Of a stretch of 64,000 bases of DNA, positions 1 through 64,000 are shown one piece after another. A model generated the notes under the pieces. The model was not told the origin of the DNA and made no database searches. It was given only the letters and a program-made list of their open reading frames with translations. The stretch lies in NCBI GenBank assembly GCA_038087875.1, contig CM075988.1, positions 21,454,001 to 21,518,000 on the forward strand, read 5' to 3'. This DNA comes from Malacoraja senta. Taxonomy: Eukaryota. Numbering within the stretch: the first letter of the stretch is position 1; the number at the start of each line of letters is the position of its first letter. The position numbers were made by a program, and so were the translations under genes.

Positions 1-279
1 TTTACAGCGCCAGAGACCCGCGTTTGATCCTGACCCTGGGTGCTGTCTGTACAAAGTTTGTACGTTCCCCCCGTGACCTGCGTGGGTTTTTCCCAGGAGC
101 TCTGGTTTCCGTCCACGCTCCAAAGACGTGCAGGTCTGTAGATGAATTGGTTTTGGTAAAAATTGTAAAAATTGACCTGAGAGTGTACGTTAATGATAGG
201 GGTGATCGCTGGTCGGCACAGACTCGGTGGGCCCATGGGCCTGTTTCCACATTGTATCTCTAAAGACTAAAGTCTAAAG
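1..279 (+). mobile_element. HE1-type V-SINE (tRNA-derived), 5' end cut by window edge
   Basis: B-box-like GTTTGATCC, central GGAGTTTGTACGTTCTCCCCGTGACC-type core, CR1-like tail GGGCCTGTTTCC...TGTATCTCTAAA with TCTAAAG repeats. Confidence 0.85.
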
Positions 280-994
280 CTCATTAGATATATTTAAGGT
301 GGAAATGCATGAATATTTGAAATTCAAGCTTAAGAGAAATTGACACAGAAGAGTCGAGGACAGCAGAGAACAGCTATGATAGTGAGTCATAGAGTCATAC
401 AGTGTGGAAACAGGCCCTTCGACCCAACTTGCCCATGCCGACCAACATGCCCCATCTACACTAGTCCCACGTGCCTGCATTTGGCCCCTATCCCTCTAAA
501 CCTATCCCATCCACATCTGTCCAAATGCTTCTTAAACGCCACGATAGTACAAGAATTTCATTGTCTTATCTGGGACACATGACAATAAACTCTCTTGACT
601 TGACTTGACTTGTCACGACTAAAAAAAGCTTTCTTCTCCCCTCCTACAATCAGTCCAAAGAATGGTCTCGACCCTAAAAGGTCACCTATCCATGTTCTCC
701 AGAGATGCTGCCTGACCCACTGGATTACTCCAGCACGTTGTGTCCTTCTGAGCAGAGTTCTGCTCTTGCATTCTTCCTGTTGTAGTAAAATCATCACTCC
801 TTAGAAAAAGCATTTTGTTTGTTTCCAAGTTGCATTTTTAGATAGACACCCTCATGAGCTCTGTTGGAAGTAACAATGGCCTTGGTTTTGGACCTAATGG
901 AGACATATTCCCTAATCACCATCCCACGCCAACTCTCAACTGCTTGGCGGGGGCAACGCACCAAATTTGGCATGTTGTACATTCCTATATTGGT

Positions 995-1636
995 GGGCGG
1001 CACGGTGGCACAGCGGTAGAGTTGCTGCCTTAAAGGCCTGTCTCACGAGTCTGCGGTCATTGGCGGCGAAACGGGAAGAATCTGCCGCCATAGACCGCGC
1101 ACTCGTGAGAACGCACAATTCCGGGGCCGTGTGGCGGTGTTCCCAACACCGCACGGTGCTAAAATAAAACCTACACTGTTGAAAAATATTTTCCTACCGC
1201 ACAACCTCCACCAGTGATGCACGAGTGCCGCACGGCCGCCCGCACGGCCGCCGCCAGTGTGGCTCGAGCGCCGTGCGTCAAACCTCCACTGCCACAGCCT
1301 CCGCCAGTGAGGCACGTGTGCGGCACGGCTGCAGGCACAGCCACCGCTACAGCGCCGCGATCAGGACGGCCGCCGCCACAGCCGCCGCTAGTGAGTCACG
1401 TGCGGCGGGCCGACGTCATCGCAGTCGGCCCGCCCTTTTTTTACTTACCGCAAGCACGTGGGACCAGCCGTATTTGAATCACTCGGACCCCGCGCAGCAT
1501 CCGTGCGGCGCTTCCGTGGATAGGCTCGGCGCTCTCGCCATTGCCGTGCGGTCCACTCTACAGGCGAAGCCGCGCTTCACCGCCGATGACCGCAAACACG
1601 TAAGACAGAGCCTTTACAGAGCCAGGGATTCGATCT
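995..1636 (+). mobile_element. HE1-type SINE head interrupted by a MITE
   Basis: GGGCGGCACGGTGGCACAGCGGTAGAGTTGCTGCC-TTA resumes as TTA-CAGAGCCAGGGA after 1613. Confidence 0.8.
1033..1613. mobile_element. PIF/Harbinger-like MITE, internal type A
   Basis: Imperfect TIRs AAGGCCTGTCTCACG / CGTAAGACAGAGCCT, TTA TSD at 1030-1032 and 1614-1616; second copy inverted at 42869-43568. Confidence 0.8.
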
Positions 1637-1945
1637 ACTATCTTCCCCAGTGTAATTCAGAAGAATTTTACAATGCCCATATCCAGGTATAAATCACTTG
1701 CTTCATGTATGAGGATGTTAGACACAGACCGTAGCACATTCATGGCCCATCCATATACCCACGGCGTCAAGAGAATTTTGCTCCACATTGAAAGAAAAAT
1801 ATCTTTTGGATTAATTCCTTGGATCAGCTAAAGCCTGCTACACACGTGAATTATAGAACAAGCGAGGAACTCACAGTCATGGGCAATTAAGGGTTACGTG
1901 TTTAACGTTTAATGCTGTTCATATCCTAAACAGAAAATAAATCTT

Positions 1946-2271
1946 GTGTAGCAAGGAACTGCAGATGCTTGTTTACACTGAAGTTAGATGCAAAATGCTG
2001 GAGTAACTCAGCGGGACAGGCAGCATCTCAGGATAGAAGGAATGGGTGACGTTTCGGGCCTCGACCAGAGTCTGAAGTAGAGTCTCGGCCCGAAATGTCG
2101 CCCATTCCTTCTATCCAGGGAAAAATAAATCTTAGGTAGACAAAAGTCTGAAGAAGGGTTTCGACCCGAAACGTTGCCTATTTCCTTCGCTCCATAGATG
2201 CTGCCTCACCCGCTGAGTTTCTCCAGCATTTTTGTCTACCTTCGATTTTCCAGCATCTGCAGGTCCTTCTT
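1946..2271. mobile_element. Two adjacent short Penelope-derived elements (subfamily 1 then subfamily 2)
   Basis: Target GAAAATAAATCTT-like sequence present three times (1933-1945, 2120-2133, 2272-2285); hammerhead-like core at 2148-2175. Confidence 0.7.
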
Positions 2272-2671
2272 GAAAAATAAATCTTGTCTGGAAATGTTTT
2301 GAAGCCGCTTGCTGTTTGTGATGAAATCAAACTAGCATAAAATTTGGAAATGCTGAGCGGATTTTGTGGGATGTATTTTAAGAATAGATTCTTCCTGGCC
2401 TTTCCCGACACAATCTGGAATCCATTCAATCACGGACTAAAACCAATTATGGAGGGAAACAAAAACGAGTCTGTAGCTAATGAGAGCAACATGATGAACT
2501 TTGAACAGAAATGCGTCCTCTGTATTCAAAACGAGATGTCAGAATGGCCGATGAAATATTTGGAAAGAGGTTGGGAAACAGGAAATATATCTTTCTAGAG
2601 ACCTTCAAATTCAAAGTTTATACACAAGGACCGCGAGGCATCGTGAAGTGTTTCACAGTAGCTTATCAAAT

Positions 2672-2995
2672 CCTCTTGCTCAGTCAGAGTGAGGCCAAAC
2701 GCCAATTGGAGGAGCAGCACCTCATATTTTGCTTGGGCAGCTTACACCCCAGTGGTATGAACATTGACTTCTCTAACTTCAAGTAACCCTTGCTTTCCCT
2801 CTCCCTCTGTCCCTCCCCCAGCCTAGTTCACCGACTAGTTTCACTGATTAATTTTACTGTCTACCTCGTTGTCATCTTTGATTTGTCCCTTTCTCACCTT
2901 ACATGGTTTTTGCCCCTTCCATATTGCTCCTTTCTCTTTCCCCTGACTCTCAGCCTGAAGAAGGGTCTCAACCCAAAATGTTACCCATTCCTTCT
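2672..2995 (+). mobile_element. Penelope-like element 3' fragment (GIY-YIG endonuclease C-terminus plus 3' UTR)
   Basis: Translates QSEAKRQLEEQHLIFCLGSLHPSGMNIDFSNFK*, followed by a pyrimidine-rich UTR and CTGAAGAAGGGTCTC motif. Confidence 0.75.
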
Positions 2996-3171
2996 CTGCC
3001 TGCATTTGGCCCATATCCCTCTAAACCTGTCCTATCCATGTACCTGTCTATGGACACAAAATGCTGGAGTAATTCAGTGGGACACAACGTTATCCATTCC
3101 TTCTCTCCAGAGATGCTGCCTGACCCGCTGAGTTAATCCAGCATTTTGTGTCTATCTTAAATGAAACATTT

Positions 3172-3628
3172 GGTTTAGTTAGTTTATTGTCATGGGTACC
3201 GAGGTACAGTGAAAAGCTGTTGTTGTATGCTAACCAGTCAGTGGAGAGACAATACATGATTACAATCGAGCCACCCACAGTGTACAGGAACATGATGAAG
3301 GGAATATCGTGAATAGTGTTTAGTGCAAGATAAAGCCAGTAAAGTCCGATCAAAGATAGTCTGAGGGTTTCCAACAAGGTAGATAGTAGCTCAGGACTGC
3401 TCTACAGTTGCGGTAGGATGGTTCAGTTGCCTGATAACAGCTGGGAAGAAACTGTCTCTGAATCTGAAGGTGTGCGTTTTCACACTTCTGTACCATTTGC
3501 CCGATGGGAGAGGGGAGAAGATGGAGTGGCCAGGGTGTGACTTGTCCTTGATTGTGCAGCGCGGGGTGTAAATGGAGTCATGGTAGGTTGGTTCGTGTGA
3601 TGATCCGGCCAGCCTCGACAATTCTCTG
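3172..3628 (-). mobile_element. Rex1/Babar-clade LINE 3' end
   Basis: IKDKSHPGHSIFSPLPSGKWYRSVKTHTFRFRDSFFPAVIRQLN C-terminal motif; tail TGACAATAAA plus (ACTAA)n. Confidence 0.75.
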
Positions 3629-4637
3629 CAATTAAAATGATGTTAGTCGGCAGGGAAGATAAACACCAAATGCTGGAGTAACTCAGCGGTTCAGGCAGCA
3701 TCCCTGGAGAGAAGGAATGGGTGACGCCTGAAGAAGGGTCTCGACTCGAAACGTCACGCATTCCTTCGCTCCAGAGATGTTGCCTGTCCCGCCGAGTTAC
3801 TCCAGCATTCTGTGTCTATACCTGGTGTAAACCAGCATCTGCAGTTCCTTCCTGCCGACACATTGCTGCTGTCATGATTTGTGCCGAGTTAGCTGCTTTA
3901 ATCAGGATGGTAATAAGTGCACTCCATCTGCCTTCAGCAATTTTGGATCGGAGAGTTGAAGATCAGCCAGGGTTATGCTCAGTTCCTGATCTGTGTTTAG
4001 GGAGCGTGTGCGTGGCTTTGTGACTTCCTACAGGATACAATGGGCTGCCAATACTCCCCGTGGGACTGCCCTGGGAGCACCGGCCACACTCCACACACAA
4101 GCTGATGGACGCAGGCACTGAACCAGACTCCAACCAGGGGATGGAAACCACCCCATGGGCAGGGATGCTGATCAAAGCAACCTCCTGACAAGAACATGGC
4201 TGGCGACGGTCCAAGGTAAAGTTGAATGTCATGAACCAGAGAAACCAGAACAGAAATTGGGCGGAGGAGAATCAGTTTAAATTGTAGCAGCAGAGTGGAA
4301 AAGTTCAAAGACAAATGAAAAGGTGACATCAATTTTGCAATAGAGAGATTTATGAATGTTTATTGCTTTAGTGTTTGGATATTGTTGTCACAAGAGTCAG
4401 CAGATAAACGCGATGCGGATTTTTAAATCGCTCAGTCAACTCTTTTAGTGAAGCCACAAAATGTTTAACACAGATGAGCTAGAGGCAGGGAAACATTGCA
4501 GAAGTGTGATAAGCCGTTGTCGCCCAATGTTGCTGATAGTAATTTCAAGTCATTGTTAGTGCAATCTTGCTTGAAAGCAATAAAGCTGAAGTATGTTTCC
4601 ATGTGAAAGCTTTGATACTGGTCCACAGGACATACTC

Positions 4638-4935
4638 TCATTAAGAGTCACACTCTCATTGGATGCACAGAGTCTCTTGCCCAGAGTGGGAGAATTGAGG
4701 ACCAGAGGACATAGGTTTAAGTTGAGGAGAGAAAGATTTAATAGGAATCTGAGGGGTAACTTTTTCACACAAAGGGTGGTGGGTGTATGGAACGGGCTGC
4801 CAGAGGAGGTAGTTGAGGCTGGGACTATCCCAACGTTTAAGAAGCAGTTAGACAGGTACATGGATAGGACAGGTTTGGAGGGATATGGACCAATCGCGGG
4901 CAGGTGGGACTAGTGTGGCTGGGACATGTTGGTTT
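4638..4935 (+). mobile_element. CR1-clade LINE (HER1-type) 3' fragment
   Basis: RTRGHRFKL...RGNFFTQRVVGVWNGLPEEVVEAGTIPTFKKQLDRYM, typical CR1 ORF2 C-terminus. Confidence 0.85.
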
Positions 4936-5444
4936 GTAAGTTAATTAGCTTGGTAAATGTAAAAATTGTCCCTGTGTAGCGTTAGTGTTAGTGTGCGGGG
5001 ATCGCTGGTCGGTGCGGACTCGTTAGGCAAAAGGGCCTGGTTCTTGGTTCTTGGTTTCCTGGTCCTCCAAAAATATTCCAAATGGAATTTGAGCTGGAGG
5101 TGGCGGAGGGTGGACTTAAGCAAAAAAGGGTTCCGTGCTGTATCTCTAAACTAAACTAAACCTGCATCAGTCAATTCTCCACTCACACACAAACATTTTT
5201 GCACGTAAATTCACCTTTATAATATTATGACAGATTGACAAATACAACTGCTGTGAAGCCCTGGAAAGGCTGAGTCACATATGCATGCCGAGGTATTTGC
5301 CCAGCATGTTAGATTTTAATGGAAAGTAAGAGTTGCCATGAATATAAATCTCACACTGTGCCTGGTCTACAAAGGTGATGCATAATATCTGCATGAGTCC
5401 TGGATATTAATAACTGCAAAAGCACCAATTGCTATAACCACACT

Positions 5445-5737
5445 TTAGACTTTTTTAGACTTTAGACTTTAGAGATGCAGCGTGGAAACAGGCCCTACGG
5501 CACGCCGCGTCCGCGCCGACCAGCGATCACCCCGTACACTAGCACTATCCTACACACTAGGGACAATGTACAATTTTTACCGAAGCCAATTAACCTACAA
5601 ACCTGCACGTCTTTGGAATGTGGGAGGGAACCGGAGCACCCAGAGAAAACCCACGCGGTCTCAGGGAGAACGTACAAACTCCATACAGACAGCACCCGTA
5701 GTCAGGATCAAATCTGGGTGTCTGGCGCTGCAAGGCA
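5445..5737 (-). mobile_element. HE1-type SINE
   Basis: Reverse complement of the SINE consensus with (TTTAGAC)n tail. Confidence 0.85.
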
Positions 5738-6417
5738 CCGTGACACCCACCCAACCCAATATATTTACAAATCCATTGAAGAAGATGTCAAGCTCAAAAC
5801 AAAGAGACCACAATATCTAACTGGTAAGATTACTAGCATTAATAACAGTAGAATATAAAAAGGAACTGCAAATGCTGGTTTGTACCAAATATAGACACAA
5901 AGCACTGGAGTAGCTCGACGGGTTGGGCAGCATCTCGGGAGAAAATATAATAGGTGACGGGGTTTTGGGTCAGACTGAAGAATAATACTATTCTTTAATA
6001 GCACCAGGCCTTAATTAACCATATTAACCATTAACCATTATAATTAGGTTTAGATTTAGGCTTATTATTGAGGTACAGTAAAAGGCTTTGCTTTGCATGA
6101 CAACCAATGCGGCCTAGCTGCTCTAAATGTGGCCTCACCTCCATCTTGTGTAACTGCAACATGACCTCCCAACCTCTATGCTCAGAACTCGGACAGATGA
6201 AGCAATAGGGGCAAAAGCTTTTCTGGCCACCCCATCCACCTGTGACGCCACCTTCAGGGAACCATGTACCTACACGCCTAGATCCCTCTGCTCTACAACT
6301 CTCCCCAGAGCTCCGCAGAGTGTAGGTCCTGCCCACGTTAGACTTTCCAAAATGCAACACCTCAGATTTCTCTATAATTATGTTGCAATTTTCAGAATCT
6401 TTTTCCCATGGTAGGGA

Positions 6418-6992
6418 TTAGTTTAGCCTAGTTTATTGTCACGTGTCCCGAGGTACAGTGAAAAGCTTTTTGTTGCGTGCTATCCAGTCAGCGGAATGAC
6501 AATACATGATTACAATCGAGCCATCCGCAGTGTACATGTACATGATAAAGGGAGCAACATGAATAAAATTTAGTGCAAGATAAAGTCAGATCAAAGATAG
6601 TCCGAGGATCTCCAATGAGGTGGATAGTAGCTCAGGACTGCTCTCTTGTTGGTGATAGGATGGTTCAGTTGCCTGTTAAAAGGTGGGAAGAAACTGTCCC
6701 TGAATCTGGAAGTGTATGTTTTTGCACTTCTAAACCTTTTTGCCCGATGGGAGAGGGGGAGGAGGGAGTGGCCGGGATGCAACTCATCCTTGATTAAGCT
6801 GCTGACTTTGCCAGGGCTGCGTGAGATGTAGATGGAGTCAATGGAAGGGAGGTAGGCAAAAGTGCTGGAGAAACTCAGCAGGTGAGGCAGCATCTATGGA
6901 GCGAAGGAAATAGGCAACGTTTCGGGTCGAAACCCTTCTTCAATGGAAGGGAGGTTGGTTTGTGTGATGGTCTGGTTTGCGTTCACAATTCT
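6418..6992 (-). mobile_element. Rex1/Babar LINE 3' end containing a short Penelope-derived insertion
   Basis: IKDELHPGHSLLPL...RFRDSFFP motif; insertion 6854-6939 flanked by TCAATGGAAGGGAGGT at 6838-6853 and 6940-6955. Confidence 0.75.
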
Positions 6993-7047
6993 CGAGGAGG
7001 CCGAAGGGCCTGTTTCCATGCTGTGTCCTTCATTGAATGGAGTCAAT

Positions 7048-7256
7048 CAGATAGACACAAAATGCTGGAGTAACTCAGCGGGACAAGCAGCATCTCTGGA
7101 GAGAAGGAATGGGTGACGTTTCAGACCAGAAGAATGGCCTTGACCTGAAACGTCACCCATTCCTTCCCTCCAGAGATGCTGCCTGACCCGCTGAGTTACT
7201 CCAGCATTTTGCGTCTACCTTTGGTGTTAAACAGCAGTTGCAGTTCCTTCCTGCAC
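7048..7256. mobile_element. Palindromic short Penelope-derived element
   Basis: GACACAAAATGCTGGAGTAACTCAGCGGG...GGGTGACGTTTC followed by its own inverted copy. Confidence 0.7.
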
Positions 7257-7262
7257 ATTCGA

Positions 7263-7580
7263 GGGGCACGGTGGCGCAACGGAAGAGTTGCTGCCTTTCA
7301 GTGCTTCCAGCGCCAGAGACACGGGTTCAATCACGAATACTGGTGCTGTCTGTACGGAGTTTGTACGTGATCCCCGTGACCGCATGGGGTTTCCTCGAGA
7401 TCTTTGGGTTCCTCCCACCCTCCAAAGACGTACAGGCTTGTAGGTTAATTGGCTTGATGTATGGGTGGGTGTAAATTGTCCCTAGTGTGTGTAGGATAGC
7501 GTTAATATGCGGGGATCGCTGGTCGTTGCAGACTTGATGGGCCGAAGGGCCTGTTTCTGTGCTGTATCTCTAAAACTCAA
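7263..7580 (+). mobile_element. HE1-type SINE, near full length
   Basis: A-box TGGCGCAACGG, B-box GGTTCAATC, core and CR1-like tail. Confidence 0.85.
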
Positions 7581-8792
7581 ACGAAAAAAAACTAAAACAT
7601 CCAAATCAATCAGAATTGGAAACAATGCCTCAAAGGGCTTACTGCAACTGGAGATGTCTTCTTCTGGTGATTCTAGAACTTGTATAATTCACCACCTGAC
7701 AAGCACAACACTCTTTGTAAACGCTTCTGATATTCCTCACTCTGATACTGCAGTAGTCGGAGGCTGCTAATCAAAAATCCTGTTCGGCAGCTGAGAAATC
7801 TACTGCTTTGAAGTAATGATCAATAAACTGAGAGTAATCGAAATACTGAAATCAAAAACTGGAAATTCTTTCATCTCCATTTCTTTCTTCATGGGAGTTG
7901 AACAAGGGCCTCGTGAAATGCAATGTGGGTTGAACAACAGAGGATGCTGGCTCAGTGAGCTGTTTTCAAAAGATCCCAATAATTTTTTTTTTTGGGGCAG
8001 TTCGCTTTCATACCTTCCCCTCTTTAATCAATATTTTAAATTACAATCATGGTACTTGGGTTTCATCAAAATATCACGGTCCCACTTCAGAAATGTTTCA
8101 TGCGAATGCAAAATGCAGGGCGCTGCTGTAAATATGAACACTAAACATAAATTTCTCGTAAGGTCAGGCAGCATCTCTGGAGGAAGAAGAGGAGTTGACG
8201 TTTCAGGTCATTGACCTTCCCAGCTCCAGCGTCTGATGTTTTGTGTTGGTTCCCAACTGGAGCGGGTTTAGCTCAGAGATACTACGTGAAAACAGGCCCT
8301 TCAGCCCATCAGGTCCACGCCGACCATTCCGTACTAGTTCTACGTTATCCCGCTTTCTCATCCACTCCTTACATGCTAGGGGGCAATTTACAGAGGGCCA
8401 ATTAACCTACAAACCCACACTTACTTGGGATGTGGGAGGAAACCGGAGCACCCAGAGCAAGCCCAGGGGGGAGCGTGCAAACTCCACACAGACAGCACCC
8501 AGGGTCAGTATTGAACCCGTGTCTCTGGTGCCGTGAAGCAGTGGCTCTACCTGTTGCTCCACTGTGCCGCCCTGTCATCAGTCATTGTTTATTTTTATTC
8601 TTTCCCGACTAAATTTGTTATTGATAACTCTTGGCTATAGTTTGCAAACTGCGCTGTCCCTGCCTCTAGGTTCACAAATCTTTGTGCAAACTTAATTTTC
8701 AGCTCAATATGAAAAGAAATCACCATGACTCCATCACCATGGTTACTCCATGACCAAATGGCAGAATCTCGTCCTTAATGCTATATTTTTCA

Positions 8793-9920
8793 GGTGACAC
8801 AGTGGCATAGCGGTAGAGTTGCTGCCTGACAGCTCCGGAGACCCAGGTTCGATCCTGACTACGGGTGCTGTCTGTCCGGAGTTTGCACGTTCTCCCCATG
8901 ACCTGCGTGGGTTTTCCCCGGGTGCTCCGGTTTCCGACCCACACTCCAAAGACTTGCAGGTTTGTAAGTTAATTGACTTTGGTAAAATTGTAAATTGTCC
9001 CTCGTGTGAGTAGGATATTGCTAGTGTACGGGGATCGCTGGTCGGCGTAGACTCAGTGGGCTTAAGGGCCTGTTTCTGCGCCGTACAGGTTTGTTGGTTA
9101 AATGGCTTCAGTAAAATTGTAAGTTGTCTCTGGTGTGTAGGTTGGGGTTAGTGTACGGGGTGATCGCTGGTCGGCCTGTTTCCGCGCTGTATCTCTAAAG
9201 TCTAAAGTAAACTGCCCATAAGAGAATCAGGCAACGACATGTAATTTTTCCCCCTCTGACTTTCTGTTTAAGTGAATGGAAGAATTGGGTTCAGATCGGA
9301 CGGCCCAGCGGCTCAGCTGGTAGAGTTGCTGCCTCACAGCGCCAGAGACCCAACTTCGATCCTGACCTCCAGAGCTGTCTGTGCGGAGCTTGCACGTTCC
9401 CCCTGTGACCGCGTGCATTTCCTCCCACCTCCCACATCCCAAAGACGTGCGGGTGTGTAGGTCAATTGGCCTCTCTATGATTCACCCGAGTGGGTGGGGA
9501 GTGGATGGTAAAGTAGAACAACATAGAACAAGGGCGGCACGGTGGCACAGCGGTGGAGTTACCGCCTAACGGCGCCAGAGACCCAGGTTCGATCCTGACT
9601 ACGGGCGCTGTCTGTACGGAGTTTGTACGTTCTCCCCGTGACCTGCGTGGGTTTTCTCCGGGATCTCCGCTTTCCTTCTACACTCCAAAGACGTACAGGT
9701 TTGTAGGCTAATTGGCTTGGTTTAATTGTAAATTGTCCCTAGTGAGTGCAGGATAGTGTTAGTGCATGGGGATCGCTGGTCGGCACGGACTCGGTGGGCC
9801 GAAGGGCCTGCTTCTCTAAAACTAAACAATCTAAAAACTAGTGTGAACGGGTGGTTGGTGATCGATGGCTGGCGTTGCTTCAGTGGGCTGAAGGGCCCGT
9901 TTCAATGCTGTATCTCACAA
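8793..9920 (+). mobile_element. Cluster of tandem and nested HE1-type SINEs
   Basis: Heads at about 8793, 9300 and 9532; the 9532-9838 copy has clear A-box TGGCACAGCGG and B-box GGTTCGATCC and sits inside the 9300 copy. Confidence 0.85.
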
Positions 9921-10156
9921 CTTGACATTCGATTCCTTCTGAATGCAAAGACAGCCTGACACAGCCACAAGCAAGCCCACAGTAGATTGATTTTTATAAC
10001 AGAAAAGTTAAGAATACAAGGACAAATAATTATTACGTACTTTGAAAAGTTATGTTTAGCCCCCAGTGAATGGACTCTGTTCTGTTATTTCCTTTTTGCT
10101 ATTGGGTTAGAAAAACAACCATCAGAAAAATAGATTCCCTGGGTCATTAATTACTC

Positions 10157-10770
10157 TGTGTAGGAAGGAACTGCAGATGCTGGTTTAAACTGAAGATAGA
10201 CACAAAAAGCTGGAGTAACTCTGCGGTTCAGGCAGCATCTCTGGAAAAACGAATAGGTGATGTTTCGGATCGAGGACCTTCTTCAGACTGAGTCAGGGGA
10301 AAGGGAAACAAGAGATATAGACAGCGATGTAGAGGAACATAGAACAAATGAATGAAAGATATGCAAAAAAGTAATGATGATAAAGGAAACAGGCCATTGT
10401 TAGCTGTGGCTTGGGTGAAAACGAGGTCAGACAATGAGACTCAACAAGACGCCTTTGAAGCTGGTACGACTTGGCTGGGGGAGGGATGGAGAGAGGGGGG
10501 ATGCAAGGGTTACTTGAAGTTAAGGGCCTGTCCCATTTGGGCGTCATTTGCGCGTCACGCAGGTGGCGAGCGAAGATTTTGTGAATCCCAAAATCCTGGG
10601 GCGCCGCGTGCGACCGAGCGTCACTGCCTACGTCACCACGCACCATGCACGCGTAATGCACGCATCACGTGCGCGTCACGACACGTGCGTCATGACGCGT
10701 AAATGATGTCGTGTAAATGACGCGCAAATGACTCCCAAGTGGGACAGGCCCTTTAGAGAAATCAATATTC
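10157..10770 (-). mobile_element. Penelope-like element 3' end interrupted by a MITE
   Basis: Reverse complement of ORF end (NIDFSNFK*) plus long UTR and hammerhead-like core at about 10261-10287. Confidence 0.7.
10523..10752. mobile_element. PIF/Harbinger-like MITE, internal type B
   Basis: TIR AGGGCCTGTCCCA / TGGGACAGGCCCT extended by GTCATTTGCGCGTCA / TGACGCGCAAATGAC; TTA TSD at 10520-10522 and 10753-10755; empty site GAAG-TTA-GAGAA seen at about 24535. Confidence 0.85.
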
Positions 10771-11167
10771 GAAGTCGTCTTGTTCAGCGATCATTAATTA
10801 CAATGCTCCTTGGGCTAACTGGCAATGTGTATAATCGTCTACACTGGAGTCCTGATCGCACTTTGAAAGTACTTTCTTGGGTGTGAATTGCTAAAGATTA
10901 TTTGAAAGTGATAGAAGGCATAATATATATACAAGTGTTTTGACAGGTTTAGAAAAGATTAAAGCACCAATTGGTACAGTGACAGGAGGCTGATTTAATA
11001 GACCACTGTCTCAATGCCAGGATTAATGTTGCCAGGATAAGATCACATGTCACTAAAGCAATTTGGAATTTGAAAAAGTCAGTTAATTAAATAACTCTGC
11101 AATAAAAACCTGATGCCAGTGTGGGAGACATGACATTTTCGAATTGTTCCAAAAGCAGATCTGATTT

Positions 11168-11599
11168 CCAAGCGCAGGCTCGGTGATCGCTTTGCCCAAC
11201 ACCTCCGCTCGGTTCGCACAAACCAACCTGATCTCCCGGTGGCTCAGCACCTCAACTCCCCTCCCATTCCGAATCCGACCTTTCTGTCCTGGGCCTCCTC
11301 CATGGCCAGAGTGAGGCCCAGCACAAATTGGAGGTACAGCACCTTATATTTCGCTTGGGTAGCTTCCACCCCAGGGGTATGAACATTGACCTCTAATTTC
11401 AGATAACCCTTGCTTTCTCCCTCTTTCCCCTTCCCCTTGCCACAAGCCTATTGTCTCCGCCTCTTCCTTTCTTTTTCCACCCCCCCCCGACATCAGTCTG
11501 AAGAAGGGTCTCGCCCCAAAACGTCGCCTATTCCTTCTCTCCATAGATGCTGCCTCACCTGCTGAGTTCCTCCAGCATTTTTGCCTACCTCTGATTTCC
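11168..11599 (+). mobile_element. Penelope-like element 3' fragment (GIY-YIG domain C-terminal half, subfamily 2 UTR)
   Basis: KRRLGDRFAQHLRSVRTNQPDLPVAQH...DLSVLGLLHGQSEAQHKLE.QHLIFRLGSFHPRGMNID with small frameshifts, then CTGAAGAAGGGTCTCGCCCCAAAACGTC at 11498. Confidence 0.8.
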
Positions 11600-12469
11600 T
11601 GATGCTCTTTAGCCAAATGGGTGGCACGATGGTGCAGCGGTAAAGCTGGTAAAGCTGGTAAAGCTACTGCCTTTCAGCGCCAGGGACCTTTTGTGTCTCT
11701 CTTCGGTTTAAACCAGCATCTGCAGTTCCTTCTTACACATTGTGAGAACAAGACTCTACCTTGGAAGTAGTGCAAGTGAGGGAGCAAGAACAACTCCTAG
11801 CTTCTGGTTATGGAAAAAAAGCAACTGCAGATGCTGGTTAATACACAAAAGGACACAGAGTGCTGGAGTAACTCAGCAGGTCAGGCAGCATCTCGTGAGA
11901 ACATGGATGGGTGATGTTTCCGGTCGAGACCCTTCTTCAGACTTGCGAACGTCCAAAGTCCAGTCCATGCGCTCGATGTACAGGAGCGGCCCCCGATCCA
12001 GGCGAGCTCCAGGCTGCAGCCGGGCCTCCTCCCTCTGAAAATAGGATCTCAACCCGAAACGATACCTATCTATGTTCTCCGCAGATGCTGCCTGACCTGC
12101 AGAGTTACTCCAGCACGTTGTGTCCTTTCCCACATTCTGTTTGCCTATCTCTTTAATTCTCCGTCCATCTCCAAACTGTCCACCTTTGGTCATTCCTTCC
12201 ATATTCCCTCCAGGAACCCAACTCATTCCCCGAAAAATCCTGTCAAGATTACAGACTTGCTGTGTTCACTGTATATTCCACACTTTTTACCTCACATAGA
12301 GGCGCAGCGGTAGAGTTGCTGCCTCACAGTGCCAGGGACCCGGGTTCGATCCTGACTACGGGTTTGTACGTTCTCCCCGTGACCTGCGTGGGTTTTCTCC
12401 GGGATCTTCGGTTTCCTCCCACACTCCAAAGACGTAGTTTAATTGGCTTGGTGTAAATGTAAATTAAAG

Positions 12470-12820
12470 ATTGAGATTAAAGATTAGATTTTATTTCTTG
12501 TCATTTGAACCTCAAAGAGGCTCAAACGAAACTCCGTTTCCACAGCCATACAAACAAAACAAATCCTACACGACACACAAACAATTCAATTTACAGAAAA
12601 ACATCCTTCACAGTGAATCTCCTCCTCACCGTGATGGAAGGCAAAGTCTTTTCTCTCCCCTGCACCATTTTTCTCCCGATGTTGAAGCCCAATGTCAAGT
12701 CCCACGGCCGTTGAGGCCGCGCCGGGGCGGTGTACGGCCTCGGTCCGGGCCCAAAGGTCACAAAGTTGGAGCCCCCGGCGGGCGCTGGAATGTCCCGCGG
12801 CCATAAAAGCCGCGCCGGGC
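12470..12820 (-). mobile_element. Unclassified non-autonomous retroposon with Rex-like tail, inserted in a SINE
   Basis: Homologous copy at about 17958-18245; minus-strand end AAATGACAA..AATAAA plus short tandem repeats. Confidence 0.55.
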
Positions 12821-13018
12821 GATATACAGAATATACAGAGAACACAGCAATTGTCCCTAGTGTGTGTCGCAGGCATGTGCCATGAGTAATTACCCAGGGT
12901 AGGCAGTCAGTCGGCTTTTAAAAAATCTTAAACCGCGCATGCGCAGATTGTTCTCCTCTCCGTAAGCTGGCAGTCAACTTTTATAACGTCTTCAAAAGCC
13001 ATATCTCTTAATAAATTA

Positions 13019-13090
13019 CCGTATTTCCCGGCAATGAAGACGCACCTGCATTGAAGACGCACCCCTATTTTGAGTTGCTAAATTTTGAAA
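13019..13090 (+). mobile_element. Tc1/mariner (Tc2-like) DNA transposon terminal fragment
   Basis: TA followed by CCGTATTTCCCGGCAATGAAGACGCACC with TGAAGACGCACC repeated; no partner TIR found. Confidence 0.4.
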
Positions 13091-14655
13091 GAAGGCTGGC
13101 GGGACATAGAATTTCTCACGCTCAAAAAAATAAAAAATGAAAATAAAGAAAGTAACAATTCAATTTGCCCAAGGTTTCCAAATCTCCTTCATTCTGAATT
13201 ACTGAATGGGTGGGGTGTGGAGGGTGATGGCAGGTGGAGAAATGGTGGGAAAAACGGGAGCACACTGGGACAAATTGAATCAGTTGTGATCTTATTGAAT
13301 GACAATACTAGTTCAAGGGACCAATTGGGGGGAGAGTTCCTTTCACAGTGTGTGGGGAGTCTGGCCAGGGGTAAAGTTGCGGGGAGGGCAGGAGCGTTGA
13401 GAAGGGGGGGGGTCGTTGGGCAGAAGGGCCACTATATCTCTAAACTAAACTAAACTAAATGATTGTAGACACAAAATGCTGGAGTAACTCAGCGGGTGTG
13501 GCAGCATCTCTGGAGAAAAGCACTGGGCGATGTTTCGGGTTGAGACCCTTCTTCAGACACATTAACGAAATAAAATAATCTAAATAAAATTAATTCTTAC
13601 ACACAAAATAAATGATTACCAGTCCGTAGAAAAATGAGGGAAACTTATCTCTTCAAGACGAACAATGTGCCATTTGAAAGACAGCTGTATCTTTGTACAT
13701 TCATAATGATATTCAGGTGACATTTACATCTTTTTGAGCATTTTATTTTTCAGCTCACGGCTCCACGTTTCATGTAATTAGATTTAATTTAATCATTTTC
13801 ATTCTTCTGAAAATTCTTTCTTCATTGTGATCAGAAAAAAACCAAGTGAATGGTCAAGATCTTTTATCTGAACAAAGTCCTTCTCTCATCAAGTCCCCAT
13901 TTAATTTAAATGATGTAATTAACTTACTTTTTCAAATAACTCATCTGCATTTGTCAGTTAAGCCAGCATATTAAGGTATGGTTATTTATACAGCAATTTG
14001 AATTTTCTAATCCTGTGCTTTTATATCGCTAACCTCCAAGGTGGCAATATTAACACGACCAGTGATAGAAAGTTTATCTTAGCTAATTGGACATGCAAGG
14101 AACTGCAGATCATAGGATAGATGTGATAGGATCAGAATTAGGCCATTCGGCCCATCAAGTCTACTCCGCCATTCAATCATGGCGGATCTATCTCGCCCTC
14201 CTAACCCCATTCTCCTGCCTTCTCCCCATAGCCTCTGACACCCATACTAATCAATAATCTATCTATCTCTCCCTTAAATATACCCACTGACTTGGCCTCC
14301 GCAGCCCTCTGTGGCAAAGAATTCCACAGATTCACCACCCTGAATCCAGATGCTGGTTTACAAAAAAAAAACAAATGCCGGAGTAACTGGGAGGGTTAAG
14401 CAGCATCTGAGCGGGAAAAGGATAGGTATTTTTAGCCTCCAGAAATGATCCATAACCTGCTGTGTTACTCTAGCAGTTCACGCAAGGAACTGCAGATGCT
14501 GGTTTGCACAAAGTTACTGAGTTACTCCAGCACTTTGTTTTTTTAAATCTTCTCTAATTCACTGACTTGCCTCTACGCCCTTGACAAATGGTGAATGATT
14601 TCAAACATTAGTTTTAATTGGAAGGCAATATTAATATAGAAGTATTTAAGAGAGA

Positions 14656-14958
14656 GGGCACGGTGGCGCAGCGTTAGAGTCGCTTCCTTAGAGCATGAGA
14701 GACCCGGGTCCGATCCTGACCACGGATGCTGCCTGTACGGAGTTTGTACGTTCTCCCTGTGACCGCGTGGGTTTCCAGGATGTCCGGTTTTGTAAAAACA
14801 CTGACGAAAGATGTACAGGTTTGCAGGCTAATTGGCTTAGTAAAATTATAAATTATCCCTAGTGTGTGCAGGATCATGCTAGGGTGCGGGGATCGCTGGT
14901 TGGATTGGACTCGTTGTGCTGAAGGGCCCGTTTCCTCTCCCAACTAAACTAAACTAAA
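14656..14958 (+). mobile_element. HE1-type SINE, near full length
   Basis: tRNA-like head, core, (CTAAA)n tail. Confidence 0.85.
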
Positions 14959-15759
14959 GAAACAAATATGGTATGATATTCCATCAATGATCAATACCAA
15001 AATGCAAGAGGCGGCTGAGATTAAGAAGGAGGAGGTGTTGGTGTTCTCCAAGTGCATTAAAAAATGAGTGGCTGCATAATGGTGCAGCTGGTAGAGCTGC
15101 TGTCTCACAGTGTAGGAGACCTGACCTTGATCCTGACCTTGGGTGCTGTCGGTGTGGAGTTTTCACGTTCTCCCTGTGATCTTGTGGGTTTACTCCGGGC
15201 GATCTGGATTCATCCCACACCCCAGTGTCGGTTTATTGGCCTCTGTGAATTGCCACTGGTGTGCAGCGGGTGGAAGAGAAAGTGGGATAACATAGAACTA
15301 GTGGGAACAGGTGAATTGATGTGTGAATAGACGCTCGGTATGGGCTCGATGGGTTGAAGGGCCTGTTTCCATGCTGTTTCTCCAAACTAATGGTTGCTCA
15401 CATGTTGACTATGGACAGGTCGAACTAGAGACTTAGGACAGTCACAAAAAGCTGGAGTAACTCAGCGGGTCAGGCAGCAGAAGTGTCCGAAGAAGAGTCT
15501 CGGCCTTAGTTTCAGACATACACCGCAGAAACAGGCCCTTCGGCCCAACGAGTCCGCACCGACCAGCGAGCCCCGCACATTAACACTAACCTGCACACAC
15601 TAGGGACAGTTTACACATACACCAAGCCAATTAACCTACATACCTGTACGTCTTTGGACCTGAAACGCTACCTATTCCTTCTCTCCAGAGATGCTGCCTG
15701 ACCCGCTGAGTTACTCCAGCTTTTTGTGTCCGTCTTCAAACCAGCATCTGCAGTTCCTT

Positions 15760-15944
15760 GGTAGACAAAAGTGCTGGAGAAACTCAGCGGGTGCAGCAGC
15801 ATCTATGGAGCAAAGGAAATAGGCAACGTTTCGGTCCGAAACGTTGCCTATTTCCTTCGCTCCATAGATGCTGCTGCACCCGCTGAGTTTCTCCAGCACT
15901 TTTGTCTACCTTCGATTTTCCAGCCTCTGCAGTTCCTTCTTAAA
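15760..15944. mobile_element. Short Penelope-derived element, subfamily 2, near-perfect 151-bp palindrome
   Basis: 15760-15910 is self-complementary with one arm mismatch; flanking duplication CATCTGCAGTTCCTT at 15745-15759 and 15945-15959. Confidence 0.8.
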
Positions 15945-16950
15945 CATCTGCAGTTCCTTCCTACACACGGAACTAGAGACCTCTCCGTTTGGAGATTTAG
16001 CGCAGCAATTAAAGATATCCACCTATCGAGACTCACAATGGGAATCCACAACCTATAATGCAGCTTAATGTAGACGCTGGAGAACTCGGAACAATTTGAT
16101 CGGTTTCAAATTTTCACCGCTCCAATTTGCATTGGATCGCAGTAACCAGAGTCTGTAGGGATTAGGTTAGCGGAGTTGTAGCTGGTCCAAAGGATCACTA
16201 CACAGTGGGTGGATGATAATGAGCCATGATTAATCTCACGTCTTGATTAGGGAATGTGATTGGGATTTTGGTTCCTACTGAGAATGGCAATTGTACGGAG
16301 GAAGTGCGAAGCAGATATTTGAATGGTAATACCGCAGAGACGAGCTCTTGTAATCTCAGAGCCTTTATTGGTTTTACAGAGTGCATTTTGTATTGAGCAT
16401 AAAATGTTATAAAGGTCCACCACTATGTAAAGTTCGTAACTGACCTAAACAGAGAAAGATTTCCCCAATAATCCTACAATAGAGAAAGGGTTGTTGCAAT
16501 CTATTCCTGGTTTCGTGGAATACAAAGAAATCTTTGGTGGTAGAAGATAAAGTGCCCAAATTTGCATCATTATAAAGACCTTTACATCCACTTCCGTTTG
16601 TTTAAGAGAGTTTCTCGATCATGTAACCAACTCAGTAGACCAAAAGGTCATGATTTGGTGGATAGCGTTTCAATAATGATGTCCCAAATGCACATTCGAA
16701 ACTCCGTTTGTTAACACAGCTCCTTGAACAATCTGCAGGTGTTAAGTGCAGAAAACAGATACCACATCGAGGTTTTATCAACAGGTCAGAAACATAGAGA
16801 CATAGAAAATAGGTGCAAGAGCTAGCCATTCGGCCCTTCGAGCCAGTACCGCCATTTAATATGATCATGGCTGATCATCCTAAATCAGTACCCCGTTCCT
16901 GCTTTCTTCCCATATCCCTTGCTTCCGTTAACCCTAAGAACTAAATCTAA

Positions 16951-17243
16951 TAGCCCTGTCCCACAGTACGAGTTCATTCCAAGGGCTCTCCCGAGTTTGC
17001 CCTGATTCGAACTCGGAGATTTATGGTAATGGCCACTCGTCGGTACTCGGGGCTCTCGTGGACATTTTTCATCATGTTGAAAAATCTTCACGAGTCTTCC
17101 CGTGCTTACCTGCCGTTAGCGCTAAGAGACGTCCCCGAGCTCCGACGTACCCGCTACGTTCATTCTCCGTGCTTACCACGAGTTTGATTTTTTTTAAACT
17201 CGGGAGAGCTCTTGGAATGAACTCGTACCGTGGGACAGGGCTT
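16951..17243. mobile_element. PIF/Harbinger-like MITE, internal type C, inside a CR1 3' end (16788-16950)
   Basis: Long TIR AGCCCTGTCCCAC.GTACGAGTTCATTCCAAG.GCTCTCCCGAGTTT; flanks TAA / AAA. Confidence 0.8.
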
Positions 17244-17592
17244 AAACTCTCTCTCTCTGTTCACTTGTGTGGGCATTGAAAATTAACTTCTATGTTTTAA
17301 TTTTGTTTACTTAAGGAACCTTTTCATTTCCAGACTTGCATTTCCATATAATTTCCTCTCAGGGGTGCTTCCCATGCACATACTTAATTAGCTTGAATGG
17401 TAGTGAAGTTCGGCAAACACAGCAGCCATGTTGTGTGAAGCAAGGAGACGCAAGGAGATAAATGGCTGCTTAATAAGCCAGGCTCATTCAACTTGGAGTG
17501 CAGGGATGTGAGCACTGAAGTACATTAGCATGACTCTGCTCTGAAGAATCAGAGGATATCTTATCAAAGACACTTCTCAGCACACTTTGAGT

Positions 17593-17881
17593 GGGACAGT
17601 GGTGCTGCTGCCTCACAGCGCCAGAGACCCGGGTTCAATTCTGACTACGGGTGTTATCTTTGTACGGGGTTTGTACGTTCTCCCTGAAACCTCTTGGGTT
17701 TTCTCCGGGTGCTCCCGTTTCCTCCCACACTCCAAAGATGTGCAGGTTTGTAGGTTAGTTGGCTTTGGTAAAGATTGTAAATTGTCCCTAGTGTGTTGGA
17801 GATCGCTGGTCGCCATGGACTCGGTGGGCCGAAGGGCCTGTTTCCGCTTTGTATCTCTCAACTAAACTAAACTAAACTAAA
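17593..17881 (+). mobile_element. HE1-type SINE
   Basis: Consensus match with (ACTAA)n tail. Confidence 0.85.
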
Positions 17882-19269
17882 CGTCTACTAAGTTTCATCC
17901 CATGTCCCAAAGGCGTGCGTGCTTGTAAGTTAATTGGCCTCTGTAAAAGTTGGAGTCGGATACAACACAATACAAATTTAGTGTCATTTGAACCTCAAAA
18001 GAAGTTCAAACAAAATTTGGTTTCTGCAGTCATACAACAAGAAAAGAACCAAGACACAACACAATTTACACAAACATCCATCACAGTGAATCTCATCCTC
18101 ACTGTGATGGAAGGCAAAGTCTTGTCTCTCCCCTGTGTTCCATTCTTCTCCTGATGTTAAAGCTCCCGGTGGGCGATGGCAAGTCCCGCGGCCATTAAGG
18201 CCGCGCCGGGTGATGTAAGGCCCTGCTCCGGGTCTCAATGTTGCTGCCACTGGCGGACGATAACATGGATAACATGAAACTAGCGTCTAACGGGTGATCG
18301 ATGGTCAGCGTGGACTCGGTGGGCTGAAGGGCCTGTTTCCATGCGGTATCTCTAAAAAAAGTTTATCTGGAGACTGTCCTGACATTCACTCCAAACTTTG
18401 CATTCAGCGATTCCAGCCTGGCGTCTCATTTGTTTTTCGTGTTTAAGGGCTAATTTGTGGTGGGGCCTGAACTCAGTTGGAATTCCAGAGAGATTGCAAG
18501 TAATTTATTTCACTTGTTACCTTAAGCAGTGACCCATCTGTGAACCAGATTTGAACTAGTGTCTTTCAATGTAAATACGCTCTATATAGACTCCAGCGCT
18601 GAATACTCTGTACAGGCAGCAGAAGTGGAATGTATGTACACTGCGGTCATCTAAACAGTTGGTATGTCAGTAATTTATGAGGAGAAGGGGAAAATAAGTG
18701 GATCTGTCAAATACACTAATCTACTAGTAACTGTGTTAAATTCTACTGGGTTTACCGTGTTAAATTCAATCATAAAAAATAGAAAATACAACCAGGATCC
18801 TAACTTATTGCAGCAGATATTTTTTCATTCTGGTATTTAATACTCTATAATAAAAAGGACAAGTAGGTGCCCAGGTTAAAGTTACTCAACTTCAGATATG
18901 AACTATGAGTAACAGGAGACTGTGAGCAATATCGGAACCATCTGTTGAACTGCGTTAAACTTTTGTTTAGGCGGTTACTGGAGAACTCCGTGTGTGTGGG
19001 GGTTTACTGTGTTAAACTGTTGTCCTTTGAACAAGGGAGAAGTGTGTGTTTTGGAGGGAAAGGCATTATTGGCAATCTGTGCGGTTGGTTCGCTGGGCTG
19101 AGATGTTGTCCGCCCTGCCTCGTTCACAGTGATTCTTTCACCCAGCCACTTCAAGCTCTCCTTTCCCTGCACACCAAGTGATACGCCAACCTCCCAATGT
19201 AAGCGTTTTAACCATCTGGCGGCCTTGAAAGTGGCGTCACGAGTTGACAGGGTGGACAAGAAGGTCTTC

Positions 19270-19568
19270 GGGCATGGTGGTGCAGCGGTAGAGTTGCTGC
19301 CTTGCAGCGCCGGAGACCCGGGTTCGATCCTGACTACGGGTGTTGTCTGTACGGAGTTTGTACGTTTACCCAAGACCTGCATGGGTTTTCCCCAGGTGCT
19401 CTGGTTTCCGCCCACACTCCCAAAGACGTGTTGGTTTGTAGGTTGATTTGGCTTCGGTAAAGGTCGGAACTTGTCCCTAGCGTGTAGGATAGTGCTGGTG
19501 TACGAGGTGATCGCTGGTCGGCCGAGGGGTCTGTTTCCCCGCTGTGTCTCTACACTAAACTAGACTAA
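19270..19568 (+). mobile_element. HE1-type SINE, full length
   Basis: A-box TGGTGCAGCGG, B-box GGTTCGATCC, core and tail. Confidence 0.85.
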
Positions 19569-20933
19569 TAGAGAGTCCCGGTACTTCTGTTTGCAGTCCT
19601 GTGGAGTTCACGTCTTCGTACGGCCTCAGGGCTCGGACATCACCTCGTACATTGAGCACCAGTCATGCAACGAAGGCAGGGAGCCAAGAGTCCGTGTTGC
19701 CATCACGGACATCAGACAAGCTTTCAAAAATAATGGTCTTCCCTGACTGAGTGGCACTGTGGGTCTGATTGCAATTTTTCCATCTGCACAGATGTGATTC
19801 TCAGTAATTATCTATTGATCATGAGTCAAGCGGACTGAGGCCATCATTAATCCTTCACAGGGCGGACATCATGGATCAATGACCAGGCTGTGGTGCCTGT
19901 CGCCGCTCACTCCTACTTCCCAACTCTGAGAGAAGTAACATTGTGGTCGTCCGAGTCTGTAAATGGCACGAATTGCTGGTAGCGGTAGCAATATTGGAAC
20001 TATCCGCAGCGGTAGAGTTGCTGTCTCACAGGGCCAGAGACCACGGGTGCAGTCTGTACGGAGTTTGTACGTTCTCCCCGTGACCTGCGTGGGTTTTCTC
20101 CAGGATCTAGATCCACAGCTCCCTAGTTTCCTCCCACACTCCAAAGATGCACAGGTTTGTACGCTAATTGACTTGGTAAAATTGTAAATAGTCCCCAGTG
20201 TGTGTAGGATATCGTCAGTGCGCTGGGCAGCATGGATTCGGTGGGCCGAAGGGCCTGTTTCTGCGTTGCATCTCTAAACTAAATGAAAGTAAACTAAATA
20301 TCATTTCTTTCCTCGGACTCTACAAGTATATTGTAGATTACTTTGTACCATTTTGAAGGTAATGCTATCCAATTCAACTGGGGCCAATGCCCGAGATGTA
20401 GGTTGGTTGTGTGACCCACTTGCACTAAAGTCTCGTTGGCTCCAGGGATGACTTTCACACCCATTCACACCTGTCTATTGTCTATTGTCTATTGAAAGAG
20501 ATCAGGAACCTTGTCTCCTGGTGTCAAAACAACAACTAATCCTTAACATGGATAGGAATGGGTGACATTTCGGTCTGAAACTGAGACTGAAGAAAGGTAT
20601 CGACCTAAAACGTCACCCATTCCTTCTTGCCAGAGATGCTGCCTGTCCTGCTAAGTTACTCCATCAGTTTGTGGCTATCTTCGGTGTCAACCAGCATCTG
20701 TAGTTCCTTCCAACACAACTAACCCTTAACTCCAACAAGATGGAAGAATTGGTTAAAGCAGACAACTAAGGAACTACAGATGAAAAAGAAAACACACAAA
20801 GTGCTGGAGTAACTGAGCGGGCCAGGCAACATCTCTGGAGTTCATGGATGGGTTGCTTTTCAGATTGGGATTCTTCTTCAGATTAATGAGCTGAGGAAGC
20901 AAGGAGCTGAACGCAACCTAGTCCTCATCAATG

Positions 20934-21616
20934 GACAATAGACAACAGACAATAGATGCAGGAGTAGGCCATTCGGCCCTTCGAGCCAGCACCGCCATTC
21001 AATGTGCTCATGGCTGATCATCCCCAATCAGCACCCCGTTCCTGCCTTCTCCCCATATCCCCTGACTCTGCTATCTGTAAGAGCCCTATCTAGCTCTCTC
21101 TTGAAAGTATCCAGAGAACCGGCCTCCACCTCCCTCTGAGGCAGAGAATTCCACAGCCTCACAACTCTGTGAGAAAAAGTGTTTCCTCATTTCCGTTCTA
21201 AATGGCTTACTCCTTATTCTTAAACTGTGGCCCCTGGTTCTGGACTCCCCCAAAATCGGGAACATGTTTTCTGCCTCTGGCGTGTCCAAACCCTTAACAA
21301 TCTTATATGTTTCAATAAGAAGCCCTCTCATCCTTCTAAACTCCAGAATGTACAAGCCCAGCTGCTCCATTCTCTCAGCATATGACAGTCCCGCCATCCC
21401 GGGAATTATCCTTGTAAACCTACGCTGCACTCCCTCAATAGCAAGAATGTCCTTCCTATAATTAGGGGACCAAGACTGCACACAATACTCCAGGTGTGGT
21501 CTCACTAGGGCCCTGTACAACTGCAGAAGGACCTCTTTGCTCCTATACACGACTCCTCTTGTTATAAAGGCCAACATGCCATTCGCTTTCTTCACTGCCT
21601 GCTGTACCTGCATGCT
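20934..21616 (-). mobile_element. CR1-clade LINE, 5'-truncated, young subfamily with (CTATTGT)n tail
   Basis: KKANGMLAFITRG...[19 protein letters not shown]...GVQRRFTR...RTRGHSLRI; closely similar copies at 28645, 34925, 36952, 38082, 51592. Confidence 0.9.
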
Positions 21617-21972
21617 TGGAATTTTAGACTTTAGAGATACAGCGCGGGAACAGGCACTTCAGCCCACCGAGTCCACGTCAACCAGCGATCACTCCTTACA
21701 CTAGCACTATCCTACACACTGGGGACAATTTACCATTTCACCTGGCAACCATGGCAACATCCTCATAAATCTTCTCTAAACCCTTTCCGGATTGACAACG
21801 TCTTTCCTACTACGTGGTGTCCAAAACTGAAGACAATACTCTAAATGTGGCCTCACCAATGCCTTATATAACTGTAACATGACCTCCCATCTTCTATACT
21901 CATTTCACCTCCTCTTTGCTAATTGAGGATGATTACAACCCTTCTTCTCCAAACCTGACCTTCCCTCCCCCA

Positions 21973-22321
21973 TCCGCGCCGACCAACCATCCCCGCACAC
22001 TAACACTATCCAACTCACACTACAATTTTACCGAAGCCAATTAACCTATAAACCTGAGATAGACACAAAAAGTTGGAGTAACTCAGCGGGACAGGCAGCA
22101 TCTCGGGAGAGAAGGACTGGGTGACGTTTCGAGTCGGGACCCTTCTTCACACTGGAGTGACCTGAAACGTCACCCATTCCTTCTCTCCATGGATGCTGCC
22201 TGTCCCGCTGAGTTACTCCAACTTTTTGTGTCTATCTCAGGTTTATAGGCTAATTGGCTTCGGTAAAATTGTAGTGTGTGTAGGATAGTGTTAGTGTGCG
22301 GGGAAGGTTGGTCGGCGCGGA
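21973..22321. repeat. Inverted duplication with about 158-bp arms (SINE piece plus Penelope-derived piece)
   Basis: 21973-22130 matches the reverse complement of 22164-22321 including private variants. Confidence 0.8.
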
Positions 22322-23369
22322 CCCCACGGTCTGCTGAAGAGTCTGTTTCCGCGCTGTATCTCTAAAATAAATTAAACTAAACAAGTGCTGAGGTAATTAT
22401 CTTCAGGGGGGCACAGTTGCGCCAGTTTGTACAATCCCCTACATGGTCGCTGTCTTGCGGTACATGCTAATGTGAGATAATGTCAACTCTTTCACAGTAG
22501 AATAAGCGGTTTTAATTTGATCCTGAAGGGGGGAAAAGAAAGAAAACAAAATCACTCGACTGTTTTAGTGAAGTTTATGACAAGTAAAAATGTGTAATAA
22601 TCAGGCAGCAAACTGCACCTCACTGCATGGGGATTAATGCCAGATATCAACAAGAAGTATATTATCCTACGCATGTGTTTTTTGAAAAGGCTTTTCAACG
22701 GTGACAATTAATTCATCAATGCGCCACTTTAATGAATCGCAGTTGCTAATAAATCTGTAATCTTGTCACTACTCAATGATTTGATGCCATCTGCACAGTT
22801 TATCATTAAGCATTCCATCAGAATGATTGGCCTATCCACTGCTCAGTGTATATGCCTTACATTGCCTTCGGATGCCATTAAACCTGAAGCAATTCAGAGA
22901 TGTTGCTAGCTGTTGGAGTCATTGCTGGTTTATGTTACAGCAGTGCTTGCTGTAACCATCTGTGAACTCCTCACAGCAGTCCTTACCCCAAACTATACGC
23001 ATCTTTGGCTGCTAAATTTCATTGCCTGCCTGCAGTCATATTTTGCATTGACCACGCTCTCATCTCACAGCCATCGATCACAGAAGGCTGTGGATGAGGC
23101 CAAGTCAATGGCTATTTCTAAGGTGGATTTTGACGGATTCTTGATTAGTACGGGTGTCGGGGGTTATGGGGAGAAGGCAGGAGAATGGGGTTGGGAGGGA
23201 GAGATAGATCAGCCAGGATTGAATGGGGAGTCGACTCGATGGGCCGAATGGCCTAATTCTGCTCCTATAACAAATTAACTTATGAACGGGAAGAAGGTGC
23301 AGGTGCCTGAGAACCATGATCTCCGGGTTCGAGAACAGCTTCTTCCTTCAACCAACGAACCTTGAATCA

Positions 23370-24607
23370 CAGGCAGCATCTCTGGAGTAAAGGAATAGGT
23401 GATGTTTCGGGTCGAGGCCCTTCCTCAGATTGAGAGTCAGGGGAGAGGGAGGCATGGAGATAAGGAAGGGTAAGGTGTGAAAACAAGACATCAAAGAAAA
23501 TGTAGAACAGATCATTGTTAGCTTAGAGAAGGTGACAACGAAACACACAGATCAAATGTAATCAGGGGGACAATCAGACTGGTCGGGGAACTAGGACGGG
23601 GGAGGGATGGAGAGAGAGGGAGCGCAAGGGTTCAAGATTCAAGATTCAAGAGAGTTTATTGTCATGTGTCCCTGATAGGACAATGAAATTCTTGCTTTGC
23701 TTCAGCACAACAACATAGTAGGCATGACTACAGAACAGATCAGTGTGTCCATATACCATTATATAAATATATACACACATAGATACATAGATACATAGAA
23801 ATTAGGTGCAGGAGTAGGCCATTCGGCCCTTCGAGCCTGCACCGCCATTCAATACGATCATGGCTGATCATCCAACTCAGTATCCCGTACCTGCCTTCTC
23901 TCCATACCCCCTGATCCCTTTAGCCACAAGGGCCACATCTAATTCCCTCTTAAATATAGCCAATGAACTGGCCTCAACTACCCTCTGTGGCAGAGAGTTC
24001 CAGAGATTCACCACTCTCTGTGTGAAAAAGTTTTTCCTCATCTCGGTCTTAAAGGATTTTCCCCTTATCCTTAAGCTGTGACCCCTTGTCCTGGACTTCC
24101 CCAACATCGGGAACAATCTTCCTGCATCTAGCCTGTCCAACCCCATAAGAATCTTGTACGTTTCTATAAGATCCCCTCTCAATCTCCTAAATTCTAGCGA
24201 GTATAAGCCAAGTCTATCCAGTCTTTCTTCATATGAAAGTCCTGACATCCCAGGAATCAGTCTGGTGAATAAATGAACTGATAAAGTGCAGATATACAGA
24301 TAATGGGCTATTAATGTTCAGAGTTTTCTCCGAGTCACGTTTAATAGCCTGATGGCTGTGGGGAAGTAGATATTCCTGAACCTGGTCGTTGCAGTCTTCA
24401 GGCTCCTGTACCTTCTACCTGAAGGTAGTGGGGAGATGAGTGTATGGCCAGGATGGTGTGGGTCCTTGATGATGCTGCCAGCCTTTTTGAGGCAGCGACT
24501 GCGATAGATCCCCTCGATGGCAGGGAGTACTTGAAGTTAGAGAAGTTAATATTCATACCGCTGGTATGTAAGCTGCCCAAGTGAAATATGAGGTGCTGTT
24601 CCTCCAA
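23370..24607 (-). mobile_element. Triple nest: Penelope-like 3' end interrupted by Rex1/Babar (23633-24524), itself interrupted by CR1 (23780-24270)
   Basis: GCAAGGGT rejoins TACTTGAAGTTAG across the Rex copy; CR1 piece encodes an uninterrupted 123-aa ORF2 end; EEQHLIFHLGSLHTSGMNINFSNFK at 24525-24607. Confidence 0.75.
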
Positions 24608-25284
24608 GTAAAGATGTTTTTTTTCAGGAAACGTTCCAATTTTACTCTTTTAGCATTGCCTCCACATTGGGGTGCTTGATAGGGGGTGAATCCTGTTCTG
24701 TACCATTGACTCTCAGACAGTGCAGTACCCACAGTGTCTGACTGATGATGATTCACTGCAATGTAATGAGGCTCACACACAGTCAGCAGTAATTGGACTT
24801 GAACCTCCTGTTGGCTTGAATCAAAACCCAACTACTGGAGTTGTGGGACCAGTGAATATTCCTCTTGCTCAGCAGCTCCGCGCTCTCGCATTTCTCACCA
24901 GCTTTTAATTAGTCTGCCCCTCGCCTTCCCTCCTTCTCAACAGTCTCAACAGCACTCGATGTGTAAGAAGGAACTGCAGATGCCGGTCTAAACCAAAGAT
25001 AGGCACAAAAAGCTGGAGTAACTCAGTGGGAAAGGCAGCATCTCTGGGGAAAAGGAATGGGTGACGTTTCGGGATCGAGATCCTTCTACAGAACTGCAGA
25101 TGCCGGCCTGCACCGAAGATAGACACATAATGCTGGAGCAACTCTGAAGAAGGGTCTCGACCCGAAACATCACCCATTCCTCCTCTCCAGAGATGCTGCC
25201 TGTCCCGCTGAGTTACTCCAGCACTTTGTGTCAACAACACAAACTCTAATTCAACCTCAGTCCTGTCATAGAGGTTGGGAGGTT

Positions 25285-25770
25285 GCAGTTATATAAAATG
25301 TTGGTGAGGCTCCTATGCTGCTGTGACTTCCTTGGCATCTCTGCCCAGCCCCTTGTCTCCGAGTGTGCTATTGTGGAGGTAGCAAGATGGGAGGTTAGGT
25401 TCCCTGAGTCATACAATTTAGAATATAGAGTATTGTGTTCAGTTCTGGGCACCATGTTATAGCTAATGATGTTGTCAAGCTGGAAAGGTGCAGAGAACAG
25501 TTACGACAATGTTGCCAGGACTCGAGGGCCTGTGCTATAGGGAGAGGTTGAGCAAGCTAGTAGGACTCTATTCCCTGGAGCGCAGGAGGATGAGGGTTGA
25601 TCTTATAGAGGCGTACAAAGAGGTGAGAGGAATAGATCAGGTAAACACACAGAGTCTCTTGCCCAGAGTCGGTGAATTGAGAACCATAGGACATAGGTTT
25701 AACGTGAGGGGGGGGGGAAAGATTTAATAGGAATCTGAGGGGTGACTTTTTCACACAGAGGGTGGTGGGT
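25285..25770 (+). mobile_element. CR1-clade LINE (HER1-type) fragment
   Basis: MLPGLEGLCYRERL...GLYSLERRRMRVDLIE motif. Confidence 0.8.
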
Positions 25771-26017
25771 GCCCACAATGCACTGCTTCAGTTGTTCAAT
25801 GGCACATTCTTGTCAAACGTACCGAGGTACAGTGAAATTCTTCTTTTGCACACAGATTAGTAAAGTATTACTATACATAAGCACAATCTTAGATTAGGTA
25901 CAAAGTATATAGAAATAGTCCACGGAGAGGGGGGTGGGGGGGGGGGGGGGAGTGTAACTCAGGGGGCAGAGTTGCTGGCTTGCAGCGCCAGAGACCCGGG
26001 TTTGGGGATTTAAATAC

Positions 26018-26339
26018 GGGCGGCACGGTGGCTCAGGGGCAGAGTTGCTGCGGGTTCGATCCTGACTACGGGTGCTGTCTGTACGGAGTTTGTACGCTTT
26101 CCCCGTGACCCACGTGAGTTTTCTCCGAGATCTTCGGTTTCCTCCCCCAACTCCAAAGACATACAGGTTTGTAGATTAATAGGCTTGGTAAATGTAAAAA
26201 ATAAATTGTCCCGAATGGGTGTAGGATAGTGTTAATGTGCGGGGATCGCTGGTCGGCGCGGACCCGGTGGGCCGAAAGGGCCTGTTTCCGCGCTGTATCA
26301 CTAAACTAAACTAAACTAAACTAAACTAAACTAAACTAA
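26018..26339 (+). mobile_element. HE1-type SINE with long (CTAAA)n tail
   Basis: Consensus match; tail at 26301-26339. Confidence 0.85.
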
Positions 26340-26629
26340 CAGCACAGTGTAGGAATAGGCCCGTCTGCCCAAAGTGTCTGTTCCGAATATGATGCTGACT
26401 AAACTAGTCCCTGCTGCCGGTAGGTACATGGTCCATACCCTTGCAGAGGCCTTCCTGAGGTGCCACGGCCACAGTGCTCACCCAGAAACCCCCCAAGGCT
26501 CGGCGTTACCATGGTACCTGGTGGGAGCTGCTGAGACGTCGGATGTGAGGAGTGGGCCGGTGTAAGAATGATCCGGGATAATGTCTCCAGCGCACTCAAG
26601 GGTTGGCTGGTGACTCTCGCATAATTGTT

Positions 26630-26949
26630 TGGTTCAGTTTAGTTTCGAGATACAGCACGGAAACAGGCCCTTCGGCCCACCGACTCTGCGCCGACCAGCG
26701 ATCCGTGTACACTAATGCTGTGCTACACACTCAAGATAATTTACAATGAAGCCAAGGAACCTGCAAATCTGCACATATTTGTCGTGTGGGAGGAAACCCG
26801 GAGCAACCTGGGGAAAACCCACGCATGTCTCGCGGAGAACGTACAAACTCCATACAGACAGCACCCCCAGAGTCGGGATCGAACCCGGGTCTCTGGCGCT
26901 GTAAGAGGTGTAAGGCAGCAACTCTACCGCTGCGCCACCGTGACCGCCC
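26630..26949 (-). mobile_element. HE1-type SINE, full length
   Basis: Reverse complement of head, core and tail. Confidence 0.85.
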
Positions 26950-27489
26950 TCACACTCCCCATTGTCAAAGCGTTAAATTTTGAACACACCCTGTCCATGC
27001 AAAGGGTTAATAGTGACGAGACTATTTGCCTTTGGTTAGTGCCTGGATAATTTATCACTGATAGCCCGTAAATTTTCTTTGATTCCTCCTTTCTTGTGAT
27101 CCTTCATACTGTTACTGGATATTTATTTATATGGTATATCTACGCTTGAGTCAGACATTTCTCACTCTGGTATTAACAGGCTAATTTTAACTTAGTTCAA
27201 GAGATGTTCTGAATTATTGGTACACTTAGTTGCTAAAAAATTCATGGGCAATACAGTTAACACTGTCATGCCCCTTGTTAGATTCTCAAGCGCTCTCAAT
27301 TAGATTTACTGTGCAAATTAATCTCTGTTATTCACCACACTATAGAAACAGGAGCTGCCTTGATGTTTGGTTTAACAGTGATCAGTCCGGGGAGAATGGG
27401 GTTGAGAAGGAAAGATTGATTGAATGGCGGAGGTAGACTCGGTGGGCCGAATGGCCCAATTCTGCCCACGGAATTTATGAAACATTTGT

Positions 27490-28030
27490 CATAAGGTCAT
27501 AAGTGATAGGAGCAGAATTAAGCCATTCGGCCCATCAAGTCTACTCCACCATTTAATAATGGCTGATCAACCTCTCCCTCCTCACCCCATTCTCCTACCT
27601 TCTCCTACCTTCTCCCCATAACCTCTGACACCTGTTCTAATCAATAATCTATCCATCCCTGCTTTAAAAATATCCACTGACTTGGCCTCCATAGCCTTCT
27701 GTGGCAAAGAATTCCACATCTTCACCACACTCTGATTAAAGAAATTCCTCCTCATCTCCTTCCTAAAGGAACGTCCTTTAATTCTGAGGCTATTACCTCT
27801 AGTCCTAGACTCTCCCACTAGTGGAAACATCCTCTCCACATCCATTCTATCCAAGTCTTTCACCATTCTGTACCGTTCAATGAGGTCCACCCCCCCCCCC
27901 CTCATTCTTCTAAACTCCAGCGAGTCAGGCCCAGTGCCGTCAAACGCTCGTGATAGGTTAACCCCTCTCATTCCTGGGATCATTCTTGCAAACCTCCTCT
28001 GGACCCTCTCCAGAGCCAGCTACAGATATG
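27490..28030 (-). mobile_element. CR1-clade LINE fragment
   Basis: MFPLVGESRTRGNSLRIKGRSFRKEMRRNFF...WNSLPQ. Confidence 0.85.
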
Positions 28031-28371
28031 GCACCCAAAAAATTGCTCACAATTTACAAAACAAACCCCACAAAGCCAGTGACACGGCCTTAAATATTGA
28101 GTGGAAATTGCTTGGGTAAAATAAGATCCAACACTGACTATAATTGCATCCTCTGCGGGGAATTATGTGAAAGTCTTGCCTTTCAGCAAACACTGTCATC
28201 AATGATTCTTTTACATTCTGGGGTGGGGGTGGGGGGGGGGGGGAGGGGTGGAGGAAAAGGCTGGCTAAGATGGAAGGCAAGATGTAAAAGGTGACTGGCT
28301 GTGCTGCGATGAGCAAGGAGTCGTCGTTCTCCCCCACCGCTGACAGGCCTGAATTCAATCTTAAATAATAA

Positions 28372-28466
28372 ACAATTTCCATTTACATGCTGCTTTTCAC
28401 AACCGCGGGGCGCCCCAAAGTGCTTCGCAGTCGGTGCACTGCTTTTGAAGTGCGGACCACATTGTT
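28372..28466 (-). mobile_element. Old Deu-SINE (SacSINE/AmnSINE-like) 3' fragment
   Basis: Resembles from memory the reverse complement of the Deu-SINE tail (CATTTATATAGCGCCTTTCA...CCCAAAGCGCTTTACAG...CTTTTGAAGTG); similar decayed piece at about 10845-10940 on the plus strand. Confidence 0.45.
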
Positions 28467-28574
28467 GCCCTCCGAGCCCAGCAACATTCCACAATGTACC
28501 ACCATCTTGTGTCTGGCCGGTCGGGTCCAGGGTGGTGGCGTTGCGTGCAGGTGGGACTGTCAGCCGGGCAACAC

Positions 28575-29370
28575 ACCTGGAGTTTAGAAGGTTGAGGGGG
28601 CACCTCATTGAAACCTACAGAATAACGAAAGTCCTGGATAGAGTGACAATAGACAATAGACAATAGGTGCAGGAGTAGGCCATTCGGCTCTTCGAGCCAG
28701 CACCGCCATTCAATGTGATCATGGCTGATCATCCCCAATCAGTACCCCGTTCCTGCCTTCTCCCCATATCCCCTGACTCCGCTATCTTTAAGAGCTCTAT
28801 CTAACTCTCTCTTGAAAGCATCCAGAGAATTGGCCTCCACTACCTTCTGAGGCAGAGAATTCCACAGATTCACAACTCTCTGGGTGAAAAGGTTTCTCCT
28901 CATCTCCGTTCTACATGGCCTACCCCTTATTCATAAACTGTGGCCCCCTGGTTCTGGACTCCCCCCAATATCGGGAACATGTTTCCTGCCTCTAGCGTGT
29001 CCAGTCCCTTAATAATCTTATATGTTTCAATTGGATGTGGAAAAGGATGTTTCCCCTGGTGGAAGAGTCTGGGACCAGAGGGCATAGCCTCATGAATAAA
29101 AGGGCGGTCTTTTTAGAAAGGAGGTGAGGAAGGAACGTCTTTAGTCAGGGCGTAGTTAATCTGTGGAACTCATTGCCACAGAGGGCTGTGGAGGCCAAGT
29201 CAGTGGATATTTTTAAGGCAGAGATAGACAGATTTCTTGATTAGAACGGGTGTCAAGGGTTCTGGGAAGAAGGCAGGAAATGGATTAGGAGGCAGAGATC
29301 AGCCATGATTGAACGGCGGAGTAGACCCGATGGGACGAATGGCCTAATACTACTCCCATAACTTGTGAAC
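28575..29370 (+). mobile_element. CR1 fragment interrupted by a younger antisense CR1 (28645-29030)
   Basis: LEFRRLRGHLIETYRI breaks at GATAGAGT and resumes TGGATGTGG. Confidence 0.8.
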
Positions 29371-32300
29371 TCGTGAAACCGTGCCCTGGGATCTTTGACA
29401 ACAACACCCTCTCTGTACAATAGGAATGCAACCTTCCTATTGACTGCACCGAGCTCCCAGCCTTATCCAGCTGTGAGCTTTGAGTCATTGACCTTTCATC
29501 ACAGAAGCTGGACTTCCTGATCCAGCCTGAATATCTGCTATTTCAGAAATAGACCAAGTGCTGTTGTTTACACGTCCACGGATTTGAATATAGTTCGACA
29601 GATTCACACCACGTAGATGATGCCAGTCGTGGTCACTGAAATCGTGGCCATGAACATCACAAGCCAAAGTTTCCAAAGTCAACCTGATATGAAAACGTTC
29701 CCCTCCATGCAGAGACTGCACACCGCTCGATGGGACGAGATGTTATTCTGTACTAACACAGGAACAGGCCCTTCGGCCCTCAATGTCTGTGCCGAACATG
29801 AGGCCATTTTAAACTAATGTCATCTGCCAGTACTTCATCCATATCCCTCCATACCCGATGTATCTAGGTGCCTGTCCAAAATCCTCTTAGACGTCACTAT
29901 CGTATCCGCCTCCACCACCTCCCCTGGCAGCATGTTCCAGGCACCCACCACGCTGTGTAAATAGCTTGCCCCACACATTATGCGTCTCTCACATTGTAGC
30001 CATGCCTCTGGTCTTTAACATCTCCACCCCCGGGGCAAAAGGTTCTGAATGTTGCCCATACTTCTCATCATTTTATATACCTCTATCGGTTTGGAGATAC
30101 AGCGTGGAAACATGCACTTCGGCCCACCGAGTCCCCCACGCCGCCCAGCGATCCCCGCACACTAACACACACTAGGGACAATTTACATTTATACAAGCCA
30201 ATTAACCTACAGAGCTGTACGTCTTTGGAGTGCGGGAGGAAATCCAAGGGGATCTCGGACAAAACCTGCGCAGGTCACGGGGAGAATGTACAAACTCCGT
30301 ACTGACAGCACCCGCGTTCGGGATGAAACCCGGGTCTTTGGCGCTGTGAGGCAGCAACTCCACCGCTGCGCCACCGTGCCGCACAAGTCCCCCCCCCCTC
30401 AACCTCTGGCATTGCTGAGAACACAATCAATAGACAATAGACAATAGGTGCAGGAGTAGGCCATTTGGCCCTTCGAGCCAGCACCGCCATTCAATGTGAT
30501 CATGGCTGTCCAAGTCTGTCCAACGGGATTTAGTGAATTGCCATGAGCTAACTTATCACCATCCTGTACTCAAGTTAATGAAGTGTCAGTCCACCTGTAC
30601 ACTGTAGCGAGGTGATATATATTTGTGAAGTTCGCCGCACATCCATCTGGAGAGGAAGAGTTACATTATTGTGTGCAACTGTGAGGCACTATAGCTGGGA
30701 TCAATGATAACCCTGTTATTTTGTTTTTACAAGTTGGAGAGCGTGCGCCACATGGATTAATCTCCTGTCCGACAAGACAGGAATACCTCTGCTCGACAGC
30801 CACTTTCAAGTTAGATAAAGTAAATCTTTTGATTTAGTGTTGAGATAATTACTGGGAAACCATCCTGTAAATTCCCTTGGAAGTTAATGGATTATGAGTC
30901 TTGAGCTCATAACGGAATTCACCGTTCCATTTCAGCCCGGGTGAACCTGCCCGCTGTTTGGGTGGACGCGTAGGGTTGGAAGAAGGGTCTCGACCCGAAA
31001 CGTCACCTATTCCTTTTCTCCAGAGATGCTGCCTGGCCTGCTGAGTTAGATACTCCTTCATTTTGTGGGTGGACACGTTGTTGGGTGGTAGGTAGACACC
31101 ACAGATCTGTTCAAAGAGAAATGGATTGTTCTAAGGGTCTCAGTCAACATGGTACCTCATCCAATACCAACAAAGCCAATGAGGAGATCATCATGTTCAT
31201 AAGGTCTAGGAGCAGAATTAGGCCATTCGGCCCATCAGGCCTACTCCGCCATTCAATCATGGCTGATCTGTCTATCCCTTTCAACCCCATTCTCCCGCCT
31301 TCTCCCCACAACCCCTGACACCTGCTCCAATCAAGAATCTGTTAATCTCCGCCTTATAAAATATCCATTGACTTGGCCTCCACAGCCGTCTGTGGCAACG
31401 AATACCACAGATTCACCACCATCTGACTGAAGAAATTCCACCATCTCTTTGTTGAAGGTAAAGGAACTCCTGTTATGGAAGTCTTCACGATGCAAATCCC
31501 GGTGCCATGATGTTTCAAACAAACATGGGCGGCACAGTGAGGTAGCTGATGGAGCCATGTGCCTCACAGCACCAGTGTCCTGGGTTCAATCCCGACCTCG
31601 GTCCGCCACCAGTTTACATGTTCTCCCTGAGATTGTAGGTGGTTTTCATTTTTATTTTTATTTTTACAGATACGGCTTGGAAACAGGCCCTGCGGCCCAC
31701 TGAGTCCGCGCCGACCAGCGATCACCACTAACACTGTCCTACACACACTAGGGACAATTTACAATTTTACCGAGCCAATTTGCCTACAAACCTGCACCTC
31801 TTTGGAGTGTGGGAGGAAACCAGAGCACCCGGGGAAAACCCACGCAGGTCACGGGGAGAACGTACAAACTCCGTACAGACAGCACCCGTGGTCATGACCA
31901 AACCCGGGTCTCTAGTGTTGTAAGGCAGCAACTCTACCACTGCGCCACCGTGTTGTCCCTGTTCCTCTGGGCGTTCCCGTTTCCTCCCACATCCAGTAGA
32001 CGTTCAGACTGCTCGGTTTACAGGCCGTTGTAAATTGCAATAGAAAGGAACTGCAGATGCTGGTTTGTACCAAAGACAGGCACGGAATGCTGGAGTAACT
32101 CAGAGGGTCAGGCCGCATCTCCGTGAGAAAATGGATAGGTGACGTTTTGGGTTGGGACCCTTCTTCAGACTAATTTTAGGGGGGTGGGTGGGGTGGGGAG
32201 GGGAGGGGGAAGGGAGTGGAACTGGAAGCAAGAAAAGATGAACCACCCTGCCTGAGGTCACCTGTTGCCCACCATATTGGTCCTGGGATTTTCTTGCTTC

Positions 32301-33114
32301 CAAATCCACCCCCCACAACAAGTCTGAAGAAGTGTCTCGATAGACAGCTGCAAAGTGTGCAAATAAACAATTACTTCTTTGCAGATATAAATGCGTTATT
32401 TTAATACACTTATGAAGACATTACTTACAATCGATTGTAATCATGTATTGTCTTCCCGCTGACTGGTTAGCATGCAACAAAAGCTATTCGCTGTACCTCG
32501 GTACACGTGACAATAAATTAAACTAAACTGCAACCATAAAGAGAAATTGTTCAAGGGATATGGGGAGAAAGCAGGAACGGGGGACTGATTTTGGATCAGC
32601 AGCCATGATTATATTGAATGGCGGTGCTGGTTCGAAGGGCCGAATGGCCTGCTCCTGCACCTATTTTTTACGTTTCTATGTAATATCTCCATGGTGGAGA
32701 TGGTCGTGCAGTCTCATGTGCGGTGGGATCGAGTGTGGTTCACGAGTCTGATGTGCGAGCCACACACACAGGGCGGCAGTCGGGACACATGAAGTCCGCA
32801 GTGGGGGGGGAAGGTGGGTTTCGGGCAGCAACCTTCCTCCTGTCTCTGCCGCTAACGAGCGTGCTTCTGCCGATAGTCTTCAAAAATGCTGACCGCCTTC
32901 CTAGTGGTCGTACACGCCAGCCAGTCCTGTCACTGGCAGTACTGGGTTTCCAGTACTTCTGGGGCTAGGCCTGCGTGCTGGAGGTGGTCCTTGGTAGAAC
33001 ACGGTGGCACAGCGGTAAAGTCGCTGCCTCCCAGCGCTCGCAGTGGCAGAGACCCGGGTTCAATCCCGACTACGAGGGCTGCCTGTACGGAGTTTGTACG
33101 TCCTCCCAGTGATC

Positions 33115-33404
33115 TTTCTCTTTTTTTGAATTTATTTTATTTGAAACAATTGTACAGGGATAAGACGATCGACATAACAGTTATACAATTATTGCACAGC
33201 TTCAGTTTTAACATTGCAACCTAATTTTTTTTTTAAAGGATAAAAAAGGAAAAAAAGAGAGAAATAAGAAGAGAATGAAGAATAATAAGTAAAATAAGAG
33301 CAAGAAAAAAGACCCCTAAGCTACCAAAGAAGTGCAAGAGAAAAGAAAAGAAATAAGAAAAGAGAAGATGGAAATATACCTTACCGTACCGTGGGACAGG
33401 GCTT
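33115..33404 (-). mobile_element. Probable L1-like 3' UTR fragment followed by an orphan type C MITE end
   Basis: T-tract with TTTATT then purine-rich tract resembling 61767-62150 in composition; CGTACCGTGGGACAGGGCTT at about 33385-33404. Confidence 0.4.
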
Positions 33405-33637
33405 TAACCATGACCTCAGCAACCCTGATCTTCTATGGACTTTGTTTTGATTGCACTGAGGACTTTGCTGTTGCACTATTATGGTGTGGTTACTGAGAAT
33501 TACTGGTTATCAATGTATTGTATTATTGATTATTGTGTAACATATTTGTTGCGTGGTTACGTTTATGGAGAGAGAGATATAGGCTCTTTGGGGCCCACCA
33601 AGTCCACAACGAACCAGCGATCACCCCCATACACTAA

Positions 33638-33967
33638 AACCCCTGTCCCACGGTACGAGTTCATTCCAAGCGTTCTCCCGAGTTTGCCCTGATTCGAACT
33701 CGGAGATTTACGGTAATGGCCGCTCGTCGGTACTCGGGGCTCTCGTGGACATTCATCATCATGTTGAAAAATCTTCACCAGTCTTCCCGTGCTTACCTGC
33801 CATTAGCGAGTCTTCCCGAGTACCTGCCGTTAGCGTTACGAGCCGCTAAGGGACGTCCCCAAGCTCCGACGTACCCGCTACGTTCATTCTCCGTGCTTAC
33901 CACGAGTTTGATTTTTTTAAAACTCGGGAGAGCTCTTGGAATGAACTCGCACCGTGGGACAGGGCTT
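33638..33967. mobile_element. PIF/Harbinger-like MITE, type C, inside a minus-strand SINE
   Basis: AACCCCTGTCCCAC / GTGGGACAGGGCTT; flanks TAA (33635-33637) and TTA (33968-33970). Confidence 0.85.
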
Positions 33968-34924
33968 TTACACTATCCTACACACTTGGGACAATTTACA
34001 ATTTTTAGCAAGTATACAAACACAAGCCAATTAACCTACAAACCAGCACGTCTTTGGAGTGTGGGAGGAAACCGGAGCACCCGGAGAAAGCCCACGCCAT
34101 CACAGGGAGAACATATAAACCGTACAGACAGCACCCGAGGCCATGATCGAACGTGGGCCGAGGTACCTGTTCCCACGCTGTATGGCTTTATGGGTCTATG
34201 ACTCTAGGTTTGTAGGCTAATTGCCAATGGTAAACTTGTAAATTGTCCCCCCTGTCTGGGATAGAACGAGTGCACAAGTTGAACGCTGGTTGGCGTGGAC
34301 TCGTTGGGCTAAAGGGCCTGTTTCTGCAGCATGTCCCTAGTTTAAAGTCATGATCTTATTGAATGCAGAGAAAGCTCAAAGGGCTGATTGTCCGTCTCCT
34401 GCTCCTGCTTCTTATGTTCTTAATACTGTAGGACCTCACCGTGACTAGATTTTCAGTGTGACAGTGCTTTCTGCCGATAGTTTTCAGCTGAGCTTGCTGG
34501 AGTCAGTATGTTGACCCATTATCGAGCAGCTTGTGGCAGTAACGATTTGCATTTCAATGCGCTGGCTGTCATCAATACCACTGCATGAAGGCGCAAGAAA
34601 CTGCCGACACTGGAATCTTGGGCAATATCACAAATTGCTGGAGGAACTCAGCGGGTCAGGCAGCATCTGTGGAGGGAGTGGACAGGTGATGTTTCAGGTT
34701 GGGATTCTTACTTTAGTTCAGTTTAGTTTAGTCTAGAGATACAGCACGGAAGCAGGCCCTTCAGCCCACCGAATCCGCACCGACCAGTGATCCCCGCTCG
34801 AAAACACTACCCTGCACACACTAGGGACAATTTACATTTATACCAAGCCAATTAACCTGCAAACCTGTACGTCTTTGGAGTGTGGGAGGAAACTGAAGAT
34901 CTCAGAGAAAACCCACGCAGGTCA

Positions 34925-35310
34925 CCTCATCTCATTGAAACATATAAGATTGTTAAGGGCTTGGACACGCTAGAGGCAGGAAACATGTTCCCGATGTTGG
35001 GGGAGTCCAGAACCAGGGGCCACAGTTTAAGAATAAGGAGTAAGCCATTTAGAGCGGAGACGAGGAAACACTTTTTCTCACAGAGAGTGGTGAGTCTGTG
35101 GAATTCTCTGCCTCAGAGGGCGGTGGAGGCGGGTTCTCTGGATGCTTTCAAGAGAGCGCTAGATAGGGCTCTTAAAGATAGCGGAGTCAGGGGATATGGG
35201 GAGAAGGCAGGAACGGGGTACTGATTGGGGATGATCAGCCATGATCACATTGAATGGCGGTGCTGGCTCGTAGGGCCGAATGGCCTACTCCTGCACCTAT
35301 TGTCTATTGT
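34925..35310 (+). mobile_element. Young CR1 3' fragment inserted in a minus-strand SINE (34712-35418)
   Basis: LIETYKIVKGLDTLEAGNMFPMLGESRTRGHSLRI...; GTCAC repeated at both junctions. Confidence 0.85.
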
Positions 35311-36951
35311 CACGGGGAGAATGTACGAACTCCGTACAGACAGCACCCGTGGTCAGGATTGAACCTGGGTCTCTGGCGCTGTAAAGTAGCAACTCTACCG
35401 CTGCGCCACTGCGCCGCCCGACTACTTCTTCTTCAGAAGATCCGTTTGTTGACTGGTGTCACTGTTTTCTGTGCCGTACAATCGCATTTCCTCATCGTTT
35501 GAATGAACCCTCGCTCTGTGAAGTCCTCCGTTCTGTTATCCTTTCAAATACCACCGATGGTGCTTCTGCTGCTGCTCTTGCCTTAGGGCTGTCGATGTGT
35601 GGCCTGTCCTTTGGCAACTGAATCACTGGCCTGTTCGAAACGGACTTGGCTGTGTTATTACGCTGCTGCTGGCTGAACTCAGTCTCCTCATCTCAGAGTT
35701 TGTGCCAACTCCCTGACAGTGCGTTGCAGTCATGTCATGCTCCGGAGTAGTGCGAAGCCTCTTCCATAGATGCATCGACCTTAATGCAAGTCTGAATGTC
35801 AGGTCTTTACTTTAGACTTCATAACTTCATAAGTTCCAGGAGCAGAATTAGGCCATTTGGCCCATCATGTCAACTCTGCCATTCAACCCTGGCTAATCTA
35901 TCTCTCCCTCTCAACCCCATTCTCCTGCCTTCTCTCCACAACCTCGGACACCCGTACTAATCAAGAATCCGTTAATCTCCGCCTTAAAAATATCCATTGA
36001 CTTGGCCTCCGCAGCCATCTGTGTCAATGAATTCCACGGATTCCACAGACTTTAGAGATACAATGCATATCAGGCCCTTCGGCCCACTGGGTCCACGCCG
36101 ACCATCGATCACTCCGTACACACTAACACTATCCTACACGCTAGGGACAATTTTACAATTCTACCAAAGCCAATTAACCTGCAAACCTGCATGTCTTTGG
36201 AGTGTGGGATGAAACCTGAGCTCCCGGAGAAAACCCACGCAGTCACGGGGGAGAACGTGCGAGCTCCCTATAGACAGCACCCATAGTCAGGATCGAACAT
36301 GGGTCTCTGCCGCTGTGAGGCAGCAACTCTACCGCTGCGCCACCATGTTGCCTCTTTCCCCACATCTCGCCCTCTCACGGTTTTGACTGAATTTGTTCAG
36401 CTACTAGTCCCCCCCCCCCCATGTAAACCTGTTGGGTACGACACCATCAAAACAAAAGGCACCAAGATTGCGCTGCGAGGATTGCGCCTCGAATGCTTGG
36501 TGGTGCAGCCCTCACCCCTCCAGTGACTGGGGGGTCGATCCTGGCCTCTCATGTCAGGACATTCTCAAGAGTCAGTGAAGATATTGTATTTTGTCAATTG
36601 GTTATCTCTGATCCTCCTTGGAGATAACATTGCAGAAGAGGTTTACCAGAATGCTGCCTGCAATAGTCATGAAGTCACACAGCACGGAAACAGGCCCTCC
36701 GGCCCAACTTGCCCATGCTGACCCATCTACACTGGTCCTCCACCTGCCTTTGTTTGGCTTATATCCCTCCAAAACTTTTCTGTGCATGTACCTGTCCAAA
36801 TATCTTTATAATAACTGCCTCAACTCCCTTCCCTGGCAGCTCTTCCATAGACCCACCACCCTCTGTGTGATAAAGTTGCCCCTCAGATTCCTACTAAACC
36901 TTTTCCCTCTCGCCTTAAATCTATATCCTCTCGTTCTTGATTCCCCGACTC

Positions 36952-37720
36952 TGACAATAGTCAATAGACAACAGGTGCAGGAGTAGGCCATTCGGCCCTT
37001 CGAGCCAGCACCGCCATTCAATATGATCAAGGCTGATCATCCCCAATCAGCACCCCGTTCCTGCCTTCTCCCCATATCCCCTGACTCCGCTATTTTTAAA
37101 AGCCCTATCTAGCCCTCTCTTGAAAGCATCCAGAGAACCTGCCTCCACCGCCCTCTTGAGGCAGAGAATTCCACAGACTCACCACTCTCTGTGAGAAAAA
37201 GTGTTACCTCGTCTCCGTTGTAAATGACTTACTCCTTATTCTTAAACTGTGGCCCCTGGTTCTGGACTCCCCCAACATCGGGAACATGTTTCCTGCCTCT
37301 AGCGTGTCCAAACCCTTAACAATCTTATATGGTTCAATGAGATCCCCTCTCATCCTTCTAAACTCCAGAATGTACAAGCCCAGCTGCTCCATTCTCTCAG
37401 CATATGACAGTCCCACCATCCCGGGAATTAACCTTGTAAACCTACGCTGCACTCCCTCAATAGCAAGAATGTCCTTCCTCAAATTCGGGGACCAAAACTG
37501 CACACAATACTCCAGGTGTGGTCTCACTAGGGCTCTGCACAACTGCAGAAGGACCTCTTCGCTCCTATATTCGATTCCTCTTGTTATAAAGGCCAACATG
37601 CCATTCGCTTTCTTCACTGCATGCTTACTTTCATAGACTGATGAACAAGGACCTGTTGTACTTTCCCTTTTCCCAACTTGACGCCATTTAGATAGTAATC
37701 TGCCTTCCTGTTTTTGCTAC
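36952..37720 (-). mobile_element. Young CR1 fragment inserted in an older HER1-type CR1 (36665-38000)
   Basis: 137-aa ORF2 piece; ACTCTG at both junctions. Confidence 0.85.
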
Positions 37721-38876
37721 TCTGGGTAAAAGACTCTGCATCCGCACTATCTATTTTCCTCCTGATGTTATACACCTCTATAAGTTCACCCCTCATCCTC
37801 CTGCACTTCAAGGAATAAAGTCCTTTCCTGCCTGACCCCGACCGCTCCCTGTAGCTCAGAATCTCAAGTGCAACCAACATCTTCATAAATCTTCTCTGCA
37901 CTCTTTCCAGCTCAACAACATCCTTCCTATAGCACGGTGAACAAAACTGGATGCAATACTCCAATGTCTTGCACAACTGTAACATAACATCTCAACTATT
38001 CTCTTGGAGATATACTGTGGAAAAAGGCCCTTCTTCAGCCCACCAAGTCTGTGTCGACACAACGATCACCTGTACACCAGTTACATAGAAACATAGAAAA
38101 TAGGTGCAGGAGGAGGTCATTCGGCCCTTCGAGCCAGCACCGCCATTCATTGCGATCATGGCTGATCATCCCCAATCAGTACCCCGTTCCTGCCTTCTCC
38201 CCATATCCCCTGACTCCGCTATTTTTAAGAGCCCTATCTAGCTCTCTCTTGAAAGCATCCAGAGAACCTGCCTCCACCGCCCTCTGAGGCAGAGAATTCC
38301 ACAGACTCACCACTCTCTGTGAGAAAAAGTGTTTCCTCGTCTCCGTTCTAAATGGCTTACTCCTTATTCTTAAACTGTGGCCCCTGGTTCTGGACTTCCC
38401 CAACATCGGGAACATGTTTCCTGCCTCTAGCGAGTCCAAACCCTTAACAATCTGGTATGGCGTGCACAGCCTAATGTTGCAAGACCACTTGTTCTGTTTG
38501 ATCTTGCGTTTGTGCACGCCGGGTTGATTGCATTTGTCGAAGCAGAGCGGACCACGTGAAGGTTGCAATCTCCCACCCCCGTTACTGGTCTGGGCATTGC
38601 TTTCAGCAAAACCAAACCAGGCATTGCATTTACGGTGGAGACACAAGGAACTGCAGATGCTGGAATCCTGAGCAAAACACAAAGTGCTGGAGGAACTCAG
38701 TGGGTCAGGCAGCATCTGTGGAGGGAATGGACACATCAGTCTGAAGAAGGGTCGCCTGCCAATTCGCTCCACGGATGCTGCCTGACCCACTTGGTTCCTC
38801 CGGGAATTTTTGTCTTTTGCTTGGCATTGTTTAGTTAATGCATTTCTCTGAAAGATTTGCCAATTGTCAGAACTTA

Positions 38877-39422
38877 AGGGCCTGTCCCACCAGCATGCGA
38901 TTGCGTGTGTCAAGCACGACCAAACGTGGTGGCTTGAGGCGTACGGCCTCGCGGGGCCGGTCCGACTTCAAACCGCGGAGCCGTATGGAGTTGTGCGGGG
39001 CTAGTCCCGACATCATACTCACCAATCAGCTGGGCAGGAGGCGGGCCGACTGAATTTGGACGTCGCACGGCGTCGGGCAGTTACGTCATCACGCAACGGC
39101 ATGCCGGGAGGTGACGTCAACACGCAACGCCACGCGCTAGGCGTGCGCCATCAAGACGCTGCGTTCAGCGTCAAGATGCTGTGTACGGCGTTGAGGCAGT
39201 GCGTACGGCCTCAATGCGGCAGCGGGCCGGCAGGCCTTTGCCGCGCAGAATTTCTGAACACTGTCAGTTTTTCAGAGCCCCGCGCGATGTCGGGACCAGC
39301 TCCGCACAACTCCATGCGGCTCCGGCGATCGAAGTGGGACCGGCCCGCGAGGCCGCACGGCTAGCGCGGCCACGTTTGGTCGCGCTAGCCGCATGTAGTC
39401 GCATGCTCGTGGGGCAGGCCCT
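38877..39422. mobile_element. PIF/Harbinger-like MITE, type D, with about 137-bp imperfect inverted ends
   Basis: AGGGCCTGTCCCAC / GTGGGGCAGGCCCT, TTA TSD at 38874-38876 and 39423-39425. Confidence 0.85.
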
Positions 39423-41332
39423 TTATTTTGAAATTATATTACTATACCTTCCAAATTGCGGGAATGCAACAAATCCGGAAACTGTAAGCGAAGGCATTTC
39501 TTGTGAAGTTGCATGTCAAAGTGTATTAAGAAATAGATGTCACCTGTTCTGATGTAGCACGCCTACATGCCTCAATCCTTGCTCACAAGCTCACAGTATG
39601 CCTGAGAAAACTTGATAACAGGCTGGAGAGAAGCAAATGTCAGGGTTTGGAGAAGGTGTTACTGATTCCTTGTCTGACCCACTTATCCTCAGTTGGGCAG
39701 GAGCCCAACATTGATGAATTTGCCTTTCGCGATACATCTCTGAAATGGTGCCAGGTTCTCATGGGTTTACCTTATGCTTCATCTGCCCCTTCCCTCCACA
39801 ACGCTCCTGCCCCCAACCAGAGCCAACAGCTGTAAAAGCCTCGTCTTGAATATCTAAAGATGTTTCAGGAAATGAGAGAGGTGAAGCAAGCTCTCACATC
39901 GGTTTTCAACCACAACATGCTTGGAGGCGCAATTAAACTGAGTCAGGATCCACACGTGAAGGAAATCAAAGAATCAAAAGCTTTATCAGAAATCCCCTGG
40001 TTTACACCAGTGCTAAAGCCCCTTTAGATGATTTTCAGTGCTGCAATGCATTTCCTGATAAGAGTTTGGCTTACTGTCTGCCTTCACTCTGAGCGGCCCA
40101 AAGACCATGTGAGTCCGTTATTCTGAAATAAATCTGCAGTTGTCCAACATTAAGGGTAATACTTAGATTAGGCCTTCTTCCCATTGATGCTGTTCACATT
40201 ACAAGCTTCGAAACTTGAAAGAATATCGAATAACAAGAGGCTGAAGAAGGGTCTCGACCCGAAACGTTACCCATTCCTTCCCTCCAGAGATGCTGCCTGT
40301 CTCATTGGGTTACTCCAGCTTTTTGTGTCAACCTTCGAATAAAAATAATTCTGGAATGGAGTTGGTTGTTGGGGAAACTTTATGAGGAGTGCTCTCCTTC
40401 TCCAGAGTTCACTTGCATTAGACGGTCAAATATGTGAACTAAATAGTGGCAGCACAATAGCCCTGCGGTAGAGTTACTGCTTTACAGCGCCAGAGACCCG
40501 TGCTTGATCCTGACCACGGATGCTGTCTGTATGGAGTTTGTACGTTCTCCCCGTGACCGCGTGGGTTTTCTCCGGGTGCTCAGAGAAAACCCACGCAGGT
40601 CACAGGGAGAACGTACAAACTCCGTACAGACAGCACCCATGGTCAGGATTGAACTCAGGACTCTGGAGCTGTGAGGCAGCAAGTTTGCTGCTGCACCACC
40701 GTATCAACCCTATTGATAAAGGTTTTTGAAAATGTCCCAATTTTTATTCTTGCCATTAATTTTAATTTATTGCTCCCCCTTCTTCGAAACCTAGGTCGAA
40801 GAGAGGAATTCTTCTGAATCCCTCGAGCACGTGTTGGTCAATCTCAGATCCTCCTGGGAGCAAACCTTCTTTCATAGCAATGCTAATCTCTGCATTGATC
40901 ATCAGAGTTTACCACCCTTGGGGCGCGGCACGGTGGTGCAGCGGTAGAGTTGCTGCCTCACAGCGCCAGAGACGCAGACTACCGGTTTAGTTGAGTTTAG
41001 AGATACAGCACGGAAAAAGGTTCTTCCGACCAGCGATCCCCACACAGGTTGATGCTATCCTACTCACACTAGGGACAACTTACACTTATATCGAGCCAAT
41101 TAACCTACAAACCTGGACGTCTTTGGAGTGCGGGAGGAAACCAAAGAAAACGGAGAAAACCCACGAGGTCACGGGGAGAACGGACAAACTCCGTACAGAC
41201 AGCACCCGTAGTCGGGAACGAACCTGGGTCTCCGGCGCTGTAAAGGGGTAACAGAGAAACTCCGCTGTAACAGAGAAACTCCGTACAGATATCAGGGCAG
41301 CACAGTGGCGCAGTGGTTGAGTTGCTGCCTTA

Positions 41333-41763
41333 AGGGGCTGTCCCACTGCGGCAACCTAATCCGTGAGTTCAGAAGAGTTTGCTCTTGACTCATACTCGCA
41401 GCATGGTCGACACGAGGTCCTAGGAGGTCTTTGTAACTCTCCTTCATGCTCGAGAGTGGTCCCCGCGTACTCGAGGCCTCAGCTAGGTCGCGCCGTATTT
41501 TTCAACATGCTGAAAAATACCCGCGAGTAAAAAAAGGTCGCCATGGAAAAAATCGATATATTTTTTACTCCTAGGTTTAGTCGAGGTAGGTCGTAGTAGG
41601 TCGGCATGTTATTCGTAGGTAATCGAGGGTAGTCGAAGGTAATCGAAGGTAGTCGTAGATAGTCTTCAACATAGTCGAAGGAGGTCTTCAACATGACACT
41701 TTTTCAAACTCTCCTAAACTCTTCTAAAGTCGCCAATTAGGTCACCGCAGTGGGACAGCCCCT
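41333..41763. mobile_element. PIF/Harbinger-like MITE, type E
   Basis: AGGGGCTGTCCCACTGCGG / CCGCAGTGGGACAGCCCCT; internal GTAGTCGAAG-like repeats. Confidence 0.85.
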
Positions 41764-42221
41764 TAAGGCAGCAACTCAACCACTGCGCCACTGTGCTGCC
41801 CTAATATCTGTACGGAGTTTCTCTGTTCTCCCCGTGACCGCGTAGGTTTTCCCTGGGTGTTCCGGTCTCCTCCCGCACTCCAAAGACGTGCAGATTTGTC
41901 AGTTAATTGGCTTCAGTAAAATTCTAAATTATCTTTAGCGTGTAGGATAGTGTTAGTGTATGGGGACCGCTGGTGGCTGAAGGGTCTGTTTCCTTGCTGT
42001 ATCTCTAAAGTCTAAAGTTTAAAGTCTCCACACAAGAATACAAGAAAATAGGACCCTCAGTCTGATGAAGGGTCTCGACCCGAAACCTTACCTATTCCTC
42101 TTCTCCAGAGGTGCTGCCTGACCCGCTGAGTTACTCCAGCATTTTTTGTCTATCTTCGAGAAGTGGCACGGTGGCACAGCGGTAGAGTTGCTGCCTTTCA
42201 GCACTGGCAGAGGCAGAGACC

Positions 42222-42421
42222 NNNNNNNNNNNNNNNNNNNNNNNNNNNNNNNNNNNNNNNNNNNNNNNNNNNNNNNNNNNNNNNNNNNNNNNNNNNNNNN
42301 NNNNNNNNNNNNNNNNNNNNNNNNNNNNNNNNNNNNNNNNNNNNNNNNNNNNNNNNNNNNNNNNNNNNNNNNNNNNNNNNNNNNNNNNNNNNNNNNNNNN
42401 NNNNNNNNNNNNNNNNNNNNN
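42222..42421. other. Assembly gap (200 N)
   Basis: Run of N; adjacency across it is not verifiable. Confidence 1.
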
Positions 42422-42532
42422 GCATGCTGGTGGGAACGGCCATGTACGGGGATCACTTGACCTCCGCACGGCCCCCGCTTCCGGTTTGGTTGCGCTCGCC
42501 GCATGCAGTCGCATGCTGGTGGGACAGGCCCT
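42422..42532. mobile_element. Type D MITE right end, truncated by the gap
   Basis: Matches 61211-61321; ends GTGGGACAGGCCCT then TTA. Confidence 0.75.
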
Positions 42533-42868
42533 TTACAGAATAATGAAAGGCATAGATAGAGTGGATGTGAAAAGGATGTTTCCACTGGTGGGAGAGTCTA
42601 GGACCAGAGGTCACAGCCTCAGAATTAAAGGTGAGGAGGAACTTCTTTAGTCAGAGGGTGGTGAATCTGTGGAACTCATTGCCACAGAGGGCTGTGGAGG
42701 CCAAGGCAGTGGATATTTTTAAGACAGAGATAGAATTTTTTTTTATTAGAACGGGTGGCTAGTGTTATGGGGAGAAGGCAGGAGAATGGGATTAGGAGGC
42801 AGAGATCAGCCATGATTGAATGGCGGAGCGGACTTGATGGGCCGAATGGCCTAATTCTACTACTGTAA

Positions 42869-43568
42869 AGGCTCTGTCTCACGGTGTTGCGGTCATCGGC
42901 GGTGAAGCGCGGCTTCGCCTGTAGAGTGGACCGCACGGCAACGGCGGAGAGCGCCGAGCCTATGCCACGGGAGCGCCGCTCGGATGCTGCGCGGGGGCCG
43001 AGTGATTTAAATACGGCTGGTCCCACGAGCTTGCGGCCAGTAAAAAAAAGGGCGGGCCGACTGCGATGACGTCATTTTGGATCTGCGGGGCTGTTGGCGG
43101 CGGCCGTCCTGATCGCGGCGCTGTAGCGGTGGCTGTGCGGCGGCCGTGCCGCACACATGACTCACTAGCGGCGGCTGTGGCGGCGGCTGTGCTGATCGCG
43201 GCGCTGTAGCGGTGGCTGTGCCGGCGGTCGTGCCGCACACGTGCCTCACTGGCGGAGGCTGTGGCGGTGCAAGTTCGACGCACGGCGCTCGAGCCACACT
43301 GGCGGCGTCTGTGGCGGCGGCCGTGCGATTCGCGGCGCTGTAGCGGTGGCTGTGGCGGCGGCCGTGCCGCACTCGTGCCTCACTGGCGGAGGCTGTGCGG
43401 TAGGGACATATTTTTGAACAGTGTTGGTTTTATTTTAGCACCGTGCGGTGTTGGGAACAACGGCCCCGGAATTGTGCGTTTGACCGAGTGCGCGGTCTAT
43501 GGCGGCCCAGGAGCAGTAGATTCTTCCTGTTTCGCCGCCAATGACCGCAGACTCGTGAGACAGGCCTT
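42869..43568. mobile_element. PIF/Harbinger-like MITE, type A, in the tail of a CR1 (42536-42868)
   Basis: Reverse-orientation homologue of 1033-1613 with extra internal repeat units; flanks TAA / TTA. Confidence 0.85.
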
Positions 43569-45949
43569 TTACTTGTGAACTTTTTGAACTTGTCCCCCTT
43601 TCCAAACGTCGCCGATGTGTCTCACGACGGTTGCTGCCTGACCCACAGAGTCTCTCCAGCACTGTGTGTTTTTTATCAACAGAGTAGAACTGACACCCCG
43701 TGAAAGTCTGATGTCTCATCCATCAATAATCTCACAAGCACAATCGATCCCAACACAGTTTGTGCACTCTACCGGTCCTCTCCTCCGTTGCGGGATAACA
43801 CCCTCCATAAATTGAATTTCAGATCTTTTTTTCTGCCAATTGACGACTAAAAAGTCATTACAGCGAGCAGTACAAGAAAGAAAATGTGTGTTTTTTTCTC
43901 CCTGTTTTCTTCAGCTGTTTGACGCATGAAAAATACATGAGGTTCTGCATGGTATTTCTCAGTTGGTAAAAGCCCTGAACGATCCCCCATAATATGATAA
44001 ACAACTAACATGGAAATATTCTCATTAACATGTAATTACGACCCGTGTTTTTTAAAAGCTTTGAGAATTCACCATCCAGCACCCATTGGAGGATAAATAT
44101 TTTCAAAGCACCATATGTTTATGAATACTGTGATTTATTCAGATTAATGAGGCAATTTCCCTTCATAAAGTTAAAGATAGCATTAGATTTGTAAAGTAAC
44201 AATCTGGCCTCCTTCCAAATGTATGGAAATAGCAGCTAAGACAGCTTTATCTGTGGTGCTAATGCACCTCTTTTTACACAAAGGGTGGTGGGTGTATGGA
44301 CCGAGCTGCCAGAAGGGGGTAGTTAAGGCAGGTGCTATCACAATGTTTTAAAAAACATTAGGACAACTAGATGGGTAGGATAGGTTTAGATGGAATGTGT
44401 AGCAAGGAACTGCAGATGCTGGTTTACACCGAAGATAGACACAAAACGCTGGAGTACCTCAACATGACTGGGTCAGTAACATTACTGGAGAGAAAGAATA
44501 GGTGATGTTTCAGGTCGGAACCCTTCTTCAGACTGAAAGGTTCTGACACTAAACATCACCTGTTTAAGAAGGAACTGCAGATGCTGGAAAATTGAAGGTA
44601 GCCTTTCTTCTCCCCCCCCCCCCCCCCACCCCCCACCCCACATCAATCTGAAGAAGGGTTTCGGCCCGAAACGTTGCCTATTTCCTTCGCTCCATAGATG
44701 CTGCTGCACCCGCTGAGTTTCTCCAGCACTTTTGTCTACTTAACGTCACCTATTCTTTCTCTTCAGAGATGCGGCCTGACCTGCTGAGTTAGTCCAGCAT
44801 TTTGTGTCTATCTTAGGTTTAGATGATATGGGTCAAACGCAGGCAGGTGGGACTAGTGTAGATCAGACTTGTTGGTCGATGTGGGCAAGTTGGGCCGAAG
44901 CGCCTGTTTCCATGCTGTACGACGCTATGAGTCCATGACCTCAGCAGGGCTAGTAGTCAGTTTGCAGTCTGTAAAAGACCAAGTCAATGGATATTTATAA
45001 GGCAGAGGTTGATAGGTTCTTTATTAGTACGGGTGTCAGAGGTTATGGGGAGAAGGCAGGAGAATGGGGTTGGGAGGGAGAGATAGATCAGCCATGATTG
45101 AATGACGGAGTAGAATTGATGGGCAGAATGGCCTAATTCAATGACAAACATGAACTTCTGAAGGGTCCTGACCCAAAACATCGCCTGTCCATTCTCTCTC
45201 GCAGAGGCAGCCCGACCCACTGAGTTCTTCCTGCACTTGGTCTCATGTCGGTCGTGCTTGTCGCTGCCGTGACCCTCAACCTATCAATCCACCCGCACCG
45301 TTCATCCACGTTCTTATCCCTGTAAAATGATTCAGCAGTTCCACAGAAAGCTAAATTAACTCACTCAGCCATCTACAGTTAAAGCTGTATAATCCCATTA
45401 TGCTGATTGATGGTGAGTAGATACAGCAGCCTTATTCATGGAAATGCAATATGGATGTGAACATATATTTTGGCGGAGGGGTAATGAGTTGAAAGTACAA
45501 CGTTACAAAATTATGCTTGCCGAATAATCAATTTTGCAAACAGGAGAGGGAAAAGCTGACCCGCTTTTCGTCAGCAGATTTAGGGCTGGCTGCATGAGTG
45601 GCTTTCTGCATGGAGTCAGCATGTCAACACTCCACTGCCATCAGCTCCCTTCGCATGCAAATCACTTTCTGCTGCTGAGACTGATTATTGTGGTGGGCAG
45701 GTTAGCAAAATGCCGGAGTAACTCAGCGGGACAGGCAGGCAGCATCTCTGGATAGAAGGAAAGGGTGACGAAATTAGCTTCTGCAGTTCCTTCCCAGCAA
45801 ATGCAAAGGGCAAGGCCCATGCAAGACAATAGATTGAAGGGAGTTGGTGCAGTCCAAACCCTGAACATGAGGTTCCCTGGAGCTCCCTCTAGTGGGCAGG
45901 TCATTCTAAGACAGGCAGACTGGCCAAGCATGGCCTCCGGCTTTGAACA

Positions 45950-46050
45950 ATATGATACGTTACAATATGTTATGATACAATACGATCCTATATGATACAT
46001 CCTATATGATACAACATGATACGATGCGATACGATACAATACGATAGAAT
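45950..46050. repeat. Degenerate (GATAC)n microsatellite, probably a retroposon tail
   Basis: 5-nt periodicity directly followed by TTTATCCCAGGAGGGAAAT. Confidence 0.6.
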
Positions 46051-46359
46051 TGTATTTATCCCAGGAGGGAAATCGATCAGCCAACAGTCATATAAAAAGA
46101 CAAAATACATCAAACATGAAATCAAGTCAAGTCAAGTTAAGTTTAACTAAGTGTTTAAACGGAACGATTAAACCTGTACTTGCAACTGCGCAACAGGTGG
46201 TGCAGCGGTAGAGTTACTGCCTTACGGCGCCAGAGACCCGGGTTCTCCCCGTGGCCTGCGTGGGTTTTCTCCGGGTGCTCCGGGTTCCTCCCACACTCCA
46301 AAGATGGTTATGTGCCACGTGCAGGTTTGTGGGTTAATTGGCTTCGGTAAAAATAGTAA

Positions 46360-47140
46360 ATTATTATCTCAATGGGGTCAGGTTAGGTAAGGGGGAGGTG
46401 CAGCGAGACCTGGGTGTCCTTGTACACCGGTCACTGAAAGTTGGCGTGCAGGTACAGCAGGCAGTGAAGAAAGCTAATGGAATGTTGGCCTTCATAACAA
46501 GAGGATTTCAGTATAGGAGTAGAGAGGTTCTTCTGCAGTTGTATAGGGCTCTGGTGAGACCACATCTGGAGTATTGTGTACAGTTTTGGTCTCCTAATTT
46601 GAGGAAAAACATCCTTGTGATTGAGGCAGTGCAGTGTAGGTTCACAAGATTGATCCCTGGGATGGCGGGACTGTCATATGAGGAAAGATTGAAAAGACTA
46701 CGCTTGTATTCACTGGAGTTTAGAAGGATGAGGGGGTTCTTATAAAAACATATACAATTATAAAAGGACTGGACAAGCTAGATGCAGGAAAAATGTTCCC
46801 AATGTTGGGCAAGTCCAGAACCAGGGGCCACAGTCTTAGAATAAAGGGGAGGTCATTTAAGACTGAGGTGAGAACAAACTTTTTCAACCAGAGAGTTGTG
46901 AATTTATGGAATTCCATGCCACAGAGGGCAGTGGAGGCCAAATCACTGGATGAATTTAAGAGAGAGTTAGATAGAGCTCTAGGGGCTAGTGGAGTCAAGG
47001 GATATGGGGAGAAGGCAAGCACGGGTTATTGATAGGGGACGATCAGCCATGATCACAATGAATGGCGGTGCTGGCTCGAAGGGCCGAATGGCCTCCTCCT
47101 GCACCTATTTTCTATGTTTCTATGTTTCTATGTTTCTATG
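46360..47140 (+). mobile_element. CR1 fragment with (TTTCTATG)n tail inserted in a SINE (46195-47256)
   Basis: YYLNG...QRDLGVLVH...[15 protein letters not shown]; one frameshift near 46735. Confidence 0.9.
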
Positions 47141-48309
47141 TTATGTAAATTGTCCCCTAGTGTGTGTAGGACAATGCTAGTGCCCGGGGATTGCAGGTCG
47201 GCGCTTATTCGGTGGGCAGAAAGGCTTGTTTCCGCGTTGTATGTTTAAAGTCTAAAGGTCTGTAAAGACTGTACTCAATAGATAACATGATACACAAATT
47301 AAACAAAGTTCAATAAATAATATTAAAAATTAGTGCAAATCAAAACCGAAGCCCAAAGTCCCTCGCGCAACCCCCCAAGATAGTTGGTAGTTTGAAATTG
47401 AGTTGGTATTTGTAGTATCCAATAGCCTGATTATTGCTCTTTACTCCATCAGTCTGAAGAAGGGTTTTGAAATGTCATCTGTCCATTCCCTCCACAGATG
47501 CTGCCTAACCCGCTGAGTTCCTCCAGCACTTTGATTCTTTTTTTGCTCAGGGCTCCAGCATCTGCATTCCCTGGTGTGTCCAACCCCAGAATGTCTCTTT
47601 GGTTGAAACCAGCATGTGCAGTTCTTTCATACCCAGAACTGAGGGCCTGGTGATACACTGCAGCCGGCATTGTGCAACTCACGTTCCCAATAAAGCAGGC
47701 ACAGCATTCAGCGTGTGTCGCATGGAGAGATCACCAGAAGGACAGAAGAAAAGGTCAAAGAAAAATGTCGAAGCCTATATTAAGAAACAAAATGTCCCCA
47801 CCAACACCTCCGAAGCTCAACAAGGAGAAAGAGCATTCACGATGACACTGAGAACAAATCAGTGCCGACCAATTCTTCACCTTTTCATACCTCCAGTTCC
47901 CCTCTCCCCTGACTCTCAGTCTGAAGAAGGGTCTCGACCCATTCCTTCCCTCCAGAGATGCTGCCTGTCCCGCTGAGTTACTCCAGCATTTTGTGTCTAT
48001 CTTTGGTGTAAACCAGCATCTGCAGTTCCTTCCTGCACACACAGGCATTGCATATTGTTCGGTTTGTTCCCGTTGCCTTGGTGACCGTGGAATTAAAAGT
48101 GAGGAAATTCGCAGAGTTGAAGAACAATTCCAACTGGAATACTTCAGGCTTTTATCTCTCCTGAATTTCTTTGCTGTTCGTTCGAACGAAGGTTTTGTAG
48201 ACAAGAGATATGTTTTGGTGTTTCTACCACAACCAGAGAGCAGCCCTGAACTGCTATCTACCTCATCGGTGACCATCGGACTATCGTTGTTCGGAGTTTG
48301 CTGGCCTCA

Positions 48310-48865
48310 TTGGGGACTTCATTGAAACGTACCGAATAGTGAAAGGCTTGGGTAGAGTGGATGTGGAGAGGATGTTTCCACTAGTGGGAGAGTCTAGGAC
48401 TAGAGGCCACAGCCTCAGAATTAAAGGAACTTCCTTTAGGAAGGATTGTTTAAGAAAGAACTGCAGATGCTGGAAAAATCGAAGGTAGACAAAAATGCTG
48501 GAGGAACTCAGCGGCTGAGGCAGCATCAATGGAGCGAAGGAATAGGTGACGTTTCTTCGTCACCTATTCCTATACCCCATAGATGCTGCCTCACCCGCGG
48601 AGTTTCTCCTGCATTTTTGTCCTCTAGGAAGGAGATGAGAAGGAATTTCTTTAGTCAAAGGGTGGTGAATCTGTGGAATTCTTTGCCACAGAAGGCTGTG
48701 GAGGCCAAGTCAGTGGATATTTTTAAAGCAGAGAGAAACATTCTTGATTAGTACGGGTGTCGGGGGTTATGGGGAGAAGGCAGGAGAATGGGGGTTCGGA
48801 GGGAGAGATAGATCAGCCATGATTGAATGGCGGAGTAGACTTGATGGCCTAATTCTGCTCCTATC
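48310..48865 (+). mobile_element. CR1 fragment interrupted by a subfamily 2 Penelope-derived element (48446-48619)
   Basis: Duplication TCCTYTAGGAAGGA at 48432-48445 and 48620-48633. Confidence 0.8.
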
Positions 48866-49676
48866 TCTTTACCTTGCACTAAACGTTATTCCCTTATCAA
48901 GTATCTATATCCTACAAATGGCTAGATTGTAATCATGTGTTGTCTTTCCACTGACTGGGTAGCATGCAACAAAAGCTTTCCACTGTACCTCAGTACACGT
49001 GACAGTGAACTAAATGGTTTCAGGTGGGGAACGGAAAAGTGCGGAGCAAAAGGCTGATTTCACATATATGTTTCCGCAAACTGATTGTTAACAACACTTC
49101 CATCCAAACACTCGAGCAAATTCATTCATTTCTGTAATGATGGATTCGCCACAAACCTTTTACTCAAATTGGATTTACGGAAGAAGGCTTAGTACAATAA
49201 TTCTCGAAAGAAAATCAATAGCATAAAGTGATCCTGGTTGGTATCTGGATGGCAATATGTCAAAGTAGTTTCACCCCTCATAGAAACCGAAGCTGGTAGA
49301 CCGATACGAGGAATGAAATCGCTGCATTTCTTGAAACGCTTTCTATTACCAGCCATCTAATACATGTGACAAAACAATTCCATCTGTTACAAGATAAACA
49401 TCCGCCAGTGTAACCAAAAAGATTAAAATCCATTGACTTCGGTGTTATGGATATCCTTTCTTGGCACCGCTTCAAAAGGAACAATAAACTCACAATAAAA
49501 CCAGCATCTTCCCGGATTAGTTTCCATTCTCAAGAGGAATGTTGGTTCCGTGATTAGAGCACATAATTAGAGTGATCCGTGTATGTATAAAGGCTGGCAC
49601 AAAATGCTGGGGTAACTCGACAGGTCAGGCAGCATCTCTGTGGAGCAAAGGATTAGGTGACGTTTTGGGTCGAGAG

Positions 49677-50078
49677 CAAAGATCCTATAGCGAGCAAGAT
49701 AGTCCACTCGACGAAAAAGACGTAGTACGGTCATGGGCAGATTCATGGGTAATTTAAGGCCCCATTTCCGTAACCGGCTTCCGTCTCCGCACCAAAGATC
49801 CCATAGCGGAGCAAAGATAACTAGTGCGGAGACGGAAGCCGGTTACGGAAACATCCTGGTAAAAATAAAAGTTATTTGGTAAAAATCTTCTCATTTTCAG
49901 AATTGTAATTTATTAACACAAACTGTTTCCCCACAACGTTGATTACACTGCGAGTCGGGTTGGGTCCGGTTACGGAAATGGATGAAAAAAAGGCCCACGT
50001 TCCGCTCCGTTGCGTACTACACGTCAGCCCATTGCATTTAGCAGGAGTGGTCTATCTTACTCCGCTATAGGATCTTTG
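49677..50078. mobile_element. MITE with 8-bp TSD (hAT- or P-like)
   Basis: About 34-bp TIR CAAAGATCCTATAGCG(G)AGYAAGATAGWCCACTC; TSD GTCGAGAG (49669-49676) / GTCGATAG (50079-50086). Confidence 0.75.
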
Positions 50079-50324
50079 GTCGATAGTATACTGACTCTCA
50101 GTCTGAAGAAGGGTCTCGACCCGAACTGTCACCTGTTCCTTTTCTCCACAGATGCTGTGGAACGATCATCAAGCGTTAACCCAATAATTCCTGGGATCAT
50201 TCTCGTAAACCTCCTCTGGACAGGATCTAACAGTCAACATCAAGACCAGGCATGAGCCGCAAGAGATTCCAAATTAGTTCTCTAAAATGAAGCAATGGAA
50301 GAGAGGAATTTAGGAATAAGGGCG

Positions 50325-51100
50325 TAGATTATTTTCTAAATGGGGAGAGAATCCAGAAATCAGAGGTGCAAAGGGATTTAGGATTGCTGGTGCAGGATTC
50401 CCAAAAAGTTAATCTGCAAGTCGAATCAGTCGTAAAGAAAGCAAACACAATGCTGGCATTTATTTTGTGAGGGCTTATATACAAAAACGGTGATGTAATG
50501 TTGAGGCTCTATAAGGCGCAGGTCAGGCCACATTTGGAATATTGTGAGCAGTTTTGGGCACCATATCTGAGGAAGGATGTGCTGGCTCTGGAGAGGGTCC
50601 AGAGGAGGTTTACAAGAATGATCCCAGGAATGAGTAGGTTAACCCATGATGAGCATTTGACGGCACTGGGCCTGTACTCGCTGGAGTTTAAAAGAATGCG
50701 GGGGGGGACCTCATTGAAACATATAGAGTAGTAAAAGGCTTGGATAGAGTGGATGTGGAGATGATGTTTCCACTAGTGGGAGAGTCTTGGACCAGAGGTC
50801 ATAGCCTCAGAATGAAAGGACTGTCTTTTAGGAAGGACATGAGGAGCAATTTCTTTAGTCAGAAGGTGGTGAATCTGTGAAATTCTTTGCCACAGAAGGC
50901 TGTGGAGGTAAAGTCAATGGATATATTCAAGGCAGAGATAAATAGATTCTTGATTAGTACGGGTGTCAGAGGTTATGGGGAGAAGGCAGGAGAATGGGGT
51001 TAGAAGTGAGAGGTAGATCAGCCATGATTGAAAGGCGGGTAGACTTAATGGGCCAAATGGCCAAATTCTGCTCCTATCACTTATGATCTTATAATCTTAT
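50325..51100 (+). mobile_element. CR1-clade LINE fragment
   Basis: [44 protein letters not shown]. Confidence 0.9.
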
Positions 51101-51591
51101 GACGATTAATGTTTAAGAAGATTTTTAGGAAAGTAAAATGTTTACTTTAGAAGGTATAGCCTAATTCCTGCTTTGAAATTCTGCTTATGGTGCAGAGGAG
51201 GATCGGAACATCTGGACTCCTGACTAGGCCTCAGCGAAGATAGTACTCATTGCTACAGAGACCCCTCGAGATATTGAACCAAATGTGGGCTTGGTTGGTG
51301 TTTTGTTTACACGTATCAATAGATGTCAAGGTCTTGCATGCAACATCCAACTATTAAAATGCAGGCAACGTCATACAAAACCGCTACAGGAAAACTGCAA
51401 TAAAAGCAGAAAATACTCAGCAACTGGGAAAAGGAGAATAGAATAAATGTCTCAGGGAAAGCCATTGACCTGCATGGCCAACTCTGTTTCAGATGGGATC
51501 CAAGCTATCGACTGAAAGATACAACATGGAAACAGGCCCCACTGTTCACCGAGTCCACGCCAAGTACCGACCATCCCTTCACACTAGTTAT

Positions 51592-52152
51592 AGACAATAG
51601 ACAATAGACTATAGACAATAGGTGCAGGAGTAGGCCATTCAGCCCTTCGAGCCAGCACCGCCATTCAATCTGATCATGGCTGATCATCCCCAATCAGTAC
51701 CCCGTTCCTGCCTTCTCCCCAAATCCCCTGACTCCGCTATTTTTAAGAGCCCTATCTAGCTCTCTCTTGAAAGCATCCAGAGAACCGGCCTCCACCGCCC
51801 TCTGAGGCAGAGAATTCCACAGACACACCACTCTCTGTGAGAAAAAGTGTTTCCTCGTCTCCATTCGAAATGGCTTACTCCTTATTCTTAAACTGTGGCC
51901 CCTGTTTCTGGACTCCCCCAACATCGGGAACATGTTTCCTGCCTCTAGCGTGTCCAAACCCTTAACAATCTTATATGTTTCAATGAGATCCCCTCTTATC
52001 CTTCTAAACACCAGAGTGTACAAGCCCAGCTGCTCCGTTCTCTCAGCATATGACAGTCCCGCCATCCCGGGAATTAACCTTGTAAACCTACGCTGCACTC
52101 CCTCAATAGCAAGAATGTCCCTCCTCAAATTAGGGGACCAAACTGCACACAA
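51592..52152 (-). mobile_element. Young CR1 fragment
   Basis: Open ORF2 C-terminus ending GEKAGTGY, (CTATTGT)n tail. Confidence 0.9.
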
Positions 52153-52619
52153 TGCTTCTGTGTGTTGCCTCACTTTCTCAACTATTCCTTACACAATTTA
52201 CAGAGGCCAATTAATTAATCTACAAACTTTTGGACATGGGAGGAAACCGGAGCACCCGGCATGGAACCACAAGATCTGCACACAAAAGAATCAATAAAAA
52301 CATTAAATGTATGTTGCAGAGTCATAGAGTCATACAGCATGGAAACAGGCTCTTCGGCCCACCTTGCCCACACCGACAAAGGTCCTCCGTCTATACTAGC
52401 CCCTACTGGTCGTGTTTGGCCCATATCCATCAAAACCTTTCCTATCCGCGTACCTGCCCAACTGCAGGAAAGATAAGGAAAGATAAAATAACATCTATTG
52501 TTCGTAGGTTTAGGATTACATTTATTCTATTCTCGTGTACTGAATTTCACTGAAAAGCTATGTTTTGCAAGAGAGAAGAAAGAATGACTGGGGTGCAAAG
52601 ATCTTTGATATGGACTCAA

Positions 52620-53040
52620 AGAATCATAGTCATACAGTGTGAAAACAGGCCTCCTGCCCAACTTGCCCACACCGACCAACATGCCCCATCTACACTAGTC
52701 TCACATGCTTGCGTTTGGCCCATATGCCTCTAAACCTGTCCTATCCATTTACCTGTCTAATTGCTTCGTAAATGTTGCGATAGTCCCTAGCTCAACTACC
52801 TCCTCCGGCAGCTTGTTCCGTACACCCTGTGAAAAAGTTACCCCTCAGATTACCATAAAATCTTTAATCCCTCACCTTAAACCCATGCCCTCAGGTTCTC
52901 GGTTCCCCTACTCTGGGCAAGAGATCTACCCGATCTATTCCTCTCACGATTTTGTACACCTCTGTAAGATCACCTCTCATCTCCTGCACTCCAAGGAATA
53001 GAGTCCCAGCCTGCTCAACCTCACCCTGTAGCTCAGGCCA
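52620..53040 (-). mobile_element. HER1-type CR1 fragment
   Basis: Reverse complement of the sequence seen at 4638-4935. Confidence 0.8.
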
Positions 53041-53664
53041 ACAATGTGTTGGTTACATTCACTTCACCGGTGCTGCCTGACCTTCTGAGTTCCTCCAGCT
53101 CCTTTTGTTTTGCCCAATCGAGTGACACGATTGTCCCTGTACATTGTGTTTCACTGCCAGAGGTTGATTCCATCAAAATTAACAGGGTCTAATGCCATGC
53201 CCAGTTAGTTCTTCATCATGCAGCTGCTGCTCCTGATCAGAAGATATATTTATCTCCACATCATAAAAAGAATTAATATCTATGTAGCCACAGCAATAAA
53301 GTTGATTTAAACTCGCGATGCTGCCTGCAGGCATTTAGGACGTGCTGCCTGATCTGACTTTTGAAAAAGCAATCGGTGTTTGTGCCACATCTTCAGCCTG
53401 TAAACCTCTGCGTTTCCCATCTCCCTGTGGTATCTCTCACGTGGTTGCAAAGCTAATAATGAAATCAGCTTTTTGGGCTTAGCTATTCCACCAGGCCCTG
53501 TTCAGAGTAGAAAGATAGGAGCAGAGGTAGTCTATTTAGCCCATTGAGCCACTCTGCCGGTAAATATGATCACAGCTGATCTTCTAATACAGTACCCCGT
53601 TCCTGCTCTCCCCTAAAAGCCCTCAATGCCCTGCGGTCCAGAAAGTTATCAGTCCCCTTCTTTA

Positions 53665-54003
53665 TGGCCCTGTCCCACGTGGTACGAGTTCATTCCAAGA
53701 GCTCTCCCGAGTTTGCCCTGATTCGAACTCGGAGATTTACGGTAATGGCCGCTCGTCGGTACTCGAGGCTCCCGTGGACATTTTTCAACATGTTGAAAAA
53801 TCTTCACGAGTCTTCCCGAGCTTACCTGCCATAAGCGAGTACCGAGTCTTCCCGAGTACCTGCCGTTAGCATTACGAGCCGCTAAAAGACATCCCCGAGC
53901 TCCGACGTACCCGCTACGTTCATTCACCGTGCTTACCACGAGTTTGATTTATTTTAAACTCGGGAGAGCTCTTGGAATGAACTCGTACCGTGGGACAGGG
54001 CCA
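53665..54003. mobile_element. PIF/Harbinger-like MITE, type C
   Basis: TGGCCCTGTCCCAC / GTGGGACAGGGCCA; flanks TTA (53662-53664) and TAA (54004-54006). Confidence 0.85.
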
Positions 54004-54362
54004 TAAGTTTAGTGTAATTTTAGAGATACAGCACGGAAACAGGCCCTCTGGCCCACCGAGTCCGCGCCAACCAGCGATCACCGCACATTAACACTATCCT
54101 GCACACATTATGGACAATTTACAACGATGCCAAGCCAATCAACCTACCAGCCTGCACGTCTTTGTAATGTGGGAGGAAACCGGAGATCCCGGAGAAAAAT
54201 CCACGCAGGTCACGGGGATAACGTACAAACGCTGTACAGACAAACGGCGGTCGTCAGGATTGAACCCGGGTCCCTGGCGCTGTAAGGCAGCAACTCTACC
54301 CACTGCGCCATCTTCAGGTTTAGTTTATTATTGTCACGTGTATTGAGGTACAGGGACAAGCA

Positions 54363-54512
54363 GCGAAAAGGCCAAGCATACACTTGCCGACCGTTTCGCT
54401 GAACATTTGCGCTCGGTCCGTCCAGGCCTGCTGGATCTCCCAGTTGCCAACCATTTTAACTCCCCTTCCCATTCCCACACTGACCTTACTGTCCTGGGCC
54501 TCCTCCATTGCC
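54363..54512 (+). mobile_element. Penelope-like GIY-YIG fragment
   Basis: KHTLADRFAEHLRSVRPGLLDLPVANHFNSPSHSHTDLTVLGLLHC. Confidence 0.7.
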
Positions 54513-54849
54513 GTGGATGTAATGTAAACACAAAACTATCACCGACAGCTTATCCAGACAGGAAGCAATTACAATAACTCATTTGCCTGTCCATTCTGAA
54601 AGTACGTTCTAGGAATTGGCAGTGTTCTGGTGAAAAACAAGTATAGAAATGAAGAAGGGTTTCTACCCGAAACGTTGCCTATTTCCTTCGCTCCATAGAT
54701 GCTGCTGCACCCGCTGAGTTTCTCCAGCATTTTTGTGTACCCAGAAATGAATGAAGACAGACACAAAAAGCTGGGGTGACTCAGAAGGCCAGGCAGCATC
54801 TCTGGAGAGAAGGAATCTGTGACGTTTTGGGTCGAGACCCTCCTCGAGT

Positions 54850-54877
54850 CTGAAGAAGGGTCTCGACCCGAAACGTC
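54850..54877 (+). ncRNA. Minimal type I hammerhead ribozyme-like motif (representative copy)
   Basis: CUGAAGA-A-GGGU(CUCG)ACCC-GAAAC-GUC: catalytic core boxes, stem II hairpin, palindromic ACGU stem III, GUC triplet; stem I only about 2 bp. Confidence 0.55.
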
Positions 54878-56809
54878 ACCCGTTCCTTCTCTCCAGAGAC
54901 GCTGCCTGTCCCGCTGAGTCACTCCAGCCTTTTGTGTCCGTCTTTGGTTTAAACCAGCATCTGCAGTTCCTTCCTACAGATAGAAATTAACGATGAAGCC
55001 CACAGATGCTGAGTGATGGCATCTCCTTCAGAGAGAATGTTTTCTTCAAAGTGACACTGTTGAAGCAATTGTTTTTCTAACCACAGCAACACAGGGCATT
55101 TTACTGAGAATTCATGTTCCTGTGGAAAGATTTCGCTTATAGTCACGGCTGCATCACCATTCCTCTCACTCAGTCCTGTCAGTGGTGCCTATTAAGAAGG
55201 ATTCCACTTTACATTACAAATGTGTTGCAGTTTTTGGATGTAGTTTAGTTTGCTTTAGTTCGTTCCAGAGATACAGCATGGTGGAAGGCCCTTCTGCCCG
55301 CCGAGTCCGTGCTGTCCGCTCTAGTTCCATGTTATCCCACTCCTGCATCCCACACACTAGCAATCAAGTTTTCAGTGAAAGGTAAATGGAAATTGCCACC
55401 ACATGCAACATTGTAGTACAGTGACATGATCCCAAGGAATGACCCGCTGTGTTTAGTTTCCTTCGGTTTAGTTTAGAGATACAGCACGGAAACAGTCCCT
55501 TCGGCCCACCGAGCCCGCGCCGACCAGCGATCCCCGCGCACTAACATTATCCTACATTTCTGCGAGACTGTCCCTGAATCTGGAGGTGTGTGTTTTCACA
55601 CTCCTTACATCCTTTGCCTGATGGGAGAGGGGAGAAGAGGGAGTGGCCGGGGTGCGACTCATCCTTGAATATGCTGCTTGATTGGACCTTGCCGGGGCAG
55701 CGTGAGGTATAAATGGAGTCAATGGAAGGGAGGTTGGTTTGTAGTGATGGTCTGGGCTACGTCCACAGGATGCAGTCGATGTGGGGGGAAGCTACTTGGC
55801 ATGGACTCACTTCTGCAATTCACCATTAAATGGGAGATTTCACCAATCTCCATCCAACTATGAAGACATAGAAACATAGAAACATAGAAAATAGGTGCAG
55901 GAGTAGGCCATTCGGCCCTTCGAGCCTGCACCGCCATTCAATATGATCATGGCTGATCATCCAACTCAGTATCCCGTACCTGCCTTCTCTCCATACCCTC
56001 TGATCCCTTTAGCCACAAGGGCCACATCTAACTCCCTCTTAAATATAGCCAATGAACTGGCCTCGACTACCCTCTGTGGCAATCTACACCTTTCAATATT
56101 TCAGCAAGCAAGTTACGTTTGAGTGTTCGCAGCCTTTGAAGGAAGAAGGTGATAGAATCTTGATGTCGAAGATACATTTCATTTACATATGGAAATTGGT
56201 AATTAGGTACCACACTCTTTAATAATAATCAGCCAAATGGATGTCATTTTGTCAGGTAAAAGTACAGTTTCATCATATCAGTGTGTCATTTGACTTTTCT
56301 ACAGATGTAAAATTACAAATTAACATTGCGCTTAATTGATGGCAGTGTTATTAACTTGTCAGGAAGCAGTAAAAACAGAAAGAGGTAACATTCTCCCCTT
56401 GTGGTTTATTGAGAATAAAGTAACCGAGACAGCGGATGTGTGTCAGACTGTCATTAAATCGTGAGAGAATGTTGATGGAATTGGAACCGTGCGTGTGGGC
56501 TGAGTAAATGGATTCATCAAGCAGGTATCACAGTCCGCAGCTGGTGGAGCTGCTGCCTCCCAGCGGCAGAGACCCAAGTTCGATCATCACCTCCGGTGTT
56601 ATCTATGTGGAGTCTTCACGTTTTCCCCTGCGCTCCGGTCTCCTCCCATATCCCAAAGACGTGCAGCATTGTAGGCTGGTTGGTCACTGTAAATTACTCC
56701 TAGTATGTAAGGAGTGGATGCAAAAGTGGGATAATAGAACCGGTGTAAACAGGTGGTCAGCATGGACTCGGTGGGCCGAAGGGCCCGTTTCCATGCTGGA
56801 TCTTTCTTT

Positions 56810-57190
56810 ACATAGAAACATAGAATCATAGAAAATAGGTGCAGGAGGAGGCCATTCGGCCCTTCGAGCCAGCACCGCCATTCATTGTGATCATGGCTGA
56901 TCATCCACAATCAATAACCCGTGCCTGCCTTCTCCCCATATCCCTTGATTCCACTAGCCCTAGAGCTCTATCTAAATCTCTCTTAAATCCACACAGTGAC
57001 TTGGCCTCCACTGCCCTCTGTGGCAGGGAATTCCACAAATTCACAACTCTCTGGGTGAAAACGTTTTTTCTCACCTCAGTCTTAAATGACCTCCCCTTTA
57101 TTCTAAGGCTGTGGCCCCTGGTTCTGGACTCGCCCAACATTGGGAACATTTTTCCTTCATCTAGCTTGTCCAGTCCTTTTATAATTTTAT
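56810..57190 (-). mobile_element. CR1 3' fragment
   Basis: MFPMLGESRTRGHSLRIKGRSFKTEVRKN; (CATAGAAA)n tail. Confidence 0.85.
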
Positions 57191-57559
57191 ATCTTTCTTT
57201 CTATCAATCAATCAATCAATCCATTAATTGATCAACGGATCAATCAATCAATTAATTAATTCTATGCTATGCCATCCTACACACTAGGGGCAATTTACAG
57301 AGGACCTATAAACCTACACTTTGGAACGTAGAAGGTATCCTTAGCACCCACATGATGACTAGGTGAACGTACAAACTCCGCAAAGATAGCACCCATAGTC
57401 AGGATCGAAGCTGGGTCTCTGGCGTTGTGAGGTAGCAACTCTACTGCTGCGCCACCATGCGGCCCTTTAATAAACTTACAATCTGTCCCCTGACTTGTCA
57501 CTGTTCATTGTTCTTGCCAGCACTTTTAGTTTATCCAAAGTTACTTGGGATTAGATCAG

Positions 57560-57868
57560 TTTAGTTTAGTTTAGAGATACAGCGAGGAAACAGTCCCTTC
57601 GGCCCACTGAGTCCGCACCGACCAACGATCCCTGCACACCAATATTATCCTACACACACCAGGGACAATTTACATTTCCACCAAGCCAATTATCCTACAA
57701 ACCTGCACGTCTTTGGAGTGTGGGAGGAAGCCGTAGATCTCGGAGAAAACCCCACGCAGGTCACGGGGAGAACGTACAAACTCCGTACAGACAGCACCCG
57801 TAGTCAGGATCGAACCCGGGTCTCCGACTCTGTAAGCGCTGAAAGGCAGCAACTCTACCGCTGTGTCA
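57560..57868 (-). mobile_element. HE1-type SINE
   Basis: Reverse complement of consensus. Confidence 0.85.
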
Positions 57869-59031
57869 CTATCTCATGGAATAAGGTGGAAAGGCATGAG
57901 GGGCTGAACTGCCTGCTCCTGATTTTCTACTCATGTTTTTACAAAATGCTTCACATTAAGGCCTCCACGTTCAGAGTAACAAATTAAGAAATGTGTTGGT
58001 TGTAACTGCAAATTGGGACTTCGAGAATATGTCATACAAGCTAGAGTGAGATTTCTTTCAGTGTTTGCAAAATGCAATTTGTGAATTTTGGCACTTCTAT
58101 TAATAAAATTAACTTGTGTGGTGCATATGTGAATTATTTTCAGTCTGTTACCCAGACTTGGATTGCAATATTACGGATATTAGACAGATAGATTGGGTAG
58201 TGCACTCAACTCAAATTGAGACTAATTTAATTAGATTAGGCAGGTTATAACTGCTAATATCTTCTGGTAATAGATAATTATCTTCCTTATTTTCAGTGAC
58301 TGCTGCTAAGAGCTATTGTGTGGATTACTGTGAAATCATTCAAATATTGACGGCAGGCACAGAAAGAGCGTAAAAAAACAAAAACAGGAGTAAGCAGTTT
58401 TGTTCCTTCTACCTGCCTTGACGATCAACAAGACTGTGGCCAATATGATGATGCCTTGATCTGTACTGATTGGGGATGATCAGCCATGATCACATTGAAT
58501 GGCAGTGCTGGCTCGAAGGGCCGAATGGCCTACTCCTGCACCTATTGTCTATTGTCTATTGATCTCTTCCCAGCTCTTCCCAATTCATAAATTCATAACT
58601 TCATAAGTTCTAGGAGCAGAGTTAGGCCATTTGGCCCATCATGTCAACTCCGCCATTCAATCATGGCTGATCTATCTTTCCCTCTCGACCCCATTCTCCT
58701 GCCTTCTCCCCATAACCCCTGACACGTGTACTAATTAAGAATCTATCTATCTCTGCCTCAAAATATCCATTGACTTGGCCTCCACAGCCGTCTGTGGCAA
58801 AGAATTACATGGTGCCCAAAACTGAACCACAAGAGTGCAGGACATCAGACCATCTCCATTAAGAGAGAGACTGTCTATCCTTGGCATTCAATATGCAGTA
58901 CCATTGCTAAGACCTGATTATTAGCATGTCTGTGCTAACCTCAGACCAATAACTCAGATGGACCAGCCACATAAAGTCCGTGGATACAAAAGTAGGGCAG
59001 AGACTGGGATTCCTGCGGTGATAATTCCAGT

Positions 59032-59059
59032 CTGATGAAGGGTCTTGACCCGAAACGTT
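59032..59059 (+). ncRNA. Hammerhead-like motif with canonical CUGAUGA box
   Basis: CTGATGA-A-GGGT(CTTG)ACCC-GAAAC-GTT; a second CTGATGA copy is at 42062. Confidence 0.5.
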
Positions 59060-59225
59060 ACCCAATCCTTCTCTCCAGAGATGCTGCCTGTCCCGCTGAG
59101 TTACTCCAGCTTTTTGTATTTATCTACCGATGGCTCAATGTCTTTCCACTATCTACCAGTCAGGAGCCTGATGGGATACTCTCCACTTACCTTGTGGAGT
59201 GCACGCTCACTGCCAAGAAGCTTAA

Positions 59226-59770
59226 TGCCCCTGTCCCAGGCGACTAGGCTGTCGCCACATGGTGTCGCCTGTATGGCCGTGAGTAGTCTCCTCAGTCGCC
59301 CAAAGAATCGTAGCATTTTTCTGGTCGTCGCTGGATTTTGAAATGTTTAAAACTTTTCAGCGACAGTCGGCGACAGTTGGCTTGACGCCAATGTGCGTAG
59401 CTTGACTTCTCCTGACGTAGGTGCTGTCGTAGGTTGTCACCAGGATGACGTAGGTTGTCTCCGGTGCTGACTTCGGTGAATTCCATTGGCGACTACCTAC
59501 GTCAACCTACATCAACCGGCGACAGGTACCGGCGACTGAATTGTCTTAACTTGTCGCAGGTGGACGTAGGTTGTCGTAGGTGTGATCGTAGGTGGACGTT
59601 CTAATGGGTCGCCGGTTGTCGGTAGCTTGCCGTAGCTGGACGTTGACTAGGTGGTAGGTTGTCGTAGACATTGTCGTAGGGGGGTCCAGTCACCGTTTTT
59701 TCGGCGACCTGCTACGACTATGACAGTCGCCGGCAGTCGCTGAAAAGATCGCCTAAGTGGGACAGGCCCT
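59226..59770. mobile_element. PIF/Harbinger-like MITE, type F
   Basis: TGCCCCTGTCCCA / TGGGACAGGCCCT; flanks TAA / CAA; internal GTCGTAGGTT-like repeats. Confidence 0.75.
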
Positions 59771-60219
59771 CAACACACTAAATATTCAAACCTCCTGGTA
59801 ATCATGTCTTGTCTTTCCGCTGACTGGATAGCATGCAACAAAAGCTTTTCACTGTACCTCGCTACACGTGACAATGAACTAAACTGTGCATGGATCATCA
59901 CCAACATCAAAATCCCTTTAAATTGGACACCATTCTCGCTTGGAGATATATCACTATTCCTTCATTTTTGCTGAATTAAAATCCTACAACTCCCTACTTA
60001 ACATAGAAACACACAAAATAGGTGCAGGAGTAGGCCATTCAGCCCTTCGTGGCAGCATCGCCATTCAATATGATCATGGCCGATCATCCAAAATCAGTAC
60101 CCCTTTCCTGCTTTCTCCTCATATCCTTTGATTCCATTAGCCCTAAGAGCTATATCTCTCTCTTGAACACATCATTAATGGCACTAAAGGGCAGCAGTGG
60201 TTCAAGAATGTGGCTCTCC

Positions 60220-60311
60220 GCCATCTTCCCATGGGCCATCTTCTCATGGGCCATCTTCTCATGGGCCATCTTCTCATGGGCCATCTTCTCATGGGCCATC
60301 TTCTCATGGGC
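60220..60311. repeat. 15-bp minisatellite (GCCATCTTCTCATGG) x6
   Basis: Six units, five identical. Confidence 0.95.
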
Positions 60312-60853
60312 TTGTTGTTGCCATAGGGCAACAATGGGCCTGGCTCACCCGCCGCAGAACCGGGTACCCGCCTGTAGAGGGAGCCGCCGAGCCTGGCTTC
60401 TCCTCACCCCCAAGGATGGAACAAGAGGGCTGGTGAGAAGAACCAGGGTCTTCTGAGGAAGGGTCTCGACCAGAAACGTCGCCCATTCCTTTTCTCTCCA
60501 GAAACGCTGCCTGTCCTGCTGAGTTACCTGTTGGTCTATGGTGTAAACCAGCATCTGCAGTTCCTTGCTGCACCCAGGGTCTGACCTTCCGCGCCTTCAA
60601 GGTGGTCCGTGGGAGGTGCCCCCCCCCCCCACCCACCCCGGGGATCAAAGACTGAAGCATGGAAGGGCGCGGAGAGGCACGACGGATCCCAGGACGATCT
60701 GGCCGGAGATGACGGCTGCAATGGGCCTTTATGGCCAGCTGCAGCTGGGACTTTAAAGATGGTGCCAAAACCTGGTGACTCTTGTATATGGACTCAATGG
60801 GCTATTTCTATACATTCTGCACTTAGAATGGGGATTGTAGTTTAGTTTATTAA

Positions 60854-61321
60854 AGGGCCTGTCCCATGAGCATGCGGCAAGCGTGACCTAACGCGGTCGC
60901 TTGAGCTGTGCCGCCTCGCGGGGCCGGTCCCACTTCGATCGCCGGAGCCGTATGGAGTTGTGCGGAGCTGGTCCCGACATCGCGCGGGGCTCCGAAAAAC
61001 TGACACTGTTCAAAATTCCGCACGGCAACGGCCTGCCGGCCCGCAGCCGCATTGAGGCCTTATGCACCGCCTCGACGGGCGTGCGCAGCGTCTCGACGCC
61101 GTACGCAACTTCCCGCGGACTTCGCTCGAACTTCACGTCAACTCGTACGGGATCACTCGACCTCCGCGCGGCCCCCGCTTCTGGTTTGGTCGCGCTCGCC
61201 GCATGCAGTCGCATGCTGGTGGGACCGGCCCTGTACGGGGATCACTCGACCTCCGCGCGGCCCCCGCTTCCGGTTTGGTCGCGCTTGCCGCATGCAGTTG
61301 CATGCTCGTGGGACAGGCCCT
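60854..61321. mobile_element. PIF/Harbinger-like MITE, type D variant with duplicated right end
   Basis: AGGGCCTGTCCCA / TGGGACAGGCCCT; flanks TAA (60851-60853) and TTA (61322-61324). Confidence 0.85.
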
Positions 61322-61766
61322 TTAGTCTAGAGATACAGCGCGGAATCCTCGTCATCCAGCGATCCCCACACATCAACACTATCCTACACTAGTCACATTA
61401 ACACTATCCTATCCTGCTGTCTTCCTGCCCACTAGTTGGCACACAACAAAAGCTTTTCACTGTACCTCGGTACACATGACAATAAACTAAACAAACCAAA
61501 TGAACTACAAACCTGTACGTCTTTGGAGTGTGGGGGGGGGGGGGGGGGGAGCTGAAGATCTCAGAGAAAAGCCACGCAGGTCAAGGGGAGAACGTACAAA
61601 CTCCGTGCAGACAAGCGCCAGGAATCGGGATCGAACCCGGGTCTCTGGCGCTGTGAGTCAGCAACTCTACCGCTGTGCCACCGTGCCGCTGTACTTGTAC
61701 TTATGTACGCCAATAATCTTACTGAACTGTACGCAAAACAAAATAATTTCACTGTACCTTGATAAT

Positions 61767-62768
61767 TTTTTTTTTTTTTTTTTTTTAATTTTTATTTATT
61801 AGAAGTACATTACATCACAGCCACATACATTAATACTCGTCATTTATATCTTCTTACAATTAATGTACTCCCTTTATTTATTTTTTTTACACTAAAGAAA
61901 GAAAAGATTGAAAGAGAGAAGAAAGTGAAGGAAAAAGTGCAAGTGTAGAAAAGTGTAGAAAATGTAACAACAAAAAAAAAGGACGAGGACCCTATGAGAG
62001 CGAAATTAAAAACAAAAAGAAAAAGAGTTAAGAAATAGGCCCTAAGAAAAGAAAAGAGAGAGAGAAAAAAAGAAAAACAAATGTTTTTTTTTTTGAGCAT
62101 CACGTAAATAGGACATACCAACTCTTCAACTATCATCCCCCCTTACCCGACCTCAATTTTTTATTTTTTTAAAGTACTTTTGCACCCTATGTTTGTAATA
62201 ATTCTATAAATGCAGACCACGTCAGGTGGAAGTGATCTGGTTTACCTGCTAGGAGGAGTCTTATCTCTTCAAGGTGTAGTGTTTCAAACATATTTGAAAT
62301 CCACATATTTATAGTTGGTATTGGAGCCTTCTTCCAAAATTTTAGAATTAGCTTTTTTCCAGTTATTAACCCATAATCCATTAATTTCTTTTGAAACACA
62401 TTTAGTTCTGGATCATCTTCCGTTATTCCGAAGATAATCCATTCTGCTTTGGGTATCAGTCTTGTTTTAAATAACTTTGTAAAGATTTCAAAAATTTCAT
62501 TCCAAAATTTTTGAATTTTTGTACAGAAGACAAATGAGTGCGCTATAGTTGCTTCTTGGGATTGACATTTATCACAAATAGATGATACGTTTGGGAAAAT
62601 TTTATGAATTTTAGTTTTCGAATAATATAATCTATGTAAAATTTTAAATTGTATTAAAGTGTGTCTTACATTAATCGAGCATTTATGTACTTTTAATAAG
62701 TATTCATTCCAACTTTCCTTTGAAATTTTAATAGCTAACTCTTGTTCCCAGTCTCTTCTGATACCCTC
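61767..62768 (-). mobile_element. L1-clade LINE, 5'-truncated, recent insertion
   Basis: Poly(A) tail; perfect TSD CTGTACCTTGATAAT (61752-61766, 62769-62783); stop-free frame 62187-62768 with IQFKILHRLY and CDKC-x8-H-x4-C zinc knuckle. Confidence 0.9.
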
Positions 62769-63649
62769 CTGTACCTTGATAATAAAGAATCATTGAACCA
62801 TTGACAATGTTCTTGGCAATAACTAGATTTAAAAAAAAGTGAAATAATAGTAAACTCAGAGAGAGGGAGTACCCGAAATATCTACTCTCTATCTACAAAG
62901 TTTGAGTGAAAAAATCGATAAGAGAGTAAATAAATTAAGAGCAAACCAGGAAATATAAATAGCGTCAGGTTGGGGGGGATTGGTACAAGTCTCCAAAGGG
63001 GAAGCAATTAGTCTTCATGAATAAGGAACCCCAGAGGAGGACAGGGAACATTGCAGAGGAGAAAACAAAAAAGACAAGTTATATCAAGCAAATATCCTCT
63101 TTAGAGTGGAACACACTGATCATTCTGTAAATTGCAATGAGACAAATATTTGATGACCAATGAGATAATTAATAGCAAAGGAAAGATGCTAGAAGAACAT
63201 TAATGGACCTGATCACTGCTGTCCCTTGAACAAAATGCTGGAGTAACTCAGTAGGATCTTTTCTAAGCTCCTTGACCCCCATCTCTTTTGATGTCTTGTT
63301 TTCACACTTTACTCTTCCTTATCTTTGTGTCTCCCTCCCCCCCAGACTCTCAGTCTGAAGAAAGGTCTCGACTCAAAACATCGGCCGTTCCTTCCCTCCA
63401 GAGATGCTGCCTGTCCCGCTGAGTTACTCCAGCTGAGTTACTCCAGCATTCTGTGTCTATCTTCGGTGTAAACCAGCATCTGCAGTTCCTTCCATCCTAC
63501 ATTTCATCTGGCCTTTGTGCCTGATGCACTGCACAGAGTGAATCTCACCCGCTGAGTTTCTCCAGCATTTTTGTCTACCTTCGATTTTCCAGCATCTGCA
63601 GTTCCTTCTTAAACGTGAATCTAACAGCTGTATTTTCAGAAACAGTGCG

Positions 63650-63985
63650 TGTCGAACACCTTCGCTCAGCCCGCCTTGCCCTAGGAGATCTCCTGTTTGC
63701 CAAACACATTAACTCCTCCTCCCATTCCCATTATAACCTTTCTGTCCTGGGTCTCCTCCATTGTCAGAGTGAGGCCGATCGCAAATTGGAGGAACAGCAC
63801 CTCGTATTTCGCTTGAGCAGCTGTCAACCCAGGGTTATGACTTTTGATTTCTCTGATTTCAAGTAACCCTTGCATCCCCTCTCTCTCCGTCCCTCCCCCC
63901 ACCCTAGTCGTCGACCTAGTTTCACTGCTGTCCTGTTGAGTGTCTGTGTTCGGTTTAAACCAGCATCTGCAGTTCCTCCCTTCCA
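63650..63985 (+). mobile_element. Penelope-like element 3' fragment
   Basis: EHLRSARL...LSVLGLLHCQSEADRKLEEQHLVFRLSSCQPRVMTFDFSDFK*. Confidence 0.75.
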
Positions 63986-64000
63986 CATTGCTGTTATATC

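What the first reader, a model, noticed from the sequence alone, without database searches (positions are those of the whole stretch)
11168..11599. Hammerhead ribozyme core carried by a very abundant Penelope-derived mini-retroposon
Seen: the most frequent non-SINE short repeat here contains CTGA(A/T)GA-A-GGGT-CTCG-ACCC-GAAAC-GT(C/T). More than 20 intact or decayed copies are recognisable on both strands (e.g. plus 2148, 3728, 25144, 40241, 42062, 44648, 54850, 59032; minus about 11916, 13532, 23405). At this locus, and at 2672, 10157 and 23370, it lies in the 3' UTR directly after a GIY-YIG C-terminus. Established: CUGANGA and GAAA are the hammerhead catalytic boxes, and Penelope-like elements are known to carry minimal type I hammerheads. 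Inference: stem III is the loopless palindrome ACGU, so it could only close between two copies (dimeric hammerhead), and there is an extra A between A9 and stem II. Stem I is only about 2 bp, so activity is not certain. If active, host transcripts crossing this region would be dense with potential self-cleavage sites.
Basis: partly seen in the sequence, partly recalled or inferred. Interest (0 to 1): 0.8.

Follow-up and report, generated by a model that had tools for sequence, protein, structure and literature searches.

The report
Decayed hammerhead ends of Neptune retrotransposon
This is a dead stump of a very common Penelope-type jumping gene ending in the minimal hammerhead-ribozyme motif such elements are already known to carry; this copy has lost a catalytic letter, only 3 of 63 copies in the window keep the whole motif, and host RNA is likely not cut by them.

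Summary
The repeat is real: 63 copies, 7.6% of the window, none in a reversed control. It is the end (pseudo-LTR) of an endonuclease-positive Penelope-like element of Neptune type. The motif is the published minimal hammerhead of such elements (Cervera and de la Pena 2014): no helix III, palindromic ACGU, one unpaired base after A9. Five distantly related families keep the same core with different stem II pairs. The flagged copy is predicted dead (G12 is A, one stem II pair broken). Only 3 of the 30 copies spanning the motif are complete, and they lie kilobases apart. In 24 of 29 copies a competing fold is predicted. Poly(A) RNA reads from another organism carrying the family cover the motif about equally on both strands, with no read-end pile-up at the cut site. 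The 'dense self-cleavage' idea is not supported. One side result: 20 of 33 copies reaching the core begin within six bases just before or at it, and none begins at the cut site. The stubs are likely run-off copies of uncut RNA, not an independent mini-retroposon. This scan reported the same family and this reading before in other shark and skate genomes.

The parts
11167..11406 (+). 5'-truncated C-terminal part of a Neptune-type GIY-YIG endonuclease ORF, frameshifted near 11257-11262 and near 11390; stop at 11404-11406
   Evidence: tblastn (P0124 87.5% over 11167-11262; P0001 73% over 11259-11393); translation
11407..11494 (+). Pyrimidine-rich 3' UTR / pseudo-LTR part (87% pyrimidine in the last 30 bases)
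11495..11497 (+). First three bases of the short-copy unit: 5' strand of the 2-bp stem I, inside an initiator-like TCAGT; place where short copies begin
   Evidence: loose ends before 11495 and 11496; initiator consensus recalled
11498..11527 (+). Decayed minimal hammerhead: CUGANGA box 11498-11504, extra A 11505, stem II 11506-11517 (broken at 11514), G12 replaced by A at 11518, palindrome and UH 11521-11525, nominal cut 11525/11526
11528..11599 (+). Downstream leader with conserved ATG at 11547, ending just past the first 3' end of the family (partial tail)
2120..2284 (+). Complete-motif copy (C3 at 2148) of a young subfamily: stub plus tail, preceded by an inverted 11-base piece of the family's 3' end, all inside a 14-base target duplication
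54757..54975 (.). Head-to-head pair; the plus arm (C3 at 54850) has a complete motif, predicted to be buried in a long hairpin with the inverted arm
59029..59123 (+). Third complete-motif copy (C3 at 59032)
10160..10522 (-). Long copy with whole 3' UTR, decayed hammerhead and full tail; only about 4 endonuclease codons; marks the two 3' ends (about 10193 and 10162)
2673..2998 (+). Second copy with endonuclease C-terminus, UTR and decayed hammerhead (G12 lost)

Best explanation
The locus and its 62 relatives are 5'-truncated ends of a Neptune-type Penelope-like retrotransposon that carry the class's minimal hammerhead motif; they were likely copied from uncut element RNA and are predicted to be almost all inactive in host transcripts. 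Steps. (1, shown) The motif sits in the terminal repeat 90-235 bases behind the GIY-YIG stop. (2, from literature by analogy) In a partial tandem that repeat is also the 5' leader of the next copy's RNA; in relative L002 the motif does lie just upstream of the ORF (shown). (3, inferred) The element protein nicks AT-rich DNA and starts reverse transcription inside this leader at two sites about 30 bases apart (the two 3' ends are shown). (4, inferred) Most cDNAs run off the RNA's 5' end three bases before the catalytic box and insert as 95-135-base stubs; priming on both target strands would give the head-to-head pairs; rarer copies go on into UTR and ORF. (5, inferred) The ribozyme is kept by selection on master elements and would cut only as a protein-assisted dimer. 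(6, shown) Inserted copies decay fast because G12 and the palindrome lie in CpG dinucleotides.
For: Family link: P0124 matches the flagged fragment at 87.5% and carries the C-x4-C-x2-C linker before the GIY-YIG motif (Pfam GIY-YIG E=0.0013, below cut-off). Full-length relatives have RVT_1 plus GIY-YIG; 31 of 75 long relatives match a linker pattern. Motif under selection between families: 36 descriptor hits in 79 related loci and 0 in reversed controls; all 36 have exactly one extra base and a G-C first pair of stem II, and 35 have the CG palindrome, though the descriptor allowed otherwise. 3 of 4 stem II pairs and 3 of 3 stem I pairs change on both sides. Uncut template: 0 copies start at columns 30-34 around the cut, while 20 start at columns 1-6 where 1.6-3.7 are expected. 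In the anole element uncut RNA is the main substrate and cleavage needs protein (PMC11167929, parts 1-2 of 4). Two 3' ends with A/T-rich flanks in contigs of three organisms. 11 head-to-head pairs. Five plausible target duplications among 27 copies. Decay: G12 diverged in 7 of 28 copies against 11 of 292 non-CpG core cells. Inactivity: competing fold in 24 of 29; double-hammerhead form about -6 kcal/mol against -17 to -25 for other dimers; no start or end pile-up, and sense and antisense depth within about 15% over the motif.
Against: No cleavage assay and no mapped start site. The RNA test is weak: one run, about 6% of it read, a different organism, a pile-up threshold of one fifth of depth, and cut products may be degraded. 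Folding energies ignore tertiary contacts and proteins. All 6 copies with core, stem II and palindrome lie on the plus strand (P=0.03, post hoc), which could reflect purging of active copies on a transcribed minus strand; no host gene was found to test this. The cross-family core invariance and stem II pairing are partly built into the descriptor, and 29 of 36 related loci with enough flank showed no motif within 700 bases. No RT-coding or linker sequence of this family lies in the window, so the clade rests on protein relatives.
Confidence: 0.85

Rival explanations
1. The stubs are an independent non-autonomous mini-retroposon (SINE- or retrozyme-like) with its own promoter, which is transcribed and re-copied in trans.
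For: Sharp common 5' end; target duplications around some stubs; an in-frame stop in the leader ORF shared by 4 copies of one subfamily (1985, 10196, 24999, 47918); PLE-derived retrozymes are described in vertebrates (10.64898/2026.07.22.740005, part 1 and passages).
Against: Stubs share subfamilies with UTR- and endonuclease-bearing copies, and no stub-specific sequence was seen. There is no array of complete units; the 7 close same-strand neighbours mostly involve partial copies. Stubs end at the RT start sites, whereas the anole element needs RNA to +172, beyond its start sites (PMC11167929).
Confidence: 0.12
2. Intact copies act as dimeric self-cleavage sites in host transcripts and affect host RNA.
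For: The family is abundant in poly(A) RNA (13,683 of 7,335,232 records laid). The 6:0 strand skew of near-intact copies. Vertebrate retrozymes are reported depleted from introns and exons (10.64898/2026.07.22.740005, passages).
Against: Only 3 of 63 copies are complete, 4 kb and 53 kb apart, and one is buried in an inverted repeat. The ACGU self-duplex is worth only -1.7 kcal/mol. No read-end pile-up or depth step. Published monomers are inactive and dimers weak (PMC4209133).
Confidence: 0.07
3. The common 5' boundary is a splice acceptor (pyrimidine tract plus CAG), as in Drosophila virilis Penelope, where the intron ends at helix I; spliced RNA would carry a different stem I.
For: 9 UTR-bearing copies have 67-87% pyrimidine in the last 30 bases; 1.2% of background 30-mers reach 77%. 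Precedent in PMC4209133 and PMC2377424 (passages). Family reads show a donor-like GT at the stop codon.
Against: Stubs keep the AG and have no shared upstream exon: loose letters before 11495 and 11496 agree only 0.35 and 0.32. No matching joint among the 15 joints shown of 117. The donor at the stop would not lengthen stem I. An intron may still exist in master transcripts; it just does not explain the stubs.
Confidence: 0.1
4. The motif is a non-catalytic relic in this lineage, kept only as leader structure or promoter sequence.
For: Stem I is only 2 bp; the competing fold dominates; 25 of 57 downstream non-CpG columns are similarly conserved (7% divergence or less) within the window.
Against: Subfamily variants fall on tolerant positions (N7, loop II, wobble pairs, H17); the same core recurs in five other families; the anole motif cleaves with protein (PMC11167929).
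Confidence: 0.2

Closest known systems
Minimal type I hammerheads (min-HHR) of metazoan Penelope-like elements (Cervera and de la Pena 2014, PMC4209133; parts 1-2 of 4 read)
   Same: Both boxes, no helix III, palindromic 15.2-16.2, one base between 9 and 10.1, G10.1-C11.1 pair, location in the pseudo-LTR, mostly solo copies from truncated elements; reported in Neptune, Poseidon and Xena elements of fishes.
   Different: Stem II is 4 bp and stem I 2 bp (Schistosoma families 7-8 and 4-5 bp; the D. virilis variant also has 2 bp). About one copy per kb here. Cartilaginous fishes are not mentioned in the parts read.
Poseidon element PAc of Anolis carolinensis (Frangieh et al. 2024, PMC11167929; parts 1-2 of 4 read)
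   Same: Hammerhead at the pLTR-ORF junction; two RT start sites with a tail between; AT-rich targets; both strands extended; no RNA-seq reads ending at the cut site.
   Different: PAc is Poseidon and its start codon lies at stem II. Here relatives are Neptune-type and the candidate ATG lies about 21 bases past the cut.
Neptune clade of endonuclease-positive PLEs (Craig et al. 2021, PMC8557442; passages)
   Same: C-terminal GIY-YIG, cysteine linker in close relatives, 5' truncation, inverted 5' copies, 30-40-base tail.
   Different: No full-length copy in the window; Nematis shares the linker and was not excluded by a tree.
Non-LTR retrozymes (10.64898/2026.07.22.740005; part 1 of 5 and passages)
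   Same: PLE-derived short repeats with type I hammerheads; reported in one chondrichthyan genome.
   Different: Retrozymes are tandem arrays of complete units; these copies are dispersed, often head-to-head, and have defined RT-start ends.

Membership tests
Minimal hammerhead of PLEs | CUGANGA and GAAA boxes around a stem II closed by G10.1-C11.1 | tested here: met
   Majority letters of the family and 10 of 30 spanning copies; not met in the flagged copy (G12 is A)
Minimal hammerhead of PLEs | No helix III; palindromic 15-16 segment followed by UH | tested here: met
   ACGU then C or U
Minimal hammerhead of PLEs | Unpaired base between positions 9 and 10.1 | tested here: met
   A in 30 of 30 spanning copies and one base in 36 of 36 hits in related loci
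Minimal hammerhead of PLEs | Short helix I | tested here: met
   2 bp here; 1-5 bp in related families
Minimal hammerhead of PLEs | Self-cleavage as dimer or with protein | not testable with these tools
   Read lays show no cut ends but are a weak test
Rfam hammerhead families | Match to a hammerhead covariance model | tested here: not met
   expected for a motif without helix III
EN+ Penelope-like element | C-terminal GIY-YIG endonuclease upstream of the terminal repeat | tested here: met
   tblastn; the fragments alone do not reach a Pfam hit, relatives do
EN+ Penelope-like element | Optional 30-40-base tail and inverted 5' copies | tested here: met
   Two ends about 30 bases apart; 11 head-to-head pairs
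EN+ Penelope-like element | Telomerase-like RT in the same ORF | tested here: inconclusive
   Present in relatives; no RT piece of this family in the window
Neptune clade | Cysteine (Zn-finger-like) linker between RT and endonuclease | tested here: met
   In P0124, 87.5% identical to the flagged fragment; the window copies are cut off before it
Neptune clade | RT phylogeny separating Neptune from Nematis | not tested
   No named reference sequences at hand
Non-LTR retrozyme | Tandem array of at least two units with complete hammerheads | tested here: not met
   complete copies lie 4 kb and 53 kb apart

The most novel reading that the evidence does not exclude
The master RNA starts three bases before the catalytic box, so the hammerhead is the capped 5' end of the transcript and the stubs are genomically inserted run-off cDNAs, a fossil map of the start site and both RT start sites. 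Stem I then cannot exceed 3 bp. A conserved competing fold holds the ribozyme off until a dimer of element protein brings two RNAs together through the ACGU palindrome. That pairing would both feed two templates to the two nicked target strands, giving head-to-head pairs, and later cut off the capped 31-base end.
Probability: 0.15. Interest if true: 0.65.

Novelty: new member of a known kind. Interest (0 to 1): 0.25.

Why it matters
As a ribozyme finding it adds one more family to a class described in 2014. Its use is practical. At about one copy per kilobase, with sharp ends, the family records where a vertebrate Neptune element starts its RNA and its reverse transcription. It also allows a well-powered genome-wide test of whether such hammerheads ever cut host RNA (intact versus G12-mutant copies, by strand, in introns), a point the papers read leave open.

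Tried and rejected
Rfam: no hammerhead hit; the miRNA-like matches are the head-to-head hairpins. No whole genome was held, so there are no genome-wide counts or within-genome covariation. An exact motif scan of metagenome contigs found 0. No RNA holder was listed for the locus; this is no evidence on expression. Lunse et al. on dimeric PLE hammerheads was not held; I saw only its title in a reference list. Host gene: 150 of 154 low-repeat ORFs gave no Pfam match above cut-off. Lower divergence of core than downstream columns inside the window (3.8% against 12%) was rejected as evidence of selection after insertion, because alignment edges and subfamily columns bias it. Extra cap-derived G before the stubs: 4 G among 11 copies starting at column 1, inconclusive. 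Whether head-to-head arms come from one or two RNAs: arms are near-identical in 2 of 11 pairs and not clearly closer than other copies in the rest, inconclusive. Two of 7 target-duplication matches were dropped as tail sequence (24999, 47918). Paper searches for Neptune+Penelope+shark, skate genome+Penelope, Chondrichthyes+Penelope and hammerhead ribozyme+shark (listings only) showed no paper devoted to this family; Repbase and Dfam were not available. Figures and supplements of the papers were not seen and may show shark examples.

Full report
Observation. An iterated profile finds 63 copies covering 7.6% of the window and none in the reversed sequence. All 11 listed positions hold a copy. 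Thirty copies span the motif. Of these 15 keep both catalytic boxes and UH, 10 also a full stem II, 6 also the palindrome, and 3 also the 2-bp stem I (2148, 54850, 59032). An independent descriptor finds the same three and none in 40 composition-matched controls. The flagged copy is not among them. Position 11518 is A where G12 should be, and 11514 breaks a stem II pair; 75% and 79% of family reads have the standard letters. G12 and the palindrome lie in CpG dinucleotides, and G12 has diverged in 7 of 28 copies against 11 of 292 cells for the other core positions. Rfam does not see the motif.

What carries it. Bases 11167-11393 encode a frameshifted GIY-YIG C-terminus; further pieces lie at 2673, 24533, 54368 and 63651. 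At 10157 and 23370 almost only UTR is left. The best named protein hit is from Leucoraja erinacea (61%), so a skate- or ray-like host is likely (inference). P0124, 87.5% identical to the flagged fragment, has the cysteine linker that PMC8557442 (passages) gives for Neptune and Nematis, and full-length relatives have RT plus GIY-YIG. Structural marks of Penelope-like elements are present. There are two 3' ends about 30 bases apart with A/T-rich, unrelated flanks in contigs from three organisms and in the window. There are 11 head-to-head pairs involving 22 of 63 copies, and five plausible target duplications among 27 copies tested.

Is it a hammerhead. PMC4209133 (parts 1-2 of 4) defines a minimal hammerhead in PLE terminal repeats with no helix III, a palindrome at 15.2-16.2, a base between 9 and 10.1 and a G10.1-C11.1 pair. 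It reports monomers inactive and dimers weakly active, and most genomic copies as solo remains of truncated elements. To test conservation between families I fetched 79 loci encoding relatives. A relaxed descriptor gave 36 hits of 6 distinct sequences (31 hits from one family) and 0 in reversed controls. Among 42 loci examined, 7 of the 36 with enough flank had a sense hit within 700 bases behind the endonuclease match and none an antisense hit; 29 had none. In an alignment of 3 window copies and 6 outside copies (5 families; one variant of other length left out), 92% of cells pair, 6 of 7 pairs change on both sides, and slid controls give 13-48%. The descriptor demanded the boxes, stem II and a palindrome, so those are circular. 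The single extra base, the G-C closing pair, the CG identity, stem I pairing (not demanded) and the orientation are not.

Would it cut host RNA. Probably not. Nearest-neighbour folding puts the stem II G-run with the pyrimidines behind the cut site in 24 of 29 copies and in stem II in 2. The double-hammerhead form scores about -6 kcal/mol against -17 to -25 for other dimers; these models ignore tertiary contacts. The three complete copies are 4 kb and 53 kb apart, and one is buried in an inverted repeat. One raw poly(A) run from another organism carrying the family was laid on two copies. 13,683 and 12,340 of 7,335,232 records fit, both directions were within about 15% over the motif, depth showed no step at the cut site, and no place had many starts or ends. 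This is a weak test: 6% of one run, a threshold of a fifth of depth, and products that may be degraded. It agrees with PMC11167929 (parts 1-2 of 4), where the anole hammerhead cuts only with protein, uncut RNA is the main substrate and no reads end at the site. Against my reading, all 6 near-intact copies are on the plus strand (P=0.03, post hoc; all copies 36:27, P=0.31). No host gene was found to interpret this.

How the stubs arise. Of 33 copies reaching the first box, 20 begin in the six columns from the A three bases before C3, 3 within seven bases upstream, and 10 run into UTR (UTR lengths assigned by hand). The expected number is 1.6 at the background rate or 3.7 at the rate just downstream (P=3e-9). 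No copy begins at the cut site. RNA reads show the same edge: 842 and 775 loose ends before 11495 and 11496 with no common sequence. The edge lies in a TCAGT that resembles an initiator (consensus recalled; PMC3846280, passages, notes an initiator-like TCACT in a rotifer pLTR). With internal RT initiation as in the anole element, run-off at the RNA 5' end gives exactly such stubs. I saw the pile-up but settled on the run-off reading after seeing earlier notes of this scan; those notes are leads, not support. The start site is inferred, not mapped. A splice acceptor at the same place has precedent in D. virilis (PMC4209133; PMC2377424, passages) and cannot be excluded for master transcripts, but it would predict a shared upstream exon, which is not seen. 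PMC3846280 explains head-to-head junctions by self-priming on an antisense template, an alternative to two-strand priming that I did not test.

Verdict. A new member of a known kind. The ribozyme motif and its link to Penelope-like elements are published, the flagged copy is predicted dead, and the host-RNA consequence lacks support. The scan has reported this family in other shark and skate genomes. The remaining interest is the sharp 5' boundary and the statistical power the family offers. Interest 0.25.

Noticed in passing
window 11547 onward and 34 other copies: An ATG about 21 bases past the cut opens a short frame that stays in frame with the tail across three subfamilies despite length differences, likely the ORF's N-terminus; one subfamily has an in-frame stop shared by 4 copies.
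   Followed up: partly
window 22059-22300: Head-to-head pair whose two arms continue into the same SINE-like flank in inverted orientation, suggesting a larger fold-back duplication.
   Followed up: no
window 15761-15909, 3659-3819: Inversion junctions that fall inside the stem II palindrome, making near-perfect hairpins that score as miRNA-like in Rfam.
   Followed up: partly
window 44571-44646: The tail of one copy lies inverted directly at the 5' side of a UTR-bearing copy.
   Followed up: no
window 11160-11450 and 10290-10370: In RNA run X23 the endonuclease and UTR parts are read up to 5 times more in one direction (antisense if the library is of the usual kind), while the hammerhead part is balanced.
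   Followed up: no
L002:10-42: A distant Neptune-type element has almost the same stem II as the window family, only 1 bp of stem I, and the motif about 185 bases before the first ATG of its ORF.
   Followed up: partly
L079:1-1280: A Neptune-type element with hammerhead lies in a contig filed as an Endozoicomonas MAG, probably animal host DNA in a bacterial assembly.
   Followed up: no
window 62190-62789: Fragment of a LINE-type ORF with a weak zf-RVT match; 56% of the window lies in window-internal repeats; a 200-base gap at 42222-42421.
   Followed up: no

What the first reader, a model, noticed from the sequence alone, without database searches (positions are those of the whole stretch)
33635..33970. 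Harbinger-like MITEs repeatedly have discordant TAA/TTA flanks instead of a true TSD
Seen: of ten complete insertions, four have identical flanks (1033, 10523, 38877 TTA/TTA; original 41244-41763 TAA/TAA), but four have the middle base flipped on one side: 33638 TAA/TTA, 42869 TAA/TTA, 53665 TTA/TAA, 60854 TAA/TTA. Two more differ at the first base (16951 TAA/AAA, 59226 TAA/CAA). Host-repeat consensus gives the empty site (CAC-TAA-CAC at 33635; TAA-CTTGTGAAC at 42866, compare 29359), so one flank was changed. Four A/T transversions at the same position seem unlikely by drift. Inference: the excised element may carry donor-derived 3-nt overhangs that form a heteroduplex at the target and are repaired independently (piggyBac-like), or hairpin template switching perfects the palindrome after insertion. 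I cannot confirm whether this is already described.
Basis: partly seen in the sequence, partly recalled or inferred. Interest (0 to 1): 0.7.

Follow-up and report, generated by a model that had tools for sequence, protein, structure and literature searches.

The report
Jumping genes with mismatched landing scars
Four of eight small jumping elements in this animal DNA carry a three-letter flank whose middle letter differs between the two sides, where identical copies are expected, likely because the element brought three letters along from its old site and the host did not always repair them away.

Summary
Observation confirmed. Ten two-ended MITEs with 3-nt flanks lie in the window; of the 8 with T-W-A on both sides, 4 differ at the middle base (33638, 42869, 53665, 60854). 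Host-repeat copies give the empty site for 3 of these 4, so one flank was changed. Background A/T flips are 1-6% (P about 1e-4 to 1e-3). A grass Tourist family fetched as control shows 2 of 42 (Fisher p=0.004), so this is not a general PIF/Harbinger trait. Best reading (0.55, inferred): the excised element keeps donor 5' TWA overhangs, which mismatch half of all TWA targets and are fixed by replication or unbiased repair. Overhang carry is in print for mPing and asymmetric TSDs for piggyBac; routine discordance at canonical Harbinger sites was not found in my searches. Arm-to-arm template switching did occur once here (41244), but it does not fit 42869, which keeps its arm asymmetry. Limits: n=8, one window, no genome held, and the genome-wide count failed.

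The parts
33635..33637 (+). Left flank TAA, equal to the host target
33638..33967 (.). Family B MITE, 330 bp, about 47-bp inverted arms; very high copy in four runs
33968..33970 (+). Right flank TTA, middle base changed against host TAA
42866..43571 (.). Family A MITE 42869-43568 with flanks TAA/TTA; target TAA; arms still differ at terminal positions 2, 4, 5
53662..54006 (.). Family B MITE 53665-54003 with flanks TTA/TAA; empty site not known
60851..61324 (.). Family C MITE 60854-61321 with flanks TAA/TTA; target TTA, left flank changed
1030..1616 (.). Family A MITE 1033-1613, TTA/TTA, in a SINE-like host repeat; same arm asymmetry as 42869
10520..10755 (.). MITE 10523-10752, TTA/TTA; host TTA in 3 of 3 copies
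38874..39425 (.). Family C MITE 38877-39422, TTA/TTA
41241..41766 (.). MITE 41244-41763, outer flanks TAA/TAA; left end holds an inverted copy of the right junction (41269-41380 = reverse complement of 41716-41827)
16948..17246 (.). Family B MITE 16951-17243, TAA/AAA; host TAA, first base of right flank changed
59223..59773 (.). MITE 59226-59770, TAA/CAA; empty site not known

Best explanation
These are non-coding Harbinger-like MITEs that insert at T-W-A, and in half of the scorable copies one flank likely comes from the donor site rather than from the target. Steps: (1, shown) the target is a T-W-A trinucleotide and three bases stand on each side of the element; (2, shown for mPing in the literature, inferred here) the transposase cuts the donor TSD staggered, so the element leaves with 3-nt 5' overhangs; (3, inferred) TAA and TTA are the same site on opposite strands, so about half of all insertions pair a donor overhang with a target strand that differs at the middle base (A:A or T:T); (4, inferred) the mismatch is fixed by replication or by repair without a bias to the target, giving TAA/TTA or TTA/TAA. 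Replication alone predicts 50% discordance, independent unbiased repair 33% at equilibrium; target-biased repair predicts near 0%, as in the grass control.
For: 4 of 8 TWA/TWA copies discordant, 95% interval 16-84%, which holds both 33% and 50% and lies above backgrounds of 1.3-5.6%. The changed base is always the other W, in three families. One flank equals the host in the 3 of 4 cases with a known empty site. 42869 keeps three arm mismatches within 5 nt of the flank, the same three as its concordant sister 1033, so its flank was not copied from the opposite arm. Hairpin-forming grass Tourists of similar or greater divergence (median nearest neighbour 9%, 56 copies) show 2 of 42, so hairpins and age alone do not give the pattern. 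Precedent: staggered 5' cut in the TSD (PMC4561436, parts 2-4 of 5 read); donor TTA/TAA delivered with mPing (PMC11254759, passages); asymmetric piggyBac TSD by one-sided repair (PMC8717057, passages).
Against: Small sample from one window, picked by eye. mPing with TCA/TCA donors gave 45 of 46 insertions at TTA or TAA in yeast, and PMC11254759 states that free transposition leaves an intact TSD: retention of donor bases is rare in those systems. The grass family duplicated non-canonical targets faithfully (19 identical non-TWA pairs of 86). So the model needs a host- or transposase-specific step for which I have no direct evidence. 16951 has a changed first base in a TAA target, so flanks here do mutate otherwise (2 of 20 outer-base pairs differ). 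Counting any middle-base difference among all two-ended elements, 4 of 10 against 16 of 86 is not significant (p=0.21); that set includes grass ends whose whole flank is unrelated. No transposase of these elements was found or tested.
Confidence: 0.55

Rival explanations
1. After insertion, a nascent strand folds back on the opposite arm, copies through its flank and returns, so the near-palindrome T-W-A...T-W-A is perfected (quasi-palindrome template switching).
For: The process is recorded in this window: at 41244 an inverted copy of the right junction sits in the left end, 63 of 64 flank bases identical, and makes a TTA...TAA inner junction. Both discordant types are exact palindromes. 53665 has identical arms over 14 nt, 60854 over 13. 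Homology ends at the outer flank base, so a switch would also stop there; the short tract does not decide between the models.
Against: 42869 keeps arm mismatches at positions 2, 4, 5 and 33638 at position 3. The one proven switch copied 64 nt of flank, not one base. Grass Tourists with matched arms show 2 of 42.
Confidence: 0.16
2. Ordinary mutation, raised at the border of a T run and an A run, plus choice of a striking window.
For: Every T-W-A flip moves a T/A run border; 16951 shows such a change at the first base; a T-run/A-run border inside family B varies strongly (33919-33920). The scan looked at very many windows.
Against: T-W-A sites in older host repeats of this window flip in 4.0% of pair-columns, 4.9% per site over 419 sites; P(4 or more of 8) 1.5e-4 to 3.3e-4. 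Third flank base differs in 0 of 10.
Confidence: 0.14
3. Gene conversion between dispersed copies of a family overwrites a junction up to the outer T, randomising the middle base.
For: Family B is very abundant. It would leave arm asymmetry intact, as at 42869.
Against: 33638 keeps private bases against genome-wide majorities at 33671, 33754-33755, 33919 and 33950, the last 19 nt from the changed base; copies differ by 5-8%.
Confidence: 0.06
4. Boundary error: a TA duplication with 7-nt ends, a TTAA duplication (Kolobok or piggyBac type), or a variable stagger.
For: The three TAA/TTA copies parse as TA/TA with 7-nt ends; 53665 parses as TA duplicated inside TTAA; the terminal base of family B varies (T to A in 27-47% of depth at 33967).
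Against: The TA parse fails for the other 5 of 8, including 1033, sister of 42869, and needs a lost base against the host at 33638 (1 of 24 copies gapped). A 4-nt duplication would leave an extra base against host copies at 1033, 10523 and 41244.
Confidence: 0.05
5. Assembly or polishing artefact: reads of other copies outvoted the middle base.
For: The window has a scaffold gap; no laid contig spanned this locus's own junction.
Against: The copy's private bases survive where 69-99% of laid depth reads otherwise.
Confidence: 0.04

Closest known systems
mPing / Tourist MITEs, PIF/Harbinger superfamily (Gilbert 2015 PMC4561436; Liu 2024 PMC11254759; Hancock 2010 PMC2836001)
   Same: Short non-coding element, inverted ends, TAA/TTA target, 3-nt flanks. 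Staggered TSD cut and carry of donor TTA/TAA are described there.
   Different: There, free insertions are said to have intact TSDs, and TCA donors gave 45 of 46 TWA insertions; non-matching TSDs were engineered, not found. Here 4 of 8 natural copies are discordant.
piggyBac at non-canonical sites (PMC8717057, passages; it cites Li 2013, which was not held)
   Same: One flank of donor type and one of target type, explained by one-sided repair of a mismatch.
   Different: TTAA is its own reverse complement, so mismatch arises only at the about 2% non-canonical sites. T-W-A has an odd length, so a mismatch would arise at about half of the canonical sites.
Grass Tourist-type MITE family in assembly Ga0182004
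   Same: 3-nt flanks, mostly TAA or TTA, inverted ends, 230-250 bp.
   Different: 59 of 86 flank pairs identical, 40 of 42 among TWA/TWA; non-canonical targets copied on both sides in 19.
Quasi-palindrome template-switch mutagenesis (recalled, no paper read)
   Same: Turns near-palindromes into perfect ones; seen at 41244.
   Different: Should also even out arm mismatches next to the flank, which persist at 42869.

Membership tests
PIF/Harbinger (Tourist-like) MITE | T-W-A target with three bases on each side of the element | tested here: met
   Empty-site comparison at 1033, 10523, 33638, 41244, 60854, 42869 and 16951
PIF/Harbinger (Tourist-like) MITE | The two 3-bp flanks are identical (true TSD) | tested here: inconclusive
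   Identical in 4 of 10, middle base differs in 4, first base in 2
PIF/Harbinger (Tourist-like) MITE | Terminal inverted repeats around a short non-coding body | tested here: met
   Arms match at 10-14 of 14 terminal bases; 230-700 bp; no Pfam family in the ORFs scanned over six of the elements
PIF/Harbinger (Tourist-like) MITE | Autonomous partner with the same ends encoding a DDE transposase and a Myb/SANT protein | not testable with these tools
   No genome held; 30 of 50 window ORFs scanned gave no transposase family
PIF/Harbinger (Tourist-like) MITE | Extended target preference beyond the 3 bp (PMC2836001) | tested here: inconclusive
piggyBac or Kolobok non-autonomous element | 4-bp TTAA duplication (recalled) | tested here: not met
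   A 4-nt parse leaves an extra base against host copies and gives unequal flanks
Tc1/mariner (Stowaway-like) MITE | TA duplication | tested here: not met
   Fails for 5 of 8 TWA/TWA copies
Overhang-carrying transposition (piggyBac/mPing type) | Excised element bears donor-derived overhangs | not testable with these tools
   Needs a transposase assay; inferred from flank pattern and from PMC4561436 and PMC11254759

The most novel reading that the evidence does not exclude
In this vertebrate lineage Harbinger MITEs routinely write donor bases into the genome: a third to a half of all insertions at canonical sites end with one donor-derived flank, so the TSD is a fossil record of unrepaired germline heteroduplex, and each jump followed by excision can flip a TAA to TTA. 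Tens of thousands of copies would make it a natural assay of cleavage polarity and repair bias that plants do not offer.
Probability: 0.45. Interest if true: 0.6.

Novelty: new variant of a known kind. Interest (0 to 1): 0.42.

Why it matters
If it holds genome-wide, it is natural evidence in an animal for the staggered-overhang mechanism proposed for mPing, with an outcome opposite to yeast and grass. MITE finders that demand identical TSDs would miss or misdate up to half of such copies (inference). Non-matching TSDs lower precise repair after mPing excision (PMC4561436), so discordant copies would be predicted to leave point changes or footprints, against the view of Harbinger as scarless.

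Tried and rejected
No whole genome is held. Genome-wide count of the middle base at a SINE-MITE junction: the 48-base stretch returned no base table; in that call the family A interior (1050-1053) was covered only in X18, not in X1, X3, X4, which is no proof of absence. Laying contigs on 33560-34040 gave family-wide variation and host joins but no left-right pairs and no contig of this locus's own junction. Window-type ends in public collections: 0 in metagenomes, 0 in prokaryote genomes, 0 junctions in viral contigs; 4 viral matches to a short degenerate end were taken as chance and not examined. A first SINE baseline caught only 10 copies (TCA 6, TTA 3, TCC 1). Pfam on 30 of 50 ORFs: one weak zf-RVT hit below cut-off. 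Literature: searches gave 0 papers; some searches gave listings, none with a title or abstract start on discordant natural Harbinger TSDs. PMC3733837, PMC8151067 and PMC4786924 (passages) added nothing on this; the C. inopinata preprint (passages) reports TWA logos only, and its closed supplements may hold flank tables. Earlier scan notes: 0 on this topic. Rejected as an argument: that the palindrome stops at the outer flank base, since both main models predict it.

Full report
What is there. The window is repeat-rich, non-coding animal DNA (47% GC, one 200-N gap). An earlier scan note calls this genome a skate's (e1-8584256; not tested). Ten elements of 230-700 bp have inverted ends made of six variable bases and a shared TGTCYCA core. 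Three families have more than one copy: A (1033, 42869), B (16951, 33638, 53665), C (38877, 60854 and the orphan end 42532).

Boundaries. Rebuilt empty sites were compared with other copies of the host repeats. Removing the element and three bases restores the host at 10523 (TTA, 3 of 3), 1033 (TCA 7, TTA 4, TAA 1, TTT 1 of 13), 41244 (same site, other strand), 33638 (TAA 13, TAG 4, TTA 0 of 24) and 60854 (TTA 5 of 7, 2 gapped). For 42869 four spanning copies read GAA or TCA and two more read TAA; none reads TTA. Contigs from four runs join the 33638 host as TAA or TAG (table 7). A TA parse with 7-nt ends fits only the three TAA/TTA copies and fails for 5 of 8; a TTAA parse leaves an extra base. 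So the flank is three bases, and in 33638 and 42869 the right flank, in 60854 the left flank, departs from the target. 53665 and 59226 have no spanning host copy. 16951 lies in a TAA or TAG host (10 of 11 copies), so its AAA is a changed base and not a TWA donor.

Is it more than chance? A/T differences between MITE copies run 1.3% (family A), 2.1-5.6% (B) and 3.4% (C) per A/T column. In host repeats, which are more diverged, T-W-A flips its middle base in 65 of 1634 pair-columns (4.0%; pairs are not independent) or 4.9% per site over 419 sites. P(4 or more of 8) is 2e-6 to 6e-4. The finding was picked by eye, so these values overstate the case, but not by enough to remove it.

Outside control. 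No genome is held, and window-type ends were absent from three collections. A scan with a grass Tourist end motif (recalled; close to the consensus in PMC2631504, passages) returned 135 loci of one assembly, about 2 of 64 parts of the collection. Of 140 matches, 52 had no second end in the locus, 2 were duplicates, and 86 were two-ended. 59 had identical flanks, 19 of them non-TWA. Of 42 with TWA on both sides 2 were discordant, one being a composite (L017). Fisher p=0.004 against 4 of 8; with equal outer bases as the rule, 3 of 62, p=0.002. Counting any middle-base difference among all elements, 4 of 10 against 16 of 86 gives p=0.21, because that set holds grass ends with wholly unrelated flanks. 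The grass copies are not younger (median nearest-neighbour difference 9% among 56). It is one family in one plant, so it shows only that high discordance is not universal.

Mechanism. Gilbert 2015 (PMC4561436, parts 2-4 of 5 read) proposes that mPing is cut out by staggered cleavage of its TSDs with 5' overhangs. Liu 2024 (PMC11254759, passages) shows donor TTA/TAA arriving with mPing at Cas9 cuts. If such an element enters a T-W-A of the other polarity, each junction holds an A:A or T:T mismatch (inference). Replication without repair gives discordance in half of all insertions; independent unbiased repair gives a third at equilibrium; 4 of 8 fits both. piggyBac gives the precedent of an asymmetric TSD through one-sided repair (PMC8717057, passages). 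Against this: TCA-flanked mPing gave 45 of 46 TWA insertions in yeast, Liu states that free jumps leave an intact TSD, and the grass control agrees. The model therefore needs weaker target-biased repair in this host, or a different transposase; neither is shown. A variant in which one flank is always carried cannot be told apart with this sample.

Template switching. It did happen here: 41269-41380 is an inverted copy of 41716-41827, with 63 of 64 flank bases identical, inserted in the left end of the 41244 element. That event copied 64 bases of flank. For single-base perfection, a switch must start inside the arm and would even out mismatches near the end. 42869 keeps mismatches at positions 2, 4 and 5, the same as its concordant sister 1033, and 33638 keeps one at position 3. 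53665 and 60854 have matched ends and do not discriminate. Conversion between copies and polishing artefacts are weak, since 33638 keeps private bases against majorities of 69-99%.

What failed. The genome-wide count at the SINE junction returned no base table. It did show ends of at least three other MITE families joined to that same host site in four runs of four organisms (loose ends behind 1046-1049: 66, 70, 99 and 65 contigs for the commonest), which makes the site the best place for the decisive count.

Novelty. Searches for the phenomenon found no paper on routine discordant TSDs in natural Harbinger insertions; the library lacks most subscription papers and Repbase entries, and Li 2013 was not held. 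PMC2631504 remarks only that not all direct repeats of a rice PIF family were perfect. The mechanism is known, the frequency at canonical sites appears not to be. Verdict: real in this window, new variant of a known kind, interest 0.42, limited by n=8.

Noticed in passing
window 41244-41380 and 41716-41827: Templated inverted duplication at a MITE end: 64 nt of right flank plus the arm copied into the left end, preceded by a short repeat of its first 15 bases. Looks like repair of a break at one element end by fold-back synthesis.
   Followed up: partly
window 1030-1032 and 41241-41243: Two of ten MITEs sit at the same position of a SINE-like repeat; contigs of four runs show at least three further MITE families at this site. 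Insertion hot spot.
   Followed up: partly
window 33121-33407: Orphan family B right end of about 20 nt (ends 33404, flank TAA) joined to a T-run-headed, purine-rich stretch that may be the 3' end of a LINE on the minus strand; 230 nt from the 33638 element.
   Followed up: no
window 33966-33967; also 16951, 53665, 59226: The terminal base of family B varies between T and A (27-47% of laid depth); 53665 and 33638 have matching terminal bases at both ends, 16951 does not.
   Followed up: partly
window 21973-22321, 15760-15910, 54754-54944, 7049-7220: Long head-to-head inverted pairs of a very common short repeat, arms 75-163 nt, 87-99% complementary, 1-23 nt apart.
   Followed up: no
L099, L039, L120 and similar grass loci: Some grass Tourists have one canonical and one non-canonical flank differing at two bases (CCA/TTA, CTA/TAA, ATA/TAA); could be rare donor carry or nested insertions.
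   Followed up: no
window 62190-62789 (-): Weak zf-RVT match below cut-off, likely a LINE remnant.
   Followed up: no
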